Assembly: GCA_963695545.1 (NCBI GenBank)
Contig: OY968796.1
Location: 1,344,001 to 1,408,000, forward strand
Reading direction: 5' to 3'
DNA length: 64,000 nt
Origin: Terriglobia bacterium
GTDB taxonomy: Bacteria > Acidobacteriota > Terriglobia > Acidiferrales > UBA7541
Position numbers and translations under genes: made by a program. Within the stretch, counting starts at the first letter, position 1, and every line of letters starts with the position of its first letter. The notes beneath the pieces were generated by a model, which saw only the letters and a program-made list of their open reading frames with translations, was not told where the DNA came from and did no database searches. Below are positions 1 through 64,000 of this stretch, piece after piece.

Positions 1-1
1 C

Positions 2-2734
2 GATTTGACGGTTGGGCTTGTCGAAGTAAATGTTCTCCGCGAGTTGCAACTGGTTTGTGAACAAATACGCGTGCGCCAAATTCACTTCCATCCAATCCTG
101 CGTCGAATCCATTTTGAGCGAGGTCTGCGCGTCAGCCAGCGCTTGCGCATATTGCTTGGTCAAAAGCTCCGACCAGGCCAGATTCCCGTAGGTCTCCGCT
201 TCTTGCGCTTTCAATTTGGTCGTCGCAGCGTCGCCGGTTGCTTTCCCAAGATCTGTCTCCAGAACTTTTAGCTCGTCGAGATAGGTCTGGCGCGCGCCTG
301 TGTAATCGGCGCCCTTCCCGTCCTGCTCGCTGGCCAGCGTCTCGTACGCCAACCAGAGGTTGTCGTCATACTGCGGATCGTCAGCTGCTTTTAGGGCGGC
401 GGCCAGCGCTTGCCGATCGTACTGCAAGGCCTTCTGCGGTTGATTTTCGTCGTCGGCAAGGCCGGCGATGTGACGCTCCACGATCGCAAGGTGGTCTTCG
501 GATTTGGGATTGTCATGCGCGTGGATCAGGTCTTGCGCGGCCTGCTCGCAATGCAGAAAGGCGTCGGTCGCTTTTGCGTAGTTCTTTTCGCCTTCGTACA
601 CCAGGGCGATCTCATCGTACGCTGCCCACGGATCGTCGTCGTACTGCGCATCGCTCGCCGCACTCTGTGCGGCCGCGAGTTCGGCCTGAAAATCCTGCAT
701 GGCTTGCGGCAGATGATTCTCGCCGTCGTCGAGAATGCCGATTTGCTGCTCCACCGTCGCAAGATGGTCCTCGGATTTTGCGTTGTCGTGCGCTTTGATC
801 AGGTTTTGGGCCGCCTGCAGGCACTGCTGAAACGCTTTGGTCGCATTCGCGGTGTCGTTTTGATCCTGGTACAACAGCGCGATCTCATCGTACGCCGTCC
901 ACGGATCGTCGTCGTCCTGCGCATCGCCAGCCGCAGCCTTTTGGGCGGCCACAAGTTCGGCCTGAAAGTCCTGCATGGCTTGCTGCGGCTGATTCATGTC
1001 GTTCGCGATGACGCCCATATTCAAGTCCGCGGTCGCAAGATCGTCCTCCGATACGGCGTTGTCGTGCAGTTGGATCAGTGCTTTCGCCGCCTGCTGCGTT
1101 TGGAGGAAGGCGGCGGCCGCGTTCGCATCGTCCTTTCGGTTCTCGTACAACACACCGAGCTCGTCGTTGAGTATCCACAGGAGCACGTCCACTCGATTGC
1201 TCTTCGCGTCTTGCGCTCTGGCTGCCTGCGCGAATTTCAAGCCCGCTTGATAGTTGGTGAGCGCGGTTCCCTCCGCCTTCCCGTCCTTCTTAGCTTGCAG
1301 AGAGGCTGCGTAGCCACTCATCATGTGGCTCAAAGCCTGCGCCACATTCACCTGCTCGGCGTTTCCGAGTTCGCCGGCCATGTGCTCAAAGAAAACGTTG
1401 TTTTGATTCCAGAATGGTCCGAGCTTTGCCGTCATGTCCGAGTCGCTGCTGGTTTGCTGGTAGAGCTCGATGTCGGAATCGAGCACTTGATTTACCGCCG
1501 TCGTCGCGATGTTCTTCGCGCGGCGCGCTTCGTGCACGGCATAAATCGTCAGGCCCAGCAGGACCAGGCACGCCGGCGCGGCCACGCGCGCCACGCGGAT
1601 CACGCCGCTCCGATAAGCGGCCTTCTGGCGCGCCACTTCGTCGAGCGGCAGGTTCGCGCGCACCCATTCGCGATCGAACACGCGGAAATAAATACGATTG
1701 CGAACGAACAAAAAGCCTTCGCGAACGCGGATGATTCCCGAAAGCCGCAGGATGGAGATCAGTGGGTGCGCGGGATCGTCGCGCAAGCGATCGTGCCTGC
1801 GAACGCGATCGTAGAGCATCAGCAGCGCGGTGTGGTCGCTCTCGCTGCGCAGGATGCGGTCGCGCACGAACAGCAGGTTGTCGTCGCGCTCGCGCGCTCG
1901 CGCGGAAAGGAACAGATCCTCGCAGATGCGGTCCACGCCGGCGACGCTGTCGACCTCCGGATCGTCCGCGACCGCCAGGCACAGTCGCTGCGTCATGTAC
2001 GGATGTCCGCCGGTCCAGTACAAAATCCGCTGCAGCAGCAGCCGCCCGATTTTTTCCGGCCGCCCGAGCCCGGGCAGAAGCGTTTCCGCTTCAGCCTCGG
2101 TGAAATCAGCCAGGTCGATGCGCACGCCCACGTTGAACGGCGTGGTGCGGGCGTCCTGAATCAAGTCCGAAGGAGTGGCCACGCCAATCAGACAGAAAGT
2201 CAGTCGCTGAAGTTCCGGATCTTCCGCGCGGCGATTGTAGAGTTCGCGAATCGACGCAAAAAACTCGTCGGTTACAAATGGCACGCTGCGCGTGGCGTCG
2301 ATTTCGTCGACGAATATAACGACTCGCTCGCGCACCCTCTCGAGCACGACCTCCCGCAGCGCGCGCGTCCAGCGCTCAAGAGGAGAAAGCTCCGCGTGCG
2401 CGGCCCAGAATTCCTCCACTTCCTTTTTCAGCCCAAATTGCTGCGCCGCCCGCGACGCGAGGCCTCGGTACCACTGCTCCGGCGTCAGATTCTGGCCCAG
2501 CGCGGTCAGATCGAGCACCGCCACGCGCGTATCGCCTTGCGCGCGCAATGCCACTGCCGCGCGCACCATCAGCGACGATTTGCCCATCTGGCGCGACGTC
2601 AGAACGTAGCAGAATTGGCCCGCGCGCAGCGCCGTCAGCAACTCTTCATCCGCCTGCCGGCGCACGTAGCTCGCGGCGTCGCGCCCGAGTGTACCTCCCA
2701 CGACAAAGAATTCGCTTCCAGTCGTTTCGGTCAC
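2..2734 (-). CDS. AAA_35/STAND-like P-loop ATPase + single TM helix + TPR-like repeat domain (partial; no stop codon found inside the window)
   Basis: Translated by hand. RBS AAAGGAGG, then GTG at 2734: [33 protein letters not shown]...; Walker [14 protein letters not shown]; Walker [11 protein letters not shown]; hydrophobic segment [24 protein letters not shown]; then acidic helical repeats. No stop seen in the stretches translated, including the last ~400 nt to the window edge, which would explain its absence from the ORF track. Confidence 0.85.
410..1170 (-). repeat. About 3 tandem ~91-92 aa intragenic repeats (paired TPR-like helices)
   Basis: A cgcaag(a/g)t(g/c)gtc...gatcag motif recurs at 485, 758 and 1034 (273/276 nt spacing). 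Protein unit HDN.KSEDHLA...[13 protein letters not shown]...DDDPW.AYDEIAL.Y. Confidence 0.85.
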
Positions 2735-2801
2735 AGGACCCTCCTTTCAAGCCGCTGTCTCACGGTTTTCCCGGAGCCACTTGGCAGATTTGCGTCCGGC
2801 G

Positions 2802-4853
2802 CTAAGTCAAATGACGCAGTAGGAATTTCCGGTACAGCTCGCAGCGCGGCGTCACTTCATTCGACGACGCGCCCGTCATCACGCCCGCGCTCCGCAGGCG
2901 CACAAAGTCGTCCATGGAGATGGATGCCTTGGCCCCCGCCGCTCCGATCACCTGGCGGACCGCTACGGTCAACGCGGGATTTTTCGCCAGGGTGACCAGG
3001 ATCCTGCGCAGATGGTCGCCGAACGGCCCTTCGTCCTGGTCCGCTATGCTCTCGAACGCCTCAAGCGACCCGCCGTTTGCCGCTGCGCCTGAGCCCGCGG
3101 CCAGCGCCGTCAACTCCTGCAAACCGCGCCGCACAAGATAAGGACTGCCGCCGACGAGCGCGAAAAACCGTTGGATCTCCGCGGGGGATTTGAGCGGCAT
3201 CCCGTAGCGCCGATTGAGTTCGGCCACTTCCTCGATTCCGAAATCGCGCAACTCGATTTTGGTGCCGACGTTGAATGGCGATTGGTTGATGTCCTTGATG
3301 AACAGATAAGCTTCCGTCGCGTAGACAATCACCATGCTGAGCCGCGTCCACGGACCATCGGGATTGAGCATGCGATCGTTGTGCCACGAGCGGAAAAGCC
3401 CGAAGACTTCGCTGGCGAATTCGCTCGTGAACAAGCGGTCCACTTCGTCCATGCCCCACACCAGCGAATGAGGAACGCCCTCGAGAACAGTTTCGATAAA
3501 CGCCGCGAAATTGTCGTTCGCGGAATCACCGGCGCGCCATGTCTCATCGAGCGATATTTTCAGTCCCAGCCGCTTGATCATCTGCTTCATCAGCGCGCGG
3601 TAGAACTTATCGATGCTCGAAAGATCGTCGGTGTTGAGCGTCTGAAAATCCGTGGTCACCACGGTGGCGCCGGCCGCGCGCGCTTGTTGCAGCCCGCGCG
3701 CCAGAAGCGAAGTCTTTCCCATTTGCCGCGCGCCCTTCACCAACACCACGCATGTTCGCCGGTCGACGGCTTTGCGAAATTCCGCATCCGTGGGCCGCTC
3801 GATGTAATACTCGGAATCGAGCGGCACCGCTCCCCCGGCTGGCTCCGGTTCTTTGAGCACCGGCGCGGGTCCCCGCAGCGACGCCGCAAGTTCGGTCGCC
3901 ACACGCGCGTTGTCTTGCGCGTCCCTCCACGCAAACTGCGGCGCCGCGTTCAGAATGCCGCCCAGAGGTTCCGCGAGCGCCTCTCCATAAGCTAGGCGCA
4001 CGGGCAGCAAACGCGGCTTCCCTTTCTGCTGGTCGGCCGCGCCGTGCGCCGTTTCCACTTCCCATTCCATCATCTCGCTTGACGCCGACGCCGCTGAAAT
4101 CAACGGAATCACGGCGTCGGAGGCGCGTATCTGCTTCTCGATCTCCAGCAGCCATTCGGTGCCCTTTTGTGTGTGCCGATCGACAAATACCTGATGGCCC
4201 TGAGCGTTCAATTGATCCTCGAGCCACTGCGTCAGTGTTTCGTCCGGCTGGGCGTTTCTCTTATACAAAATCGCCAAGTGCAGTCCGCTCGGAGCAACCG
4301 CCGCGCCCGCGGCGCTCGGAGTAGTCGTAGCGCTCGGCACGCCTGGGGTGTTCGCGGTGACTTCGCTCACGCGAGCCGCACCCGGCAAGATTTCGATATC
4401 CGGCGCCAGGCCGCCCGCACGCAGGCCTGCAATGATTCGCGGCAACGCCGCCGCTGCCCCTCCGGCCCCGATCGAGACCGCGCTCGCCGCGGCCATGATC
4501 TGTCCCCATTCACGAATCTGGTCGGAGGTGCGTTGGCGCGCCTCGAATTCGTCGTGCGTCATTTGATAAAGAACGGGGATTTTTTTCTTGCGCGATTTGT
4601 AGGCACGCACCGCTTCGGCCGTGATTTCATCGGGGCCGTCGCAGGAGTGCGGCGAGATCAGCAGCAAAAACGCGTCGCAGCGCTCGATTGCCTTGCTGAT
4701 CTCCACCAAATAGGAACCGCCCGAAGGACAATCGCGCTGGTAGTACCACGTGCTGTAGCCCGCGGCTTCAAGACCGCGGGCCAATTCCTGCGCGACGCTC
4801 CCGTCCTCTTCGACGTAGCTGACGAAAACTTTCCGCTCGACAGGCAATTCCAT
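2802..4853 (-). CDS. TIR-TIR-AAA_35 (STAND-like) ATPase
   Basis: TIR1 VFVSYVEED...AIERCDAFLLLISPHS...ITAEAVRA; TIR2 LAILYKR...VFVD...IRASDAVIPLISAASASSEMMEWEVETA; Walker A KGARQMGKTSLL; Walker B VWGMDEVD; SPFNVG motif. Start placed at ATG 4853 because the ORF-track start overlaps the upstream gene. Confidence 0.88.
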   Translation of the reverse strand: MELPVERKVFVSYVEEDGSVAQELARGLEAAGYSTWYYQRDCPSGGSYLVEISKAIERCDAFLLLISPHSCDGPDEITAEAVRAYKSRKKKIPVLYQMTHDEFEARQRTSDQIREWGQIMAAASAVSIGAGGAAAALPRIIAGLRAGGLAPDIEILPGAARVSEVTANTPGVPSATTTPSAAGAAVAPSGLHLAILYKRNAQPDETLTQWLEDQLNAQGHQVFVDRHTQKGTEWLLEIEKQIRASDAVIPLISAASASSEMMEWEVETAHGAADQQKGKPRLLPVRLAYGEALAEPLGGILNAAPQFAWRDAQDNARVATELAASLRGPAPVLKEPEPAGGAVPLDSEYYIERPTDAEFRKAVDRRTCVVLVKGARQMGKTSLLARGLQQARAAGATVVTTDFQTLNTDDLSSIDKFYRALMKQMIKRLGLKISLDETWRAGDSANDNFAAFIETVLEGVPHSLVWGMDEVDRLFTSEFASEVFGLFRSWHNDRMLNPDGPWTRLSMVIVYATEAYLFIKDINQSPFNVGTKIELRDFGIEEVAELNRRYGMPLKSPAEIQRFFALVGGSPYLVRRGLQELTALAAGSGAAANGGSLEAFESIADQDEGPFGDHLRRILVTLAKNPALTVAVRQVIGAAGAKASISMDDFVRLRSAGVMTGASSNEVTPRCELYRKFLLRHLT

Positions 4854-4963
4854 TTTCGTTTGGGCCCAGCAATCAGGCTCGAGGCCCGATTGTGAATGGT
4901 ATTTTCCAGCAATCCCCGCGCGTCTGCAAATAGCGCGACAGTGCGCGAGCCAGCAGCCCGCCG

Positions 4964-5512
4964 CTATTTCGCGGGCGCGGGTTGCGCGGTGGGCGGCAGG
5001 ATGCCGTTTAATCGCAAATAGCCCGCCTGCGTGCTGTAGTGATCGGCCCAATCGTTGGTGATCGAAATCATCGCGCCTGCGATGGTATTCGGGCGATTGC
5101 CGAACAACATAATCGGCTGGCCGAGCTTGGAATCATCCACGGCCGCAAGCGCCGTCGTGCAGTAATCGAACGAAGCTTTTAAGCCCGCCACCAGTTGGTC
5201 CTTCGGGTCCGTGTCGGCCAGCTTCAAATCGGGCGCCGGAGTGCCGGAGATTTTCGAGCAAAGAAACGTGTTGGACGTCGCGATGTGCGCCGTCAGGTGG
5301 GCGAACGTCATCTGTTGCGGCGTCGGAGAGTAATTGAATTTGTCGGCGGGCATGGAGTCGGCCGCTGCGACCATGATTTTGCTGTAGCGCGCGAGTTGCT
5401 GCTTGATGTTCGTGCTCACCGGATTGGCTACCGGCTGGTTATTTTCATCCTGCGCGCGGCCCGCCGCGGGAACCAGCAGCAGAGCCAGCGCGATCCATGC
5501 CAGGCGTTTCAT
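4964..5512 (-). CDS. Secreted DinB-family protein
   Basis: Signal peptide MKRLAWIALALLLVPAAGRA; MPADKFNYSPTPQQMTFAHLTAHIA and DHYSTQAGYLRLNGILPP are typical of the DinB/DUF664-like fold; RBS GGAGG. Confidence 0.8.
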   Translation of the reverse strand: MKRLAWIALALLLVPAAGRAQDENNQPVANPVSTNIKQQLARYSKIMVAAADSMPADKFNYSPTPQQMTFAHLTAHIATSNTFLCSKISGTPAPDLKLADTDPKDQLVAGLKASFDYCTTALAAVDDSKLGQPIMLFGNRPNTIAGAMISITNDWADHYSTQAGYLRLNGILPPTAQPAPAK

Positions 5513-5695
5513 ATCGACTTCCTCCTTCTTGCGTGGGTTCTTGGGAGAACGCGGCACAGCATAGTCCCGGGCCCGGTCGTTCACAAGCGGGGCGCGCGGC
5601 GCCGCGCAGCGTTCGTTGGGATCGATCTCGCGCTGCCGGATCGCTCTCCGGTCAATGAAGCGGCAACAAACCCACTATCCATGGTGGCTTTTTTC

Positions 5696-5724
5696 TTGAC
5701 ACCACAAGCGCGCAGTCCCACAAT
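5696..5724 (+). promoter_or_regulatory. Putative sigma70 promoter
   Basis: TTGACA (5696-5701), 17 nt spacer, CACAAT (5719-5724), upstream of the small ORF at 5792. Confidence 0.5.
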
Positions 5725-5791
5725 CCCACCGGCGTTCTCGCCCGCTCCGGGTTGCGGTGGCCAGCTCGGGCGGATCGCCTGGAGGCGCGCC

Positions 5792-5998
5792 GTGCAATAC
5801 CTTCCGGGTTGGACCGTTCAATGCATCAATCCTGATTGCTTGGCCCGCGGCCACTGGCTGCGCGTCAATTCTCCCGGCCCCGATTCGTGCAGCAATTGCG
5901 GAGCGCCGCTGCACAATGTGCCCCCGCCGCTCGGCCCGCGCCTGCGGCTGCGTCCGCGTTCGCTGGGCAGCTATCGACCGGCGCGTCGGCCGAGTTAA
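5792..5998 (+). CDS. Small putative zinc-ribbon protein (68 aa)
   Basis: GGAGG RBS then GTG; MQYLPGWTVQCINPDC...CSNCGAPL with CxxxxC and CxxC motifs and an Arg-rich tail. Confidence 0.55.
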   Translation: MQYLPGWTVQCINPDCLARGHWLRVNSPGPDSCSNCGAPLHNVPPPLGPRLRLRPRSLGSYRPARRPS

Positions 5999-6097
5999 TC
6001 CGCGCCGCGCTCCACAAACCAGCGGCGCGCCGCTGCGGTTGAACCTCCGCAGGCGTCGTGTTAGCCTCTGCGACTGACCCCGCCGTTTTTCTTAGCC

Positions 6098-9034
6098 TTG
6101 GGTGTCGGAATCTCTGTGGCCACGTCGACCACAAAACTCGATCCGCGCGCCGTCCAAGAACAATTGCTCGACGTCGTGCGCGGCTTGCTCGGCGAGCTGG
6201 GCAATTCGCGCGCGGAGCAAACCGCCAACATCGGATCGCATCTCGAGCGCGACCTCGGTCTCGGCAGCCTCGAGCGCGTTGAACTGCTCGTGCGCCTCGA
6301 ACGCGCGCTGGCTGTGCGCCTGCCAGATAGCGTGATGGCGCAGGCGGAGACGCTCTCTGACGTCGCCGCAGCTCTCGTTTCCGCCGACTTCGCCGCGGCT
6401 CTCGGCACCCACCGCGCGGCGCCCGTCTTCACATCAACTCCAGCGCCAACAGGCTCGACGATCGCCGCGGACACCTCGGCATTTGAAACCCTGCAACAAG
6501 TCCTCGCGCACCGCGGGCGCGCCGACTCGGCGCGCGCGCATCTAGTTTTTTGGAGCGACACCTCCGTCGAATCTTCAGGCGCGCCCAGCACAACGCTTAC
6601 GTTCGGCGACCTCTACGAAGGCGCGCACCGTTTCGCAGTGGAACTCGCGCATCGCGGAGTCTCCCCGGGCGATGTCGTTTCGCTGATGCTTCCGACGTCT
6701 CCCGAATTTTTCTTCGCCTTTGCCGGTACTCTTCTTGCCGGTGCCGTCCCCGCGCCGATTTATCCACCCATTCGCGCCGACCGCATCGAAGAATACGCCG
6801 AGCGCCAAGCCGCGATTCTCTCGAACGCTCAGGCCAAGCTCCTCGTTACTTTCCGCGAAGCCGCAGGCGTGGCTCGTCTGCTTCGCCCGCGCGTTCCTTC
6901 CCTTGATGGCGTAGTCACCGCCGCTCGTCTTCTCGCAGAGCGCCACTCCGATCTGCCTCTGCCAGGTCTCGGTCACGGCGACGACGTGGCGCTGCTGCAA
7001 TACACTTCGGGCTCGACGGGCGATCCCAAAGGCGTGACGCTTAGCCACAGCAATCTTCTCGCGAACATCCGCGCCGCCGGCGAAGCTCTCAACGTTCGCC
7101 CAGACGACGTCGGCGTCAGTTGGCTCCCGCTATATCACGATATGGGTTTGATCGGCGCGTGGCTCGGACCGATGTGCTTCGGCATACCGCTGATCGTAAT
7201 GTCGCCGCTCGAATTTCTCACGCGGCCTGAGCGCTGGCTCTGGGCCATCCATCGCCATCGCGGCACGCTGAGCGCCGCGCCGAATTTCGCCTACGAGTTA
7301 TGCCTGCGCAAAACGCACGAGCGCGATCTCGAAGGATTGGACTTGAGTTCGTGGCGCGCCGCGCTCAACGGCGCCGAACCCGTGCTGCCCGAAACGCTCG
7401 ATCGTTTTGCCGAACGTTTCGCGCGATACGGTTTCCGCCGCGAAGCACTGACGCCGGTCTACGGTTTGGCGGAAGCCTCGCTCGCCGTCACATTCCCGCC
7501 GCCGGGGCGCGGACCGCGTGTGGACCGCGTCGATCGCGCAAGTCTCGCGGAAAATGGCCGCGCAGTTCCCGCCGCATCGCCTGCCGCTGAAGGCGGCGTT
7601 GAAGATGATTGCGCGAGTGTTTCGTTCGTATCCGTCGGAAAGCCGATTTTGGATTGCGAAGTCCGCATCGTTGCGGAAGGTGACGGTGGGCGCGCCGGGG
7701 AACCGGGCCGCGAAGCCGAAGAGCGGTGCGAAGGACAACTCTGGTTCCGCGGCGCTTCGTCCACGCGCGGTTACTACCGAAATCCCGAGGCCACCGCGCG
7801 CCTATTTCCGCTTGGGCCCGCTGCCGGCTGGATTAATTCTGGCGATCGCGCCTATCGCGTGGATGGCGAGTACTACATCACGGGCCGCACCAAAGACATC
7901 ATCGTGAAGGCCGGCCGGAATCTCTATCCGCACGAAATCGAAGACGCCGTCGCGCGCGTCGCCGGCGTGAGGCGCGGATGCGTTGTGGCCTTCGGCACAG
8001 CCGACGCGTCGAGCGGCACCGAACGCCTGGCGGTCGTTGCGGAAACGCGCGAGCGATCGGTCGAGGCGCGAGAAAAACTTGCCGCGGCCATCACCGCGGA
8101 GGTCGCACGCTCCGTCGGCGTGCCACCGGATGCCGTGCTGACCGTGCCGCCGCACAGCATTCCGAAAACTTCGAGCGGAAAATTGCGCCGCGATCGCACC
8201 AAACAACTCTACCAAGCCGGAGCGTGCGGCGCGCCGACGCGCCCGCCGTGGCTGCAGGTAACGCGCCTCGCTCTCAAGGGTCTCGCGCGCTCCGTCTGGC
8301 GTGTCGCGCGGATTGTGCCCGAAAAACTTTACGGCGTGTATGCCGACTTAGTGCTCACCGTGCTCATGGTTCCCGCATGGGCGATCGTACTTCCTGTGCG
8401 CAACCGCAAGTTCGTGGCGCGCGTGGCCGTCGGCGGCCTGCGCGCTTGCTTCCTGCTCATGGGCAGCCCGATCCGCGTTTCCGGGCGCGAGCATCTCACC
8501 GCTCACGGCGCGTGCGTCCTGGTGAGCAATCACGCAAGCTACATGGACGTGCTTGTGCTCATGGCCGGCCTCGGCACGGACTTCCACATCGTCTCCAAGG
8601 GCGAAGTCCGCAAAATGCCCGTCATCGGAACGTTCCTTCACAAGCTCGGCCACTTCTGGTTCGACCGCGCCGATCCCCAAGCGCGCCTGCGCCAGGCCGA
8701 GCAGATCGAACAATCTCTGCGCCACGGCGAATCCGTCTACGTCTTCCCCGAAGGAACGTTCACGCCACAAGTGGGCGTCCGGCCGTTTCAATTGGGCGCG
8801 TTTCAAGCGGCTGCACGCGCAGGTCGCCCTATCGTGCCCATCGCGCTTCGCGGCACGCGCCACTTTTTGCGCGACGACACTTATTTGCCGCGCCCCTCGC
8901 GCCTCGAGATTCACGTTGGCCCGCCCATCGAACCCCGCCCCACCGAAGCGAATCTCTCCTGGCAGGAAATCGTTCGCCTGCGCGACGTCTCCCGCGACTG
9001 GATCGCCCGCGAAGCTGAGGAGCCTGTGCTTTAA
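6098..9034 (+). CDS. ACP - fatty acyl-AMP ligase - PlsC-type acyltransferase fusion
   Basis: N-terminal carrier domain (LGLGSLERVEL); adenylation motifs LQYTSGSTGDPKG, WLPLYHDMGLIG, YGLAE, IPKTSSGK; C-terminal NHASYMD and FPEGT. Exact start uncertain. Confidence 0.9.
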   Translation: MGVGISVATSTTKLDPRAVQEQLLDVVRGLLGELGNSRAEQTANIGSHLERDLGLGSLERVELLVRLERALAVRLPDSVMAQAETLSDVAAALVSADFAAALGTHRAAPVFTSTPAPTGSTIAADTSAFETLQQVLAHRGRADSARAHLVFWSDTSVESSGAPSTTLTFGDLYEGAHRFAVELAHRGVSPGDVVSLMLPTSPEFFFAFAGTLLAGAVPAPIYPPIRADRIEEYAERQAAILSNAQAKLLVTFREAAGVARLLRPRVPSLDGVVTAARLLAERHSDLPLPGLGHGDDVALLQYTSGSTGDPKGVTLSHSNLLANIRAAGEALNVRPDDVGVSWLPLYHDMGLIGAWLGPMCFGIPLIVMSPLEFLTRPERWLWAIHRHRGTLSAAPNFAYELCLRKTHERDLEGLDLSSWRAALNGAEPVLPETLDRFAERFARYGFRREALTPVYGLAEASLAVTFPPPGRGPRVDRVDRASLAENGRAVPAASPAAEGGVEDDCASVSFVSVGKPILDCEVRIVAEGDGGRAGEPGREAEERCEGQLWFRGASSTRGYYRNPEATARLFPLGPAAGWINSGDRAYRVDGEYYITGRTKDIIVKAGRNLYPHEIEDAVARVAGVRRGCVVAFGTADASSGTERLAVVAETRERSVEAREKLAAAITAEVARSVGVPPDAVLTVPPHSIPKTSSGKLRRDRTKQLYQAGACGAPTRPPWLQVTRLALKGLARSVWRVARIVPEKLYGVYADLVLTVLMVPAWAIVLPVRNRKFVARVAVGGLRACFLLMGSPIRVSGREHLTAHGACVLVSNHASYMDVLVLMAGLGTDFHIVSKGEVRKMPVIGTFLHKLGHFWFDRADPQARLRQAEQIEQSLRHGESVYVFPEGTFTPQVGVRPFQLGAFQAAARAGRPIVPIALRGTRHFLRDDTYLPRPSRLEIHVGPPIEPRPTEANLSWQEIVRLRDVSRDWIAREAEEPVL

Positions 9035-9178
9035 TTCGCCGGCACCCTATCGGCCCACTTCGGCCACCTATCCGGTTAACGGAGATTTCATACAAGTTCT
9101 GGTATCCCCGTGCCACCTCCGAGCATCTTAAGTTCTGTAAAAGTTCCCTCAGGTCAGGGGCGAGGGGGTTGCAAGGTC

Positions 9179-9493
9179 ATGAATCGCAATCATTTAGAGG
9201 TCGTAGGGGTTCGTTACACCGGCTGGGCGGCGCTTAACCGTGATCCGCAAGAGGATGTGGTCGAATTTATGTGCCCTCAGTGCGGCCAGCACGGAGAGAA
9301 GCCGGCCCGGCGAGCTCGCGCACTCTACCATTTCACCGACGGGTTCCTGCAGGACGTGCAAGGAGAATTGACCACCTGCCGCGGCTGCAAACAGGCGCTG
9401 CATGTGACTCCGGTCGTGATGGTGCACGATCAAGAGGAAAAGCGCCGCTTTGAGGCCGTTTTCGCCGACGATTTGGCGGCCGTCGCCGGCTAA
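9179..9493 (+). CDS. Small hypothetical protein with two CxxC motifs
   Basis: ATG 9179; CPQC...CRGC; followed by a terminator hairpin. Confidence 0.6.
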   Translation: MNRNHLEVVGVRYTGWAALNRDPQEDVVEFMCPQCGQHGEKPARRARALYHFTDGFLQDVQGELTTCRGCKQALHVTPVVMVHDQEEKRRFEAVFADDLAAVAG

Positions 9494-9550
9494 TTTTCCC
9501 TCGATTTGTGTTGGTCGGTCATCTTGCCGGAAAAATCTCGCGCACACACA

Positions 9551-9588
9551 AAAGCGGGCCGATCCCGTGAGGATCGGCCCGCTTTTTC
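9551..9588. terminator. Bidirectional rho-independent terminator
   Basis: aaagcgggccgatcc-cgtga-ggatcggcccgcttttt between convergent genes. Confidence 0.85.
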
Positions 9589-9635
9589 TCTTCTGTTAAT
9601 TGCGCCCCGTCAGAGCAGCGACCTCGGACTTCGCT

Positions 9636-9875
9636 CTACCACGGACGCACGTTGCAACTGATCTGTGCCTTGGCTAGCTCGTTGCGCTCGTGCCGGGCTT
9701 CCCAGCTATAGGGCCCATGGCGCTCAATAGCTTGCTGGAGCTTCCATTCCCGCGTTTGTATCTTGTGATAACAATCGTCCGCGCGGGCGGTGGTTGCTGC
9801 ACCGGCAAGCGCCACAAGTCCCGCGAGTAGCGCGCCGGCGAATACAGTCTTCCGGAAGAGTTTTTTTGCTAACAT
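9636..9875 (-). CDS. Small secreted hypothetical protein
   Basis: RBS GAGGAGG; signal peptide ending ATTARA; short helical mature domain with two Cys. Confidence 0.7.
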   Translation of the reverse strand: MLAKKLFRKTVFAGALLAGLVALAGAATTARADDCYHKIQTREWKLQQAIERHGPYSWEARHERNELAKAQISCNVRPW

Positions 9876-10039
9876 GAAGCACCTCCTCAGCAGTTGCCTG
9901 GACTACGGCAGCGGCCCGGGGCTCGTGCAATCCTGGGTCGGGCTTCGCTGATAAATAGGGATGGTGCGAGCGCGCTTCGGGTTGCCACCCACAATTGCGG
10001 CGCGTGTCGATTTCGGGCAACCGAAATCCGGGCGCCGCG

Positions 10040-10891
10040 CTACTCGCTCAGCAGCGAATCCGGCGTCATGTGGTACATCTCAAGGCCCTGGCGGATTCGG
10101 TCGAAGGCCTGGTCTACTGTGTCCGCAAACTCGAGCAGATGAAATTCCTTCTCGTTGATGGTGCCGCTGCGCAACATATGTTTCCAGTTCAGGACCTTGT
10201 CCCAATAACTCCGCCCGTAAATCAGAATAATGTTGCGCCGCTGGAGCTTTCCTGTCTGCATCAGCGTGAGCATCTCCCAGAGTTCGTCCATCGTGCCGAA
10301 CCCTCCGGGAAAAACGATCAGCGCCTTCGCCAGTTGCGCAAACCACAATTTGCGCATGAAAAAATAATGGAACATGAAGCTGAGCTCGGGACTGATGTAA
10401 CCGTTGGGCCACTGCTCATGCGGCAGCTCGATGCTCAGGCCAATGGATTTTCCTCCGGCCTCGGCGGCGCCGCGGTTGGCTGCCTCCATGATGCCGGGAC
10501 CTCCGCCCGAGCAGATCACGAAGCGCCGCGGCCGTTCGCCCAGCGTGAGCGACCAGGTCGTCAGTCGATGCGCCAGCTCTCTTGCTTCTTCGTAGTAGCG
10601 CGACATCTTGAGCGCCGCGTGCGCCCGGCCCAGCGCCGCGCGATGCTCGGCCGAACGGCCGCCCGCGCGCACTCGCTTCAGGCGCTGCAAATCCCGCAGT
10701 GCGCGTTCGCGTGGCTGGATCCGCGCGGAACCAAAAATCACGATCGTGTCGCCCACGCCTTCGCGGCGCAGCCGCGCCAGCGGATCGAGATATTCCGAAA
10801 CGATGCGCACGGGCCGCGCTGGCACACTGTCAAGAAAGGCTTGATCCCGAAACGGCGCCTGGGGCACGGCGCCGTGGCGTTTGGTCGGCAT
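10040..10891 (-). CDS. LOG family (TIGR00730) nucleotide phosphoribohydrolase
   Basis: IFGSAR, SGGGPGIMEAANRGA, FFMRKLWF, PGGFGTMDE motifs; start at ATG 10891 after GGAGG. Confidence 0.9.
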   Translation of the reverse strand: MPTKRHGAVPQAPFRDQAFLDSVPARPVRIVSEYLDPLARLRREGVGDTIVIFGSARIQPRERALRDLQRLKRVRAGGRSAEHRAALGRAHAALKMSRYYEEARELAHRLTTWSLTLGERPRRFVICSGGGPGIMEAANRGAAEAGGKSIGLSIELPHEQWPNGYISPELSFMFHYFFMRKLWFAQLAKALIVFPGGFGTMDELWEMLTLMQTGKLQRRNIILIYGRSYWDKVLNWKHMLRSGTINEKEFHLLEFADTVDQAFDRIRQGLEMYHMTPDSLLSE

Positions 10892-11024
10892 GAATCCTCC
10901 CGAATGGCGGTGCGCGCTGACCCGCCGGGCAATCAGCCATTCTACCCGCGCGCTCGCAACTGGCCAACGTCGCCGATCAACGTTGGAGCGCCAGAAAGCA
11001 TCAAATCCGGTAGACTTGGGGCCT

Positions 11025-12176
11025 ATGAGACACCTCGCGAAATTCGCCTTTGCGCTCGGCGGCCTCTCGCTTGCGGCCGCGCTGGCCTTTGCACAATCCA
11101 CTTCCGGACCCGCGAGTCCCGCGCCCTCCGCGCCAAAGCCGAAAGCACCGGCTATTCCCGCGCAGGAGGCTCCCGCGAAGATCGTCGTGCAGACGCAAGA
11201 AGTAACCACGCCGGTCACCGTGAAAGATTCGCGGGGCGAGCTTGTGTTGGATCTGACCGCGAAGAATTTTCGCGTCTTCGACAACAAGGTCGAGCAAACG
11301 GACATCACCGTCGATCAAGGCGGCGATCCAGTCTCGGCCGTGCTGGTCTTTGAGACAAGCTCCCGCATCACGCCCCTGTTCCCCGCCATTCAGAAAACCG
11401 GAATTCTATTCACCCAGGACGTGATCGGCTCCACGGGCGATGCCGCCGTCCTCGGTTACAACGATACAGTGGACCATCTGTTGGGTTTCACAAGCGATGC
11501 CGATCAAATTGAGAAGACCGTAAAAGATCTCGCCCCCGGAACTTCCGGCGTGAAGCTCTACGACGCGCTGGCCACGGCGTTGCACATGCTGCTCGGCAGG
11601 CCCGATACCCGGCGCCGCGTCATCATCCTGCTCGGCGAAGCGTCAGACTCGGGAAGCGAAGCCAAGCTCGGCCAAGTGCTGCGCGACGCCCAGGCGGCCG
11701 ACATCACCATCTTCACCGTGGGCCTTTCTTCCACTTCCGCAACCACGCGCTCGGCATCGAAATCCGGCGCCCCGCCGTCGGACACGCCGCCGGGCATCAT
11801 CGGCGGCCCGACAATACCGGGCGAAGCTCCCACTCCGGATATGCAACAAGCTGGCGCGAACCCCAGCAGCGGCGACGCAAACCTGATGAATGTAGTCAGC
11901 TGGGCGGTGACGCACGCCGTGGCCACCGTGAAGGAACGTCCGCTCGAGGTCGCGACCGCCGCCACCGGCGGACTCTATCAATCCACTTTCCGCGACCACT
12001 CGATCGAAGATGCCATCGATCAGATCGGCGCCGAACTGCATGGGCAATACATTTTGGCCTACCGGCCCTCCGGCACCGCGCAATATGGCTATCACGAAAT
12101 TGAAGTTCGGGTGAACCGTCCGAATCTGAATGTGCGCGCCCGGCCCGGTTACTACCTAACGGCGCCAGGCGGCTGA
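11025..12176 (+). CDS. Secreted VWA-domain protein (acidobacterial VWFA-related type)
   Basis: Signal peptide; PVTVKDSRGELVLDLTAKNFRVFDN, LYDAL, ATGG, ELHGQYILAYRP, VRARPGYY. Confidence 0.85.
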   Translation: MRHLAKFAFALGGLSLAAALAFAQSTSGPASPAPSAPKPKAPAIPAQEAPAKIVVQTQEVTTPVTVKDSRGELVLDLTAKNFRVFDNKVEQTDITVDQGGDPVSAVLVFETSSRITPLFPAIQKTGILFTQDVIGSTGDAAVLGYNDTVDHLLGFTSDADQIEKTVKDLAPGTSGVKLYDALATALHMLLGRPDTRRRVIILLGEASDSGSEAKLGQVLRDAQAADITIFTVGLSSTSATTRSASKSGAPPSDTPPGIIGGPTIPGEAPTPDMQQAGANPSSGDANLMNVVSWAVTHAVATVKERPLEVATAATGGLYQSTFRDHSIEDAIDQIGAELHGQYILAYRPSGTAQYGYHEIEVRVNRPNLNVRARPGYYLTAPGG

Positions 12177-12256
12177 TTTCTGGATCCAGCCCCTCGCGCG
12201 CTCCGCGCGGCTGGCCTTACGAGGATTTGACAGCGCAGATCTTCCGTCGCGGTCGC

Positions 12257-14803
12257 TCAGGTCTTGCCGTTTTCTTTCTCCGCAGCCTCTTCTTCAAGTA
12301 ACACTGCGGCCGCGGCGATCTTGTCGCCCGCGTCAAGGCGCAGCAGCCGCACGCCCTGCGTCGAGCGACCGGCCTCGCGGATTTCGTTCGCGTGCACGCG
12401 AATCACTTTCCCCACCGAGGTGATGATCATCACGTCGGATTCTTCGGTCACCTGCAGCGCCGCCACCACCGGCCCGTTGCGCTCGGTCGATTTCAAATTG
12501 ATCACGCCTTTGCCGCCGCGCGACGTGATGCGATATTCCGCCAGCGGCGTCCGCTTGCCGAATCCTTTTTCCGCCACCGTCAGCATAAGCGAAGTCAGTG
12601 AGTCGCGAATTTCGTCCGCCTCCAACTCGTCCAGTTTATCGGCGGACTTCTTGGTTTCCTTGCGCAAAATCTCCGGGTCCGGCGTCACCGCTTCCATGCT
12701 CACCAAGTAATCGTTCTTCCCCAGGTCCATTCCGTTCACGCCGCCGGCCGCGCGCCCCATCGAGCGCACGTCGGTTTCGCGAAACACGATGGCTTGCCCC
12801 TCGCGGCTCGCGAGGAAAATCATCTGCTTGCCGTCGGTCAGCTTCGCGCCGATCAATTCGTCCTTGGCCTCCAGGTTGATGGCGATGATTCCGCTCGAGC
12901 GCGGGTTCGAGAATTCCGCGAGCGTGGTTTTCTTCACTGTGCCGTTGCGCGTGGCGAAAAAGACGTAACGGCCTTCTTCTTCCAGATTGTGCGCCACCAC
13001 CACCGCGGTCATGTGCTCGTCTTCCTGAAATTTCACGAGGCTGGTGATCGCCTTGCCGCGCGTGGCCGCCGCCGCTTCGGGAATTTCGTAAACTTTCAGC
13101 CAATACACGCGCCCTTTTGAGGTGAACAGCAGAATGTAACTGTGCGCCGAAGCGATGAACAGGTGCTCGACGAAATCCTCTTCCTTCGTTCGCGCGCCGA
13201 TGCGCCCCTTGCCTCCGCGCGATTGGTGGCGATAGAGCTCCACCGGCGTGCGCTTCACATATCCTGCGTGGCTCACGGTGATGGCCATGTCCGTGTCCGC
13301 GATCAGGTCTTCGAGTTCGATCTCCTCGACCTTGTCGACGATCTGCGTGCGGCGCTCATCGCCAAAAAGTTTCTGCACCTCGCGCAGCTCGGTGACGATC
13401 ACGCCCTTGAGTTTCTTTTCGCTCGCCAGAATCGCCCGCAGTTCGGCGATCAACGCCTGAATTTCCTTCAATTCCTGCAGAATCTTTTCGCGCTCCATTT
13501 GCGTCAGACGGTGCAACTGGAGATCGAGAATGGCTTGCGCCTGGCGCTCGGAGAATTCCCAGCGCTCGATCAATCCCGCCTTGGCTTCGGTCGGCGATTT
13601 CGATTTGCGGATCAGCTTAATGATGTCGTCCAGGTGATCGAGCGCTTTCTTGAATCCCAGCAGGATGTGCTCGCGCTCTTCGGCCTTGCGCAAATCGAAT
13701 TGCGTTCGCCGGCGAACGACTTCCACGCGGTGCTCGATGAACAGGCGCAGCATGTCCATCATCGGCAGTTCGCGCGGCTGACCCTTCACAATGCTCAGCA
13801 GAATCACGCCAAACGATTCCTGCATCTGCGTGAGTTTGAAAAGGTGATTCAGGATGAGCTGGCTTTCCTCGCCGCGTTTGATTTCGACCACCACGCGCAT
13901 GCCCTGGCGGTCGGATTCATCGCGCACGTCGGAGATGCCTTCGATTTTCTTGGTTTGCACAAGCTCGGCGATGCGCTCGATTAGGCGCGCCTTATTCACC
14001 TGAAACGGAATTTCGGTGATCACGATGCTTTCGCGGTCTTTCGCGCCCTGCTCGATGGCTGCCTTGGCGCGCATCGTAAACGTGCCGCGCCCTGTCTTGT
14101 ACGCGTCCAGGATGCCGTCCTTGCCCGCGATGTAACCGCCTGTGGGGAAGTCCGGGCCCGGCATCACCTTCATGATTTCTTTCAACGTCACGTTCGGATC
14201 TTCGATCAGCATCACCGTGGCTTCCACCACCTCGCGCATATTGTGCGGAGGAATATTCGTGGCCATGCCCACGGCGATTCCCGAAGCTCCATTCACAAGA
14301 AGATTCGGAGTTTTCGCGGGAAGGACGGAAGGCTCTTCGCGTGTCTGATCGAAATTCGGAACGAAATCGACGGTCTCTTTTTCCAGATCGGCCAGCAGTT
14401 CTTCGGAAACTCGCGTCAATCGCGCTTCCGTGTATCGCATGGCCGCCGGCGGATCGCCGTCCACCGAGCCAAAATTTCCCTGACCATCCACCAGCATGTA
14501 GCGCATGTTGAAGCCCTGCGCCAGACGCACCAGAGTGGGATAAATAATCGCTTCACCGTGCGGATGATAGTTGCCGGAAGTGTCTCCGCAGATTTTGGCG
14601 CACTTGCGGAAGCCGCGATTCGAGGCGAGGCCCAGATCGTTCATGGCGATCAGAATGCGGCGCTGCACCGGCTTCAAGCCGTCGCGCACATCCGGGATGG
14701 CGCGCGCCACGATCACGCTCATGGCGTAATCGAGATACGACCGCTTCATTTCCGCTTCGATGTCGATCGGTACGATCTGCGCCTGAAGAACTTCGTCAGC
14801 CAT
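12257..14803 (-). CDS. gyrA: DNA gyrase subunit A
   Basis: SYLDYAMSVIVARA, PDVRDGLKPVQRR, AAMRYTEARL, GyrA-box QSRGGKG, beta-pinwheel repeats. Confidence 0.98.
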   Translation of the reverse strand: MADEVLQAQIVPIDIEAEMKRSYLDYAMSVIVARAIPDVRDGLKPVQRRILIAMNDLGLASNRGFRKCAKICGDTSGNYHPHGEAIIYPTLVRLAQGFNMRYMLVDGQGNFGSVDGDPPAAMRYTEARLTRVSEELLADLEKETVDFVPNFDQTREEPSVLPAKTPNLLVNGASGIAVGMATNIPPHNMREVVEATVMLIEDPNVTLKEIMKVMPGPDFPTGGYIAGKDGILDAYKTGRGTFTMRAKAAIEQGAKDRESIVITEIPFQVNKARLIERIAELVQTKKIEGISDVRDESDRQGMRVVVEIKRGEESQLILNHLFKLTQMQESFGVILLSIVKGQPRELPMMDMLRLFIEHRVEVVRRRTQFDLRKAEEREHILLGFKKALDHLDDIIKLIRKSKSPTEAKAGLIERWEFSERQAQAILDLQLHRLTQMEREKILQELKEIQALIAELRAILASEKKLKGVIVTELREVQKLFGDERRTQIVDKVEEIELEDLIADTDMAITVSHAGYVKRTPVELYRHQSRGGKGRIGARTKEEDFVEHLFIASAHSYILLFTSKGRVYWLKVYEIPEAAAATRGKAITSLVKFQEDEHMTAVVVAHNLEEEGRYVFFATRNGTVKKTTLAEFSNPRSSGIIAINLEAKDELIGAKLTDGKQMIFLASREGQAIVFRETDVRSMGRAAGGVNGMDLGKNDYLVSMEAVTPDPEILRKETKKSADKLDELEADEIRDSLTSLMLTVAEKGFGKRTPLAEYRITSRGGKGVINLKSTERNGPVVAALQVTEESDVMIITSVGKVIRVHANEIREAGRSTQGVRLLRLDAGDKIAAAAVLLEEEAAEKENGKT

Positions 14804-14817
14804 CTATCTCTTCTCCC

Positions 14818-15075
14818 CTAATCGTTCTCGAGCTGCGCGGCGCGCTCTACGATGTACGCCTTGACCGTGTCGAAGGCGTCCGACGCGCTCATGAAGCGGC
14901 GCGCGGCGAATGCCCGTTCGAGGTCGGCCAGGAACTCTTCGCGCCCGGAGTCGCCTGCTATTCGAATCGCTACGCCACGCTCGTTATCCGGACTGGCCGT
15001 CGGAGTCGCGCGAAATTCGTTGCAACCGAGTCCCCGCAGCCCCGGCAATGTTGTCCAACTCACCTGGTAGTACAC
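14818..15075 (-). CDS. Small hypothetical protein between gyrB and gyrA (~85 aa)
   Basis: GTG 8 nt after the gyrB stop; VYYQVSWTTLPGLRGLGCNEFRA...AFDTVKAYIVERAAQLEND; ends 14 nt before the gyrA start. Confidence 0.55.
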   Translation of the reverse strand: MYYQVSWTTLPGLRGLGCNEFRATPTASPDNERGVAIRIAGDSGREEFLADLERAFAARRFMSASDAFDTVKAYIVERAAQLEND

Positions 15076-15083
15076 GCGCGCTC

Positions 15084-17531
<2,448 letters not shown>

Positions 17532-17836
17532 TCAGTGACGAAAACCATCGCACTCTCAACAGCGATTGCACGGAAAGGTAGGCCGCAAAATCGAGTGGCC
17601 GACACTTGATTACCCTGTGGCCCGGCGATTTTTTTCGCCCGGACTCGAAGGGTTCTTTCCGCTCCATCCCGTCCTGTATTCCGCTTGCGCGGAAGTGGAC
17701 GCGGCGAAGACTACGTTCTTCCAGGCTCCGCGAATCCCGCTTGTTCTGGCGCGAACAAGCCAACCGATCGAGGGTGCCGCGGCCCTGGCCAACGTGCCGT
17801 TTTAGAGGAAGCCAAAACTACTCCAAACAGACTTCT

Positions 17837-17865
17837 ATTGTAGCTCGGAACGTGCCACGCCTCAA
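17837..17865 (-). promoter_or_regulatory. Putative gyrB promoter
   Basis: Minus-strand TTGAGG, 17 nt spacer, TACAAT, about 330 nt upstream of gyrB. Confidence 0.45.
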
Positions 17866-17990
17866 GGCCCAGTTCCTGATGCAAAACACGTCAAATCTTT
17901 TATTTGGAATGGCTTGCGGCGCTTACGACCGGCGCCAAGAGGGCCTTCTTAACGAGGTTTCTGAAGGTGGTTTTTCGTGTCCCTGAACCG

Positions 17991-19103
17991 TCAGATTCGC
18001 ATTGGCATAATCACGTAACGGTACTCGTATGACTCATCCGCCAGCGGCCGCAATTGCCCCGCCGATTGCTCGTCTTTCAACTCCAGGCTGATCGGCCCGT
18101 CCGGCGCGGCCGCCAAAAAATCCAGCAGATATTGGGCGTTGAAACCGATTGAAAGCGGCTCGCCCTTATATTCTTTTTCGATCGTCTCCCGCGCCTCTCC
18201 GTATTCCGGGCTCGACGCCGAAATTTCGACGCCTTCTTTTGAAATCGAAAACTTCACGGCGCGCGAACGCTGATCGGCCAATTGCGAAACGCGCCGCACG
18301 GCGTCGTTCAATTCGCCGCGCTCGAGCACGATTTTCTTGTTGTTCTCGCGCGGCAGCACGGCTTCATAGTTCGGGAATTGCCCCGTGAGCATGCGGCTGA
18401 TCAGCAATCGCTCGCCGGCCTTGAAAAATAAATGGCTGTCGTCGCGCGCAAATTCGATTTCTTCTTTCTCCTGGGCCTCCGCGGCCAGCCGCTGAATTTC
18501 AACCAGCGCTTTTTTCGGCACCAGCGTACGGACTTCGCTCGATAGCCCGGCAATCGCGTGCTTGGTTTCCGCCTGCGCCAGGCGATGACCGTCGGTCGCC
18601 ACCATTCCAATCGAATCGGGCTTCAGAATCAGCAGCGCTCCATTCAGCGTGTAGCGCGATTCCTCCGCCGAGATGGCAAAGTGCGTCCTGGCAATCAGCG
18701 AAGCAAGAATCGCCGCCGGCAATTTTGCCAGCGGATGCGGAAACGCCGGTATCGCGGGGAAATTACCCTTTTCCATGCCGATCATCTTGTATGTCTTGCG
18801 GTCGGCGACGATTTGCACCCAGTGATTTTCGAGCAGCTTGAATCGCAGATCCCCTTCGGGCAGTAATCGCACGAGCTCCAGTAGTTTCTTCGCTGGAACG
18901 GTTCCTGCGCCCTCGGTTTTGACCTTGGCTTCACAGCTCGATCGGATCGAAAGCTCAAGATCCGTCGCCGTCAGCGTCAGGCGGTTGCCTTTCGCTTCAA
19001 AAAGGAGATTCGAGAGGATGGGGATGGTGGTCTTCCGTTCGACCACCCCTTGCGTCAGATTCAATTCGCCGAGCAGGTCAAATTTCTTGATGCTGAATTC
19101 CAT
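17991..19103 (-). CDS. dnaN: DNA polymerase III beta clamp
   Basis: TIPILSNLL, ATDLE, VATDGHRLA, GFNAQYLLD, YVIMPMRI. Confidence 0.97.
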   Translation of the reverse strand: MEFSIKKFDLLGELNLTQGVVERKTTIPILSNLLFEAKGNRLTLTATDLELSIRSSCEAKVKTEGAGTVPAKKLLELVRLLPEGDLRFKLLENHWVQIVADRKTYKMIGMEKGNFPAIPAFPHPLAKLPAAILASLIARTHFAISAEESRYTLNGALLILKPDSIGMVATDGHRLAQAETKHAIAGLSSEVRTLVPKKALVEIQRLAAEAQEKEEIEFARDDSHLFFKAGERLLISRMLTGQFPNYEAVLPRENNKKIVLERGELNDAVRRVSQLADQRSRAVKFSISKEGVEISASSPEYGEARETIEKEYKGEPLSIGFNAQYLLDFLAAAPDGPISLELKDEQSAGQLRPLADESYEYRYVIMPMRI

Positions 19104-19187
19104 CCGGATTTCCTCCGCCGGGGGCGCACCGCGGGCACAAACCGTAAGACGGCTACTCTATCCTGTTTCATGATAGGGATAAAGACC

Positions 19188-19295
19188 GTAGTAGTAGCCG
19201 TGCCTGTGGAAACGAGGAAAACTCCCGGGGCGCAGCCAGCAGCACGACTTGCGCCGCGCACCACGTATGAACGCGCCTGTGCACGCTGTGGAAGA
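19188..19295. other. oriC unwinding module: DnaA box + GC spacer + DnaA-trios
   Basis: Minus strand GTTTCCACA (19205-19213), GGCACGG, CTACTACTAC (19188-19197); a further box-like TGTGGAAGA at 19287-19295; located in the dnaA-dnaN gap. Confidence 0.7.
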
Positions 19296-19503
19296 AAGCG
19301 GCCGCAGTAACGATGCGCCTCGAGCAACCTCGAAACGCTGCACAGGCATGCGCACAGCGCCCACAGGAACCGCAGCGGTTTTCAACAGCGCCCGCGCGGC
19401 GATACGCAGCACCGCGGCCGCGACGACATCTGCGGCCACACGCAGAATCCATGGAAAGAGACGCCGACAGAAATTTTAAGAGGGGAAACTTCGAGCCGGA
19501 ATT

Positions 19504-20829
19504 TTACGCGAATGAATCCATCAAGCGGTTGATCGTGCGGTTTAAATCTTTGTCGTTGCGGCGCAGTGCATCGATCTTGTGAATGGAGTGCAACACCGTC
19601 GTGTGGTGCTTCCCGCCAAAATGCCGGCCAATCTCCGGCAGCGACGCCGTCGTCAACTGCTTCACCAAATACATCGCCACCTGCCGCGGAAACGCAATGG
19701 CCTTGGCGTTCGAGCGAATCTTGAGCTCATGCTCGCGCAAACCGAATTGCTCGCCGACTTTTTTCTGAATCAGCTCGATCGTGACCTTTTTCTCCTGCGT
19801 GGTGATGATGTTGCTCAGCACCTGTTGCGCCATGGCCAGGCTCACGGCCGTGCCCGTTAGCGCGGTATAAGCCATCAGCCGCGTCAGCGCGCCTTCGAGC
19901 TCGCGCACGTTCGATTTGATCGAGCGCGCGATGTATTCGGCAACCTCATCGGCCAGCATGAAGTGCTCGGCTTCCGCGCGTTTCTGCAGAATGGCGATCT
20001 TGGTTTCAAGATCCGGCGGCTGTATGTCGGCGATCAGCCCCCACTCAAAGCGCGAGCGCAACCGCTCCTCGATTGCCGAAATCTCCTTCGGCAGGCAGTC
20101 AGAGGAAACCACGATCTGCCGCTGCAGTTCGTACAGCGCGTTAAAGGTGTGGAAGAATTCCTCCTGCGTGCGCTCCTTGCCGGCAATGAACTGAATATCG
20201 TCCACCAACAGCACGTCCACCGAGCGGAACCTCTCGCGAAAACTCAGCATGCGGTCGAAGCGCAGCGAATTGATCACTTCGTTCGTGAATTTCTCCGCGC
20301 TGATGTACGTCAGCCGCACGGCCGGATTGCGTTTCTTGATCAGATGGCCAACGGCCTGCATCAAGTGCGTCTTCCCCATCCCCACTCCGCCGTACAAAAA
20401 CAGTGGGTTGTACGCGCGCGATGGATCCTCCGCCACGGCCAGCGCCGCGGCGTGAGCAAATTGGTTTGAGGCTCCCACGATGAACGTCTCGAACAAATAG
20501 CGCGGATTCAGCTGATGCTCGACGGAATCAAAATCCAGGCGCGCTTGCCGCGGCGCCGTGCCCGGCTGATTGGTTACGGCGGGTGTGGCCTCGGTGGCAG
20601 GACACAGAAAATCGATTTGCGTGTCGGCCATATTCAGTTCGGCCAGCACGGCTTGCAGATATTGCCCGTAGGTTTCCGTCAGCCGCTTCTTAAACAGCTT
20701 CGAGGGAACCCGCACCACGATCGTACCGTTCTCAGCGCCCTCCTGCCGCGTGGGACGAAACCACGTGGAGAAGCTGTGCGGATTCACCCGCCTCTCCATG
20801 CGTTCCAGTATCTTGTCCCAAGCAGTCAT
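19504..20829 (-). CDS. dnaA: Chromosomal replication initiator DnaA
   Basis: YNPLFLYGGVGMGKTHL, LLVDDIQF, RLRSRFEWGL, SNVRELEGAL, FGGKHHTTVLH. Confidence 0.98.
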   Translation of the reverse strand: MTAWDKILERMERRVNPHSFSTWFRPTRQEGAENGTIVVRVPSKLFKKRLTETYGQYLQAVLAELNMADTQIDFLCPATEATPAVTNQPGTAPRQARLDFDSVEHQLNPRYLFETFIVGASNQFAHAAALAVAEDPSRAYNPLFLYGGVGMGKTHLMQAVGHLIKKRNPAVRLTYISAEKFTNEVINSLRFDRMLSFRERFRSVDVLLVDDIQFIAGKERTQEEFFHTFNALYELQRQIVVSSDCLPKEISAIEERLRSRFEWGLIADIQPPDLETKIAILQKRAEAEHFMLADEVAEYIARSIKSNVRELEGALTRLMAYTALTGTAVSLAMAQQVLSNIITTQEKKVTIELIQKKVGEQFGLREHELKIRSNAKAIAFPRQVAMYLVKQLTTASLPEIGRHFGGKHHTTVLHSIHKIDALRRNDKDLNRTINRLMDSFA

Positions 20830-20874
20830 GCCGGCGAAAATCCCCCAAAAGAGAGGCGAGCAAGGCGAGTGGCT

Positions 20875-21146
20875 ATTTCCACAGATGTGGAAATCCTGTG
20901 GATATTAAGCCTTCGGCTTCCGCGCCAAGCCAGTCCCGAAGCAGTATTGCCGTCGTACGCGAAGCACCCGGGGGTAATCACTCAACAAACGGCTTCTCAA
21001 AAAAATTCATCCAACCAGAACGCCGATTTGTTCGCTCCGCCGTACAACCGGTGAGCCGGGATTCTCTCCGATGCCGGGAATTGCCACAAGCGAAAATTCT
21101 ACGAAGACCGGGCGGGGACACACAGGTCTTTCACAGCTTTTCCACA
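20875..21146. promoter_or_regulatory. DnaA-box cluster upstream of dnaA
   Basis: ATTTCCACA 20875-20883, TGTGGAAAT 20886-20894, TGTGGATAT 20897-20905, TTTTCCACA 21138-21146. Confidence 0.75.
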
Positions 21147-21252
21147 CACGCTCAAACCACTGAAGCCATGCGTGTTATTGACACGCGAAGAAAGTTTTCA
21201 ACCGAAATACGCGCGCGCGCGTGTTTGAAATCGACGAAGCGAAAAAAATTTT

Positions 21253-22308
21253 TCAGTGCGCGGTCTTGTCTGGCCGCGCGAATTCATACAGACCGAACGG
21301 ATCGGTACCGAGCAACAACCGATCGGCTTCGACCAGAATCGTCGTCGATTCCAACCGCCCGCCGTCGGGAGTATACGTTCGGTAACTAGCCACTCGATTC
21401 CCTTCCTTGTCGAAATGCAGCAGCAGCGTGCCGGCGGAAACCCACAGATCCTGGCTTTCCGGATCGACCCCCATCCCGGTGATCACCCGGTGCAGTGCCA
21501 CCGATCCGCCGCCTTCTATCCGCGCAATCTCGTCCTTTTCGGCCTGCGCCGCTGAGGGAGTTTTGGGCCCGAGTTCGGGGATGTTCGAGGAAATTTCGGC
21601 CAAAGCATAGCCCACGCGGTCGTACTTGAGCACTTCGGCATCGGGAAGATAATCGAAGGCGAAGTAAACGTCGGACGCCGCGTCGGTCGCAATCACGCCC
21701 GCGCTCGCCTGATGAACCGGCACTGGTTCGTTGACGACGTCGTTTGGGTCGCCAAATTCGCGCACCAGCGTCCCCGAAAGATCAAAGACGGTAACCAAGT
21801 GCACGCCGGAAAGACTGGCCACGGCGATCTCGCTGGCATCGCTGCCTTCCAGAAACGCCACCGATTCCGGCGACACCACGCGAATGAACGTCAGAAGCGA
21901 TCCATCCGTCGCGTACACCTTCACTCCGCCAGCGCCGCGATCGGCCACAGCCACGCGGCCCGCCGAGTCCACGGCCAAACTCTCGCCGTAGACGATGGCC
22001 GCTTGGCCGACCGGATGTTCCGGTACTTGCCCAATTTTTTTCCCTGCCGCGTCGTAGATCATGACTGCGGCGCCGGGAGCGTTGAGCACAAAATAATTTC
22101 CGCCCGGCCCGCGGCACACGCCACGCAATCCCGGCCCCACGTCGGGCAGCACGCGCCGCGCTGCTAGCAATTCCGTTAAAATTGGAACGTCAGTCTGCGC
22201 ACGCGCGCGTGGTACACAGGCCACCACCAGTAGCGGCGTAAGCAACGAAAACAGCGCGCGCCCCAACACTCGCCTGCGTGTCGTCCGAACTCGATCGGCA
22301 TCCGTCAT
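21253..22308 (-). CDS. Exported NHL/beta-propeller repeat protein
   Basis: Signal-like N-terminus; repeats such as SLAVDSAGRVAVAD, IATDAASDVYFAF, MGVDPESQDLWVS. Confidence 0.7.
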   Translation of the reverse strand: MTDADRVRTTRRRVLGRALFSLLTPLLVVACVPRARAQTDVPILTELLAARRVLPDVGPGLRGVCRGPGGNYFVLNAPGAAVMIYDAAGKKIGQVPEHPVGQAAIVYGESLAVDSAGRVAVADRGAGGVKVYATDGSLLTFIRVVSPESVAFLEGSDASEIAVASLSGVHLVTVFDLSGTLVREFGDPNDVVNEPVPVHQASAGVIATDAASDVYFAFDYLPDAEVLKYDRVGYALAEISSNIPELGPKTPSAAQAEKDEIARIEGGGSVALHRVITGMGVDPESQDLWVSAGTLLLHFDKEGNRVASYRTYTPDGGRLESTTILVEADRLLLGTDPFGLYEFARPDKTAH

Positions 22309-22312
22309 GGTG

Positions 22313-23098
22313 TCAGGAGTCGCCACGATAGCGGCGCCGCTCGATCGAAATCGCGCGCCCTGTCGAAGAATCCACATCGATCCAAGCGCAATTCATCTGC
22401 GTGTTACCCGTAGCCACTTCAAATCGTGCCGGCATCCCGTCAAGAAATCGGCGCAGAACCGCCGCGCGATCCATCCCGATCACGCCGTCATGCGGACCGG
22501 TCATGCCCACGTCGGTCAAGTAAGCCGTCCCGCCGGGCAGAATGCGTTCATCGGCCGTTGCCACGTGCGTGTGCGTTCCGAGCACGACGGAGACGCGCCC
22601 ATCGAGATACCATCCCATCGCCTGCTTCTCGCTCGTGGTTTCGGCGTGAAAATCCACCACGATCACTTTCACGTCCGCGCCCAGCGCGCCCAGCACGCGG
22701 TCGGCCGCGCGAAATGGATCGTCGATCGAACCCATGAACACGCGCCCTTGCAGATTGATCACCGCGTAGCGCACGCCGTTGCGCGCCGTGCCCACGTAGA
22801 CGCCCCAGCCCGGCGTGCCCTCCGGAAAATTTGCCGGCCGCAGCAAGCGAGGCTCGCCCGGAATGTATTCGAGCAACTCTTTGCGATCCCAAATGTGATT
22901 GCCGCCGGTGAGCACATCGATGCCTTGCGCGAGCAGCTCCTCGGCCAGCCGCGGCGTGATGCCGAAGCCCGCGGCCGCGTTCTCGCCGTTGGCTATAACC
23001 AGGTCCGCGCCCTCCTGCGCCACGATGTCGGCCAGGTGGTCGGCCACGAGCTGTCGGCCCGGCGAGCCGACGATGTCGCCGATAAATAGGATCTTCAT
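22313..23098 (-). CDS. ymdB: TIGR00282/YmdB-family metallophosphoesterase
   Basis: MKILFIGDIVG, NGEN, GGNHIWD, DFHAETTSEK, GTHTHV, TDVGMTG. Confidence 0.93.
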   Translation of the reverse strand: MKILFIGDIVGSPGRQLVADHLADIVAQEGADLVIANGENAAAGFGITPRLAEELLAQGIDVLTGGNHIWDRKELLEYIPGEPRLLRPANFPEGTPGWGVYVGTARNGVRYAVINLQGRVFMGSIDDPFRAADRVLGALGADVKVIVVDFHAETTSEKQAMGWYLDGRVSVVLGTHTHVATADERILPGGTAYLTDVGMTGPHDGVIGMDRAAVLRRFLDGMPARFEVATGNTQMNCAWIDVDSSTGRAISIERRRYRGDS

Positions 23099-23284
23099 AT
23101 CTTCATTAAGGCTGAACCCGGCGGACAATTCCGCCTGGGTGCGTTCGGGAAGCGGCTAGTTCGCAAAGCGAAAGTCCCGGACCAGAGGAGTTTTCGCGTT
23201 AAACAACAAAGATGCGCGCCAAAGAAGCAGCGATGCCTGCACATGCGGATTGCCCGCCAACCCCGTCCGCGCGGAAATCGCAGT

Positions 23285-23488
23285 AAGAGAGGGTCCACTT
23301 CGCCGTGTGGAGCTAGATCCTGAACCTCCCGTTTAAGGTGGGCGTCCTGCGCCGGCCTTAAGGCTTGCCCGATGGCGGGTTTTGGCCCGCCGCGGGCCAT
23401 GCGCAACGGCCGTCTGACTCGGACACCCAGAGATTCAGTGTTGGTTCAAAAGATCGTCGCGCCGTCACCTGCGTCGCAGGCCCACTCC
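23285..23488 (-). ncRNA. ssrS: 6S RNA
   Basis: Minus strand has complementary ends (GAGTGGGCC / GGACCCTCTC) and internal TTGAACC...CCCACCTT...GGTTCA pairing typical of 6S; -10 TACAAT at 23495-23500; lies upstream of the TIGR00282 gene, a known 6S context. Ends approximate. Confidence 0.75.
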
Positions 23489-23598
23489 GCGACTATTGTA
23501 GCCCGTCCCGTCCGCCGGGCAAAACACGCCCGCGGACGGCGCGGGCTCCGTTCGGAGCCCGCCGGAACCGAAAATCATCAAGATAATTCGGCGCGCGT

Positions 23599-26454
23599 TT
23601 AGAAGTGGAAACCCAATTCCGCCGTCTCCGTCCGCGCCGAGACGTAGTGCGTCCCGCTGAACGTTGATAAGAAGTTGTACAGCGCCACTTTGTTCGTCAG
23701 ATTGATCACCGTGAAGCGCAAGCTCCACTGGTAACGATCCCTGTGAAACAAATTGTCGTCGCCAACCGACAGGTCAAACAAGTTCCGCGGCGCGATGCGC
23801 GGAGGGTTGTGGTCGTCGTTCTCCGTTCCCGCCGCCGGTATCGAGAGCAGCGGCGAGCCGTATTCCGACGCCGGGCACAGGTTAGCGCCAAGGCTCGAAC
23901 TTATGGGGGTAGTGGGTGTCGCGTGCACGCTCCCGCAGTAAAGGCCGGCCTGGAACTGCTGATCCGGCGACAGCGCGGACACGTCCACCACAGTATCCGT
24001 GCCATTCGGTCCGTTCGCGCAATCCTCGCCGCCGGCGCACGGCACCGGTCCAGCTACAAGCCCGCTGTCATAGCGCCAGTTGAACCCAATCCACGGCCCG
24101 CGTTTCCACGGCTGATATTGGATGTGCGTCGTTTGGTTGAAATTTTCGTCGTGATCGATGCGGAAAACTTCGTTGCCCGTCGGTGCCGCGCCGATGCCGC
24201 TCACTTGCGGCTCAAAGAAGCGCGCCGCCACGTGCGACATCACCACATACGCCGTGAAGCCGTGCACGTTCGGCACCGTGCCGCGCACCGCAAACCCCGG
24301 GATTTTCGAGTGGTCCCACTCGATCGGAAACGTGATCGGCGAATCGCCCAGCACGCTGAAGTCGTATGCCTTGTGCGTGTACTTCCAGATGTACTCGCCG
24401 TTTAAGACGAAGTAACGCCCGAATGCCTGCTGCAAACCGGCGTGAAATTCGTTGCGCCAGCCCGGACTGAGCGGCGTTGTTGTCACGCACGGACTTATCG
24501 TCGAGGCCATGATCGCGCTGATCACCGCGTCATTGCACCCGAGGCTTGCCAGAACCAAGTTTTCGTTAAACGGCGTTTCCAGCGTGCGCGCATAGGAAAT
24601 CTGCAGGACGGTGTTGCTCGGCTTGATGTGGTACGCGATGCCCAGCCGAGGCTCCAGTTGCTGCCCACTCGATATGCCACGGTACAGATCGCCGCGCAGT
24701 CCAAGGTTGAACGTCCAATTCCTCTCCGTAAGCGTGTCCTGCACGTATAAGGCCGCCTCTTTGATGTCCGCGTTTCCACCGTAGGTGTACTCACCGCTCG
24801 TTGAATTGGGACAATCGTCCGATCCCGGCAACGCCGCCGTCCGCGTCAAGTCGTAGCACGCAAGCAGCGGGTTAAACGCTGGCAGTCCACCGCCGTTCAC
24901 CCCCACTCCCTGCCCCGTGTTTGCCACGAGCCCAGATGCTTCGCACGCGCTCGGGTTGGTCAGCAAAGGATTGGTATCCGCCAGTAAGGTATCGCCATAC
25001 AAACAAACGGCGTTGGCGGTCGGATCGACGATTCCCAAACTGTCAGCTTCGTTGAGAAGCGTCGACTCATAATCCCCTCCAATTTGCAGGTTATTGGCGC
25101 CTTTCACGTGCGAATAATTCGCGCGCACGCCGACATTTGTCAGGCTGCGATTCTGACCAATGGTCTGAAGTTGCAGATCGGGCGTGAGGTCTGCGAAAGG
25201 ATCGGCGCTCGGATAATAATTGTATTGATCCCGCCGCACAAAGACGCCCAGCGTGAAAATGGCGTTCGTGTTGATAATGTGCGTCCATGAAGGTGCGATG
25301 TTGAAGGTTCCGATCTTCGATCGCTGATCCTGGATGCCTACGGCCAAGCCGGCCGGCCCCAGGCCGCCGCAGTTGCCGATTTGTCCCTCGGGGCACGTCG
25401 CCGGAACGACCAGACCATTCCACGCCGTCGCATCTTCGGCGTCATACGAATTGGGCGTCTGGAACCACGAACGCGAATAGCCCAAATTCACGCTGATCGT
25501 GTCTTTCGAGCCGAGCTTGAAGTCCACCCGGTCGAAAAGATTCTCCTCGTTGCCGTGGTCGTGCATCACCACGAGCTCCGGCCCATCGAGAAACCGGCCG
25601 GTGTCCAGTCCGCTTGCCGAAATAAAATTGCCCCAGGAATTTCCGCCGTACGAAAGATTGAAGTCGGTGCTCGGCGAGCCAAAACTTCCGTATGACGTCG
25701 TGACGCTCCCGTGCGGCTGGGTCACGCCCAACCCAGACCGCGTGGTCACGGCGATAATCACGCTGGTTTTGTCGCCGTATTGCGCCGGAGGCGCGCCCTC
25801 GATCACCTCCAGCGACTGAATGGAATCCTCGGGAATCTGATTCGAGAAAACCTTGCTTTGCTGATCGCTGATCGGCTGGCCGTCGATCGAGAACGAATTC
25901 GACGCATGATCCCCCAGCCCATGAAACAGCCCGTTCGAGTCCGCAGCGATTCCCGGCGTGGCTAGCGTCACAAGCGAACTCACCGACGAGGATTGGCTCT
26001 CCAGCGGCAACTTGTCGAACAAGTCGCGGTCCACGTCGGTATGCGTCACCGGGTCGTTTTCCACCAAATCCCCGGCTTCGGTGGAGACGATCACGCTGGT
26101 CGATGCCGTACCGATTTTCAAACTCACGTTCGCGCTCACCGGAACTGCCGAACGAACGTCCACGTCCTGAACGTAGGATTGAAACCCCGGCGCCATTACA
26201 GTCATGTGATAAGGATTCAAAGGCACGTTGGAAAACGAGAAATGCCCGTCTGAACCCGAAACGGCCGTGCGATCGAAACCGCTCACCGGATTTTGAATCT
26301 CAACCGTGGCCCCCGCCACGGCCGCTGTGGAGGGATCCGTAACCACGCCCTGCACCGATCCGTAATTCCCCGACTGCGCGTGAAGCGGACTGCCCATGCC
26401 CAAAACGAAGACACACGTCAACATCACTCCGTAGGTCACACATCGCTGAATCAT
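23599..26454 (-). CDS. TonB-dependent outer membrane receptor (carboxypeptidase-regulatory-like N-domain)
   Basis: Signal peptide; GSVQGVVTDPSTAAVAGATV; plug region ...PPAQYGDKTS; barrel motifs (LYVQD, FNLGLRGD, EPRLGIAY); C-terminal Phe. Confidence 0.92.
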   Translation of the reverse strand: MIQRCVTYGVMLTCVFVLGMGSPLHAQSGNYGSVQGVVTDPSTAAVAGATVEIQNPVSGFDRTAVSGSDGHFSFSNVPLNPYHMTVMAPGFQSYVQDVDVRSAVPVSANVSLKIGTASTSVIVSTEAGDLVENDPVTHTDVDRDLFDKLPLESQSSSVSSLVTLATPGIAADSNGLFHGLGDHASNSFSIDGQPISDQQSKVFSNQIPEDSIQSLEVIEGAPPAQYGDKTSVIIAVTTRSGLGVTQPHGSVTTSYGSFGSPSTDFNLSYGGNSWGNFISASGLDTGRFLDGPELVVMHDHGNEENLFDRVDFKLGSKDTISVNLGYSRSWFQTPNSYDAEDATAWNGLVVPATCPEGQIGNCGGLGPAGLAVGIQDQRSKIGTFNIAPSWTHIINTNAIFTLGVFVRRDQYNYYPSADPFADLTPDLQLQTIGQNRSLTNVGVRANYSHVKGANNLQIGGDYESTLLNEADSLGIVDPTANAVCLYGDTLLADTNPLLTNPSACEASGLVANTGQGVGVNGGGLPAFNPLLACYDLTRTAALPGSDDCPNSTSGEYTYGGNADIKEAALYVQDTLTERNWTFNLGLRGDLYRGISSGQQLEPRLGIAYHIKPSNTVLQISYARTLETPFNENLVLASLGCNDAVISAIMASTISPCVTTTPLSPGWRNEFHAGLQQAFGRYFVLNGEYIWKYTHKAYDFSVLGDSPITFPIEWDHSKIPGFAVRGTVPNVHGFTAYVVMSHVAARFFEPQVSGIGAAPTGNEVFRIDHDENFNQTTHIQYQPWKRGPWIGFNWRYDSGLVAGPVPCAGGEDCANGPNGTDTVVDVSALSPDQQFQAGLYCGSVHATPTTPISSSLGANLCPASEYGSPLLSIPAAGTENDDHNPPRIAPRNLFDLSVGDDNLFHRDRYQWSLRFTVINLTNKVALYNFLSTFSGTHYVSARTETAELGFHF

Positions 26455-26595
26455 CCTAGCTCCTTATGGGGCGCCATCTTCGAGTGAAGTGGTCCCTCGC
26501 TGGGCCTCCTGCGGAGGCCGTGGACGAAGGCCGCGCGCTCCCTCTCTAGAAATCGGGAGCGGCGACGTGGCCAGGCGCTTCTTGAGTGTTCGGAG

Positions 26596-26892
26596 CTAGG
26601 CTATCGGGGGTGCGCGAGAGGAAGTTGGAAAAAGCCCCGGTGCAGAGTAGAGATTCGCTTCAGCTTGCGGCGCAAGCGCCACAACGGTGCGCACGATGAT
26701 CAACGAGGGCTGCGCCACCGGCCCCGTGATCGGCATGTGCGCAACTTGGCAGATCGGGCAAGCCGCTTCAGTGTTCGGATCGTGGTGGTGCCACAAGCCG
26801 CCAGCGGCCAGGAAGCAAACGAGCGCAGCGAACGCCGCAGCAAGCAGCACACGCTGTCGAATTCCGCGGATCGAGTTGTCGCGACGCATCAT
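26596..26892 (-). CDS. DUF2946/CruR-like upstream ORF (TM, HHHD, CxxC, C-terminal RAPP), copy 1
   Basis: LLAAAFAALVCFLAAGGLWHHHDPNTEAACPICQVAH...TSSRAPPIA*, directly upstream of the TonB-dependent receptor. Confidence 0.8.
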   Translation of the reverse strand: MMRRDNSIRGIRQRVLLAAAFAALVCFLAAGGLWHHHDPNTEAACPICQVAHMPITGPVAQPSLIIVRTVVALAPQAEANLYSAPGLFPTSSRAPPIA

Positions 26893-27054
26893 CGAATCTG
26901 CTGGAACAAAAGCCCCGCACCGACAGAAAAGACGAATGTTATTCTACACTAGATGGTAGCAATCGCGTCGGGGTTGCGCGCCCCGCCTGACGTTTGGTGC
27001 CCAGCGCGCCACGGGCTAGGCCGCGCAGCGCATGGGCGGACGCATGCCCGCTCC

Positions 27055-27675
27055 TCAGACCTCATGGCAGCACGGCTTTCCCTTCATTGCCTCCCGTCCC
27101 TCGCGGACAATCAGAGGCAGCAGCGCCAAGGCAGCGGCGGGGTCTGCCCAACGTACTCCCCAAACCGCGTGGACGAGGAGTCCCGCCAACGCAATCAACG
27201 CCAGATAGCCACACATCGCGGACTCGGCAGCATCGGCCCGCAATGCGGCACTGGCAGTGGACGCTGAAAGTTGGCGCTTTTGCTTTGCCAGCCAAGGCAT
27301 GATCACTGCCGCGAGGATGAGCACCGCGATTCCGATGAGGCTGGGCCGGGCTTCGATGCGTCCCAGCAGCCCCAGTATCGAAACAAAGGCAACAAATGCC
27401 GCGAGAAAAAAGAGCAAGCCGCCTGCAATTCTTGCCGCTCGCTGTTCCGCGCCGTCTCCGCGAGACGGCCGACGGAAACGCCAGAGCACAACAGCCGCGG
27501 AGAGAAGCTCGACCGCGCTGTCGCCGCCGAATCCGAGAAGCGCCGGGCTGCGGCCCATCCATGCCGCGCCCAATGACGCCAGCGCTTCCACGCTCATCCA
27601 TGCGAGCGTAAGAGTCTGAATCTGCACGATGCGGCGCGTAGTCTCAAGCGCGAGCGATCTTGGCGTTGCAACCAC
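27055..27675 (-). CDS. CDF-like cation transporter (short, TM-only type)
   Basis: WMSVEA...FGGDSAVELLSAAVVLWRF, ALRADA, WADPAAAL; C-terminal CCH. Confidence 0.75.
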   Translation of the reverse strand: MVATPRSLALETTRRIVQIQTLTLAWMSVEALASLGAAWMGRSPALLGFGGDSAVELLSAAVVLWRFRRPSRGDGAEQRAARIAGGLLFFLAAFVAFVSILGLLGRIEARPSLIGIAVLILAAVIMPWLAKQKRQLSASTASAALRADAAESAMCGYLALIALAGLLVHAVWGVRWADPAAALALLPLIVREGREAMKGKPCCHEV

Positions 27676-27702
27676 CGGAGCCCAACCCCCAAATCGTGAG
27701 AA

Positions 27703-30700
27703 TTAAACCTGCAGAACGTCGCCGTCCCGCGCGACCATTTCATACAGCACCGGGTTCACAAAAAATCCCAGAAACAGCCGCGAAAGCAGCCCGGCCACGA
27801 TCACGATCGCAAATGGCTTCTGCGTATCGGATCCAATGCCGGTCGAAAGCGCGGCGGGCAGCAATCCCAAACACGCCACCAGCGCCGTCATCATGATCGG
27901 GCGCAACCGCAGCAGCGAAGCCTCGCGCGTTGCCGTGCGAATATCCTTGCCCTCGATTCGCAGTTTGTTGATGAACGACACTAGGATCACGGCCGTCTCC
28001 ACGGACACGCCCAGCAACGCCAGCAAACCCAGCGCCGAGGAAACGCTGAACGGTGTGTGCGTCAATTTGAGCGCGATCAGCGCGCCCACCGGCTCCGTCA
28101 TCACCACGCCCAGCGCGATCGTCACTGGAAATTTGAAGTTGCCGTACAGCGCGAACAGAATCATGAAAATCAGCAGCAGCGCCAGCGGCCCGATGATCAA
28201 CATCTGGTGTTCGGCTTCCAGAAATTCGCTGTATTCGCCGCCCCACGCCAAAGTGTAGCCGGGCGGCAGCGATTTCGTCACGTCCGCGATGGCGCGCTGG
28301 CCATCCCTCACAGCGCCCTCCAAATCCCGCCCCTCGATGCTGTACTGCACGCCGATGTAACGCGAATTGCTCTCGCGATAAATGAACGAAGCGCCGCTGG
28401 CCTCGTGGATGTTCGCAAGCTCGCTCAGCGGAATCTGCTGGCCAGACGGCGTGCCGACGAGCAGGTCGCCGATCGCCTGCGCGCCTTCGCGGAACTGCGG
28501 CTTCATGCGCACCACCAGGTCAAACAGCTTCTCTCCCTGAACCACCTGCGTGGCCGCTTGGCCGCCCACGGCCGTTTGCACCACGGTCTCCACGTCCGCC
28601 ACGTTGATTCCGTAGCGCGCGATTTTGTCCCGGTCAATGTCGATCAATAAACTCGGCTGCCCCAACTCGCGCACCACGGTTAATTCCGTGAATCCCGGCA
28701 CGTCCTGAAGCCGCCGCTTGATCTCGAGCGCGGTCTGCTGCAGCACATTTAAGTCCGGGCCGTACACTTTCACCGCCAGCGCGCTCTTCAAGCCCGTCAA
28801 CGCTTCGTCCACCGCGTCTTCCGCCGGTTGCGTGAAGTTGAAAATGACTCCCGGAAACGCATCGAACTTCTTCTGCAGATCGGCCGTCAATTCAGCCTTG
28901 TCGTGAATCGAGCTCACTGACCACGAGGCATCGCCATAAGGTTTCAGGCCCACGTAAAATTCATCGTTGAAGAACCCGGTCGAATCCGTTCCGTCGTCCG
29001 GCCGCCCCAGTTCCGAACCAACGTCGGTCACCATCGGATACTGCATCAGAATGTCGCGCACCTGCGGACTGAACTTCGCCGCTTCTTCATAGGAAATCGT
29101 GTACGGCATCGTGGCGCGCACCCAGATCGCGCCCTCGTCCAGATGCGGCATGAATTCCCCGCCGATGAACGGAACCAGCAGCAGCGTCGCGCCGAAAATC
29201 AGCGTCGCCCCGATCATCGTCGTCTTCGGCCGGTCCAGACACCAGTCCAGCTGCCCCGCATACGTCTTCTTGATCCACTCGAATGGTTTGTTCCGGTATT
29301 CGTGCACGCCCTTGCGGAACCACGCCGAGCACATCACCGGCACGAACGTCAGCGTCAGGATCAGCGCCCCCACCAGCGCGATCGACATGGTGTCCGCCAT
29401 CGGATGAAACAATTTGCCCGACGGCCCGGTCAGCGCGTAAACCGGGATGTAACCGGCGATGATCACCGCCACGGAATAAAAAATCGGCCGATCCACGTCC
29501 TTGGCCGCGCGCAAAATCACGTCGTAGAGGTTGTATTCGGTTCCTTCGCGCAGCCCCAGCTCGCGGTAAATGTTTTCGACCATCACCAGCGTGCCGTCGA
29601 TGATGATCCCGAAATCGATCGCCCCGATCGAAAGCAGATTCGCCGCCACCCCGCTCGCGTGCAGAAAAATAAATGAGAACAGCAGCGCCAGCGGAATCGT
29701 CAGCGCCACAATCACGGCCGCGCGCCAGCTCACCAGAAAAAAAATCAGCACGATCAGGACCAGCGCCATCCCGCGCAGCAGGTTCCCCTCGACCGTGTCC
29801 GTCGTCAGCCGCACCAGATCGCTGCGGTCGTAGTACGGCACCACTTTCACGTCCGGCGGAAGCACATGCTCGTTCAGCTCGTTGGTCTCCGCCTCCACGC
29901 CCCTCAGCACGTTTTGCGCTTGCTCGCCGGTCAGCATCAGGATCACGCCTTCCACGGCGTCATCGGTCTTGTTGAATCCGAATTCCCCCAGTCGCGGCGC
30001 GTTACCGATCACCACGTCGCCGATGTCGCGCACGCGCACCGGCACGCCGTTCGCGTTCCCCACGATCACGTTTCCGATGTCGGCCTCGTCCTTCAGCAGC
30101 CCGAGCCCGCGCACGTAATAAAACTGTCCTCCCTGCGAATAAAATCCGCCGCCGGTGTTCGCGTTGTTCACCGCCAGTTGATTCATCACCTGCGGCACGG
30201 TGATGTGATACCCGTACAATTTCGCTGGATCGAGCAGCACCTGGTATTGCATCACCGTGCCGCCGAATCCCGAGTCGTCCGCCACGCCGGGCACTTGCTT
30301 GAATCCGCGCTCGATCACCCAGTCTTCGTAGGTCTTCAGTTCCTGCGCCGTGCGGTCCGGGCTCTTAAGCACGTAGCGGTAGATCAGTCCCGACGGGCTC
30401 GACAGTGGCGCAAGCGTCGGCGTCACTCCGCTCGGATAGTTGACCTCGCTCAGCCTCTCAAACACGATCTGTCGCGCGAAATAATTGTCCGTATCTTCGT
30501 CGAACGTCAGAATGATGTCCGAAAGTCCATACAGCGAAATCGACCTCTGGATCACCATCTTCGGCACGCCGTTCATTTCCACTTCGGTCGGCAGCGTCAC
30601 CAACCGCTCGATTTCCTCCGCCGCGTGCCCCGGCCACTGCGTGATGATCTCCACCATCGGCGGCGAAAGGTCCGGATACGCGTCCACCGGCATGCGTTGA

Positions 30701-30792
30701 AACGAAATGATCCCCGCCACCGCGATGAGCACGGTGAACATCATCACCACAAACCGGTTTTTCAGCGAAAACTGTACGATCCGATGAATCAT
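27703..30792 (-). CDS. CzcA/CusA-family heavy-metal RND efflux permease
   Basis: PVDAYPDLS, TM4 GAIDFGIIIDGTLVMVEN (CzcA-type), GEFMPHLDEG, RLRPIMMTA. Confidence 0.95.
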   Translation of the reverse strand: MIHRIVQFSLKNRFVVMMFTVLIAVAGIISFQRMPVDAYPDLSPPMVEIITQWPGHAAEEIERLVTLPTEVEMNGVPKMVIQRSISLYGLSDIILTFDEDTDNYFARQIVFERLSEVNYPSGVTPTLAPLSSPSGLIYRYVLKSPDRTAQELKTYEDWVIERGFKQVPGVADDSGFGGTVMQYQVLLDPAKLYGYHITVPQVMNQLAVNNANTGGGFYSQGGQFYYVRGLGLLKDEADIGNVIVGNANGVPVRVRDIGDVVIGNAPRLGEFGFNKTDDAVEGVILMLTGEQAQNVLRGVEAETNELNEHVLPPDVKVVPYYDRSDLVRLTTDTVEGNLLRGMALVLIVLIFFLVSWRAAVIVALTIPLALLFSFIFLHASGVAANLLSIGAIDFGIIIDGTLVMVENIYRELGLREGTEYNLYDVILRAAKDVDRPIFYSVAVIIAGYIPVYALTGPSGKLFHPMADTMSIALVGALILTLTFVPVMCSAWFRKGVHEYRNKPFEWIKKTYAGQLDWCLDRPKTTMIGATLIFGATLLLVPFIGGEFMPHLDEGAIWVRATMPYTISYEEAAKFSPQVRDILMQYPMVTDVGSELGRPDDGTDSTGFFNDEFYVGLKPYGDASWSVSSIHDKAELTADLQKKFDAFPGVIFNFTQPAEDAVDEALTGLKSALAVKVYGPDLNVLQQTALEIKRRLQDVPGFTELTVVRELGQPSLLIDIDRDKIARYGINVADVETVVQTAVGGQAATQVVQGEKLFDLVVRMKPQFREGAQAIGDLLVGTPSGQQIPLSELANIHEASGASFIYRESNSRYIGVQYSIEGRDLEGAVRDGQRAIADVTKSLPPGYTLAWGGEYSEFLEAEHQMLIIGPLALLLIFMILFALYGNFKFPVTIALGVVMTEPVGALIALKLTHTPFSVSSALGLLALLGVSVETAVILVSFINKLRIEGKDIRTATREASLLRLRPIMMTALVACLGLLPAALSTGIGSDTQKPFAIVIVAGLLSRLFLGFFVNPVLYEMVARDGDVLQV

Positions 30793-30822
30793 GAAAACTC
30801 GCCGCCCCAGTGTTGAACCGAA

Positions 30823-32031
30823 CTAGTGTTGAATCGAATTCGCGAATTGCAGGAACAGGCTGCCGTCTCCCACCACGTTCTCTCCGGCCGAAAGCCCGCT
30901 GGTTATTTGTGTCTGCCCGCCCTGGCTTTCTCCGATCTCAACCGACCGCCGGCCGAACTGATTTATCCCGCTCTCCACGTACACAAACGGATGATTCTCG
31001 TCGTCGCGCAGCACCGCCGCGTCCGGCACGGCGATCGCATTATCGATCGACCCCGCCGCGACCGTCGCCACGCAGTACATGTTGTTTTTCAGCTTCTCGC
31101 CCGCGTTATCGACCACGATCCGCGCTTGCAGCGTTCGCGTCGTCGGATCGACGGCCGTGGAATTAAACGCGATCCTTCCCCGAAAAATATCGGGATACGA
31201 ATCCGTGGTAACCGAAACCGCGTCGCCCACCTTCACGTCCGCCAGATCCGATTCGTAAACGTTCGCCAGAATCCACACCGTGCTCATATCCGAAATCACG
31301 AATGCCTGCGTCGTCCCCGGCGTCAGCAATTGGCCCGGCGAAACGTCCCGCTCCACCACTTCTCCCGTGATCGGCGCCAGCAGCGGAATCTCCGGCGTAG
31401 ATTTCATCTTCTCCAGATCGGCCGGATTCGTGATGCCCAGAATTTTCAGGCCCTCTTCGGCCGCGTTCAGGTCCGCTTGCGCTTGCGTGCGATCGGACTC
31501 CGCCTGCAACAAATCGCGCTGCGCGATTGCGTTGTGCGAATAAAGATCCTGCGCCCGCGCGTAGTTCAGATCCGCCACGCGAAACGTGTCCCGCGCTTTC
31601 AAATACGTCGCGCGCAACAGCGAATAGTCCGGACTGCTGATCATCAGCAGCGGCTGGCCCTCACGCACGTGATCGCCCGGCACCACCAGGATCCGGCTCA
31701 CCGGCCCGCCCACCTGCGTGATCACCGAAGTCGTGTGAAACGCGTTGTAGGCCACCGCGCCCGTCAGCCGCAGCGTGCGCGCAATCTTCTGCGGCTTGAT
31801 CGTCACCACCTGCACGTGCGCCATCTGATCCTGCGGAATTGTAAAAAGTTCCGGCGTCTCCGATTTCGTGGCGTTGGCGGAAAAAGAAGTCATGTTGCTC
31901 GCATTTTCGCCAGAGCCGCATCCGCCCAGCGCGAATGCAAGCGCCGTCGCGCCCAGCGCGAACCCGAGCGCGATCGCCGCGCCCGCGTCCCACTTCCGTC
32001 CGCCGCTCGTATGCTTCTCCGTCGTTTTCAT
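30823..32031 (-). CDS. RND efflux membrane fusion protein (CzcB-like)
   Basis: Lipoprotein-like anchor (LGGC); APITGEVVERDVSPG, VDPTTRTLQARIV, GLSAGENVV. Confidence 0.92.
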   Translation of the reverse strand: MKTTEKHTSGGRKWDAGAAIALGFALGATALAFALGGCGSGENASNMTSFSANATKSETPELFTIPQDQMAHVQVVTIKPQKIARTLRLTGAVAYNAFHTTSVITQVGGPVSRILVVPGDHVREGQPLLMISSPDYSLLRATYLKARDTFRVADLNYARAQDLYSHNAIAQRDLLQAESDRTQAQADLNAAEEGLKILGITNPADLEKMKSTPEIPLLAPITGEVVERDVSPGQLLTPGTTQAFVISDMSTVWILANVYESDLADVKVGDAVSVTTDSYPDIFRGRIAFNSTAVDPTTRTLQARIVVDNAGEKLKNNMYCVATVAAGSIDNAIAVPDAAVLRDDENHPFVYVESGINQFGRRSVEIGESQGGQTQITSGLSAGENVVGDGSLFLQFANSIQH

Positions 32032-33320
32032 GGCAAAGACCTCGTTCCCACCGCTTCGCGAAGCTGCTCGAGCGCCACCAGATACGCCGCCAGCGACTGG
32101 CGATAGGAAAGCTGCGTCGCGCGATAGCTGCGCTCCGCATCCAGAAAGTCCAGCAGGCTCGCCGCGCCGCGCCGGTAAGCGTATTCGCTGATGTCGCGGT
32201 CTTGTTTCGCGTCGTCCAGGTAGCCCGAACGATAGATGGTCACAATTTGATCGTTCGATTGCAGCGCTTCGTAAGCGTCTCTCACGTCGGTCAGCACTTG
32301 CCCGTTCGCCAAATCCTGCATCTCTTGCGCTTGCGTGATGGCGAAGTGCGTGCGCGCGATCTCGCCCTGATTGCGGTCGAAAATCGGAAGCTGCATGCTG
32401 CCGAACAACGAGGCCGAACTCACGTCGGCCACATGCGTGTAATTGATCTGCCCCGTGATATCGCGTTTCCCATTGGCCTTCGCCAGCGCGTACTCGCCGT
32501 TCGCCAGCGTCACGCCTTGCTGCGCCTCGCGCAGATCCGGCCGCGTCTCGAGCGCCTTCGCCTGCAAATCCTCCAGGTTCGCTTTCAGCGGCTGATAATC
32601 GAAATCGTCAGCCACGTCGTAATCCGCGGAAACCGATTCGTATCCCAGCAGCTGCCGCAAATCGGAAAGCCCTTGCACTTTCGCCAGCTCCGCTTGCGAC
32701 ACATCCGTTTGGAATTGCAGCAATTGCAGTTTGATCTTCAAATAATCGTCGTCGCTCATGTCGCCGGCTTTGTAGCGCGCGGCGCTGATGTCCACCGTAT
32801 CCTGAAAACTTTTCAAATCTGCCTGTGCCAGCGCCAGCGTCGATTCCGCCAGTTGCACGTTGATGTATTGCGACGCCACCTGGAACGTGATCGTGCGTTC
32901 GTTGTCAGCTACCGTCGAGCGCGTCACGGCTGTTTGATCTTGCGCCGCCGCAAGACGATGCTGCCGCTTCTTCCCGCGCTCGAACAAATAGCTGATGCCC
33001 AGGTCGAACTGCGCGTCGTCGTCGATATACGTCGAACTGAATTGGTTCGGCTGAAAAATCGGAATAAATTGCGCATCGCCCAGCAGCACCGGATCGGGCC
33101 GCAGGTTCGCGGTGATCTCCTCCGCCTGGCTCTGGTCGATCGTCGAACGGTCGGCCAGCAAATTGTGATTGTGAGCCAGCGCCATTTGAATCGCTTCATC
33201 TAGCGTGATCCGCACCGGTCCCTGCGTCTGCGCTCCCAGTGTTTGCGCGCCGCCCAGAACGGCGAAGCACACGCCCACTGCAATCGCGAAACTCGATAAC
33301 CACACGCGCTTGGCGTTCAT
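32028..33320 (-). CDS. TolC/CzcC-family outer membrane efflux protein
   Basis: Signal peptide; ITLDEAIQMALAHN, LPIFDRNQGEIAR, AYRRGAASLLDFLDAER; start ATG 33320 after AAAGGAA. Confidence 0.92.
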   Translation of the reverse strand: MNAKRVWLSSFAIAVGVCFAVLGGAQTLGAQTQGPVRITLDEAIQMALAHNHNLLADRSTIDQSQAEEITANLRPDPVLLGDAQFIPIFQPNQFSSTYIDDDAQFDLGISYLFERGKKRQHRLAAAQDQTAVTRSTVADNERTITFQVASQYINVQLAESTLALAQADLKSFQDTVDISAARYKAGDMSDDDYLKIKLQLLQFQTDVSQAELAKVQGLSDLRQLLGYESVSADYDVADDFDYQPLKANLEDLQAKALETRPDLREAQQGVTLANGEYALAKANGKRDITGQINYTHVADVSSASLFGSMQLPIFDRNQGEIARTHFAITQAQEMQDLANGQVLTDVRDAYEALQSNDQIVTIYRSGYLDDAKQDRDISEYAYRRGAASLLDFLDAERSYRATQLSYRQSLAAYLVALEQLREAVGTRSLP

Positions 33321-33430
33321 AGTCACGTTCCTTTGATTCTTCACAATTTCTTGCAAGGCTGATGTGCACCGCGCGCTCCCCTAAAACGAACCGGGGGCCG
33401 CTGTGCCGGAAGGCGCTCGACTGCGAGGAT

Positions 33431-33745
33431 CTACGCGATCGGGGGTGCGCGTGAAGATGTGGGGAAAAGCCCTGGAGAGACGTACAGGATCGCTTCCGCT
33501 TGCCCTGCCAGCGCCACAACATGCCGCGAGACAACGAAGGAAGGTTGCGCCACAGGCCCGGTCACCGGCATGTGCGCGACCTGGCAGACCGGGCAAGCCG
33601 ACGCGGCGTTCGGATCGTCGTGGTGCCACAGCCCGCCGGCGGCCAGGAAACAAACCAGCGCAGCAAACGCCGCAATCAGCAGCACGCGTTGCTTAATCAC
33701 ACCGCGCGGCGCGCGTTGCCTCGACGGATTGTCGTGATGCTTCAT
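33431..33745 (-). CDS. DUF2946/CruR-like upstream ORF (TM, HHDD, CxxC, C-terminal RAPP), copy 2
   Basis: Close paralog of 26596-26892: AAFAALVCFLAAGGLWHHDDPNAASACPVCQVAH...TSSRAPPIA*; upstream of the TolC-MFP-RND operon. Confidence 0.8.
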   Translation of the reverse strand: MKHHDNPSRQRAPRGVIKQRVLLIAAFAALVCFLAAGGLWHHDDPNAASACPVCQVAHMPVTGPVAQPSFVVSRHVVALAGQAEAILYVSPGLFPTSSRAPPIA

Positions 33746-33859
33746 CGAATTCCCAGGAAAGAAAGCCGCTCACCGACGGAAGCGGTAAACCTTGATTCTA
33801 CACTAGATGTCGCCACGCCCTGCCGGGTTGCGCAGTTTGTGCCCGTCCCGCCACGGTGG

Positions 33860-34150
33860 TTAAGCCGAATGGCGCAGCGCGCGTTCCACCAGCTCCAGAC
33901 ACCGCTCCGCGCGCTGCCGAACCGCGCCGTCCTGCCCTTCGCGGCCCTGCCGCAGCGCCTCAAGCTCGTCCGCAATCGCGAGCGCCGCCAGCACCGCCAC
34001 GCGCACCGAGTCCACCGTGCCCGTCGTGCGCGCCACGTCGCGCATCTTCGCATCCACCAGACGCGCCAATTTCTCGACGTACGCCGAATCCAGCTCCCCG
34101 GCGATGGTGTACTGCTGATCGTAGATTTCGACTTTGACGCGATGCGACAC
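33860..34150 (-). CDS. zapA: Cell division protein ZapA
   Basis: VKVEIYDQQYTIAG...LARLVDAKMRDV...RVAVLAALAIADEL; downstream of pheT. Confidence 0.9.
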   Translation of the reverse strand: MSHRVKVEIYDQQYTIAGELDSAYVEKLARLVDAKMRDVARTTGTVDSVRVAVLAALAIADELEALRQGREGQDGAVRQRAERCLELVERALRHSA

Positions 34151-34262
34151 GAGGCACTCACTCCCGGGCGGGGCCCCGCCATTCTCCGGCCGCCGCACCC
34201 CGGAAACAAGCAAAACATTCGGCACCCCAGCAGCCTTGCATGCAGGTTTCTTTTCGGTTTGT

Positions 34263-34285
34263 GTAGCGGAGGCCTTCGGGCCTCC
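34263..34285 (+). repeat. REP palindrome (GTAG family)
   Basis: GTAGC-GGAGGCC-TTCG-GGCCTCC; same stem as the copies flanking the RAYT gene. Confidence 0.8.
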
Positions 34286-34359
34286 AGCCTTTGCGCGACG
34301 CTAATATTTACGGAAATCTGCGCTCTCGGTTACAAACCCTCGCTCGCGCAATCGCAATC

Positions 34360-36441
34360 CTACGCCACGCGTAACTTAGCCCCCACCGATTCCAGCGCCC
34401 GCACAATCCGCGAGCTCGCCTCCGCCATCTGCGCGTCCGTCAATGTCGCGTCGTAACTCTGAAATGTCACGCGGATCAGCAAAGAGTGATGCCCCTCGGG
34501 CAATCCCTTGCCGCGGAACAAATCGACCGCCTGCACGCTCACAATCTCCGCGATCCCCAGCGCCCGAATCGCGTCCGCCAACCGCCCAAACGCTGTGCCA
34601 TCGGCCAGCAAAAGCGAAAAATCGCGCTCCACGGCGGGATATCGCGAAATCGGTCGATAGCGCCGCCGCGCGCGCTCCGCGCTGTAAGCCGCATAGAGCG
34701 GATCGAGCGCCAACTCCGCCAGAAAAACATCCTGGCGAATTTTCAATCGCTCGGCCACCTGCCGCGCGAGTTGACCCGCGCAGCCCAGCGTGCCGGCACC
34801 ATCGGCGAGCGCAATGGTCGCCGCACCCCGCATTTCAAGCCACACTGGCCCACCCGCGCTCCAGCTGAAACCTCCGGCCAATTCGCCCGCGCGATCGAGA
34901 TCGCCCTTCAAATCTTCAAAGCGAAATTCGCGCTCGCCTTCGATAACGCTTTTCTCCCGCGCCAGGCCCGTCGCGCCGAGTGTCAAAATGCGCGTCTCCA
35001 CCGGCGCCGTGCCGTCCCACGCGTAACGCCGGCCGATTTCAAACAGCCGCACATCACGTTGCCCGTGGTTCAAATTCCATTCAAGGGTCGCCGCCATGCT
35101 CACCGCGCCCGTCGAGCGCAGCAGCGAAGCATCCTCGGCGATGGGATTCGCGATGCGCACCGGCGTGGTATCGGCCGCGCGGAAAATCGCGTCGCGCTCC
35201 GCGTCCACGTGCGTAATCGTGATGATCTCGCGGTACCCAAGCCCAATCAGCAATCCGCGCAACTGATCTTCATCTTCCGCGTGCGCCTGGCGCGCCGCCG
35301 GCAGTTTGGCCGCCGGCAGCCGCGCAGGAAACCGCTCGAGGCCATATTGCCGCGCCACTTCCTCGATCAAATCCACTTCTCGCGTCACGTCGCCGCGCCA
35401 CGATGGCCGGCGGCACTCCCAAGCCGCCATCAGCGAACCGGCGCTCCCGCGCGAGGTATCCACACGCACGGGTTCAGACCCGAGCGCTTTCAGAATCCGT
35501 TCGATATCGCGGTCCGGCACATCCGCGCCCAGAATGCGCAGCAACTCCCGCCGCGTAAGTTCAAGCTGCACAGCCCGTGGCTTCGTCGGATAAATGTCTA
35601 CCACGCCTGAAAGCACTTCGCCCCCCGCGGTTTGCTGAATCAATTCCGCGCACCGCCGTGAGGCAAGCTCAGCCGTTTCCGGATCCACTCCGCGCTCGAA
35701 TCTCTGCGAAGCCTCCGTGCGCAGCCCAAGCCGCTTCGCTGTGCGCCTCACTGAGATCGCATCGAACCACGCGCATTCAAGAAGAATATTGCGTGTGCCC
35801 GCCGAAATTTGCGTTTCCGCTCCGCCCATCACCCCGCCGATAGCCACCGCGCGCCGCGCGTCGGCGATCACGCACATTTCGGCGGACAACTTGCGCTCGA
35901 GCCCATCCAGCGTGCGCATGGTTTCGCCGGCGCGCGCGCGCCGCACGATGATTCTTTTTTCCGCCAATGTGTCGACGTCGAACGCGTGCAGCGGATTCCC
36001 CAGCTCGAACATCACGTAATTCGTCGCGTCCACCACATTGTTGATGGAAGTTTGTCCGATGGCTTCTAGTCGCCCGCGCAGCCAATCCGGCGAAGGACCG
36101 ATCTTCACTCCACGCAGCACACGCGCCGTGTATCGCCCGCACAATTCCGGGCATTCGATCTCCACGCGCACCGCTGCCGCGGCGCCATCGTGAACTTCGC
36201 GCAACTCCGGCGCCGGTGTTCGCAGCGGCACGCTGTAAAGCGCCGCCGCCTCGCGCGCGAGTCCGTGGTGGCTCATGCAATCGCCGCGATTCGCCGTCAG
36301 TTCGACGTCCAGCACAGGCCCCGCCGCGCTCGGTTCGATCGCGTCGACCGCCGTGCCCGAAAGCGAAAAACGCGCGCGCAGCTCTTCGGGCGAAGCAGTG
36401 AGCTGCGCAAATTCCTTCATCCAGTCGTAAAGGAGTTTCAT
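34360..36441 (-). CDS. pheT: Phenylalanyl-tRNA synthetase beta subunit (short form)
   Basis: TANRGDCMSHHGLARE, INNVVDATNYVMFELGNPLHAFD, ASQRFERG, EVDLIEEVAR, SRYPAVERD; ATG 36441 overlaps the pheS stop. Confidence 0.95.
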   Translation of the reverse strand: MKLLYDWMKEFAQLTASPEELRARFSLSGTAVDAIEPSAAGPVLDVELTANRGDCMSHHGLAREAAALYSVPLRTPAPELREVHDGAAAAVRVEIECPELCGRYTARVLRGVKIGPSPDWLRGRLEAIGQTSINNVVDATNYVMFELGNPLHAFDVDTLAEKRIIVRRARAGETMRTLDGLERKLSAEMCVIADARRAVAIGGVMGGAETQISAGTRNILLECAWFDAISVRRTAKRLGLRTEASQRFERGVDPETAELASRRCAELIQQTAGGEVLSGVVDIYPTKPRAVQLELTRRELLRILGADVPDRDIERILKALGSEPVRVDTSRGSAGSLMAAWECRRPSWRGDVTREVDLIEEVARQYGLERFPARLPAAKLPAARQAHAEDEDQLRGLLIGLGYREIITITHVDAERDAIFRAADTTPVRIANPIAEDASLLRSTGAVSMAATLEWNLNHGQRDVRLFEIGRRYAWDGTAPVETRILTLGATGLAREKSVIEGEREFRFEDLKGDLDRAGELAGGFSWSAGGPVWLEMRGAATIALADGAGTLGCAGQLARQVAERLKIRQDVFLAELALDPLYAAYSAERARRRYRPISRYPAVERDFSLLLADGTAFGRLADAIRALGIAEIVSVQAVDLFRGKGLPEGHHSLLIRVTFQSYDATLTDAQMAEASSRIVRALESVGAKLRVA

Positions 36442-37544
36442 GGGAACTGGCGCAGAAAACGCGCGTCGTTCTGGAAAAATAACTGCATGTCGTCCAAACC
36501 GTACTTCAGCATCGCGAGACGTTCGACGCCGAGGCCAAACGCGAAACCCGACAGTCCCTTCGCGTCGTATCCGACAAATCCATAAACCGCTGGATCCACC
36601 ATCCCCGCGCCGAATAACTCGATCCAGCCCGAGAATTTGCACACGCGGCATCCCGCGCCGCCGCACAAATGGCAGCTCGCATCCACTTCCACCGACGGTT
36701 CGGTGAACGGGAAATAACTCGGACGCAATCTTGTTTTAATCGTTGGCCCTAGGAACTGACCGACGAAATATTCCACCGTACCCTTGAAGTCGCAGAATGT
36801 GATGTCGGAATCCACAGCCAGGCCTTCGATCTGATGAAACATGTAACCGTGTGTCGCGTCGGGATTGTCGCGGCGATAAACTTTTCCGGGCACGATGATG
36901 CGCACGGGCGGAGGCTGTTTTTCCATGGTGCGGATTTGCACCGGCGAAGTGTGCGTGCGCAGCACGTATTCGCCCGCGCCGGGCGGCGGCGCGATATAGA
37001 ACGTATCCATCGCGTCGCGCGCGGGATGGTGCTCGGGAATATTCAGCGCCTCGAAGTTGTAATACGGCGTCTCAATCTCCGGCCCTTCCACCACCGTGTA
37101 GCCGATCGAAAGAAAAATCCGCTCAATCTCTTCAAACGTTTGCCGAAGCGGATGCCGCGAGCCGACCGGCCGTTCCACACCCGGCAATGAAAGGTCCACG
37201 CGATCGCGCGCGGCCGCCGCTTGCCCTGCCGCCGAGTCGATCTGCGCTCGCGCATCTTTAAGCGCCTGCTCGACGTGCGCCTTGAGCGCGTTCAGTTCCT
37301 GGCCGACCGCTCGCTTCAATTCCGGCGATGCCGGCTTCAGCCAATTCTCGCCGATGCGCGTGAGCACGCTCGATTTCCGTCCGAGCCACGCGACGTGCAA
37401 CCGATCCCAATTCGCGGCGTCCGCAATCGACGCCGTCTCGCTCGCGAATTGCTGCTTCACGTCCGCGAACAGGTGCGCCACGCCCGCGGCGTCGGACACG
37501 CCTAGTTCGGCAAGCGTCTTCGTTGTCGGGTCTTCGTGCGCCAT
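36438..37544 (-). CDS. pheS: Phenylalanyl-tRNA synthetase alpha subunit
   Basis: HPARDAMDTFY, LRTHTSPVQIR, YFPFTEPS, GFAFGLGVERLAML. Confidence 0.97.
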   Translation of the reverse strand: MAHEDPTTKTLAELGVSDAAGVAHLFADVKQQFASETASIADAANWDRLHVAWLGRKSSVLTRIGENWLKPASPELKRAVGQELNALKAHVEQALKDARAQIDSAAGQAAAARDRVDLSLPGVERPVGSRHPLRQTFEEIERIFLSIGYTVVEGPEIETPYYNFEALNIPEHHPARDAMDTFYIAPPPGAGEYVLRTHTSPVQIRTMEKQPPPVRIIVPGKVYRRDNPDATHGYMFHQIEGLAVDSDITFCDFKGTVEYFVGQFLGPTIKTRLRPSYFPFTEPSVEVDASCHLCGGAGCRVCKFSGWIELFGAGMVDPAVYGFVGYDAKGLSGFAFGLGVERLAMLKYGLDDMQLFFQNDARFLRQFP

Positions 37545-37561
37545 CGGGAGTCCCGCGCGCT

Positions 37562-37945
37562 TCAGGCTTTCTTCTTGGGCTTCGCGGGCGCAGGCGCGTG
37601 CTGCTTGGCTTGCGCCGCGAATTCGGCGAATGTCGCCGCATCCTTCACGGCCAGATCGGCCAGGATTTTGCGGTCCACCACCACGCCGGCCGCTTTCAAT
37701 CCGTGCATCAACTGGCTATACGACATGCCGTTTAAGCGAGCGCCGGCGCCGATGCGCTGGATCCACAGCCGGCGGAATTGCCGCTTCTTATTGCGTCGAT
37801 CGCGATACGCGAAGCGATCGGCGCGATTGGCGGCCTCCTGCGCGGATTGAAACAGTTTCGATTTTGTGAGGAAAAATCCTTTGGTGCGCTTCAGGTATTT
37901 CTTGCGGCGCGCGCGCCGCTTGGTACCGCGTTTTACTCGTGCCAT
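37562..37945 (-). CDS. rplT: 50S ribosomal protein L20
   Basis: MARVKRG...[19 protein letters not shown]...[10 protein letters not shown]. Confidence 0.97.
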
Positions 37946-38226
37946 TTCATCGTCTCCTGCGAGGAGAGCACACGTCGGACGGATTTCTCCGCCCAGCGGC
38001 GTCTCCACGGCGTGTTAGGAATGCAGCCCGAAATTTCCGGACTGCGAATCGCCCCGAATCACGCGCTGATAATTCCGCGCGGATCAGAGCGGCCGGCCGG
38101 CAGGCCCGTCGTGGCGGGATGCGCGCTGCCTGGCGCGGCAAAAAATCTTTCGAGCGCGTGGCGCTCGTCGCGTGAAAGTTCCCAGCAAGGGAAACTTTCG
38201 CGGAAAATATTTCCGCGCGTGCGCCC

Positions 38227-38448
38227 TCAGGCGTACGGCAGCATGCGATGAACCTTGGCGGCGTCCGCCGGGCTCACCAGCGTTTGCTTCTTCAGGCGGC
38301 GCATGCGGTTCGGAGATCGCGTGCCCAGCAAGTGCCGCTTGCCCGAATGCATGCGCATCACTTTGCCGCTCGCCGTCACTTTGAATCGCTTGGCGGCGCC
38401 GCGATGCGTCTTCAGTTTGATTTTCTTAACTTTTCTTTGCTTGGACAT
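38227..38448 (-). CDS. rpmI: 50S ribosomal protein L35
   Basis: KLKTHRGAAKRFKVTASGKV...MLPY. Confidence 0.96.
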   Translation of the reverse strand: MSKQRKVKKIKLKTHRGAAKRFKVTASGKVMRMHSGKRHLLGTRSPNRMRRLKKQTLVSPADAAKVHRMLPYA

Positions 38449-38472
38449 GATTTCAGAATCCTCAAAATTTTT

Positions 38473-39033
38473 TTAATTCGGACTCGCCGCCTTCACGGGT
38501 GCGCCCTTCTTGGGCGCGAGCAGAGCCATCAAGATGTTCGCTTCCATGCGCGGACCGATTTCCACCAGCGCGTGATCCGAAATTTCCGTCAGCAGGCGAT
38601 TCATCTTGGCCCGGCCGACTTCCTGGTGCGCCATTTCCCGGCCGCGATGAAAGATCATCGCCTTCACGCGATGTCCTTCGCCTAGAAATTTGATGATCTG
38701 ATTCTTGCGCACCTGATAATCGTGCTCGGCTGTCGCGGGCCGGAATTTCACTTCCTTAAGTTGCGTCCCCTTCTGGTGGCGCCGCTGCTCGTGCGCCTTT
38801 TTGTTCGTCTGATATAGGTACTTGCCGTAATCCGTAATTTTGCAAACGGGCGGATCGGCTGTGGGCGAAATCTCCACCAGGTCCAGGCCCCGCTCGCGAG
38901 CCAGTTTGAGCGCGTCCTGCGGCTGCATCACGCCCATCTGCCCGCCATCGTCGTCCACCACGCGAATTTCGCGCCCCCAGATGCGCTCATTCACGCGAAT
39001 GCGATCGTTCGGTCGAAAACTCCGTTCAGCGAT
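38473..39033 (-). CDS. infC: Translation initiation factor IF-3 (non-canonical ATC start)
   Basis: RVNERI, LDLVEISPTADPPVCKITDYGKY, KEVKFRP, FHRGRE; SD GGAGGTG 5 nt before an in-frame ATC at 39033. Confidence 0.93.
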   Translation of the reverse strand: MAERSFRPNDRIRVNERIWGREIRVVDDDGGQMGVMQPQDALKLARERGLDLVEISPTADPPVCKITDYGKYLYQTNKKAHEQRRHQKGTQLKEVKFRPATAEHDYQVRKNQIIKFLGEGHRVKAMIFHRGREMAHQEVGRAKMNRLLTEISDHALVEIGPRMEANILMALLAPKKGAPVKAASPN

Positions 39034-39271
39034 AAACCCACCTCCCGCGCGGGCTTATGCCCAACGCGGTTCACAATTGGAATCGTTCCACAGACGCTTC
39101 TCCCGGCGCGCACAGCGCAAGGAGCGGACGGCCAGTATAGCACGGCGTCGCAACCCTCCGCCCCGAAGCGATGTCTTTTTGGGCAGCGCGCCGCGCTTCC
39201 TTCCGCCCGGCTCCAACGGCGATATGTTCTAATCGCTTGCACCCGCATTTTTGGAAGCATAGAAAAATAAT

Positions 39272-40807
39272 ATGAGCGTGGCCTCTCAATCCCCTGTACG
39301 TTTCGCGCCGCCCGGAAAAATTCCGTGGCCGCTGGTGATTTCGTTCTTTCTGTTTCTAAATTTCCTTTTCCTGATCGTTTCAACCGGCCGCGTGCACACG
39401 ATCGACGAAGTCTCCGCCGACTATCAAGCCGAAAGCCTGGTTCATCACGGCACGACGGCGGTGCCGCAGGCGGTCGCCTCCAATTGGTTCTACGGGAAAT
39501 TCGACCGCTTCGGTCATCCGCAGAGTCCGTATCCGCCGGGCCAGGCCGTCGCGTCGATTCCCTGGTATCTGCTGGGCCAATTCGCGGCGCGCCACCTTCC
39601 CGGTGTGCCCGTCGTTGCGCGCGATCTCGTGAGCGATCTTTTTCTCACCGGCAGCAGCGCGACGTATTCCGCCCTCGCCGCCACGCTCGCGCTCCTGATA
39701 TTTCTGCGCCTCAACATTTCGATCGACCGATCGCTTGCCGCGGCGGGCATGCTTGCTTTGGCCACGCCGCTCGCTTCGTACTCCGCTTGGTTTTTTTCCG
39801 AGCCACTAGGGGCCGCACTTCTCGTAGGCGCCGCCGTGGCGTTGTTCGCCGGCGACGAAGGCGTTCCCGTCTCCGCCAGCCAAGCGGCCGCAGCCGGAGC
39901 GTTACTCGGCGCCGCGATCTGGGTGCGTCCGACGCATGTTCTCGCCGCGCCGGCGTTTTTGATCGCGCTATTCGTGCGCGATCGCAAGCGAGCCATCGCT
40001 CCCGCCGTCGTGCTCACGGCTATCGTGTGTTTTGCCGGCGCGGCTTATCTCTGGCGCAACATCTATCTGTTCGACAGCCCGTTCGACTTCGGATATCCGC
40101 CGGCCGCGGAAGGCGGCAAGGCTCTCAACACATTCCACACGCCGCTTTCGACTGGGCTTTTCGGCTACCTTTTCTCGCCGGGGAAATCGATATTCGTTTT
40201 CGCGCCGCCTTTGTTGCTGGCGATCGCGGGGCGGCGTTGGCTGTGGCGGCACAGCCGCGGACTCGCGACGGTGGCGTGGCTCGCGCCGGTCACTTACATG
40301 TTGTTCTTCGCGATGTACACGCAATGGGAGGGGGGTTACAGCTACGGGCCGCGCTATCTGGTTCCGGCGCTGGCGCTCGGTGGGTTGGCGGTTGGCCCGG
40401 CGCTCGAGCGGACGGGGCGCTGGGTGCGGCCCACGGCAATCGCGCTGTTCGTCGCGGGATTGTTCGTGCAGGCGATCGGCATTGCGACGAGTTTCCTCGA
40501 AGCGGCGGTCGGAAACTATTACGATGGGACGTACAACTACCGGATGAAGTTTGACCCGGTGTGGTTGCAGGCGCGATTGCTGTGGCACTACGCGACTTCG
40601 CCGGGCGCGGCGCCGATGGGGCGCGGATTCGACCGCTGGTGGCTGCTGCTGGCGAAGGCGGGCGTGTCGCACGAGACGCTGTGGGCCATCGGGCTCACGG
40701 AAATTGCGGGCGCCGTGCTTTCGGGCTACGCGCTGTGGCGCAACTGGAAGCGCAGCGAGAGCGCCGCAGAAGTTTTTGTTCCTGCACACGCAGTGACCGC
40801 GGACTGA
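39272..40807 (+). CDS. Multi-pass membrane protein, GT-C/PMT-like glycosyltransferase
   Basis: Many TM helices; early DE motif (HTIDE), FFSEP, LFSPGKSIFVFAPP, WEGGYSYGPRYLVP. Confidence 0.65.
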   Translation: MSVASQSPVRFAPPGKIPWPLVISFFLFLNFLFLIVSTGRVHTIDEVSADYQAESLVHHGTTAVPQAVASNWFYGKFDRFGHPQSPYPPGQAVASIPWYLLGQFAARHLPGVPVVARDLVSDLFLTGSSATYSALAATLALLIFLRLNISIDRSLAAAGMLALATPLASYSAWFFSEPLGAALLVGAAVALFAGDEGVPVSASQAAAAGALLGAAIWVRPTHVLAAPAFLIALFVRDRKRAIAPAVVLTAIVCFAGAAYLWRNIYLFDSPFDFGYPPAAEGGKALNTFHTPLSTGLFGYLFSPGKSIFVFAPPLLLAIAGRRWLWRHSRGLATVAWLAPVTYMLFFAMYTQWEGGYSYGPRYLVPALALGGLAVGPALERTGRWVRPTAIALFVAGLFVQAIGIATSFLEAAVGNYYDGTYNYRMKFDPVWLQARLLWHYATSPGAAPMGRGFDRWWLLLAKAGVSHETLWAIGLTEIAGAVLSGYALWRNWKRSESAAEVFVPAHAVTAD

Positions 40808-40841
40808 AAACAAAACCATACGACACCGATTGAGCAGCGCG

Positions 40842-42776
40842 CTATTTCGGCGCGGCTTCGGCTTGCAGATCGAGCAGAAATTGCGCGAGGGGGCGCGGGC
40901 CGAGATCGCCGGAGCCGTGGTGGCGCACGGAAACCGTTTTGGCTTCGGCTTCTTTTCCGCCGATGATGGTCATGTAGGGAATCTTCTGCATTTCGGCGTC
41001 GCGAATTTTGGCTTGCAACTTTTCGTTGCGGTCGTCGAGATGCACGCGAATGCCGGCGGCTGCGAGCGCTTCAGCGACGCTCTTGGCGTACTCTGAAAAT
41101 TTGCCGCTCACGGGCAGCACTTCGACTTGCACGGGCGCGAGCCACAGCGGGAATGCTCCGGCGTAATGCTCGATCAAGATGCCGAAGAAGCGCTCGACAG
41201 AGCCCCACAGAGCACGATGCACCATCAGTGGTTCGTGGCGATTGCCGTCTTCGCCGACGTATTCCAATCCGAATCGGCCGGGCAAGTTGAAATCGAACTG
41301 CACAGTTGTCAATTGCCACGGGCGGCCGATGGCGTCGATCAACTTGACGTCGATCTTCGGGCCGTAGAACGCCGCTTCGCCCTCCATGCGTTTGTAAGGC
41401 ACATTCATGCGCTGAAGCGTGGTCTCAAGCGCGGCGGTTGAGCGCCGCCATTGCTCGGCGGTGCCGGCGTAACTTTCCGGATGCGCGGCGTCCCAATCGG
41501 AAAGCTCAACGACGTATTTATCGAAGCCGAAAACTTTCATGGTGGCCCAGGCGAATTCGATGCAGGCTTCGATTTCGGATTCGATCTGCTCGGGCATGCA
41601 GAATATGTGCGCGTCGTCTTGGGTGAAGCCGCGCACGCGCAGCAGGCCGTGCAGCACGCCGCTACGCTCGTAGCGATAGACGGTGCCGAGCTCGGCCAGG
41701 CGCAGCGGCAAATCGCGATAGCTGCGCAGATGCGATTTGTAAATCAGGATGTGGCCCGGGCAATTCATGGGCTTCAACTGGTAATCGTCTTTTTCGACCT
41801 CGATCGGGCCGAACATATTTTCGCGATAAAAATTCGCGTGGCCGCTGGTCTTCCACAGTTCGAGCCTCATGATGTGCGGCGTGTAGACCAGGTTGTAGCC
41901 GCGGCGCAGCAGTTCGTTGCGCAGCCAATCCTCCATGATCTTGCGCACCAGACCGCCCTTGGGATGCCAGAAGATCAGGCCGGGACCGGCTTCTTCCTGA
42001 ATGCTAAAAAGATCGAGTTCCGCGCCGAGGCGGCGATGATCGCGGCGCTTGGCTTCTTCGAGGCGATTGAGATATTCATCGAGCTCAGCCTGCGTGTAAA
42101 AGCAGACGGCGTAAATGCGCTGGAGTTGCGGATTGCCTTCCTGGCCCTTCCAGTAGGCGCCGGAGACGCTGGTCAATTTGAAGGCTTTGATGCGGCCGGT
42201 GGATGGAATGTGCGGGCCGCGGCAAAAGTCGATGAATTTTCCGGTGGCGTAGAACGAGACCATCGGCTCGGCGGCTTTCTCCTCGACCAATTCGCATTTG
42301 AAGCTCTGGTTCCATTTGCGATAGAGCTCGAGCGCTTCCGGCTTGGAGAGAAATTTCCGCTCGTTGGGAATATCCTGCGCGGCGAGCTCGTGCATTTTCT
42401 TTTCGATGAGCTCGAGATCTTCGGGCGCGAAAGGCTGCTCGCGCAGAAATTCGTAGAAGAAGCCATTTTCGATTGGCGGGCCGATGCCAAGCTTTACATC
42501 CGGGAAAAGTTCGAGCACCGCCGCGGCCATCAGATGCGCAGCCGAATGGCGCAACACTTGGATGGCGTCGGCGTCCTTCGGAGTGAGGATTTCAAGACGC
42601 GCGCTGGCGTCGAGCGGGCGAGAGAGATCGATGAGCGTGCCGTCGGCGCGCGCGACGAGAGCTTCTTTCGCTAGGCGCGGCGAAATTTGGCGCGCGACTT
42701 CGGCGGACGAAGTTCCGCGCGGAACCTCGCGGACGGCGCCGTCGGGCAGGGTGATTTGGATGGTCTCGGTGGTCAT
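40842..42776 (-). CDS. thrS: Threonyl-tRNA synthetase
   Basis: TGS domain, RHSAAHLMA, DFCRGPH, RDHRRLG, KPMNCPGH, RVRGFTQDDAHIF, AAFYGPKID. Confidence 0.98.
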   Translation of the reverse strand: MTTETIQITLPDGAVREVPRGTSSAEVARQISPRLAKEALVARADGTLIDLSRPLDASARLEILTPKDADAIQVLRHSAAHLMAAAVLELFPDVKLGIGPPIENGFFYEFLREQPFAPEDLELIEKKMHELAAQDIPNERKFLSKPEALELYRKWNQSFKCELVEEKAAEPMVSFYATGKFIDFCRGPHIPSTGRIKAFKLTSVSGAYWKGQEGNPQLQRIYAVCFYTQAELDEYLNRLEEAKRRDHRRLGAELDLFSIQEEAGPGLIFWHPKGGLVRKIMEDWLRNELLRRGYNLVYTPHIMRLELWKTSGHANFYRENMFGPIEVEKDDYQLKPMNCPGHILIYKSHLRSYRDLPLRLAELGTVYRYERSGVLHGLLRVRGFTQDDAHIFCMPEQIESEIEACIEFAWATMKVFGFDKYVVELSDWDAAHPESYAGTAEQWRRSTAALETTLQRMNVPYKRMEGEAAFYGPKIDVKLIDAIGRPWQLTTVQFDFNLPGRFGLEYVGEDGNRHEPLMVHRALWGSVERFFGILIEHYAGAFPLWLAPVQVEVLPVSGKFSEYAKSVAEALAAAGIRVHLDDRNEKLQAKIRDAEMQKIPYMTIIGGKEAEAKTVSVRHHGSGDLGPRPLAQFLLDLQAEAAPK

Positions 42777-43364
42777 GATGTCGCGTGGTGGGGCGGCGAA
42801 TCTCCTAAGCTAGCAAATGGCTCCGAGCGCGGCAAGGCGGCTGCGGGGCAGTGGCGAGAGACTGGCGCTCGGAGTGCCGAAAACGCTGAAATTCGGCGTT
42901 GGGTATATATACCCCCGTACCAAATACGTAAAAATCTGAAAACAAAAGGGTTGCAGGAAAAGAGTGCGGATGAGTGTGAAAACGCAGGGAGATGATGTTG
43001 ATTTGTTTCAGTGAATTACGCACTCTTTTGTAACAATCTGATAACAAATGGTTTGGAGATGCGTTTTGGTGCATGTGAGTGCGATCTTTGGGGCTCTTAT
43101 TTTGGGCTCGGCTCGAAAATATATCGGGCGTGCTAGAGACGCAATTCTCCTCGGACGAGGTCGAAAAAAGAGGAGTGGGAACATGTGTATGGACCGCGAG
43201 GGTGACAGGCACGTCCTGAGGGGTCGCGCGACGAAAGCGCCGGGAAGGGATTCGCTGAGTCACGCATCATTTTACCGCGATGAAAACGGGGTGGGAAGGT
43301 GGAACAATGATAAACGCTGTGGAAATTATTTCGAATGGGCGGGAGCAAAGATAGAGGCGAGGAT

Positions 43365-43957
43365 GGAGGCCTTCAGGCCTCCACAAATTGGCCCGGATTG
43401 ACGTGCTGTTGTGCGGGAGACATTTACGCAATTTGAGCGCAAGAAAAATCGGCTTGAACTGGAAGATTATTTTGGCCGAAGGCGGTTCTTCATCACAACC
43501 TGCTGCAGAGGCAGGCGGGAAATCTTCCGGCGCGTTGAAACGGCTGGAACGATCATCGAGAACCTGCGCGAATACTCGAATCGATACGGTTTTGGCGTCC
43601 ACGCGTACTGCGTAATGCCTGACCACGTGCACTTCCTGGCCGAGGGGCTGTCGGAAGCGAGCGAACTGATTCGATTCGTGAAAACATTTAAGCAAGGTAC
43701 GGGGTATGCGTGTCGGAAGAATGCGCGGGGCCCGCTCTGGGAGAAATCATTTTACGACCATGTTCTACGGTCGCGGGATTCTAACGAGGATGTGGCCTGG
43801 TACATCTGGATGAATCCGGTGCGGAAAGGACTCTGCCGCGATTCGAGGGAATATCCATTTTCGGGATCGTTCAGTTTGGCGTGGCCGATTGTTGAGCCGT
43901 CGAAATTATGGATGCCGCCATGGAAAACGAAGATGGAGGCCTGAAGGCCTCCGCTAC
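43365..43957. mobile_element. REPtron: RAYT gene flanked by inverted REP palindromes
   Basis: GGAGGCCTTCAGGCCTCC at 43365-43382 and its inverse GGAGGCCTGAAGGCCTCCGCTAC at 43935-43957 bracket an HUH transposase. Confidence 0.8.
43411..43944 (+). CDS. REP-associated tyrosine transposase (RAYT, Y1_Tnp/HUH)
   Basis: FFITTC, HAYCVMPDHVHFL (HUH), FKQ, LWEKSFYDHVLRS, YIWMNPVRKGL, YPFS. Confidence 0.9.
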   Translation: MRETFTQFERKKNRLELEDYFGRRRFFITTCCRGRREIFRRVETAGTIIENLREYSNRYGFGVHAYCVMPDHVHFLAEGLSEASELIRFVKTFKQGTGYACRKNARGPLWEKSFYDHVLRSRDSNEDVAWYIWMNPVRKGLCRDSREYPFSGSFSLAWPIVEPSKLWMPPWKTKMEA

Positions 43958-44081
43958 AAAGACCATCGATCGTCGCTCCATGGAGCGCGAGGCACACAGC
44001 ATCGTCAATTCAGATCGTGATATAACGCGTGCTTCGTGACGGATGGAAATTTCGGACTAGGGCTGCGAGAGTGGGCGAGCC

Positions 44082-46229
44082 ATGAAAATCAACCGACGAA
44101 GTTTTATGGAATGGATGGGGCTGGCGGGAGGAACAACGCTGAGCGCGCGGTGGCTCGGGGCGGACAAAGAGGCGGCCGGAGGGGCGTTGACGGAATCGTT
44201 TGAGACGGCGATGGCGCAGGTGTCCGCCGATTCAATGGGTCAAACGCGCTGGGCGAGGAGCGCGCAGCGGAAGATCGAGCAGACCAAGGACGTGACCTGG
44301 CTTACGCATGAGCCGCTCGATTTTCTTTTGCGGCGCGGGGATCATGGCGACGACGAGCCGGCGCGTTATGCGCGGATGGTCGAGCCGGACAACATAAAGC
44401 GCATGGCGGACGCGGGGGTGATTTGGGGGCGAATATTTTTCTACAAGGGATTTGGGCTGGAGTATGAACGGCCGCACATCGAGCAGGCCAAAACTGTGGC
44501 CGACCTGATGCATCAGTTGGGGATGAAAGTGAGTTTGTATGTGGGCGGCACGATGTTTACGGAGACTTTTTACCGCGAGACTCCCGAAGCCGTAAATTGG
44601 GAGCAGCGCGACGAGTGGAACCACTGGATTCCCTACGGCATACAAACCTACCGGCATTACGCGTGCCCGAACGAGCCGGCCTATCGCGATTACATCAAGC
44701 GCGTGCTGAAGATCGGGATTGAAGATCTGAAGGCCGACGAGCTGGCGTTCGACAACATCATGCTGCAGGCGGAGCCGGAATCGTGCCGCTGCGCGCGATG
44801 CATTAAGGCGCTTGGGGAGTTTCTCGAGCGGCGCTATCCGACGACGGAGGCGGCGCGGCGGCGATTTGGTCTTGCGAACGTGGCGTGGATTCGCGTCAAT
44901 GAATGGGATTCCTACGATCAGCCGCTGGGCCTGACGGAGCTCGACGATCCGGTGCTGCAGGAGTGGACGCGGTTTCGCTGCGAGACGCTGGGAAAATATG
45001 CCAACGACTATTACGATTATGTGAAAAGCGTGAATCCGAAAGTCGCGGTGCATTTCAACATCAAGGGGGTTTACAGCTTCAATCGCTATTGGACGAACGC
45101 CGTGTATCACCCGTATTACGCGGGGCGCATCGACGCGATGTCTTTCGACACCACGGGATACGACGAGCACATCGATCCGAACACGGGCGCGCTGGTATCG
45201 CAGATTCGCTCGTACAAAATCGCGCGGCGGCTGGGGACGAGCTGCGAGGACGCCTTCGACAACGACGTGCGCGCGGCCGTGCACATGGCGTTCGGTTATC
45301 AGAAGCCGGGACTTACCGCGACTCCATTCGGTGGCGCAGCCTTCAACGTGTTCACGCCGCTGATGGAATTTTTCCGGGAATACAACGACCGGTATTTCAC
45401 CGGGACGGACAACGTGGCGGACGTGGCCGTGCTGCGGAATTGGCCGAGCATGGCGTATAGCATCAGCGCCGCGTACGTGCCGGCGACGCTGATGGAGCAG
45501 GTGCTGATTCAGCACAAGGTTCCCTTCGATCTGATATTTGAAGAGCAACTCGATGGCATCGGGAAATATTCCGCGGTGATTCTGGCGGGACAGGAATGCG
45601 TGTCGGACGCGCAGGCGGCGCTTCTGATGCAATACGTGCGCGGCGGCGGCCGGCTGGTGGTGGCCGGCAACACGGCTCACTTCAACGAGTGGCGCGAGGA
45701 ACGTGGCGCGAACCCGCTACTGCCGGCGAGGAGCGAAGGCAAGGGCCGCATCGTTTACATTCCGGAGATTGTTCCTGACGCCGCGCGCAGCGGCAAATCG
45801 GCCGCCGGGTTCCAAAATCCTGAGCCTGGCGTGACGGCGCCGGCGTCCGCGCAGAGAGGCATGCAGATGGTGCCGGCGCAGTGGGTGCTGCCGAAAAATC
45901 ACAACGAAATTTACAACACCATTGTGGGCGCGATTCCCGGCGGAGTTTCCATCACCACGGAAGCGCCGCTTACGACCGTGATGGAATTGCTGAATCGCGC
46001 GAAGACGAATGAGACCATCGCGCATTTCATCAACTTCGATCGCGAAAACGGGATCGGGCCGTTTGCGGTGACGCTGCGGAAGCAATTTCCAGGAGCGACG
46101 AAGTCGGTGACGTGCTTTTCGCCCGATGCGGACGATCCTGCAAATTTAAATTTCAAAGAATCGGGCGGCGCAGTGACATTCACCGTGCCGGCGATGCGGA
46201 CGTATTCAATGATCGTAGTCGCCAGTTAG
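44082..46229 (+). CDS. Tat-exported glycoside hydrolase-like protein with a beta-galactosidase trimerisation-like domain
   Basis: Twin-Arg signal NRRSFME; TIM-barrel-like ACPNEPAY, ELAFDN, CRCARC; C-terminal KVPFDLI...VILAGQECVSD...YVRGGGRLV. Confidence 0.65.
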   Translation: MKINRRSFMEWMGLAGGTTLSARWLGADKEAAGGALTESFETAMAQVSADSMGQTRWARSAQRKIEQTKDVTWLTHEPLDFLLRRGDHGDDEPARYARMVEPDNIKRMADAGVIWGRIFFYKGFGLEYERPHIEQAKTVADLMHQLGMKVSLYVGGTMFTETFYRETPEAVNWEQRDEWNHWIPYGIQTYRHYACPNEPAYRDYIKRVLKIGIEDLKADELAFDNIMLQAEPESCRCARCIKALGEFLERRYPTTEAARRRFGLANVAWIRVNEWDSYDQPLGLTELDDPVLQEWTRFRCETLGKYANDYYDYVKSVNPKVAVHFNIKGVYSFNRYWTNAVYHPYYAGRIDAMSFDTTGYDEHIDPNTGALVSQIRSYKIARRLGTSCEDAFDNDVRAAVHMAFGYQKPGLTATPFGGAAFNVFTPLMEFFREYNDRYFTGTDNVADVAVLRNWPSMAYSISAAYVPATLMEQVLIQHKVPFDLIFEEQLDGIGKYSAVILAGQECVSDAQAALLMQYVRGGGRLVVAGNTAHFNEWREERGANPLLPARSEGKGRIVYIPEIVPDAARSGKSAAGFQNPEPGVTAPASAQRGMQMVPAQWVLPKNHNEIYNTIVGAIPGGVSITTEAPLTTVMELLNRAKTNETIAHFINFDRENGIGPFAVTLRKQFPGATKSVTCFSPDADDPANLNFKESGGAVTFTVPAMRTYSMIVVAS

Positions 46230-46268
46230 ATTTTCCGCGCTGAGTTACCCCCGCAACGCGAAATCGGT

Positions 46269-47615
46269 TCAGGAGTTTCCCACGTGGCGCGATTCGAGGC
46301 GCAGGCGCACGCCGTGCTTCGGGCGCAGCGTGATCGAGGGTTGGGGAACGACTTCGCAGGAGGGGTCGAGGTGGAAGCGGAAGCGCTGCGCGAGGATTGC
46401 GAGGACGAGCGTGGCTTCCATCGAAGCGAATCCGGCGCCGATACAGAGTCTGGGGCCGCCGCCGAAAGGGAAATAGGGGAAGCGCGGAAGATCGCGTTCG
46501 AAGGAATCGGTCCAGCGGGAGGGATCGAAGCGCGCGGGCTCGGTGAAAAATCGCGGATCGCGATGCATCACATACTGGCTGAGAATTACGCTGGCGCCCT
46601 TCGGGATGCGATAGCCGCCGAGCGTGCATTCCGCGGGGCACATGCGCACGACGCCCCAAGCGGGAGGATAGAGGCGCATGGATTCCTTCACGACTTTGCC
46701 GGTGAAGGCGAGGCGCGGAACGTCGTCGAGAGTGGGCAAGTGGGAGGCGAGCGTGGCGTCGAGTTCGGCGTGCAATTGCGCGGCGACTTCGGGATTTTGC
46801 GCGAGGAGATAGAGCGCCCAGGAGAGCGCGAGCGCGGTGGTTTCGTGGCCGGCGAGGAGCAGCGTGACGGATTCGTCGCGGAGCTGGCGATCGGTCATGC
46901 GGCCGCCATCTTCATCGCGCGCGTTAAGGAGCATGGAGAGGAGGTCGATGTCGGATTCGGCGAGTTGCGCGCGGCGGCGGGAGATGATGGCGTAGACGAC
47001 TTTGTCGAGTTGGCGGACAGCGCGCGTGTAGCTGCGATTGGCGCGGGTGGGCAGGGCGCGGAGCAAAGGGAAGAGGCGGCGCGGCGTTGAGTTGAGATGA
47101 ATGAGCGTGCCGAGAGCGGCGGAGATTTGCGCGGCGTCGGAATCGGAGACGCTGGTGCCGAACAGTGTCGTGGCGGCGATTTCGAGCGTGGCGCGCATCA
47201 GGTCGGCGTGGAGGTCGCGCGTTTCGGCGTCGCGCCAAGATTCGACGAGGCGCTGGCCCTGCTCGATCATGGTGCCGGCGTAGGCGGCGATGCGCTCGCG
47301 GTGAAACGCGGGCTGCATCAAGCGGCGCTGGCGCAACCAGGAATCGCCTTCGCTGGTGAGTAGGCCGTTGCCGAACAATTCGCGGTTGGCTTGCAGGCCG
47401 CGGCCCTTCATGTAATTGCGGCTTCCGCTGACCAGAACTTTTTCGACGAGATCGGGATGATTGACGAAGATCACGAGAAAGTGCAGCGTGCGCCAGCGGA
47501 AGATGTTGCCGTATTGGCGCGCCCATCCTTCGAGCAGGCCGAGCGGGTCGGCGCGATTCATCGGCGAAATGCCGAAGGGCCACGGGACTTGCGGGCCTTT
47601 GGGAGGAAGATTCAT
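46269..47615 (-). CDS. Cytochrome P450
   Basis: LLAGHETTA, KESMRLYPP, heme motif FPFGGGPRLCIG. Confidence 0.96.
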   Translation of the reverse strand: MNLPPKGPQVPWPFGISPMNRADPLGLLEGWARQYGNIFRWRTLHFLVIFVNHPDLVEKVLVSGSRNYMKGRGLQANRELFGNGLLTSEGDSWLRQRRLMQPAFHRERIAAYAGTMIEQGQRLVESWRDAETRDLHADLMRATLEIAATTLFGTSVSDSDAAQISAALGTLIHLNSTPRRLFPLLRALPTRANRSYTRAVRQLDKVVYAIISRRRAQLAESDIDLLSMLLNARDEDGGRMTDRQLRDESVTLLLAGHETTALALSWALYLLAQNPEVAAQLHAELDATLASHLPTLDDVPRLAFTGKVVKESMRLYPPAWGVVRMCPAECTLGGYRIPKGASVILSQYVMHRDPRFFTEPARFDPSRWTDSFERDLPRFPYFPFGGGPRLCIGAGFASMEATLVLAILAQRFRFHLDPSCEVVPQPSITLRPKHGVRLRLESRHVGNS

Positions 47616-47696
47616 TTGCGAAGAGTGTCAGCGCGCTCGGCAAAGAGATTTTAGCACCTTCACTCACTGCGCTTCGGCGGGCGGGAAGGCCAGGAT

Positions 47697-47719
47697 GGAG
47701 GCCTGAAGGCCTCCGCTAC
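47697..47719 (-). repeat. REP palindrome (GTAG family)
   Basis: GGAGGCCTGAAGGCCTCCGCTAC, identical to the right-hand RAYT copy. Confidence 0.85.
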
Positions 47720-47738
47720 ATGAACCTGTGCTTCGTGC

Positions 47739-49376
47739 TCACATCGTCGCCAAGGAAAGCGTCGCATGCCAGGGCTTCACTGCTTTGCCGGCGGGCGATA
47801 GATATTTTTTCAGTGGATCGTGCGGCAGGCCCTGCAGGCCTTCGATCACGGCTTCGGCGTTCATCTTCGCGCCGGTGAGATTTGTGTGCGTGTTGGGATC
47901 GGCGAAGAAACCTTCGACCTTTGCGGGACCAAGTTGATCGTACTGGTCGGCGATGACGGCGTTGAGATCGATGTAGAGCGCACCGTCCTGCTGCGCGGCT
48001 TGGCGCGCCCAATCGGCGTAATCCGCGCGAACAATTTTGTCGTCTTTCCACGTCTTGCGCGGAATGAGCGACGCGACGATCGGCGTGGCGCCTTTCGCGC
48101 GCGCCTGCTCGATGATCTGGCGCTCGTACCAGCCGAAGGTGTGGACCACTTCTTGTTTGCGCGTGATGGGATTGGCGATCGCGCGCGTTTCTTCGCCGTT
48201 GCCGGGGAGCGTGCCGCGGGCGCGCGCGGTGTCGTCAAGCGGGCTTGAATCGTTGTGGCCGAATTGCATGATCACGAAGTCGCCGGGCTTGATCATGGCG
48301 AGGACCGTGGGCCACAGAAAATTGTAAAACGTGCGGCTGCTGCGCCCGCCGAGCGCGCGATTCACGACGTTGATCTTCGCGGTGTTGAAGTAGGGCGCGA
48401 TTTCGTCACCCCAGCCCCACTGGCCGTTCGCGCCATCGCCTTGTCCATTACGCACGGTGGAATCGCCGATGATCCAGAGCGTGCGCAGCTTCGGATTCGC
48501 CGGAAGAGCGAGCAACGCTTCGTCGACGGACGGCACGGCTGCGCCCGCGGCGGAGAGGAACGCGGTGAGCGGCGTGTCGGGCAGCGACTTCAGGCCGGCG
48601 ACCACGCTGCGTGCGTTTAGCGCCGCGCCGTCGGCGTCGGTGTGCGTGTGATCGAGCGGAAAAAACGCGGCGACTTTGTCGGGGCCGAGCTTTTCGTATT
48701 CGCGCACGACGATTCCGGTGAGGTCAACGTAGTCGGCGTGTTCCTGTTGCGCGACCTGCGCGGCCCACTCGCGGAATTGGCCGAGGCCGGGCTCGACTTT
48801 GCCGCCGGTCCAAATGTTGCGCGGCGTCACGGAAAGCACGATCGGCGTGGCGCCTTTGGCGCGAGCGTCGTCGATGTACTTGCGTGTGTACCAGCCGAAG
48901 GTGTGCACGGTTTCAATTGTGCCGTCGGCGTGCGTCACATCTTGCGTGTCGTCGCCGATGCCGGGAAGCGAACCGCGCGCGGGCGGGTCGGTCGGCGATC
49001 CACCATCGTTGTGGCCGAACTGGATGAGCACAAAATCGCCGGGCTTTAATTGGTCGAGGACGGCGTTCCATTTTCCTTCCTGCATGAAGGTGCGGCTGCT
49101 GCGGCCGGCGCTGGCGGCGTTCACAACGCGAATTTTCGCGGGATCGAAATATGCGGCGAAGGGATCGCCCCAGCCGACGCGCTGGTTCGCGCCGTCGGCG
49201 GGAACTGGCGCGACGTTGGCGGTCGAATCGCCGACGATGAAAAGGGTGGGCAGCGCGGATGCGGCGCTGGGCTGCGGCGGAGCGCTTTGCGCCGCGGCCA
49301 TGCTGGGAATGAAAAGCAGGAGCGAGAATGCGAACGCGCAAGCGCAGGCGGAGCAGCGGAGTTTATGCAGATTCAC
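47739..49376 (-). CDS. Secreted rhamnogalacturonan acetylesterase-like protein with two tandem SGNH domains
   Basis: Two copies of GDST, GRSSRTF, QFGHND, VHTFGWY and THT; signal peptide. Confidence 0.9.
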   Translation of the reverse strand: MNLHKLRCSACACAFAFSLLLFIPSMAAAQSAPPQPSAASALPTLFIVGDSTANVAPVPADGANQRVGWGDPFAAYFDPAKIRVVNAASAGRSSRTFMQEGKWNAVLDQLKPGDFVLIQFGHNDGGSPTDPPARGSLPGIGDDTQDVTHADGTIETVHTFGWYTRKYIDDARAKGATPIVLSVTPRNIWTGGKVEPGLGQFREWAAQVAQQEHADYVDLTGIVVREYEKLGPDKVAAFFPLDHTHTDADGAALNARSVVAGLKSLPDTPLTAFLSAAGAAVPSVDEALLALPANPKLRTLWIIGDSTVRNGQGDGANGQWGWGDEIAPYFNTAKINVVNRALGGRSSRTFYNFLWPTVLAMIKPGDFVIMQFGHNDSSPLDDTARARGTLPGNGEETRAIANPITRKQEVVHTFGWYERQIIEQARAKGATPIVASLIPRKTWKDDKIVRADYADWARQAAQQDGALYIDLNAVIADQYDQLGPAKVEGFFADPNTHTNLTGAKMNAEAVIEGLQGLPHDPLKKYLSPAGKAVKPWHATLSLATM

Positions 49377-49696
49377 GGTTATCTCCGAAGCTGAAATTCT
49401 AGCACCGTGCCGGGAAGGGCGCTGCCGACGGAAGCGTAATTACGATTGGGGGCGGGGGAGATGGAAGATTTGTTGGCGCGGATTGGACTGCTCGCTACGT
49501 TCCCGATTTCTCGGGGCCGTCGTCCCCGCGATGCTGCGCCCAATCCGCAGCGTCGATAATGACGATCGGACGCGCGCGCCGGAATAGCCCATAAGCCCGA
49601 TTTCGCCGGTACCGGGGTTGTAGTACCCTAGTGACGCTTCATGGTGGACGACACGCCTGCACCGGAAAAAAGAGAGCTTCGCTTGATGGGGGCGAA

Positions 49697-51064
49697 ATGA
49701 GACGCGCATCTCAACGCAATCGCAGAGCGGGAATTTTCAGTTGCGCTGGAATGGTGCTGGCAGCGGGCTTGGCCTTAGCGATTGCTTCGCCGTGGATTTC
49801 CGCGACGCCAGCGCAGTCGCAAGCGCCGGCCACGCCGCCTCCCGGCGGACCGCCCGTCGCGGGCTCGGCGTCAGGCGCCGGCTCGCCAGCAGCTGAGGCG
49901 GCCGCAGCTGCGCCGCCCGCGACCGTGGCGAAAACGGCGGGCGATGCATACATGAACGTGACCGTGCTCAACAACATTCCCGCCGATCAGTTGCTATCGA
50001 CGATGGAATTTATTTCGACGTCGCTCGGTCAGCACTGCACTTTTTGCCACGTAGTTCCCAATTTTGAAGACGACAGCAAGCAGACCAAAACCGTGGCGCG
50101 CAAGATGATTCAAATGGAACTCGATATCAATAAAGCGAATTTCAATGGCCGCGTCGAAGTCACCTGTTACACCTGCCATCGCGGCGCCGCGCATCCGGTC
50201 GGCACTGCGCCGATTCCGGAGGAAGGCCAAATGGCGATGACGCCTTCCATGCCGCCGATGGATCACGGTCCGGGCGGAGGAATGGGAACCGGAGGTCCGC
50301 CGGCGGGTGGCGCGCAAGGCGCTCCCGGCGCGGGACCTGGCGGAATGGCGCCGGGAAACCAACCCGCGGTGCCGACGGTCGATCAGATTATCGACAAATA
50401 TACGCAAGCCATCGGCGGCGCGGACGCATTTGCGAAATTGACGAGCGTCGAGGCTGAGGGAACCGGCATGCTTGAAGGGGAACAGCCGGGGCCAAACCTG
50501 AACGTTAAGATCATCCAGGAAGCGCCGAACAAGCGCTGCGTATCGCTCGTGGGTCCGAGCGGCACCATGACGACGGCCACCGACGGCACCGATTACTGGG
50601 GACAGACCACGAGTGGACAGGTCCACGATCTGGCCGGAACGCAACTGGTGGAAATGAAACGCGCAGCGGATATGACCTGGCTGCTGAACATCCGCACAAA
50701 CTTTTCGCAACTGCGCGTGGCGGGAACGGATGAGGTGGGCGACCACAAGGTTTACGTGGTGATGGGCATTCCCGCGGGCGGCGGCCCGAGGGAGCGTCTG
50801 TTGTTCGACGTCGATAGCGGCCTCTTGCTGCGCTACATGTTCTTCGCGCCCAGCCCGCTCGGCAATAATCCGATCCAGGCCGACTTCAGCGACTATCGCG
50901 ACGCCGGCAACGGGTTGAAAGTGCCGTTCACGATCCGCACGGCAACGCTTAGCTCCGCCCTCACGCTGCACCTCAGCAAAATCCAGTACAACGTGGCGGT
51001 GGACGACAGCAAATTTGCAAAGCCGGCCTCAGTAGCGGCGCCGGCGCCCGCGCCGACGCAGTAA
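49697..51064 (+). CDS. Exported di-heme c-type cytochrome (reaction-centre cytochrome c family-like) + C-terminal beta domain
   Basis: CTFCH and CYTCH heme motifs; KTVARKMIQM; C-terminal FSDYRD..GLKVPF. Confidence 0.8.
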   Translation: MRRASQRNRRAGIFSCAGMVLAAGLALAIASPWISATPAQSQAPATPPPGGPPVAGSASGAGSPAAEAAAAAPPATVAKTAGDAYMNVTVLNNIPADQLLSTMEFISTSLGQHCTFCHVVPNFEDDSKQTKTVARKMIQMELDINKANFNGRVEVTCYTCHRGAAHPVGTAPIPEEGQMAMTPSMPPMDHGPGGGMGTGGPPAGGAQGAPGAGPGGMAPGNQPAVPTVDQIIDKYTQAIGGADAFAKLTSVEAEGTGMLEGEQPGPNLNVKIIQEAPNKRCVSLVGPSGTMTTATDGTDYWGQTTSGQVHDLAGTQLVEMKRAADMTWLLNIRTNFSQLRVAGTDEVGDHKVYVVMGIPAGGGPRERLLFDVDSGLLLRYMFFAPSPLGNNPIQADFSDYRDAGNGLKVPFTIRTATLSSALTLHLSKIQYNVAVDDSKFAKPASVAAPAPAPTQ

Positions 51065-51100
51065 CAACTAATTCCGGCGCGGTTCGGTGGAGGATGAGGC

Positions 51101-52240
51101 ATGGCGGATGTGAAGGTCGGATTCTACGGGCACGTCAGGCAATATCACGATCTGAAGGAGGAGATCGACCGCGCCATTCACGACGTGCTCGAAAGCGGCA
51201 GCTACGTCCTGGGGCCGCAACTTGCCGAATTTGAGAGCGAACTCGCACGCTACATGAACCTGCAAGAAACTGTGGGCCTGAATTCGGGCACGGACGCGCT
51301 GTTGCTCGCGTTCGTCGCGATGGGCCTTGGGCCGGGCGACGAGATCATCACGACCGCGAACACATTTTTCGCCACGGCCGAGGCCATTTGGCTGGCGGGC
51401 GCGACGCCGGTGCTGATCGATTCCGAAAGCAAGACGCACAACATCGACGTGAGAAAACTCCAGGCCGCGATCACGCCGAAAACGCGCGCGATCGTGCCGG
51501 TGCATCTCTACGGGCTTCCGGCGGACATGCCGGCCATCGCGAAAATCGCCAAGGCGCACGGGCTTTCGGTGATCGAGGATTGCGCGCAAGGGATCGGAGC
51601 GCGCGGCGACACTTTCGCGATCGGCGAGCATAGCGACGCGGTTTGCCTGAGCTTCATCATCCAGAAAAATCTGGGATGCTTCGGCGACGGCGGGGCGGTG
51701 GCCACGAACAACGCGGAAATGGCCGCGAAGATTCGCAAGCTGCGCAACCACGGATCGCTCAAGCGCTCGCACCACAGCATCGGCTACAACAGCCGCCTGG
51801 ACGATTTGCACGCCGCGGTGCTGCGCGTGAAGCTGCGCAAGGTAAATGAATGGAGCGCCAAGCGCCGGGCGATCGCGCGCATCTACGACGCGGCGTTCGC
51901 GGGTTCGCCGCTGCGTCTGCCGGTTACGCCGGCAGGTTACGAGCACGTCTATCATCTCTACGTGGTCGAATGCGACGACCGCGACGGCTTGCAGGCGCAT
52001 CTGGCCGCGCACGGCATCACCGCGCTTACGCATTACCCGATCGCGATTCATCAGCAGGAAGGATTTCCGTGGGGCCGGCCGGTACGCGTGCATCCGCAAA
52101 CGGTGACGGAGAAATCCGCGGCCGGCGTGCTCTCGCTGCCGATGTATCCCGAACTCACGCGCGAAGAAATCGACGCCGTCTGCCGGGAGACGCTCGCGTG
52201 GTGCGCAAGCGCCGGGGCGCGCGCCGTCCCGACACGCTGA
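51101..52240 (+). CDS. DegT/DnrJ/EryC1/StrS PLP-dependent aminotransferase
   Basis: NSGTDALLLA, PVHLYG, IEDCAQ, QKNLGCFGDGG, NSRLDD, LSLPMYP. Confidence 0.93.
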   Translation: MADVKVGFYGHVRQYHDLKEEIDRAIHDVLESGSYVLGPQLAEFESELARYMNLQETVGLNSGTDALLLAFVAMGLGPGDEIITTANTFFATAEAIWLAGATPVLIDSESKTHNIDVRKLQAAITPKTRAIVPVHLYGLPADMPAIAKIAKAHGLSVIEDCAQGIGARGDTFAIGEHSDAVCLSFIIQKNLGCFGDGGAVATNNAEMAAKIRKLRNHGSLKRSHHSIGYNSRLDDLHAAVLRVKLRKVNEWSAKRRAIARIYDAAFAGSPLRLPVTPAGYEHVYHLYVVECDDRDGLQAHLAAHGITALTHYPIAIHQQEGFPWGRPVRVHPQTVTEKSAAGVLSLPMYPELTREEIDAVCRETLAWCASAGARAVPTR

Positions 52241-52247
52241 GACGCTT

Positions 52248-53297
52248 GTGACGCCCGGCGCGCGAAAATATTCGGTCGCGATCCACGGAACCGGCAAGCG
52301 CGGCCGCGTGCACGCCGATGCATTCCATCGCGACGAGTGCTTCGAGGTCGTGGGCATTTCCGGACGCGATCCGACGCGCTTGGTCGCGGCCGCCGAGCTG
52401 GCCGGCAACCCGCCAACATTTTTTGATCCCGCCGAAATGCTGCGCCGCACCAAGCCCGACATTTTTTGTTTCTGCACGCCGTCGGCGGTGCGCCTGGGCA
52501 TGATTCGCACGGGCCTCGAGGGCGGCGTGAAGATGATCGCCTACGAGAAACCCATGGCCACGTCGTTCAACGAAGCGCTCGAGATCACCGAGCTGTGCCG
52601 CGCGGCCGGCGTGAAAACTGTGGTCAGCCACCAGATCAAATACGGCGAGCATTTTCAAAAAGTGCGCGAGATCATTCGCAGCGGCGCGATTGGCCGCGTG
52701 CAAACCGTTTACGGCACCACGCTCGGTTGGCTGCTGCAGATGGGCACGCACGTGATGGATTACGTCCGGTACTTCAACGGCGAAGCGGAAGCGGAATGGG
52801 CGTTCGGCCAGGCTGCGGGCACGGAGAAATTTGCGGACTCGCATCCATCTCCGGATTTTGTGCTGGGCGAAGTGCAGTTTGCGAACGGCGTGCGCGGCAT
52901 CCTGGAGATCGGCAATCTCGCGCAGGACGTGCCGGAGGTTGAATATTTCTGGCACAAGGTGCGCATCGGCGCGCAGGGCACGGAGGGCTTTGCCGAAGCG
53001 CTGATCGGCGGCGGATGGCGCGCGGTGACGCGCGATTCCGGCGGTCCGATTTCGGGGCCCGGCAAATGGGACGCGCAGCACGATCAGCCGCCCTATATTC
53101 GCGATATGGCGCTGTGGCTTGACGATCCCGAGCGCGTGCATCGGTGCAACGGCGAAAGCGCATTCAAAGGATTCGAGATTCTGATGGCCATGTGCCGCTC
53201 CGCGATCGAACGGCGAAAAATCGTGCTGCCGCTCGCGCCGGGCGAAAACGAAATCGTGCGATTGGCCGGCGTTCTATCCGACGAAGCCGCGTCGTGA
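52248..53297 (+). CDS. Gfo/Idh/MocA oxidoreductase
   Basis: HGTGKRG Rossmann motif, YEKPMA, GAIG, MGTHVMD. Confidence 0.88.
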   Translation: MTPGARKYSVAIHGTGKRGRVHADAFHRDECFEVVGISGRDPTRLVAAAELAGNPPTFFDPAEMLRRTKPDIFCFCTPSAVRLGMIRTGLEGGVKMIAYEKPMATSFNEALEITELCRAAGVKTVVSHQIKYGEHFQKVREIIRSGAIGRVQTVYGTTLGWLLQMGTHVMDYVRYFNGEAEAEWAFGQAAGTEKFADSHPSPDFVLGEVQFANGVRGILEIGNLAQDVPEVEYFWHKVRIGAQGTEGFAEALIGGGWRAVTRDSGGPISGPGKWDAQHDQPPYIRDMALWLDDPERVHRCNGESAFKGFEILMAMCRSAIERRKIVLPLAPGENEIVRLAGVLSDEAAS

Positions 53298-53411
53298 GCG
53301 TGGTCCGCTCGCCGAAATATTCACGCCTGAAGAAAAAGATGGAGTTCGCAGGCCGCGCTACCTGAGCCAACACACGCTCGCCTGCCCGACCCGCCGGGCA
53401 GTCTCGTGCGT

Positions 53412-55850
53412 TCACTCGCAACGCAGCGCCGTCATGGGATCGATTTTGGAAGCGTGGCGCGCGGGGATTGCGCAGGCGATTCCAGCGACCCCGCTCAGCA
53501 GAAGCGCTCCGGCGAGGAGAATGATGGGATCGCGCGCATTGCCCTCGGCCCAGTTCGCAAGAAGCTTGTTCATCGCCAGCGTGAGCGCCAGCCCCGCCAG
53601 AATCCCGCTGCCCACACTGGCGAAAGTCGAAGAAAAAACGATGCGCAGCACATGGCCGCGCTGAGCGCCCAGCGCCATGCGAATCCCAAACTCGTTTGTG
53701 CGCTGCGTTACGGTGTAGGACACCACGCTGTAAAGTCCGACCGCGGCCAGCGCCAGCGCCAGCAACGAAAACGCGCCAAAGACCCAAGCGGCCAGGTGTT
53801 CTTGTTGCCACTCCGGCTGATCGGAAACCCATGACTCGAGATCCTCGTCGGTGCTGTAGGTTTGCTGCTCCGGATTCACCGCGGCCAACTGCTCCCTCAC
53901 GGCGTGCAACAACGACAGCGGCGGCGCCTGAGATTTCACCAGAATCTCGGTTCCTTGCGGCATGTTCAGCGTGTACGGCACATAGACGGCGGGCTTGATG
54001 GGGTTGCGCAGCCCGTCGTTCCGGGCATCTTGCACAACGCCCACGATCACCAACCACGAATCCGCAATGTTGGGCGCCGACAAAACCATCGGCGGACGGT
54101 CCTCGATGTTCGGCAACTTTACGGAGTGGCCGACCGCGTCGCCATTCGGAAAACATCGCTGGGCCAGCGTTCGATTGATCACCGCTACGTGAGCGCCCAT
54201 CCGATTCTCCGAGTCGTTCCACACACGGCCTTCCAGCAGAGGAATGCGCAATATCGCGAAGTATGCTGGACTCACAAGATTGAGCGATCCCAACTGCTGT
54301 TCCGCCTCGGGAATACCCAGAATCTCAAACGGTCCATCCCATCCGTTGCTCGGCGGAGTGGCGTTGGATGAAATCGCCGTCATCGTGACGCCAGGCGTCT
54401 CCCCCACCTTCGCTTGCAGTTGCTGGAAATATTCCGCGCGCGCGGACCACGTTGTGTACGAATTGTCGTGCAGCGGAATTCCCACGGACATCACATTGTG
54501 CGGGTCATAGCCCAGCGGCTTGTGCATCAGTTTCACGAAGCCCGCCATGGCCGAGCCGGCGCCGTCGAGCAGTAGCAACGTGAGCGCGATCTGTCCGGCG
54601 ATCAGCAAATTGTGTGTCCTGCGCCCGCGCACGCTTCCCGCCACGCGATGAACATTCGACTGCATCACCTGGCCAACTTCGGTGCGCGAGAGTTGCAGCG
54701 CAGGCCACAAGCCGAACACAATTCCCGTTGCCAGCGCCACGCCGACGCTGAAGTAAAGCACAGGAAGATTGATGCGGATCACGACCTCGGGAGCGAAGGC
54801 ATACCGCGGCAGCACCGCGCGAATCGCGTTCAGGATTCCATAAGACGCCAAGACGCCGATTGCCGCGCCGATCGCGGCGAGCAGCAGCGACTCCGTGAGA
54901 AGTTGACGCACAATGCGGCGGCGGTCCGCCCCGACGGCGGCCCGCACAGCCAACTCATGCCGCCGCGCTGCGCCGCGCGCCAGCAGCAAAATCGAAACGT
55001 TCGCGCACCCCACCGCCAGCAGCAGTGCCACCGCGCCCAGCAGCAGATACAACGTCCCGCTGATGCCCCTGACGACCCATTCGTTCAGCCCCTCCACGCG
55101 CACCCTGAATTCCTCGGGAAAACGCTTCGGCATTTCTTTCGCAAACTGGTCCAGCAGCGGTTGCAGCGCTGCGTCCGCCATCGCGTGCGTGACGCCCGGC
55201 TTCAGGTAAAGATCGACGATGTACGTCGGCCCTGGATCTTGCGTCAGTTTCAGCGGAACGTAGACGTCCGCGCTGTACCAGGCGAACCGCGGCGCCGCAA
55301 CACCTACGATCTTGTAGCTCTTGTAATCGAGTTGCAGCGTTTGTCCGATAACGGCGGGGTTGGAGAAAAAATGATTTTGCCAAAACTTGTAGGACAGGAG
55401 GACCACCGGTTGCGGTTCCTGGCCATCGATTGCGTCGGCGGGCAAGAGCCCGCGCCCCAGCAGTGGCGGCACACCCAGATCGACGAAGCCGTTCGAGATA
55501 AGACCGATTACATCGACACCCTCTGGGAGGTCGTGGCCGGTCAAAGTCATGGCGTGGTAATCCATGGCCAGCACGCTCTCGATAAAGGGCAGCTGCCGAA
55601 GTTCCTCGATCTGCGGACCATTCGGATTGAACCAATCCCTCGTGCCCGCCTTGCTCTGCAACGTCAGCCGCACGATCCGGTCCGCTGCGCGAAAGGGATA
55701 AGGATTTATCAACGCGGCGTAGATTACGCTGAACACCGCGGTGGTCGCGCCTATGCCAAGCGCAAGCGAGACGACTGCCGTGAGCGCGAATCCCGGATTC
55801 TTGAGGAGTTGGCGCAGGGAATAGCGGAGATCCTGAAGCACCGAATGCAC
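53412..55850 (-). CDS. ABC transporter permease (ADOP / duplicated MacB-FtsX type)
   Basis: QDLRYSLRQLLKNPGF, LALGIGATTAVFS, VRAAVGA..RRIVRQLLTES, QRTNEFGIRMALGA, IDPMTALRCE. Confidence 0.93.
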   Translation of the reverse strand: MHSVLQDLRYSLRQLLKNPGFALTAVVSLALGIGATTAVFSVIYAALINPYPFRAADRIVRLTLQSKAGTRDWFNPNGPQIEELRQLPFIESVLAMDYHAMTLTGHDLPEGVDVIGLISNGFVDLGVPPLLGRGLLPADAIDGQEPQPVVLLSYKFWQNHFFSNPAVIGQTLQLDYKSYKIVGVAAPRFAWYSADVYVPLKLTQDPGPTYIVDLYLKPGVTHAMADAALQPLLDQFAKEMPKRFPEEFRVRVEGLNEWVVRGISGTLYLLLGAVALLLAVGCANVSILLLARGAARRHELAVRAAVGADRRRIVRQLLTESLLLAAIGAAIGVLASYGILNAIRAVLPRYAFAPEVVIRINLPVLYFSVGVALATGIVFGLWPALQLSRTEVGQVMQSNVHRVAGSVRGRRTHNLLIAGQIALTLLLLDGAGSAMAGFVKLMHKPLGYDPHNVMSVGIPLHDNSYTTWSARAEYFQQLQAKVGETPGVTMTAISSNATPPSNGWDGPFEILGIPEAEQQLGSLNLVSPAYFAILRIPLLEGRVWNDSENRMGAHVAVINRTLAQRCFPNGDAVGHSVKLPNIEDRPPMVLSAPNIADSWLVIVGVVQDARNDGLRNPIKPAVYVPYTLNMPQGTEILVKSQAPPLSLLHAVREQLAAVNPEQQTYSTDEDLESWVSDQPEWQQEHLAAWVFGAFSLLALALAAVGLYSVVSYTVTQRTNEFGIRMALGAQRGHVLRIVFSSTFASVGSGILAGLALTLAMNKLLANWAEGNARDPIILLAGALLLSGVAGIACAIPARHASKIDPMTALRCE

Positions 55851-56155
55851 GGCGCGCTCCTTGCGGTGCGATGTATGCGAACCATAATTGCACGCGGATC
55901 GGCGTTCGAGGAACTAGTTTTGTCCTCCGATCGGTGGAACAAACGGCGAGCCAAGAGCTCGGAGATTACGACGCGCCCGGAACTCTCGTTGCCGCGGCTG
56001 CGCTGCCAAATTCATTGTGTCGAATGCGGGAGAAGGGTAGGATGCCGGTTCAGGATGTCCGAATCGGAAGTTCCGACCCAGAATCTATCGGACCGATACG
56101 CGCGAAAGTCCCCGGAATCGGGAGCCCGCCGCGACGGGCGGCAAGGATGGAGCAA

Positions 56156-56947
56156 ATGCGAACGAAAAAGCGCTGGATTGCAATTGCGCTGGTCTTGATG
56201 GCTGGAGTTGCGCTGGCCCAGGCAGCGCTCGATAACGACGCAATCATCAAGATGGTCAGGGCCGGCCTCGGCGACGATGTGATCGTTTCGATGATCGCGA
56301 GCCAACCGGGCAACTACACGGTGACTCCCGACGCGTTGATTGCGCTCAAAAATGCGCGCGTGTCGGAGAGAGTCATCAACACCATGATCGCCAAGCAGTC
56401 GGGCACATTGGCGCCGCCCGCTCCTGTCACTGCGCCTGGGCCGGCCGCCGCGCCGGCTCCTCCGGTCGACGAAGTAGGCGTCTATTACAAGGACAAGGAC
56501 GGCCACTGGGTCGAGATGTTGCCGGAAATCGTCAATTTCAAGACCGGCGGTTTTCTGAAGTCGTTGGGCACTGACGGCGTGGTAAAGGGCGACGTCAACG
56601 GACACATCGCAGGCAAGACCGCAAAAATCTCCCTGAATACTCCGCTCGATTTCTTAATTTACATGCAGGATGGCGTGGACATCACGGAGTATCAACTGCT
56701 GCGTTTGCACGTCACCAATGATGGGCGCGAGTTCCGCTCTGTGACCGGCGGCGTAATCCATTCCTCCGGCGGAGCGCAGCGCGACACAGTCGATTTCACA
56801 GGCACGAAAATCGCGCCGCACACGTATGAGATTTTGCTGGGCCCCGACGTTAAGACCGACGAATACGGTTTCTTGCCGCCGGGCGCCACGAGCTCCTCGA
56901 ACATGGCTAGCGGCGGGAAGATGTATACGTTTCACGTTATCGAATAG
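56156..56947 (+). CDS. Secreted hypothetical protein
   Basis: Signal peptide; LDNDAIIKMVRAGLGDDVIV..TPDALIALKNARVSERVI helical N-domain; GGAG RBS. Confidence 0.75.
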   Translation: MRTKKRWIAIALVLMAGVALAQAALDNDAIIKMVRAGLGDDVIVSMIASQPGNYTVTPDALIALKNARVSERVINTMIAKQSGTLAPPAPVTAPGPAAAPAPPVDEVGVYYKDKDGHWVEMLPEIVNFKTGGFLKSLGTDGVVKGDVNGHIAGKTAKISLNTPLDFLIYMQDGVDITEYQLLRLHVTNDGREFRSVTGGVIHSSGGAQRDTVDFTGTKIAPHTYEILLGPDVKTDEYGFLPPGATSSSNMASGGKMYTFHVIE

Positions 56948-56987
56948 TCTGGCGCTGGCGCACTCATAAAAGCGCGATGAAGCTCTT

Positions 56988-57033
56988 GACTGGCCCATTT
57001 TTCCCCGCCGCGGCGGGCAAAAATGGGCCAGTC
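56988..57033. terminator. Long hairpin between convergent genes (probable terminator)
   Basis: gactggcccattttt-ccccgccgcggcgggc-aaaaatgggccagtc. Confidence 0.7.
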
Positions 57034-57148
57034 GCTCTTCAGTTTTTCCTCTTTCGAATTCCGCGCTTCAAAGTAATCTCGCGGCCGCGTCCGCGCGCGC
57101 CGCGCCCCGAAATTGCGGGGAGACATCAACGACGGTAGAACGCGAGGG

Positions 57149-58051
57149 CTATTTCGCGCCGCTTTGGCGGAGAACGGCAGCCATGTCGTCGCGGCCCGCG
57201 TTGAGCGCGATCGTGAGCACCGATTCGCCTTTGCGGTTCTTCGCGTTGACGTCGGCGTGGTGATCGATCAGGAGTGTGGCTACATCCGGCGTTCCGACAT
57301 AGAGCGCGGCGAACATCAGCGGCGTCCAGCCATCTTTGTCGCGGGAATTGGCGTCGGCGCCGTGATCGAGCAGAAGTGTGGCCGACGCCACGCTGTCTGC
57401 TTCGAGCGCCTCCGCCAGCGGCGTCGTGCCATCGTCGGCTTTGGCGTTGGGATCGGCGCCATGCGCGACGAGAAACGTGACGACGTTCGTGCGCCCATAC
57501 TCGGCTGCATACATCAGCGCGGTGAAGCCGTGGTTCGTCCTGGCATTCACGTCGGCGCCGCGGGTGAGCAGCAGCGCGGCGATGTCGTCGTGCCCGCTCG
57601 CCGCGGCGCACATGAAAGCCGTCAGGCCATCGTTGTCCTTGGCGGCCACATCCGCTCCGCGGTCGAGCAAAAGTTTCGCGATGTCGAGCGTGCCGCTGAT
57701 GCCGTCGTACATCAGCGCCGTGTAGCCCTTCTTGTCCTTCGCGTTGATCTCCGCGCCGTGATCGAGCAGAAGTTTCACAACGTCTGCGGAGCCATGACCT
57801 GCCGCGAACATCAGCGGCGTCGCGCCGTTGTTGTCCTTAGCGTTGGCATCGACGCCCTGCGCCAGCAGCGATGCGACGGTGTTGGCGTCGCCCTGGGATG
57901 CCGCGGTGTCAAGGCGGCTCGCGTTGTTCGTGGGCGGAGCCTGCGGCGAGTTCGGGCTGCCTACCGCGTCTGCATGCGCCCCGAAAGTCAGAAGCGCTGC
58001 GGCAAGCAACATCGTGTGGTGGGATCTCAAGCTTCGCATCCTCTCTTGCAC
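57149..58051 (-). CDS. Exported ankyrin-repeat protein
   Basis: About 7 33-aa repeats G.T(P/A)LM.AA..G..D...LLLD.GAD.NA; signal peptide. Confidence 0.92.
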   Translation of the reverse strand: MQERMRSLRSHHTMLLAAALLTFGAHADAVGSPNSPQAPPTNNASRLDTAASQGDANTVASLLAQGVDANAKDNNGATPLMFAAGHGSADVVKLLLDHGAEINAKDKKGYTALMYDGISGTLDIAKLLLDRGADVAAKDNDGLTAFMCAAASGHDDIAALLLTRGADVNARTNHGFTALMYAAEYGRTNVVTFLVAHGADPNAKADDGTTPLAEALEADSVASATLLLDHGADANSRDKDGWTPLMFAALYVGTPDVATLLIDHHADVNAKNRKGESVLTIALNAGRDDMAAVLRQSGAK

Positions 58052-58217
58052 TCTCGTCGGTCTTTCGACGCAATGCGCTCCTGGCAGTCACGCCGGCATC
58101 GTGGGGCTCGGGCGCTGCTTATGCCCGCCAGATTATCGCTGCGCCGCCGATCTTACACTGGCGGCGAGAGCGCGTCAGGCGCTGCGTTCAATTTGACTCG
58201 CGCGTGTCACCGAGGAC

Positions 58218-59201
58218 ATGGACTTACCCGAAGAGGAATTTTGGTTTCCGCTGGGCGAGCGCCCCGAATTCGCTAAACGCCTGATTCTGTTGGCGCAATC
58301 CGAGGATTTGCGCCGCAGCGCCAGCGCGATCGTTTGGAACGCCAGGTGCATTCCAAGACGCATGATGACACGACTGCACGACCCGTGTGCCGAGTCCAAG
58401 AAGTGGATTGCGCGATTTTCCCTGCGCAGCATGACAGCGCTCTATGTGTCTCCACTGGCCGCCGCTCAACTGACGGCCAAAGAAATCGCTGCGATCACGA
58501 GATCCATCCAGCAGTTTCAGCTTGGAGAAGGATCGAAGGGGCAGCGTCTGCTCGATCGCGGGAAGAAATACGGGAGCGAAGTGAGCGATCCGTTTTTCGT
58601 CGGCGCGCTCGATCTCTTCATCAAGGAAGAGCAGCAGCACAGCCGCTACCTCGAAGCGTTCATGCAATCGCACGGGATTCCGATCGTAGGCAGGCATTGG
58701 GTGGATTCGATTTTTCGCAAACTTCGCGGATTGGCGGGGCTCGAACTCTCGCTCGCGGTGCTGGTGACCGCGGAAATTATCGCCATGCCGTACTACCGCG
58801 CGCTGCGTGACGCGACGGGCTCGCCCACGCTGAAGAATATCTGCCGCAGGATTCTCGAAGATGAAGCGACGCACCTGAAATATCAGGCGTCGATGCTCGC
58901 GCGATTGGCGGCCAAGCGCCATCGCGTTATCGATCGCGCGATCGGCGCGCTGCGCCGGCTTTTTCTCTTGGGGACGACGGTCGTTGTTTGGTTCGGACAC
59001 CGCGCGGTGTTTCAAGCGGCGGGTTACGGCTTCCGGCGGTTTAGAGACGAGGCGTTCTTTGAGTTTGACGAGCTGGAGAATTGTCGCCGCGCGCTAAACG
59101 CTCTGCGTGATGTTCGCACCGCGCGCGCGTCAGGATTGCTCGAGTCGTGGACGCCCAGCGACGCGCGCATTCTGAAATCCGGCGAGACATCGGCGCGTTA
59201 G
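58218..59201 (+). CDS. Ferritin-like domain protein (start uncertain, possibly 58362)
   Basis: QQFQLGE, FIKEEQQHSRYL, VTAEIIAMPYY, ILEDEATH (two ExxH di-iron motifs). Confidence 0.8.
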   Translation: MDLPEEEFWFPLGERPEFAKRLILLAQSEDLRRSASAIVWNARCIPRRMMTRLHDPCAESKKWIARFSLRSMTALYVSPLAAAQLTAKEIAAITRSIQQFQLGEGSKGQRLLDRGKKYGSEVSDPFFVGALDLFIKEEQQHSRYLEAFMQSHGIPIVGRHWVDSIFRKLRGLAGLELSLAVLVTAEIIAMPYYRALRDATGSPTLKNICRRILEDEATHLKYQASMLARLAAKRHRVIDRAIGALRRLFLLGTTVVVWFGHRAVFQAAGYGFRRFRDEAFFEFDELENCRRALNALRDVRTARASGLLESWTPSDARILKSGETSAR

Positions 59202-59231
59202 CATTAAGCTCGGCTGCGCGCACGGGCCTTT

Positions 59232-61076
59232 TTACGGTACGTCTGCGGAAGCCTCGGGCGAGTCCGCGCTTTGCACGCCGCTCGCATTCACGGCGGTCAC
59301 TACGTAGTAGTACGTCGTGCCCGCGACGACGTTCATGTCCGAATAGCTTTCACCGCCCACGAGCGACGCGCCGTTAATGGGGCTCGTCAGCGATTCGCCG
59401 CCCGGCGAAGTTCCGCGGTACACGTTGTAGCCCGCCACCGACGAGGTGCTGGGCGACCAAGTCAATGAGACCGAATACGTGGTGGGTTGCGTTCCGCTAG
59501 CGGACAGAGAAATCGTGGTCGGCGAATTCGTGGCGTTGCTGGTGATCGTAACGGTGCCGGTCGCGCTCGCAGCCTCGGCCGGAGTGAAGGTTACATTCAT
59601 CGTCGTGCTGCCCGGCGCCAAAATCTGTCCTGTGGAGACGCCGCTGGGAGTGAAACCGGCGCCCGAAATGCTGACGTTGGTCACATCGACGTTGGAATTT
59701 CCGGAATTGGACAGCGTGACTGGAAGGCTCGCGCTCGCTCCCATGGCCACGCTCCCGAAATTCAAGCTCGTGGGGTTGGAGTTCAGCAGCATGGTCGCGG
59801 GAGGATTAACGGTGAGCGTGGCGCTCGAGCTGGATGCGGTGCCGGCCGAGTTGGTGACGGTAGCACTGAATGTTTCTCCGGAATTCGCAGCGGTCGTGGC
59901 CGCGGTTGTGTACGAAGCCGACGTCGCGCCACCGATGGCCGTGCCGTTCATTTTCCACTGATAGCTCAACGGAGCGGTGCCCGTGGCGGCGACAGAGAAC
60001 GCCGCAGTCTGCCCGGCGATCACGGTTTGATTGGCTGGATTCAAAGTAATTGCCGGCGCTATCGTCGGCGCATTAACGGTGAGCGTGGCGCTCGAGCTCG
60101 AAGCGGTGCCGGCCGAGTTGGTGACGGAAGCGCTGAATGTTTCTCCCGAATTCGCGGTGGTGGTGGCCGCGGTTGTGTAGGAAGCCGACGTCGCACCGCT
60201 GATCGCCGTGCCGTTCATTTTCCACTGGTAGCTCAGCGGGGCGGTCCCAGTGGCGGTGACAGAGAACGCCGCGGTCTGCCCCGCGGTCACGGTCTGATTG
60301 GCCGGATTCGAAGTAATTGCCGGGGCTGTGGCTGGCGCATTGACGGTGAGCGTGGCGCTTGAGCTGTTCGCGGTGCCGGCCTTATTGCTGACGGCGACGC
60401 TGAATGTTTCTCCGGAGTTCGCGGTGGATGTGGCTGCAACAGTGTACGAAGCCGAGGTTGCGCCGCTGATCGCTGCTCCGTTCATCTTCCATTGGTAGCT
60501 CAGCGGCGCCGTCCCCGTGGCGCTGACGGAGAATGCCGCCGTCTGCCCAGCGGTCACCGCTTGATTGCCGGGATTCGATGTGATTGTCGGCGGCGTGGGC
60601 GGCGGAGTCGAAGCGGCTTGTTTCACGCCGGTTGCGGAAAGTTCGATCGTCGCCCGGGAGCTTGAGCCAGTTGAGCCTGGTGTTCCCGAGCTGAATGTGA
60701 AGGTCAGTTGGGCGGCGTATTCGCGCGCGGCCGCGGGCGTGAAGGTCACGAAGCCGCTCAGGCTTTGGCCTTCGCTGAGCACTACGGGCAGCGCGGGGCC
60801 CGAATAGGAGAACTCAAGCGAGGACGAGCGCGCGCTTGTGACGCTGACTTGTCCGGTTGTGATGTTCGTCAGCGTTACGGCCACGGGAGCGCTCGTCGTG
60901 TCCGTCGTTTGCGATGGGAAACTCACGGAAACAGGGCTGAGCGATACGGGCGATGCGGATGATCGGAATTGCTTCGCTGATGCAGCTACCGTCAGGAGCG
61001 ACGTGCCCAGCACTAGACACGACAAAGCCCCCAGAATCCTGCATCGAATTAATCGATTATGTGATGTTCCCCGCAT
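59232..61076 (-). CDS. Secreted Ig-like / ASPM-SPD-2-Hydin / FnIII surface protein
   Basis: Signal peptide; three Ig repeats (TVTAGQTAAFSV.ATGTAPLSYQW); choice-of-anchor-D-like domains; C-terminal LTWSPS..GYNVYRG..YYYVVTAV. Confidence 0.85.
   Translation of the reverse strand: MRGTSHNRLIRCRILGALSCLVLGTSLLTVAASAKQFRSSASPVSLSPVSVSFPSQTTDTTSAPVAVTLTNITTGQVSVTSARSSSLEFSYSGPALPVVLSEGQSLSGFVTFTPAAAREYAAQLTFTFSSGTPGSTGSSSRATIELSATGVKQAASTPPPTPPTITSNPGNQAVTAGQTAAFSVSATGTAPLSYQWKMNGAAISGATSASYTVAATSTANSGETFSVAVSNKAGTANSSSATLTVNAPATAPAITSNPANQTVTAGQTAAFSVTATGTAPLSYQWKMNGTAISGATSASYTTAATTTANSGETFSASVTNSAGTASSSSATLTVNAPTIAPAITLNPANQTVIAGQTAAFSVAATGTAPLSYQWKMNGTAIGGATSASYTTAATTAANSGETFSATVTNSAGTASSSSATLTVNPPATMLLNSNPTSLNFGSVAMGASASLPVTLSNSGNSNVDVTNVSISGAGFTPSGVSTGQILAPGSTTMNVTFTPAEAASATGTVTITSNATNSPTTISLSASGTQPTTYSVSLTWSPSTSSVAGYNVYRGTSPGGESLTSPINGASLVGGESYSDMNVVAGTTYYYVVTAVNASGVQSADSPEASADVP
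59805..60590 (-). repeat. Three tandem 267-nt Ig-domain repeats
   Basis: cca(c/t)tg(a/g)tagctc at 59955, 60222 and 60489. Confidence 0.9.
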
Positions 61077-61359
61077 CGCTTCCCCCGATTCACCGACGCA
61101 TGTCGGCTCGAGCGAGGCCCCGCATGAAGATGGGGCGCCCGACACACGCACGATAGGCTTCAGAGGAGATCGGTTTCGACTGGCGTCAGGGACAGATTCA
61201 GTACAGCGCGGACAGCACTGCTAAGTACAGGTTCAGGTGGTGGCCGTGTGCAGCCCCAAGGTCATCGCGAAATAAGCGCGGGGGATCGTGGCGGACGAGA
61301 AAGTCGAAGCCCGATTAACTCGCCACAATTTCCGCGCACGCCTGCTGTGGCCAGAAAAT

Positions 61360-62301
61360 TCAGGGCTTGGGGTGGGCGGCGAAGAAGGACCAGATCAGAT
61401 CGGTGGCCGGAACGCTGTTGCCGCTAAGCGGGTGGCCCGGCCACATGTGGTGTCCGCCTTGGATGGCGTAAAGCTCCACAGCCGTGCCGTCTTTGCACCC
61501 CGAATATTTGTCGACCTGAGCTTCAGCCACTTCTTCGTGCGTAGGCGGTGATGGACAGGCGTCGCGCTTGATCCAAAAATCCACGGCGTAGGCCACCGAG
61601 TTGTCGGTGCGTTTTCCGCCGATCTGAAAGGGCGTGCTCCCGCCGTCAAAAGGGACCAGGTGGTCGTCAGTGCCGTGAAAGGTCAACACCGAGACGCGCG
61701 CCGCGGGCCGGCAATCGACGTTCTGAGCGCCTTCCACCGGAGAAATAGCCGCGACCTGGTCCGACATTTCGCAGGCTACGCGATACGACATCATCGCGCC
61801 GTTGGAGATTCCGGTGAAGTAGATGCGCTTGCGGTCGATGCTGTAATCGCGCTCAAGTTCCGCGAGCAGCGCGCGAAGGAAGCCGATGTCGTCAACGTGG
61901 TTCTCGATCGCGTAGCCGCAGCAGTTTCCGGCGTTCCACGTGGGTATATCGCTGATGCGGCCGGTGCCGCTCGGATAGATCGCAAGGAAATGTTGCTGGT
62001 CGGCCTTGGCGCTCATGCCGGACATGCTTTCGACGCTTTGTGTGCTTTGCGTGGCGCCATGCAATACAAACACAAGCGGCATCGGCGTCGTGCCGTCGTA
62101 GCCGGGCGGAATGTGAAGCAGATAGGTGCGCGTAAGGCCGCCAAATTCCATCGAACCGGAACGCGTGCCGGCCTGCGTTGCAGCAGCAGATTCCGGCGCG
62201 GGGCTCGCCACAGCTTTGCGGTGCCGCCAAGCGATGGCACACAGAAGCAGCACGACAATGCTCAGGATGAAAACTCTTCGGATTCGTGTGCGCACGCCCA
62301 T
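61360..62301 (-). CDS. PHB depolymerase/LpqC-family esterase
   Basis: LVFVLHGA, WNAGNCC, DDIGFL, TGISNGAMM nucleophile elbow, FHGTDD, GGHHMWPG. Confidence 0.88.
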   Translation of the reverse strand: MGVRTRIRRVFILSIVVLLLCAIAWRHRKAVASPAPESAAATQAGTRSGSMEFGGLTRTYLLHIPPGYDGTTPMPLVFVLHGATQSTQSVESMSGMSAKADQQHFLAIYPSGTGRISDIPTWNAGNCCGYAIENHVDDIGFLRALLAELERDYSIDRKRIYFTGISNGAMMSYRVACEMSDQVAAISPVEGAQNVDCRPAARVSVLTFHGTDDHLVPFDGGSTPFQIGGKRTDNSVAYAVDFWIKRDACPSPPTHEEVAEAQVDKYSGCKDGTAVELYAIQGGHHMWPGHPLSGNSVPATDLIWSFFAAHPKP

Positions 62302-62472
62302 GGAGTCGCCGCTTGCAAACCATCCTACGCGGGCTCGAATATGCGCCAGCCGAAAATTTTCTTTCCTACGTCGGGAATGTCACTACCGTCGAAGAGTACA
62401 GCATGTCGAGAAGGAACAGGCTGCGGCCGCGCACTAGCGCGAGCCGAAGCGGGCCAGATTCGCCGAAGACGA

Positions 62473-63048
62473 TTACCGCAGATCACCGGGCGGAATGTCG
62501 TTGTGGCGTGCCATGTCGAGTAGCGCGTCGATTTTCGCCTGGGTGTCCGCCGCTTGCTTCTGCAGCGCCGCCACTTGTTCCTGCGGCGTTCCGGCCGGAG
62601 CGCGTGCGCCCATGGATACCCCGGAATCGCCTCGGCTGTCGCCGTCGATGGCCGATTGCGCTGAAGCCATTTCATCGTTGATCCGGTCGAGTGCAGCGTA
62701 GAGCGGGGCAAGTTGCTTCCGGTACCATTCCGGGTCTTTTTCATTGGGCAGTTTGGCTGCCGTGGTCCCCGGCTTCGCGGCAGTCTTCTGATCCGTGGTC
62801 GCTGCGGGAGCTGCGGGGGTGTTGCCGATCACGGAAATGCCGCCCGCGCCCTGGTCGCGCAGTTGGTCCACGTCGTCGTTCGTCCAGACCTTCTTCTGCG
62901 GCGCCGGCGGAGGATTGGGCGTCTGTGTCTGAGTCGAAGTCGAGGTCGAAGTCGAAGTTGACGCCTGGGCACGTAAGCTTACCGGGCGCGTCGTCAAGGC
63001 TTCTGCCAGCACAAGAAGAACTACAACGGTAAAGAGAGAGGGTTTCAT
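62473..63048 (-). CDS. Secreted hypothetical protein
   Basis: Signal peptide, ST/QT linker, KKVWTNDDV motif, coiled coil, IPPGDLR end. Confidence 0.75.
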   Translation of the reverse strand: MKPSLFTVVVLLVLAEALTTRPVSLRAQASTSTSTSTSTQTQTPNPPPAPQKKVWTNDDVDQLRDQGAGGISVIGNTPAAPAATTDQKTAAKPGTTAAKLPNEKDPEWYRKQLAPLYAALDRINDEMASAQSAIDGDSRGDSGVSMGARAPAGTPQEQVAALQKQAADTQAKIDALLDMARHNDIPPGDLR

Positions 63049-63090
63049 GGCCTTATTACCTCTTTGACCCCCATTATAAGCCTGCGGGGT

Positions 63091-63996
63091 TCAGGGGCGT
63101 GGCGGGTCGGTAGCCGAGGTGTTCAACTCATTACGGACGGCCTGCAATTCCTCGGCAGGCGACCCCACACGGCGGTACTGGCTGAATTCGGTGATTTCGT
63201 GATCGGCGTATGGGAAGATGAATTTTCGGCCGTCGAAATCGTATTGGTAGCGGACCGGCTCCCAGACCCCAGGAGCCACCTCGGCTTGATCCATGACGAA
63301 CCGGCCGCCGCGATATAGCTTTGCGATGATGCCTGCGCCGAACCAGACGTCGCTCGTGATCGCGGCCTCCAGGTGCACCACTTGCGCCGTCGATTCGTCT
63401 ATCCAAACGACGGCGCGCAGATGCTGCAGCACCTGGGCGGTGGGCGTCGTCGCATGAAAGTCGGGATTCGGGTCCATTTGCAATTTGATCACCGGGTGGC
63501 CGTCGCGCATCTCGCGCCCGAGCCATGAGAAATGAAACGCGTTGCCTACGTTTGTGACCAAGTCGGCGCGATCCTTCTGGCGCCGGCTGTAACGGGCCAG
63601 CGTTTGCTGTTCGGTCGCGTCGGGGTTTGCCACCATGGTCAGCACGTTCGCCAGATACTCCAGTTGCGCGCGATACGCCGTCGGGTCGGCCGGCTTTCCC
63701 GGCGCGGCCAGCGGCAGGCGCATGATGCCGGTACCGGTCGGAAGAACGCGGTTGAGCGTTTCCTGTGTCACAGGCGGATTCGTGCCGGCTTTTCGGATCC
63801 AGTCGTGCTCGATGCGCTCGTATTGATCGAGAAGCTGGTCATTGCGATGCTGATTCGCAATCACGCGCTGAGACAACATCTGAACTTCAGCGGGCGAAGG
63901 CGGCTGATCTTGGCCCGGAGCGCTTTGCGGAGGCTTTGCGGCGAGCGCGGCCGCAGCGATGGTCGCGACGAGGAGCGTTGCGAGCAAGTGTCTCAT
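63091..63996 (-). CDS. Secreted hypothetical protein (LolA/MucB-like beta fold possible)
   Basis: Signal peptide; AVVWIDESTAQVVHLEA, FSQYRR. Confidence 0.7.
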   Translation of the reverse strand: MRHLLATLLVATIAAAALAAKPPQSAPGQDQPPSPAEVQMLSQRVIANQHRNDQLLDQYERIEHDWIRKAGTNPPVTQETLNRVLPTGTGIMRLPLAAPGKPADPTAYRAQLEYLANVLTMVANPDATEQQTLARYSRRQKDRADLVTNVGNAFHFSWLGREMRDGHPVIKLQMDPNPDFHATTPTAQVLQHLRAVVWIDESTAQVVHLEAAITSDVWFGAGIIAKLYRGGRFVMDQAEVAPGVWEPVRYQYDFDGRKFIFPYADHEITEFSQYRRVGSPAEELQAVRNELNTSATDPPRP

Positions 63997-64000
63997 TGTG

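Follow-up and report, generated by a model that had tools for sequence, protein, structure and literature searches.

Two adjacent genes at the start of a 64,000-nucleotide stretch of DNA from a Terriglobia bacterium (contig OY968796.1, positions 1,344,001 to 1,408,000; here termed the window) each encode an ATPase module of the AAA_35 type, in one case joined to two TIR domains and in the other followed by a membrane helix and a repeat region. The question raised by this arrangement is whether the two products constitute a single receptor, what such a receptor would do inside the cell, and whether its role is defensive. A first-pass annotation, made from the sequence alone, proposed a Toll-receptor-like logic serving defence or cell-contact signalling.

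Here we document the architecture of the locus, the A-then-B pairing of its genes, their STAND-like fold, the retention of Walker residues and TIR glutamates, and the swapping of domains among relatives. The initial proposal that two paralogous ATPases share out the sensing and effector functions is supported, as is conservation of the pairing; a defensive role is possible but is not the reading we favour. Our best explanation, held with about even confidence, is that A and B form a two-part membrane receptor acting as a TIR-linked signalling switch.

Results

Organization of the locus and its two ATPase genes

Both ORFs, and all features described below, lie on the minus strand: gene A spans positions 4853 to 2802 and gene B begins at a GTG codon at 2734. 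The intervening 67-nt spacer (2735 to 2801) holds a ribosome-binding-like site for gene B (AAAGGAGG, 5 nt upstream of its start); no terminator-like site was listed in it, and promoter and terminator scans of the locus gave only chance-level results. ORF calls and Pfam searches confirm the two co-oriented, AAA_35-bearing genes of the first-pass annotation, both scoring above the curated cut-off of 27 bits for AAA_35 (PF14516): residues 341-678 of A at 258.5 bits and residues 15-250 of B at 100 bits.

Gene A (2802 to 4853) encodes a soluble TIR-TIR-AAA_35 protein of 683 residues, lacking a membrane helix (peak hydropathy 1.7), whose start is supported by the same initiating methionine in orthologues. 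Pfam places two TIR_2 stretches in it. TIR1 (residues 6-148; 4410 to 4838) fills a distal, swappable slot and has a canonical FVSY start and a glutamate, E80, at the catalytic position. It is followed by a low-complexity linker rich in Ala, Pro and Thr (residues 149-190; 4284 to 4409), about 50% identical among orthologues as against 83-92% for the TIRs, and by TIR2 (residues 191-330; 3864 to 4283), which belongs to an ATPase-proximal TIR subfamily common across the family and carries E265. The two glutamates fall in one alignment column, that of the catalytic Glu of helix C. The C-terminal A-type AAA_35 module, STAND-like in character (residues 338-683; 2805 to 3842), has intact Walker A (G374-A-R-Q-M-G-K380-T381) and Walker B (D469-E470) motifs, and the protein stops after this ATPase, as the original description of tandem TIRs with catalytic-position glutamates had it.

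Gene B (1 to 2734) runs 203 nt beyond the window edge; extension of the contig reached its C-terminus at window position -202, giving a protein of 978 residues. Its B-type AAA_35 module (residues 8-372; 1619 to 2713) is 32% identical to the A module, and in its Walker A motif Thr stands where the first Gly would be (T46-S-R-Q-M-G-K52-S53), a feature of 60 of 62 B-type rows that had gone unremarked earlier; the Walker Lys, Ser, Asp and Glu (D143-E144) are kept. A predicted single membrane helix with a basic N-terminal flank follows (residues 382-400; 1535 to 1591), and then a predicted extracytoplasmic, acidic, TPR-like solenoid (residues 405 to ~950; 1 to 1522) of 91-92-residue units whose number varies among relatives. 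Pfam TPR matches fall under the curated cut-off; the modelled solenoid is helical (pLDDT ~86-96 over residues 490-950), has TPR-type fold matches, and bears a net charge of -48. The order first described for B, of ATPase, one helix and acidic TPR-like region, is thus borne out.

The A module is modelled as a STAND fold

A structure model of the A module (pLDDT 94) found its best whole-length matches in two archaeal STAND-like ATPases, PABY2304 (2qen; Z 21.5, rmsd 4.0, 312 aligned) and SSO1545 (2fna; Z 20.6, rmsd 4.0, 309 aligned), which we take to represent the MNS clade and which, unlike the A module with its attached TIR domains, stand alone. The model also matches resistosomes and CED-4 (matches over residues 1-349), the TIR-NLR WRR4A (Z 16.7) and Avs3 (Z 12.7). 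These matches assign the modelled A module to the STAND fold, with NTPase, helical and winged-helix parts of the ORC/Cdc6-STAND type. For the B module only a low-confidence model was obtained. A G-x-P motif is invariant in 91 A rows and 62 B rows. All 91 A rows retain the Walker Lys, Ser/Thr, Asp and Glu, as do 61-62 of the 62 B rows; motif differences between the two types are fixed across phyla. Sequence searches of the PDB returned no relative of either ATPase, only weak TIR/TPR and short P-loop matches. A candidate arginine finger in B (Arg196, present in 54/62 B rows where 86/91 A rows have Asn) was rejected and is not claimed, because the Arg lies one position off in fused B modules. AAA_35 may correspond to Npun2340/2341 as defined by Leipe et al. 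2004, a family name cited in PMC8195603.

Predicted topology and divergence of the sensor

Among 51 B proteins, 50 have a helix of hydropathy of at least 1.6 just after the ATPase, and Lys and Arg are more numerous on its N side than on the other in 40, with 7 ties and 4 cases of the reverse. A composition classifier trained on this genome with heuristic labels (cross-validated AUC 0.97) scores B residues 405-950 as exported (1.0) and residues 1-375 as cytoplasmic (0.001); arginine stands at 1.6% versus 13.1%, and only 2 of 933 cytoplasmic-like proteins are that low. PEGA or CarboxypepD_reg domains occupy the TPR slot in 5 of 49 B tails (from 49 of the 52 B proteins listed). B is accordingly predicted, on hydropathy, charge bias and composition, to be a single-pass protein oriented N-in/C-out with its TPR region outside; the extracytoplasmic sensor first proposed therefore stands as a prediction.

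Orthologues are 52-67% identical in the TPR region and 88-94% in the ATPases. The ectodomain has dN/dS of 0.18-0.27 against 0.09-0.15 for flanking genes; its dS is higher as well, and no ratio exceeds 1. The TIRs, at 0.05-0.09, are under purifying selection. That the solenoid changes so rapidly points to a partner that itself varies, for instance a protein borne by other cells, predators or phage.

Conserved pairing and natural fusions

Pairing is conserved among homologues: B lies downstream on the same strand at 54 of 78 A loci, or 54 of the 69 with room for it. At the others, B is nearby on the opposite strand (2), the flank is too short (9) or no B is present (13). B adjoins A in all four same-family genomes that carry A, and A-B pairs occur on cyanobacterial and Chloroflexota plasmids (3 of 4 regions read). 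Seven proteins (P0020, P0021, P0022, P0023, P0026, P0027 and P0046) hold both modules in one chain, in both orders; since some fused B modules have no helix, membrane spanning is not universal. An apparent kinase-A-B-TM-WD40 fusion, P0017, was left uncounted because its A module breaks at profile position 303 of 339, probably through frameshift read-through. Distances among A modules correlate with those among B modules (r 0.83 over 60 pairs; shuffle maximum 0.45), a value uncorrected for shared ancestry. Hetero-oligomerisation of A with B is indirectly supported by these natural fusions and correlated divergence.

These data also bear on whether there is a transmembrane unit at all. The hydrophobic helix could lie inside the protein, leaving the TPR region in the cytoplasm as an NLR-like sensor, or the two proteins could function independently, having stayed side by side only as an old tandem duplication. 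The B helix is at the weak end of its family (Kyte-Doolittle 1.86; family median 2.37), and helix-free fusions and the 13 of 69 A loci without B point the same way. We nevertheless consider this very improbable, given that 50 of 51 B proteins have the helix in a fixed position with an asymmetric basic flank, and given the exported-type composition, the type-specific motif differences across phyla and the fusions in both orders.

Outputs are exchanged across a large family

The TIR-TIR pair is one variant of a very large, widespread, mix-and-match family, of which 4,760 representatives, both types counted, match the A profile at E values of 1e-30 or lower. A survey of pairs found kinases, cyclases, and winged-helix or SARP activators in the position of the first TIR, alongside the PEGA and CarboxypepD_reg sensors. 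The 78 A proteins comprise kinase plus TIR (16), kinase (18), cyclase plus TIR (5), TIR (17), TIR-TIR (3), Trans_reg_C (11), BTAD (6) and no output (2), and in one close sister pair of loci (L140 versus L139) TIR1 is replaced by a kinase. Overlapping counts over 150 independent representatives gave winged-helix or BTAD in 41, kinase in 23, cyclase in 15 and TIR in 83. A view drawn from the 78 loci, that the family has no toxic effector, was overturned by this wider sample: a rescan of 44 of the 150 found caspase (2), CHAT (1), trypsin (1), PNP (1), DUF4145 (2) and TCAD9 (1). SAV_2336_NTERM begins 7 of 17 long homologues; we take this type of N-terminus to be the vWA part of ternary conflict systems.

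At five loci the gene immediately upstream of the kinase-AAA_35 gene encodes a TIGR02999 ECF sigma factor bearing QTTA, QTSA or QITA at the ECF43 site. The kinases of these loci lack a membrane helix, and just one of 85 A proteins reaches a hydropathy of 1.8. An ECF43 sigma of X. citri is activated, according to PMC13147305, by a kinase-TM-periplasmic TPR receptor.

The TIRs could instead be non-catalytic adaptors which, like those of animal Toll-like receptors, recruit another TIR protein made from a separate locus, the ATPase pair serving only as a scaffold. The proximal TIR is kept beside kinases or cyclases in 21 of 78 proteins, its first strand is degraded (LYKR-type rather than FxSY), and 4 of 47 proximal TIRs have Gln at the catalytic position. 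Yet Glu is retained in 42 of those 47 (with one gap) and in 4 of 4 distal TIRs, and TIR1 combines a canonical start with E80; we judge the adaptor role improbable. The TIRs are thus putative NADases.

Genomic setting and the case for defence

The strongest competing account is a dedicated counter-invader receptor, in which the outer TPR region would detect phage adsorption, a predator or a competitor toxin and the TIRs would drain NAD+, arresting or killing the cell. Both TIR glutamates are kept under the low dN/dS noted above, the sensor evolves rapidly and its repeats differ in number, and distribution is patchy (2 of 5 other genomes of the genus, 4 of 72 of the family). Caspase, PNP, trypsin or DUF4145 outputs, or SAV_2336-type N-termini, occur in a minority of relatives, relatives are present in 39 plasmid records, and one relative pair lies on a viral contig.

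Set against this, the locus lies ~15 kb from dnaA among housekeeping genes, has native GC and GC3, and holds its position in two same-genus genomes and one metagenome contig, the single locus that a metagenome scan returned; Pfam recognised no defence genes around it. A neighbour scan (142 of 157 picked, 15 being dropped for size) gave six PADLOC matches, three of them general enzymes by NCBIfam (two AAA ATPases and RecD2). With McrC as one further neighbour gene, about four plausible defence genes, as a raw count, remain among the 142. No match was found in 50,697 phage records. The locus itself carries no mark of phage defence, and most family outputs are regulators rather than toxins. We consider a dedicated defence receptor possible but less likely than the signalling role. 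Toll-like defence is not our leading reading, given the signalling and transcription modules of most relatives, the housekeeping neighbours and the conserved syntenic position.

Discussion

In the two-part receptor that we prefer, the outward-facing solenoid would bind a ligand, upon which the inner ATPase of B would assemble with that of A in a nucleotide-dependent hetero-oligomer, clustering the TIRs and enabling them to cleave NAD+. The use would be that of a general envelope or cell-contact signalling switch; its TIR version would produce a signal derived from NAD, or lower NAD+ by degrees, and would not be a dedicated means of anti-phage suicide. A point against this account is that no receptor gene for a TIR product was found adjoining the pair.

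Several known systems share parts of this logic. Avs proteins, bacterial NLRs and plant TIR-NLRs have the STAND fold and the sequence of N-terminal effector, NTPase and TPR or WD40 sensor, and their TIRs are activated by clustering; they are single cytoplasmic chains, whereas A and B are two genes with a predicted outside domain on the sensor paralogue, and most outputs of the A-B family are regulators. Two further likenesses are analogies and not homologies: animal Toll-like receptors, in which an outside repeat sensor drives inner TIR clustering but the TIR is on the receptor itself and there is no NTPase, and paired sensor-helper NLRs such as NAIP-NLRC4, which divide labour between paralogous NTPases in the cytoplasm.

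The nSTAND2 system (Kaur et al. 2021, PMC8195603) is a two-STAND operon predicted to form a hetero-multimer, with paired paralogous genes and a variable effector on one of them, as here. As described there, one nSTAND2 STAND has eroded NTP motifs, an arginine finger occurs in both, effectors are mostly GT4 or HEPN and no membrane helix is described; A and B, in contrast, both keep the Walker Lys, Ser/Thr, Asp and Glu, the effector is TIR-TIR and B is predicted to span the membrane. Neither protein matches Pfam nSTAND2 at E 0.01. PMC13147305 describes PknS-EcfK (ECF43) of Xanthomonas citri, in which a periplasmic TPR sensor runs a cytoplasmic output across one helix; PknS is one chain without ATPases, whereas the A-B family interposes an ATPase pair and the present member ends in TIR-TIR.

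The pair matches no PADLOC model or paper within the searchable literature. In the PADLOC (2023 copy) and NCBIfam system models B had no match and A only TIR-region and weak partial ones. Searches of literature outside subscription journals found no paper on PF14516 or on an AAA-like domain with WD40 and TIR in cyanobacteria, and AAA_35 with TIR brought only irrelevant listings. Neither the main text nor the searched supplements of PMC7159879, PMC8195603 (except file 13) and PMC13581612 mention AAA_35; as each of these papers names clades and tabulates accessions in its own way, the family may be there unrecognised.

It is likely that the A-B pair carries outside signals into bacterial cells. 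More tentatively, and at somewhat short of an even chance, AAA_35 pairs may be an unrecognised general class of transmembrane signalling, with a sensor-STAND and an output-STAND in place of histidine kinase and response regulator, and with outer sensors (WD40, TPR, PEGA, FGE) and outputs (winged helix, SARP, kinase to ECF43 sigma, cyclase, TIR, caspase) freely exchanged; the present member would be an NLR-Toll hybrid turning a fast-evolving outside partner into TIR-made NAD signals. To our knowledge, characterised STAND and NLR proteins sense inside the cell, in one chain. If the proposal is true, a pair of STAND paralogues relays a signal through the membrane to exchangeable outputs, and soil bacteria and cyanobacteria have a further mechanism in addition to two-component systems, receptor kinases and ECF sigma factors. 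With NAD+ as a simple readout, the whole class could be tested through its TIR-TIR version, which also has a bearing on the existence of outward-facing TIR receptors in bacteria.

Gene architecture and fold

Both ORFs proposed by the first-pass annotation are present in the window sequence as it described them. Gene A (window 2802..4853, minus strand; 683 aa) yields Pfam matches to TIR, TIR and the ATPase family AAA_35 (PF14516), and gene B, which starts at window 2734 on the same strand, is complete at 978 aa when the contig is extended past the window edge and matches AAA_35 together with sub-threshold TPR. The two ATPase modules, 32% identical to each other, are the only AAA_35 matches in their genome, and they place the pair in the AAA_35 family and the STAND fold. 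The ATPase of A, modelled with AlphaFold (pLDDT 94), finds its best structural matches in archaeal STAND-like ATPases, followed by resistosomes, CED-4 and ORC/Cdc6; the model of B is poor across the ATPase (alignment of 12 sequences) and confident across a long helical solenoid, whose structural matches are TPR proteins. The Lys, Ser/Thr, Asp and Glu of the ATPase motifs are retained in A-type and B-type modules alike, but the two types show fixed differences, the first Gly of Walker A being replaced by Thr in 60 of 62 B-type rows. The last TPR unit of B (residues about 845-940) resembles the C-terminal ends of two unrelated large proteins, one kinase-TPR and one nSTAND1-Sel1 (P0015, P0016), which suggests a common capping module.

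Conserved pairing of A and B

AAA_35 is present in 14 of 401 genomes of the phylum versus 0 of 14 control genomes, strong matches among the former taking the form of a C-terminal A-type module followed by an N-terminal B-type module in the next protein. A genome-wide scan provided 78 A loci (from the best 80 of 499 confirmed matches), at which B lies downstream of A in 54, nearby on the opposite strand in 2, out of view in 9 and missing in 13; pairing, which the earlier reading presumed, is thus conserved within this best-scoring set. Plasmids of Nostoc and Tolypothrix likewise carry A before B, a Chlorohelix plasmid has the two in reverse order, and a Gloeothece region contains two A-type genes and no B-type gene. 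Complete A and B modules share one chain in 6 of 19 long proteins, and likewise in P0046. Distances among A and among B proteins are correlated (r 0.83, 60 pairs), and in 28 of the 60 the nearest neighbour is the same for both; common descent by itself can account for part of this. The proposition that A and B form no transmembrane unit, for which the loci without B speak and against which the natural fusions do, appears very improbable. Some loci carry two B genes (L055, L090, L044; two receptors for one output) or two A genes (L124, L125, L077, L062, L072; two tandem outputs), suggesting combinatorial use. A putatively viral IMG/VR contig (L128) bears a TIR-AAA_35 gene paired with an AAA_35-TM gene.

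Predicted topology and sensor types

A hydrophobic helix directly follows the ATPase in 50 of 51 B proteins, with basic residues commoner on its N side in 40, while only one of 85 A proteins has a comparable hydrophobic value. When compared with 160 secreted-like and 933 cytoplasmic-like proteins of its own genome, classes whose labels are heuristic, the tail of B has an exported-type and its head a cytoplasmic-type composition. From these features we predict the membrane helix and outside TPR region that had been envisaged for B. Among 49 B tails listed (of 52), WD40 occurs in 35 (two with FGE-sulfatase, two with TPR), PEGA or CarboxypepD_reg in 5, TPR only in 2 and no recognized domain in 7, so that the TPR-type receptor of the window, with 11 close homologues, is a minority form. 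One B receptor from the same family (L140:5612-8758, minus strand) has a tail of another kind, the end of which resembles, on visual inspection, a TonB C-terminal-type domain.

Output domains and modularity

Both the N-terminal slot of A and the tail of B vary among AAA_35 pairs, as the first-pass annotation had proposed surveying. Outputs in the 78 A proteins (best 80 of 499 matches) comprise kinase (18), kinase+TIR (16), TIR (17), cyclase+TIR (5), TIR-TIR (3), Trans_reg_C (11), BTAD (6) and none (2). In a further sample, of 150 cluster representatives, with counts approximate since they derive from small profiles built for the analysis, the spread is similar and SARP types are commoner; conflict-type domains are a minority in 44 rescanned representatives (caspase and DUF4145, 2 each; CHAT, trypsin, PNP and TCAD9, 1 each). 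A FastTree phylogeny of 67 A modules requires 18 changes of output label versus a minimum possible of 6, and places the window's A in a supported group that also contains TIR-TIR and kinase-TIR proteins. A pair of sisters from the same family, close in their ATPases, is distinguished precisely by TIR1 in one and a kinase in the other. Because of this replacement and the label changes on the tree, we assign TIR1, from sequence comparison, as the swappable output slot and TIR2 as the ATPase-proximal TIR common across the family. That the TIRs are non-catalytic adaptors, weighed with the kinase+TIR and cyclase+TIR combinations on one side and, on the other, the Glu retained at the catalytic position of both TIR1 and TIR2 of gene A, seems improbable. 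SAV_2336_NTERM, which we take to be the vWA component of ternary conflict systems, stands at the start of 7 of 17 long homologues (P0019, P0021, P0023, P0024, P0025, P0030, P0032), in front of AAA_35 modules, and two of the seven contain both B and A modules; such fusions would link the family to these predicted systems.

Association with ECF43-like sigma genes

At five loci a TIGR02999 ECF sigma gene with an ECF43-type motif lies directly upstream of a kinase-AAA_35 gene (L055:5031-5627, L056:4297-4875, L063:5279-5818, L090:4880-5521 and L094:103-687). PMC13147305 describes how receptor kinases activate ECF43 sigmas; one such kinase, PknS, combines a membrane helix with a periplasmic TPR region. 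The AAA_35-linked kinases at the five sigma loci, in contrast, lack a membrane helix, which B would provide. Of the indirect grounds for holding that the pair carries outside signals inward, this is the strongest.

Chromosomal setting and sensor evolution

With dnaA and gyrB at a distance of about 15 kb, the pair has a DinB gene on one side and large AMP-ligase genes on both flanks (window 6098-9034, plus strand; L001:11393-14023, minus strand, in coordinates of the own locus), and its GC and GC3 are ordinary for the genome. Two same-genus genomes retain the ligase-DinB-A-B-ligase order, and a metagenome contig shows ligase-DinB-A-B; searches gave no match in three other genomes of the genus (66-92% complete) or in 68 of 72 family genomes. 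Orthologues share 88-94% identity in ATPases, 83-92% in TIRs and 52-67% in the ectodomain, where repeat number also differs. Values of dN/dS lie at 0.03-0.09 in ATPases and TIRs and at 0.09-0.15 in flanking genes, rising to 0.18-0.27 in the ectodomain, where dS is also higher; these rates fit relaxed or diversifying selection, or recombination, positive selection not being proven.

Among 142 neighbours of relatives, counted without a background rate, about 4 may plausibly serve in defence, and those with a name are mostly housekeeping genes; relatives occur in 39 plasmid records, cyanobacterial for the most part, and in none of the phage records searched. Dedicated defence, toward which the minority of conflict-type domains might point, is possible at rather less than even chance.

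Several other features were recorded. The upstream AMP-ligase gene additionally has carrier and acyltransferase domains. LOG proteins have the SLOG fold, a sensor of TIR products in Thoeris; the LOG-family gene (PF03641) at window 10040-11308 (minus strand), which lies upstream of gene A at a distance of about 5 kb, is probably a housekeeping neighbour. Three ORFs of 137, 273 and 301 aa (L001:8681-11120, outside the window on its left, at about 3.9-6.3 kb) sit between an M13 peptidase and an AMP ligase, are missing there in a compared genome (G403) and have no Pfam match at 1e-12; the 301-aa ORF looks by eye like a transposase. The ORF at window 49631-51064 (plus strand) partially matches PF02276, the cytochrome c of photosynthetic reaction centres, at 72 bits.

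Proposed mechanism and significance

B is most likely an outward-facing receptor, its topology being predicted, whose inner STAND module, upon engagement of a putative ligand, would seed a mixed assembly with A; this may gather the TIRs and lead to NAD+ cleavage. General envelope or contact signalling is, in our estimate, an even bet. The arrangement resembles a paired NLR placed across a membrane, or else a receptor kinase system into which an ATPase pair has been inserted. Identity with Avs was rejected, as was identity with the nSTAND2 two-gene system set out in PMC8195603. Neither PADLOC nor NCBIfam gives a system-level match for A, B or the pair, which has no counterpart among the PADLOC models searched; it is described nowhere in the literature searched, including the available portions of PMC7075850, PMC7159879 and PMC8195603, and is unnamed in those of a survey of 589 STAND clades, supplements included (PMC13581612).

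The locus contributes a TPR-type receptor, evidence that the sensor changes fast while its chromosomal site stays stable, the exchange of a TIR for a kinase among close relatives, naturally occurring fusions and a connection to ECF43, and the three-gene module of sigma factor, kinase and receptor is a subject in its own right.
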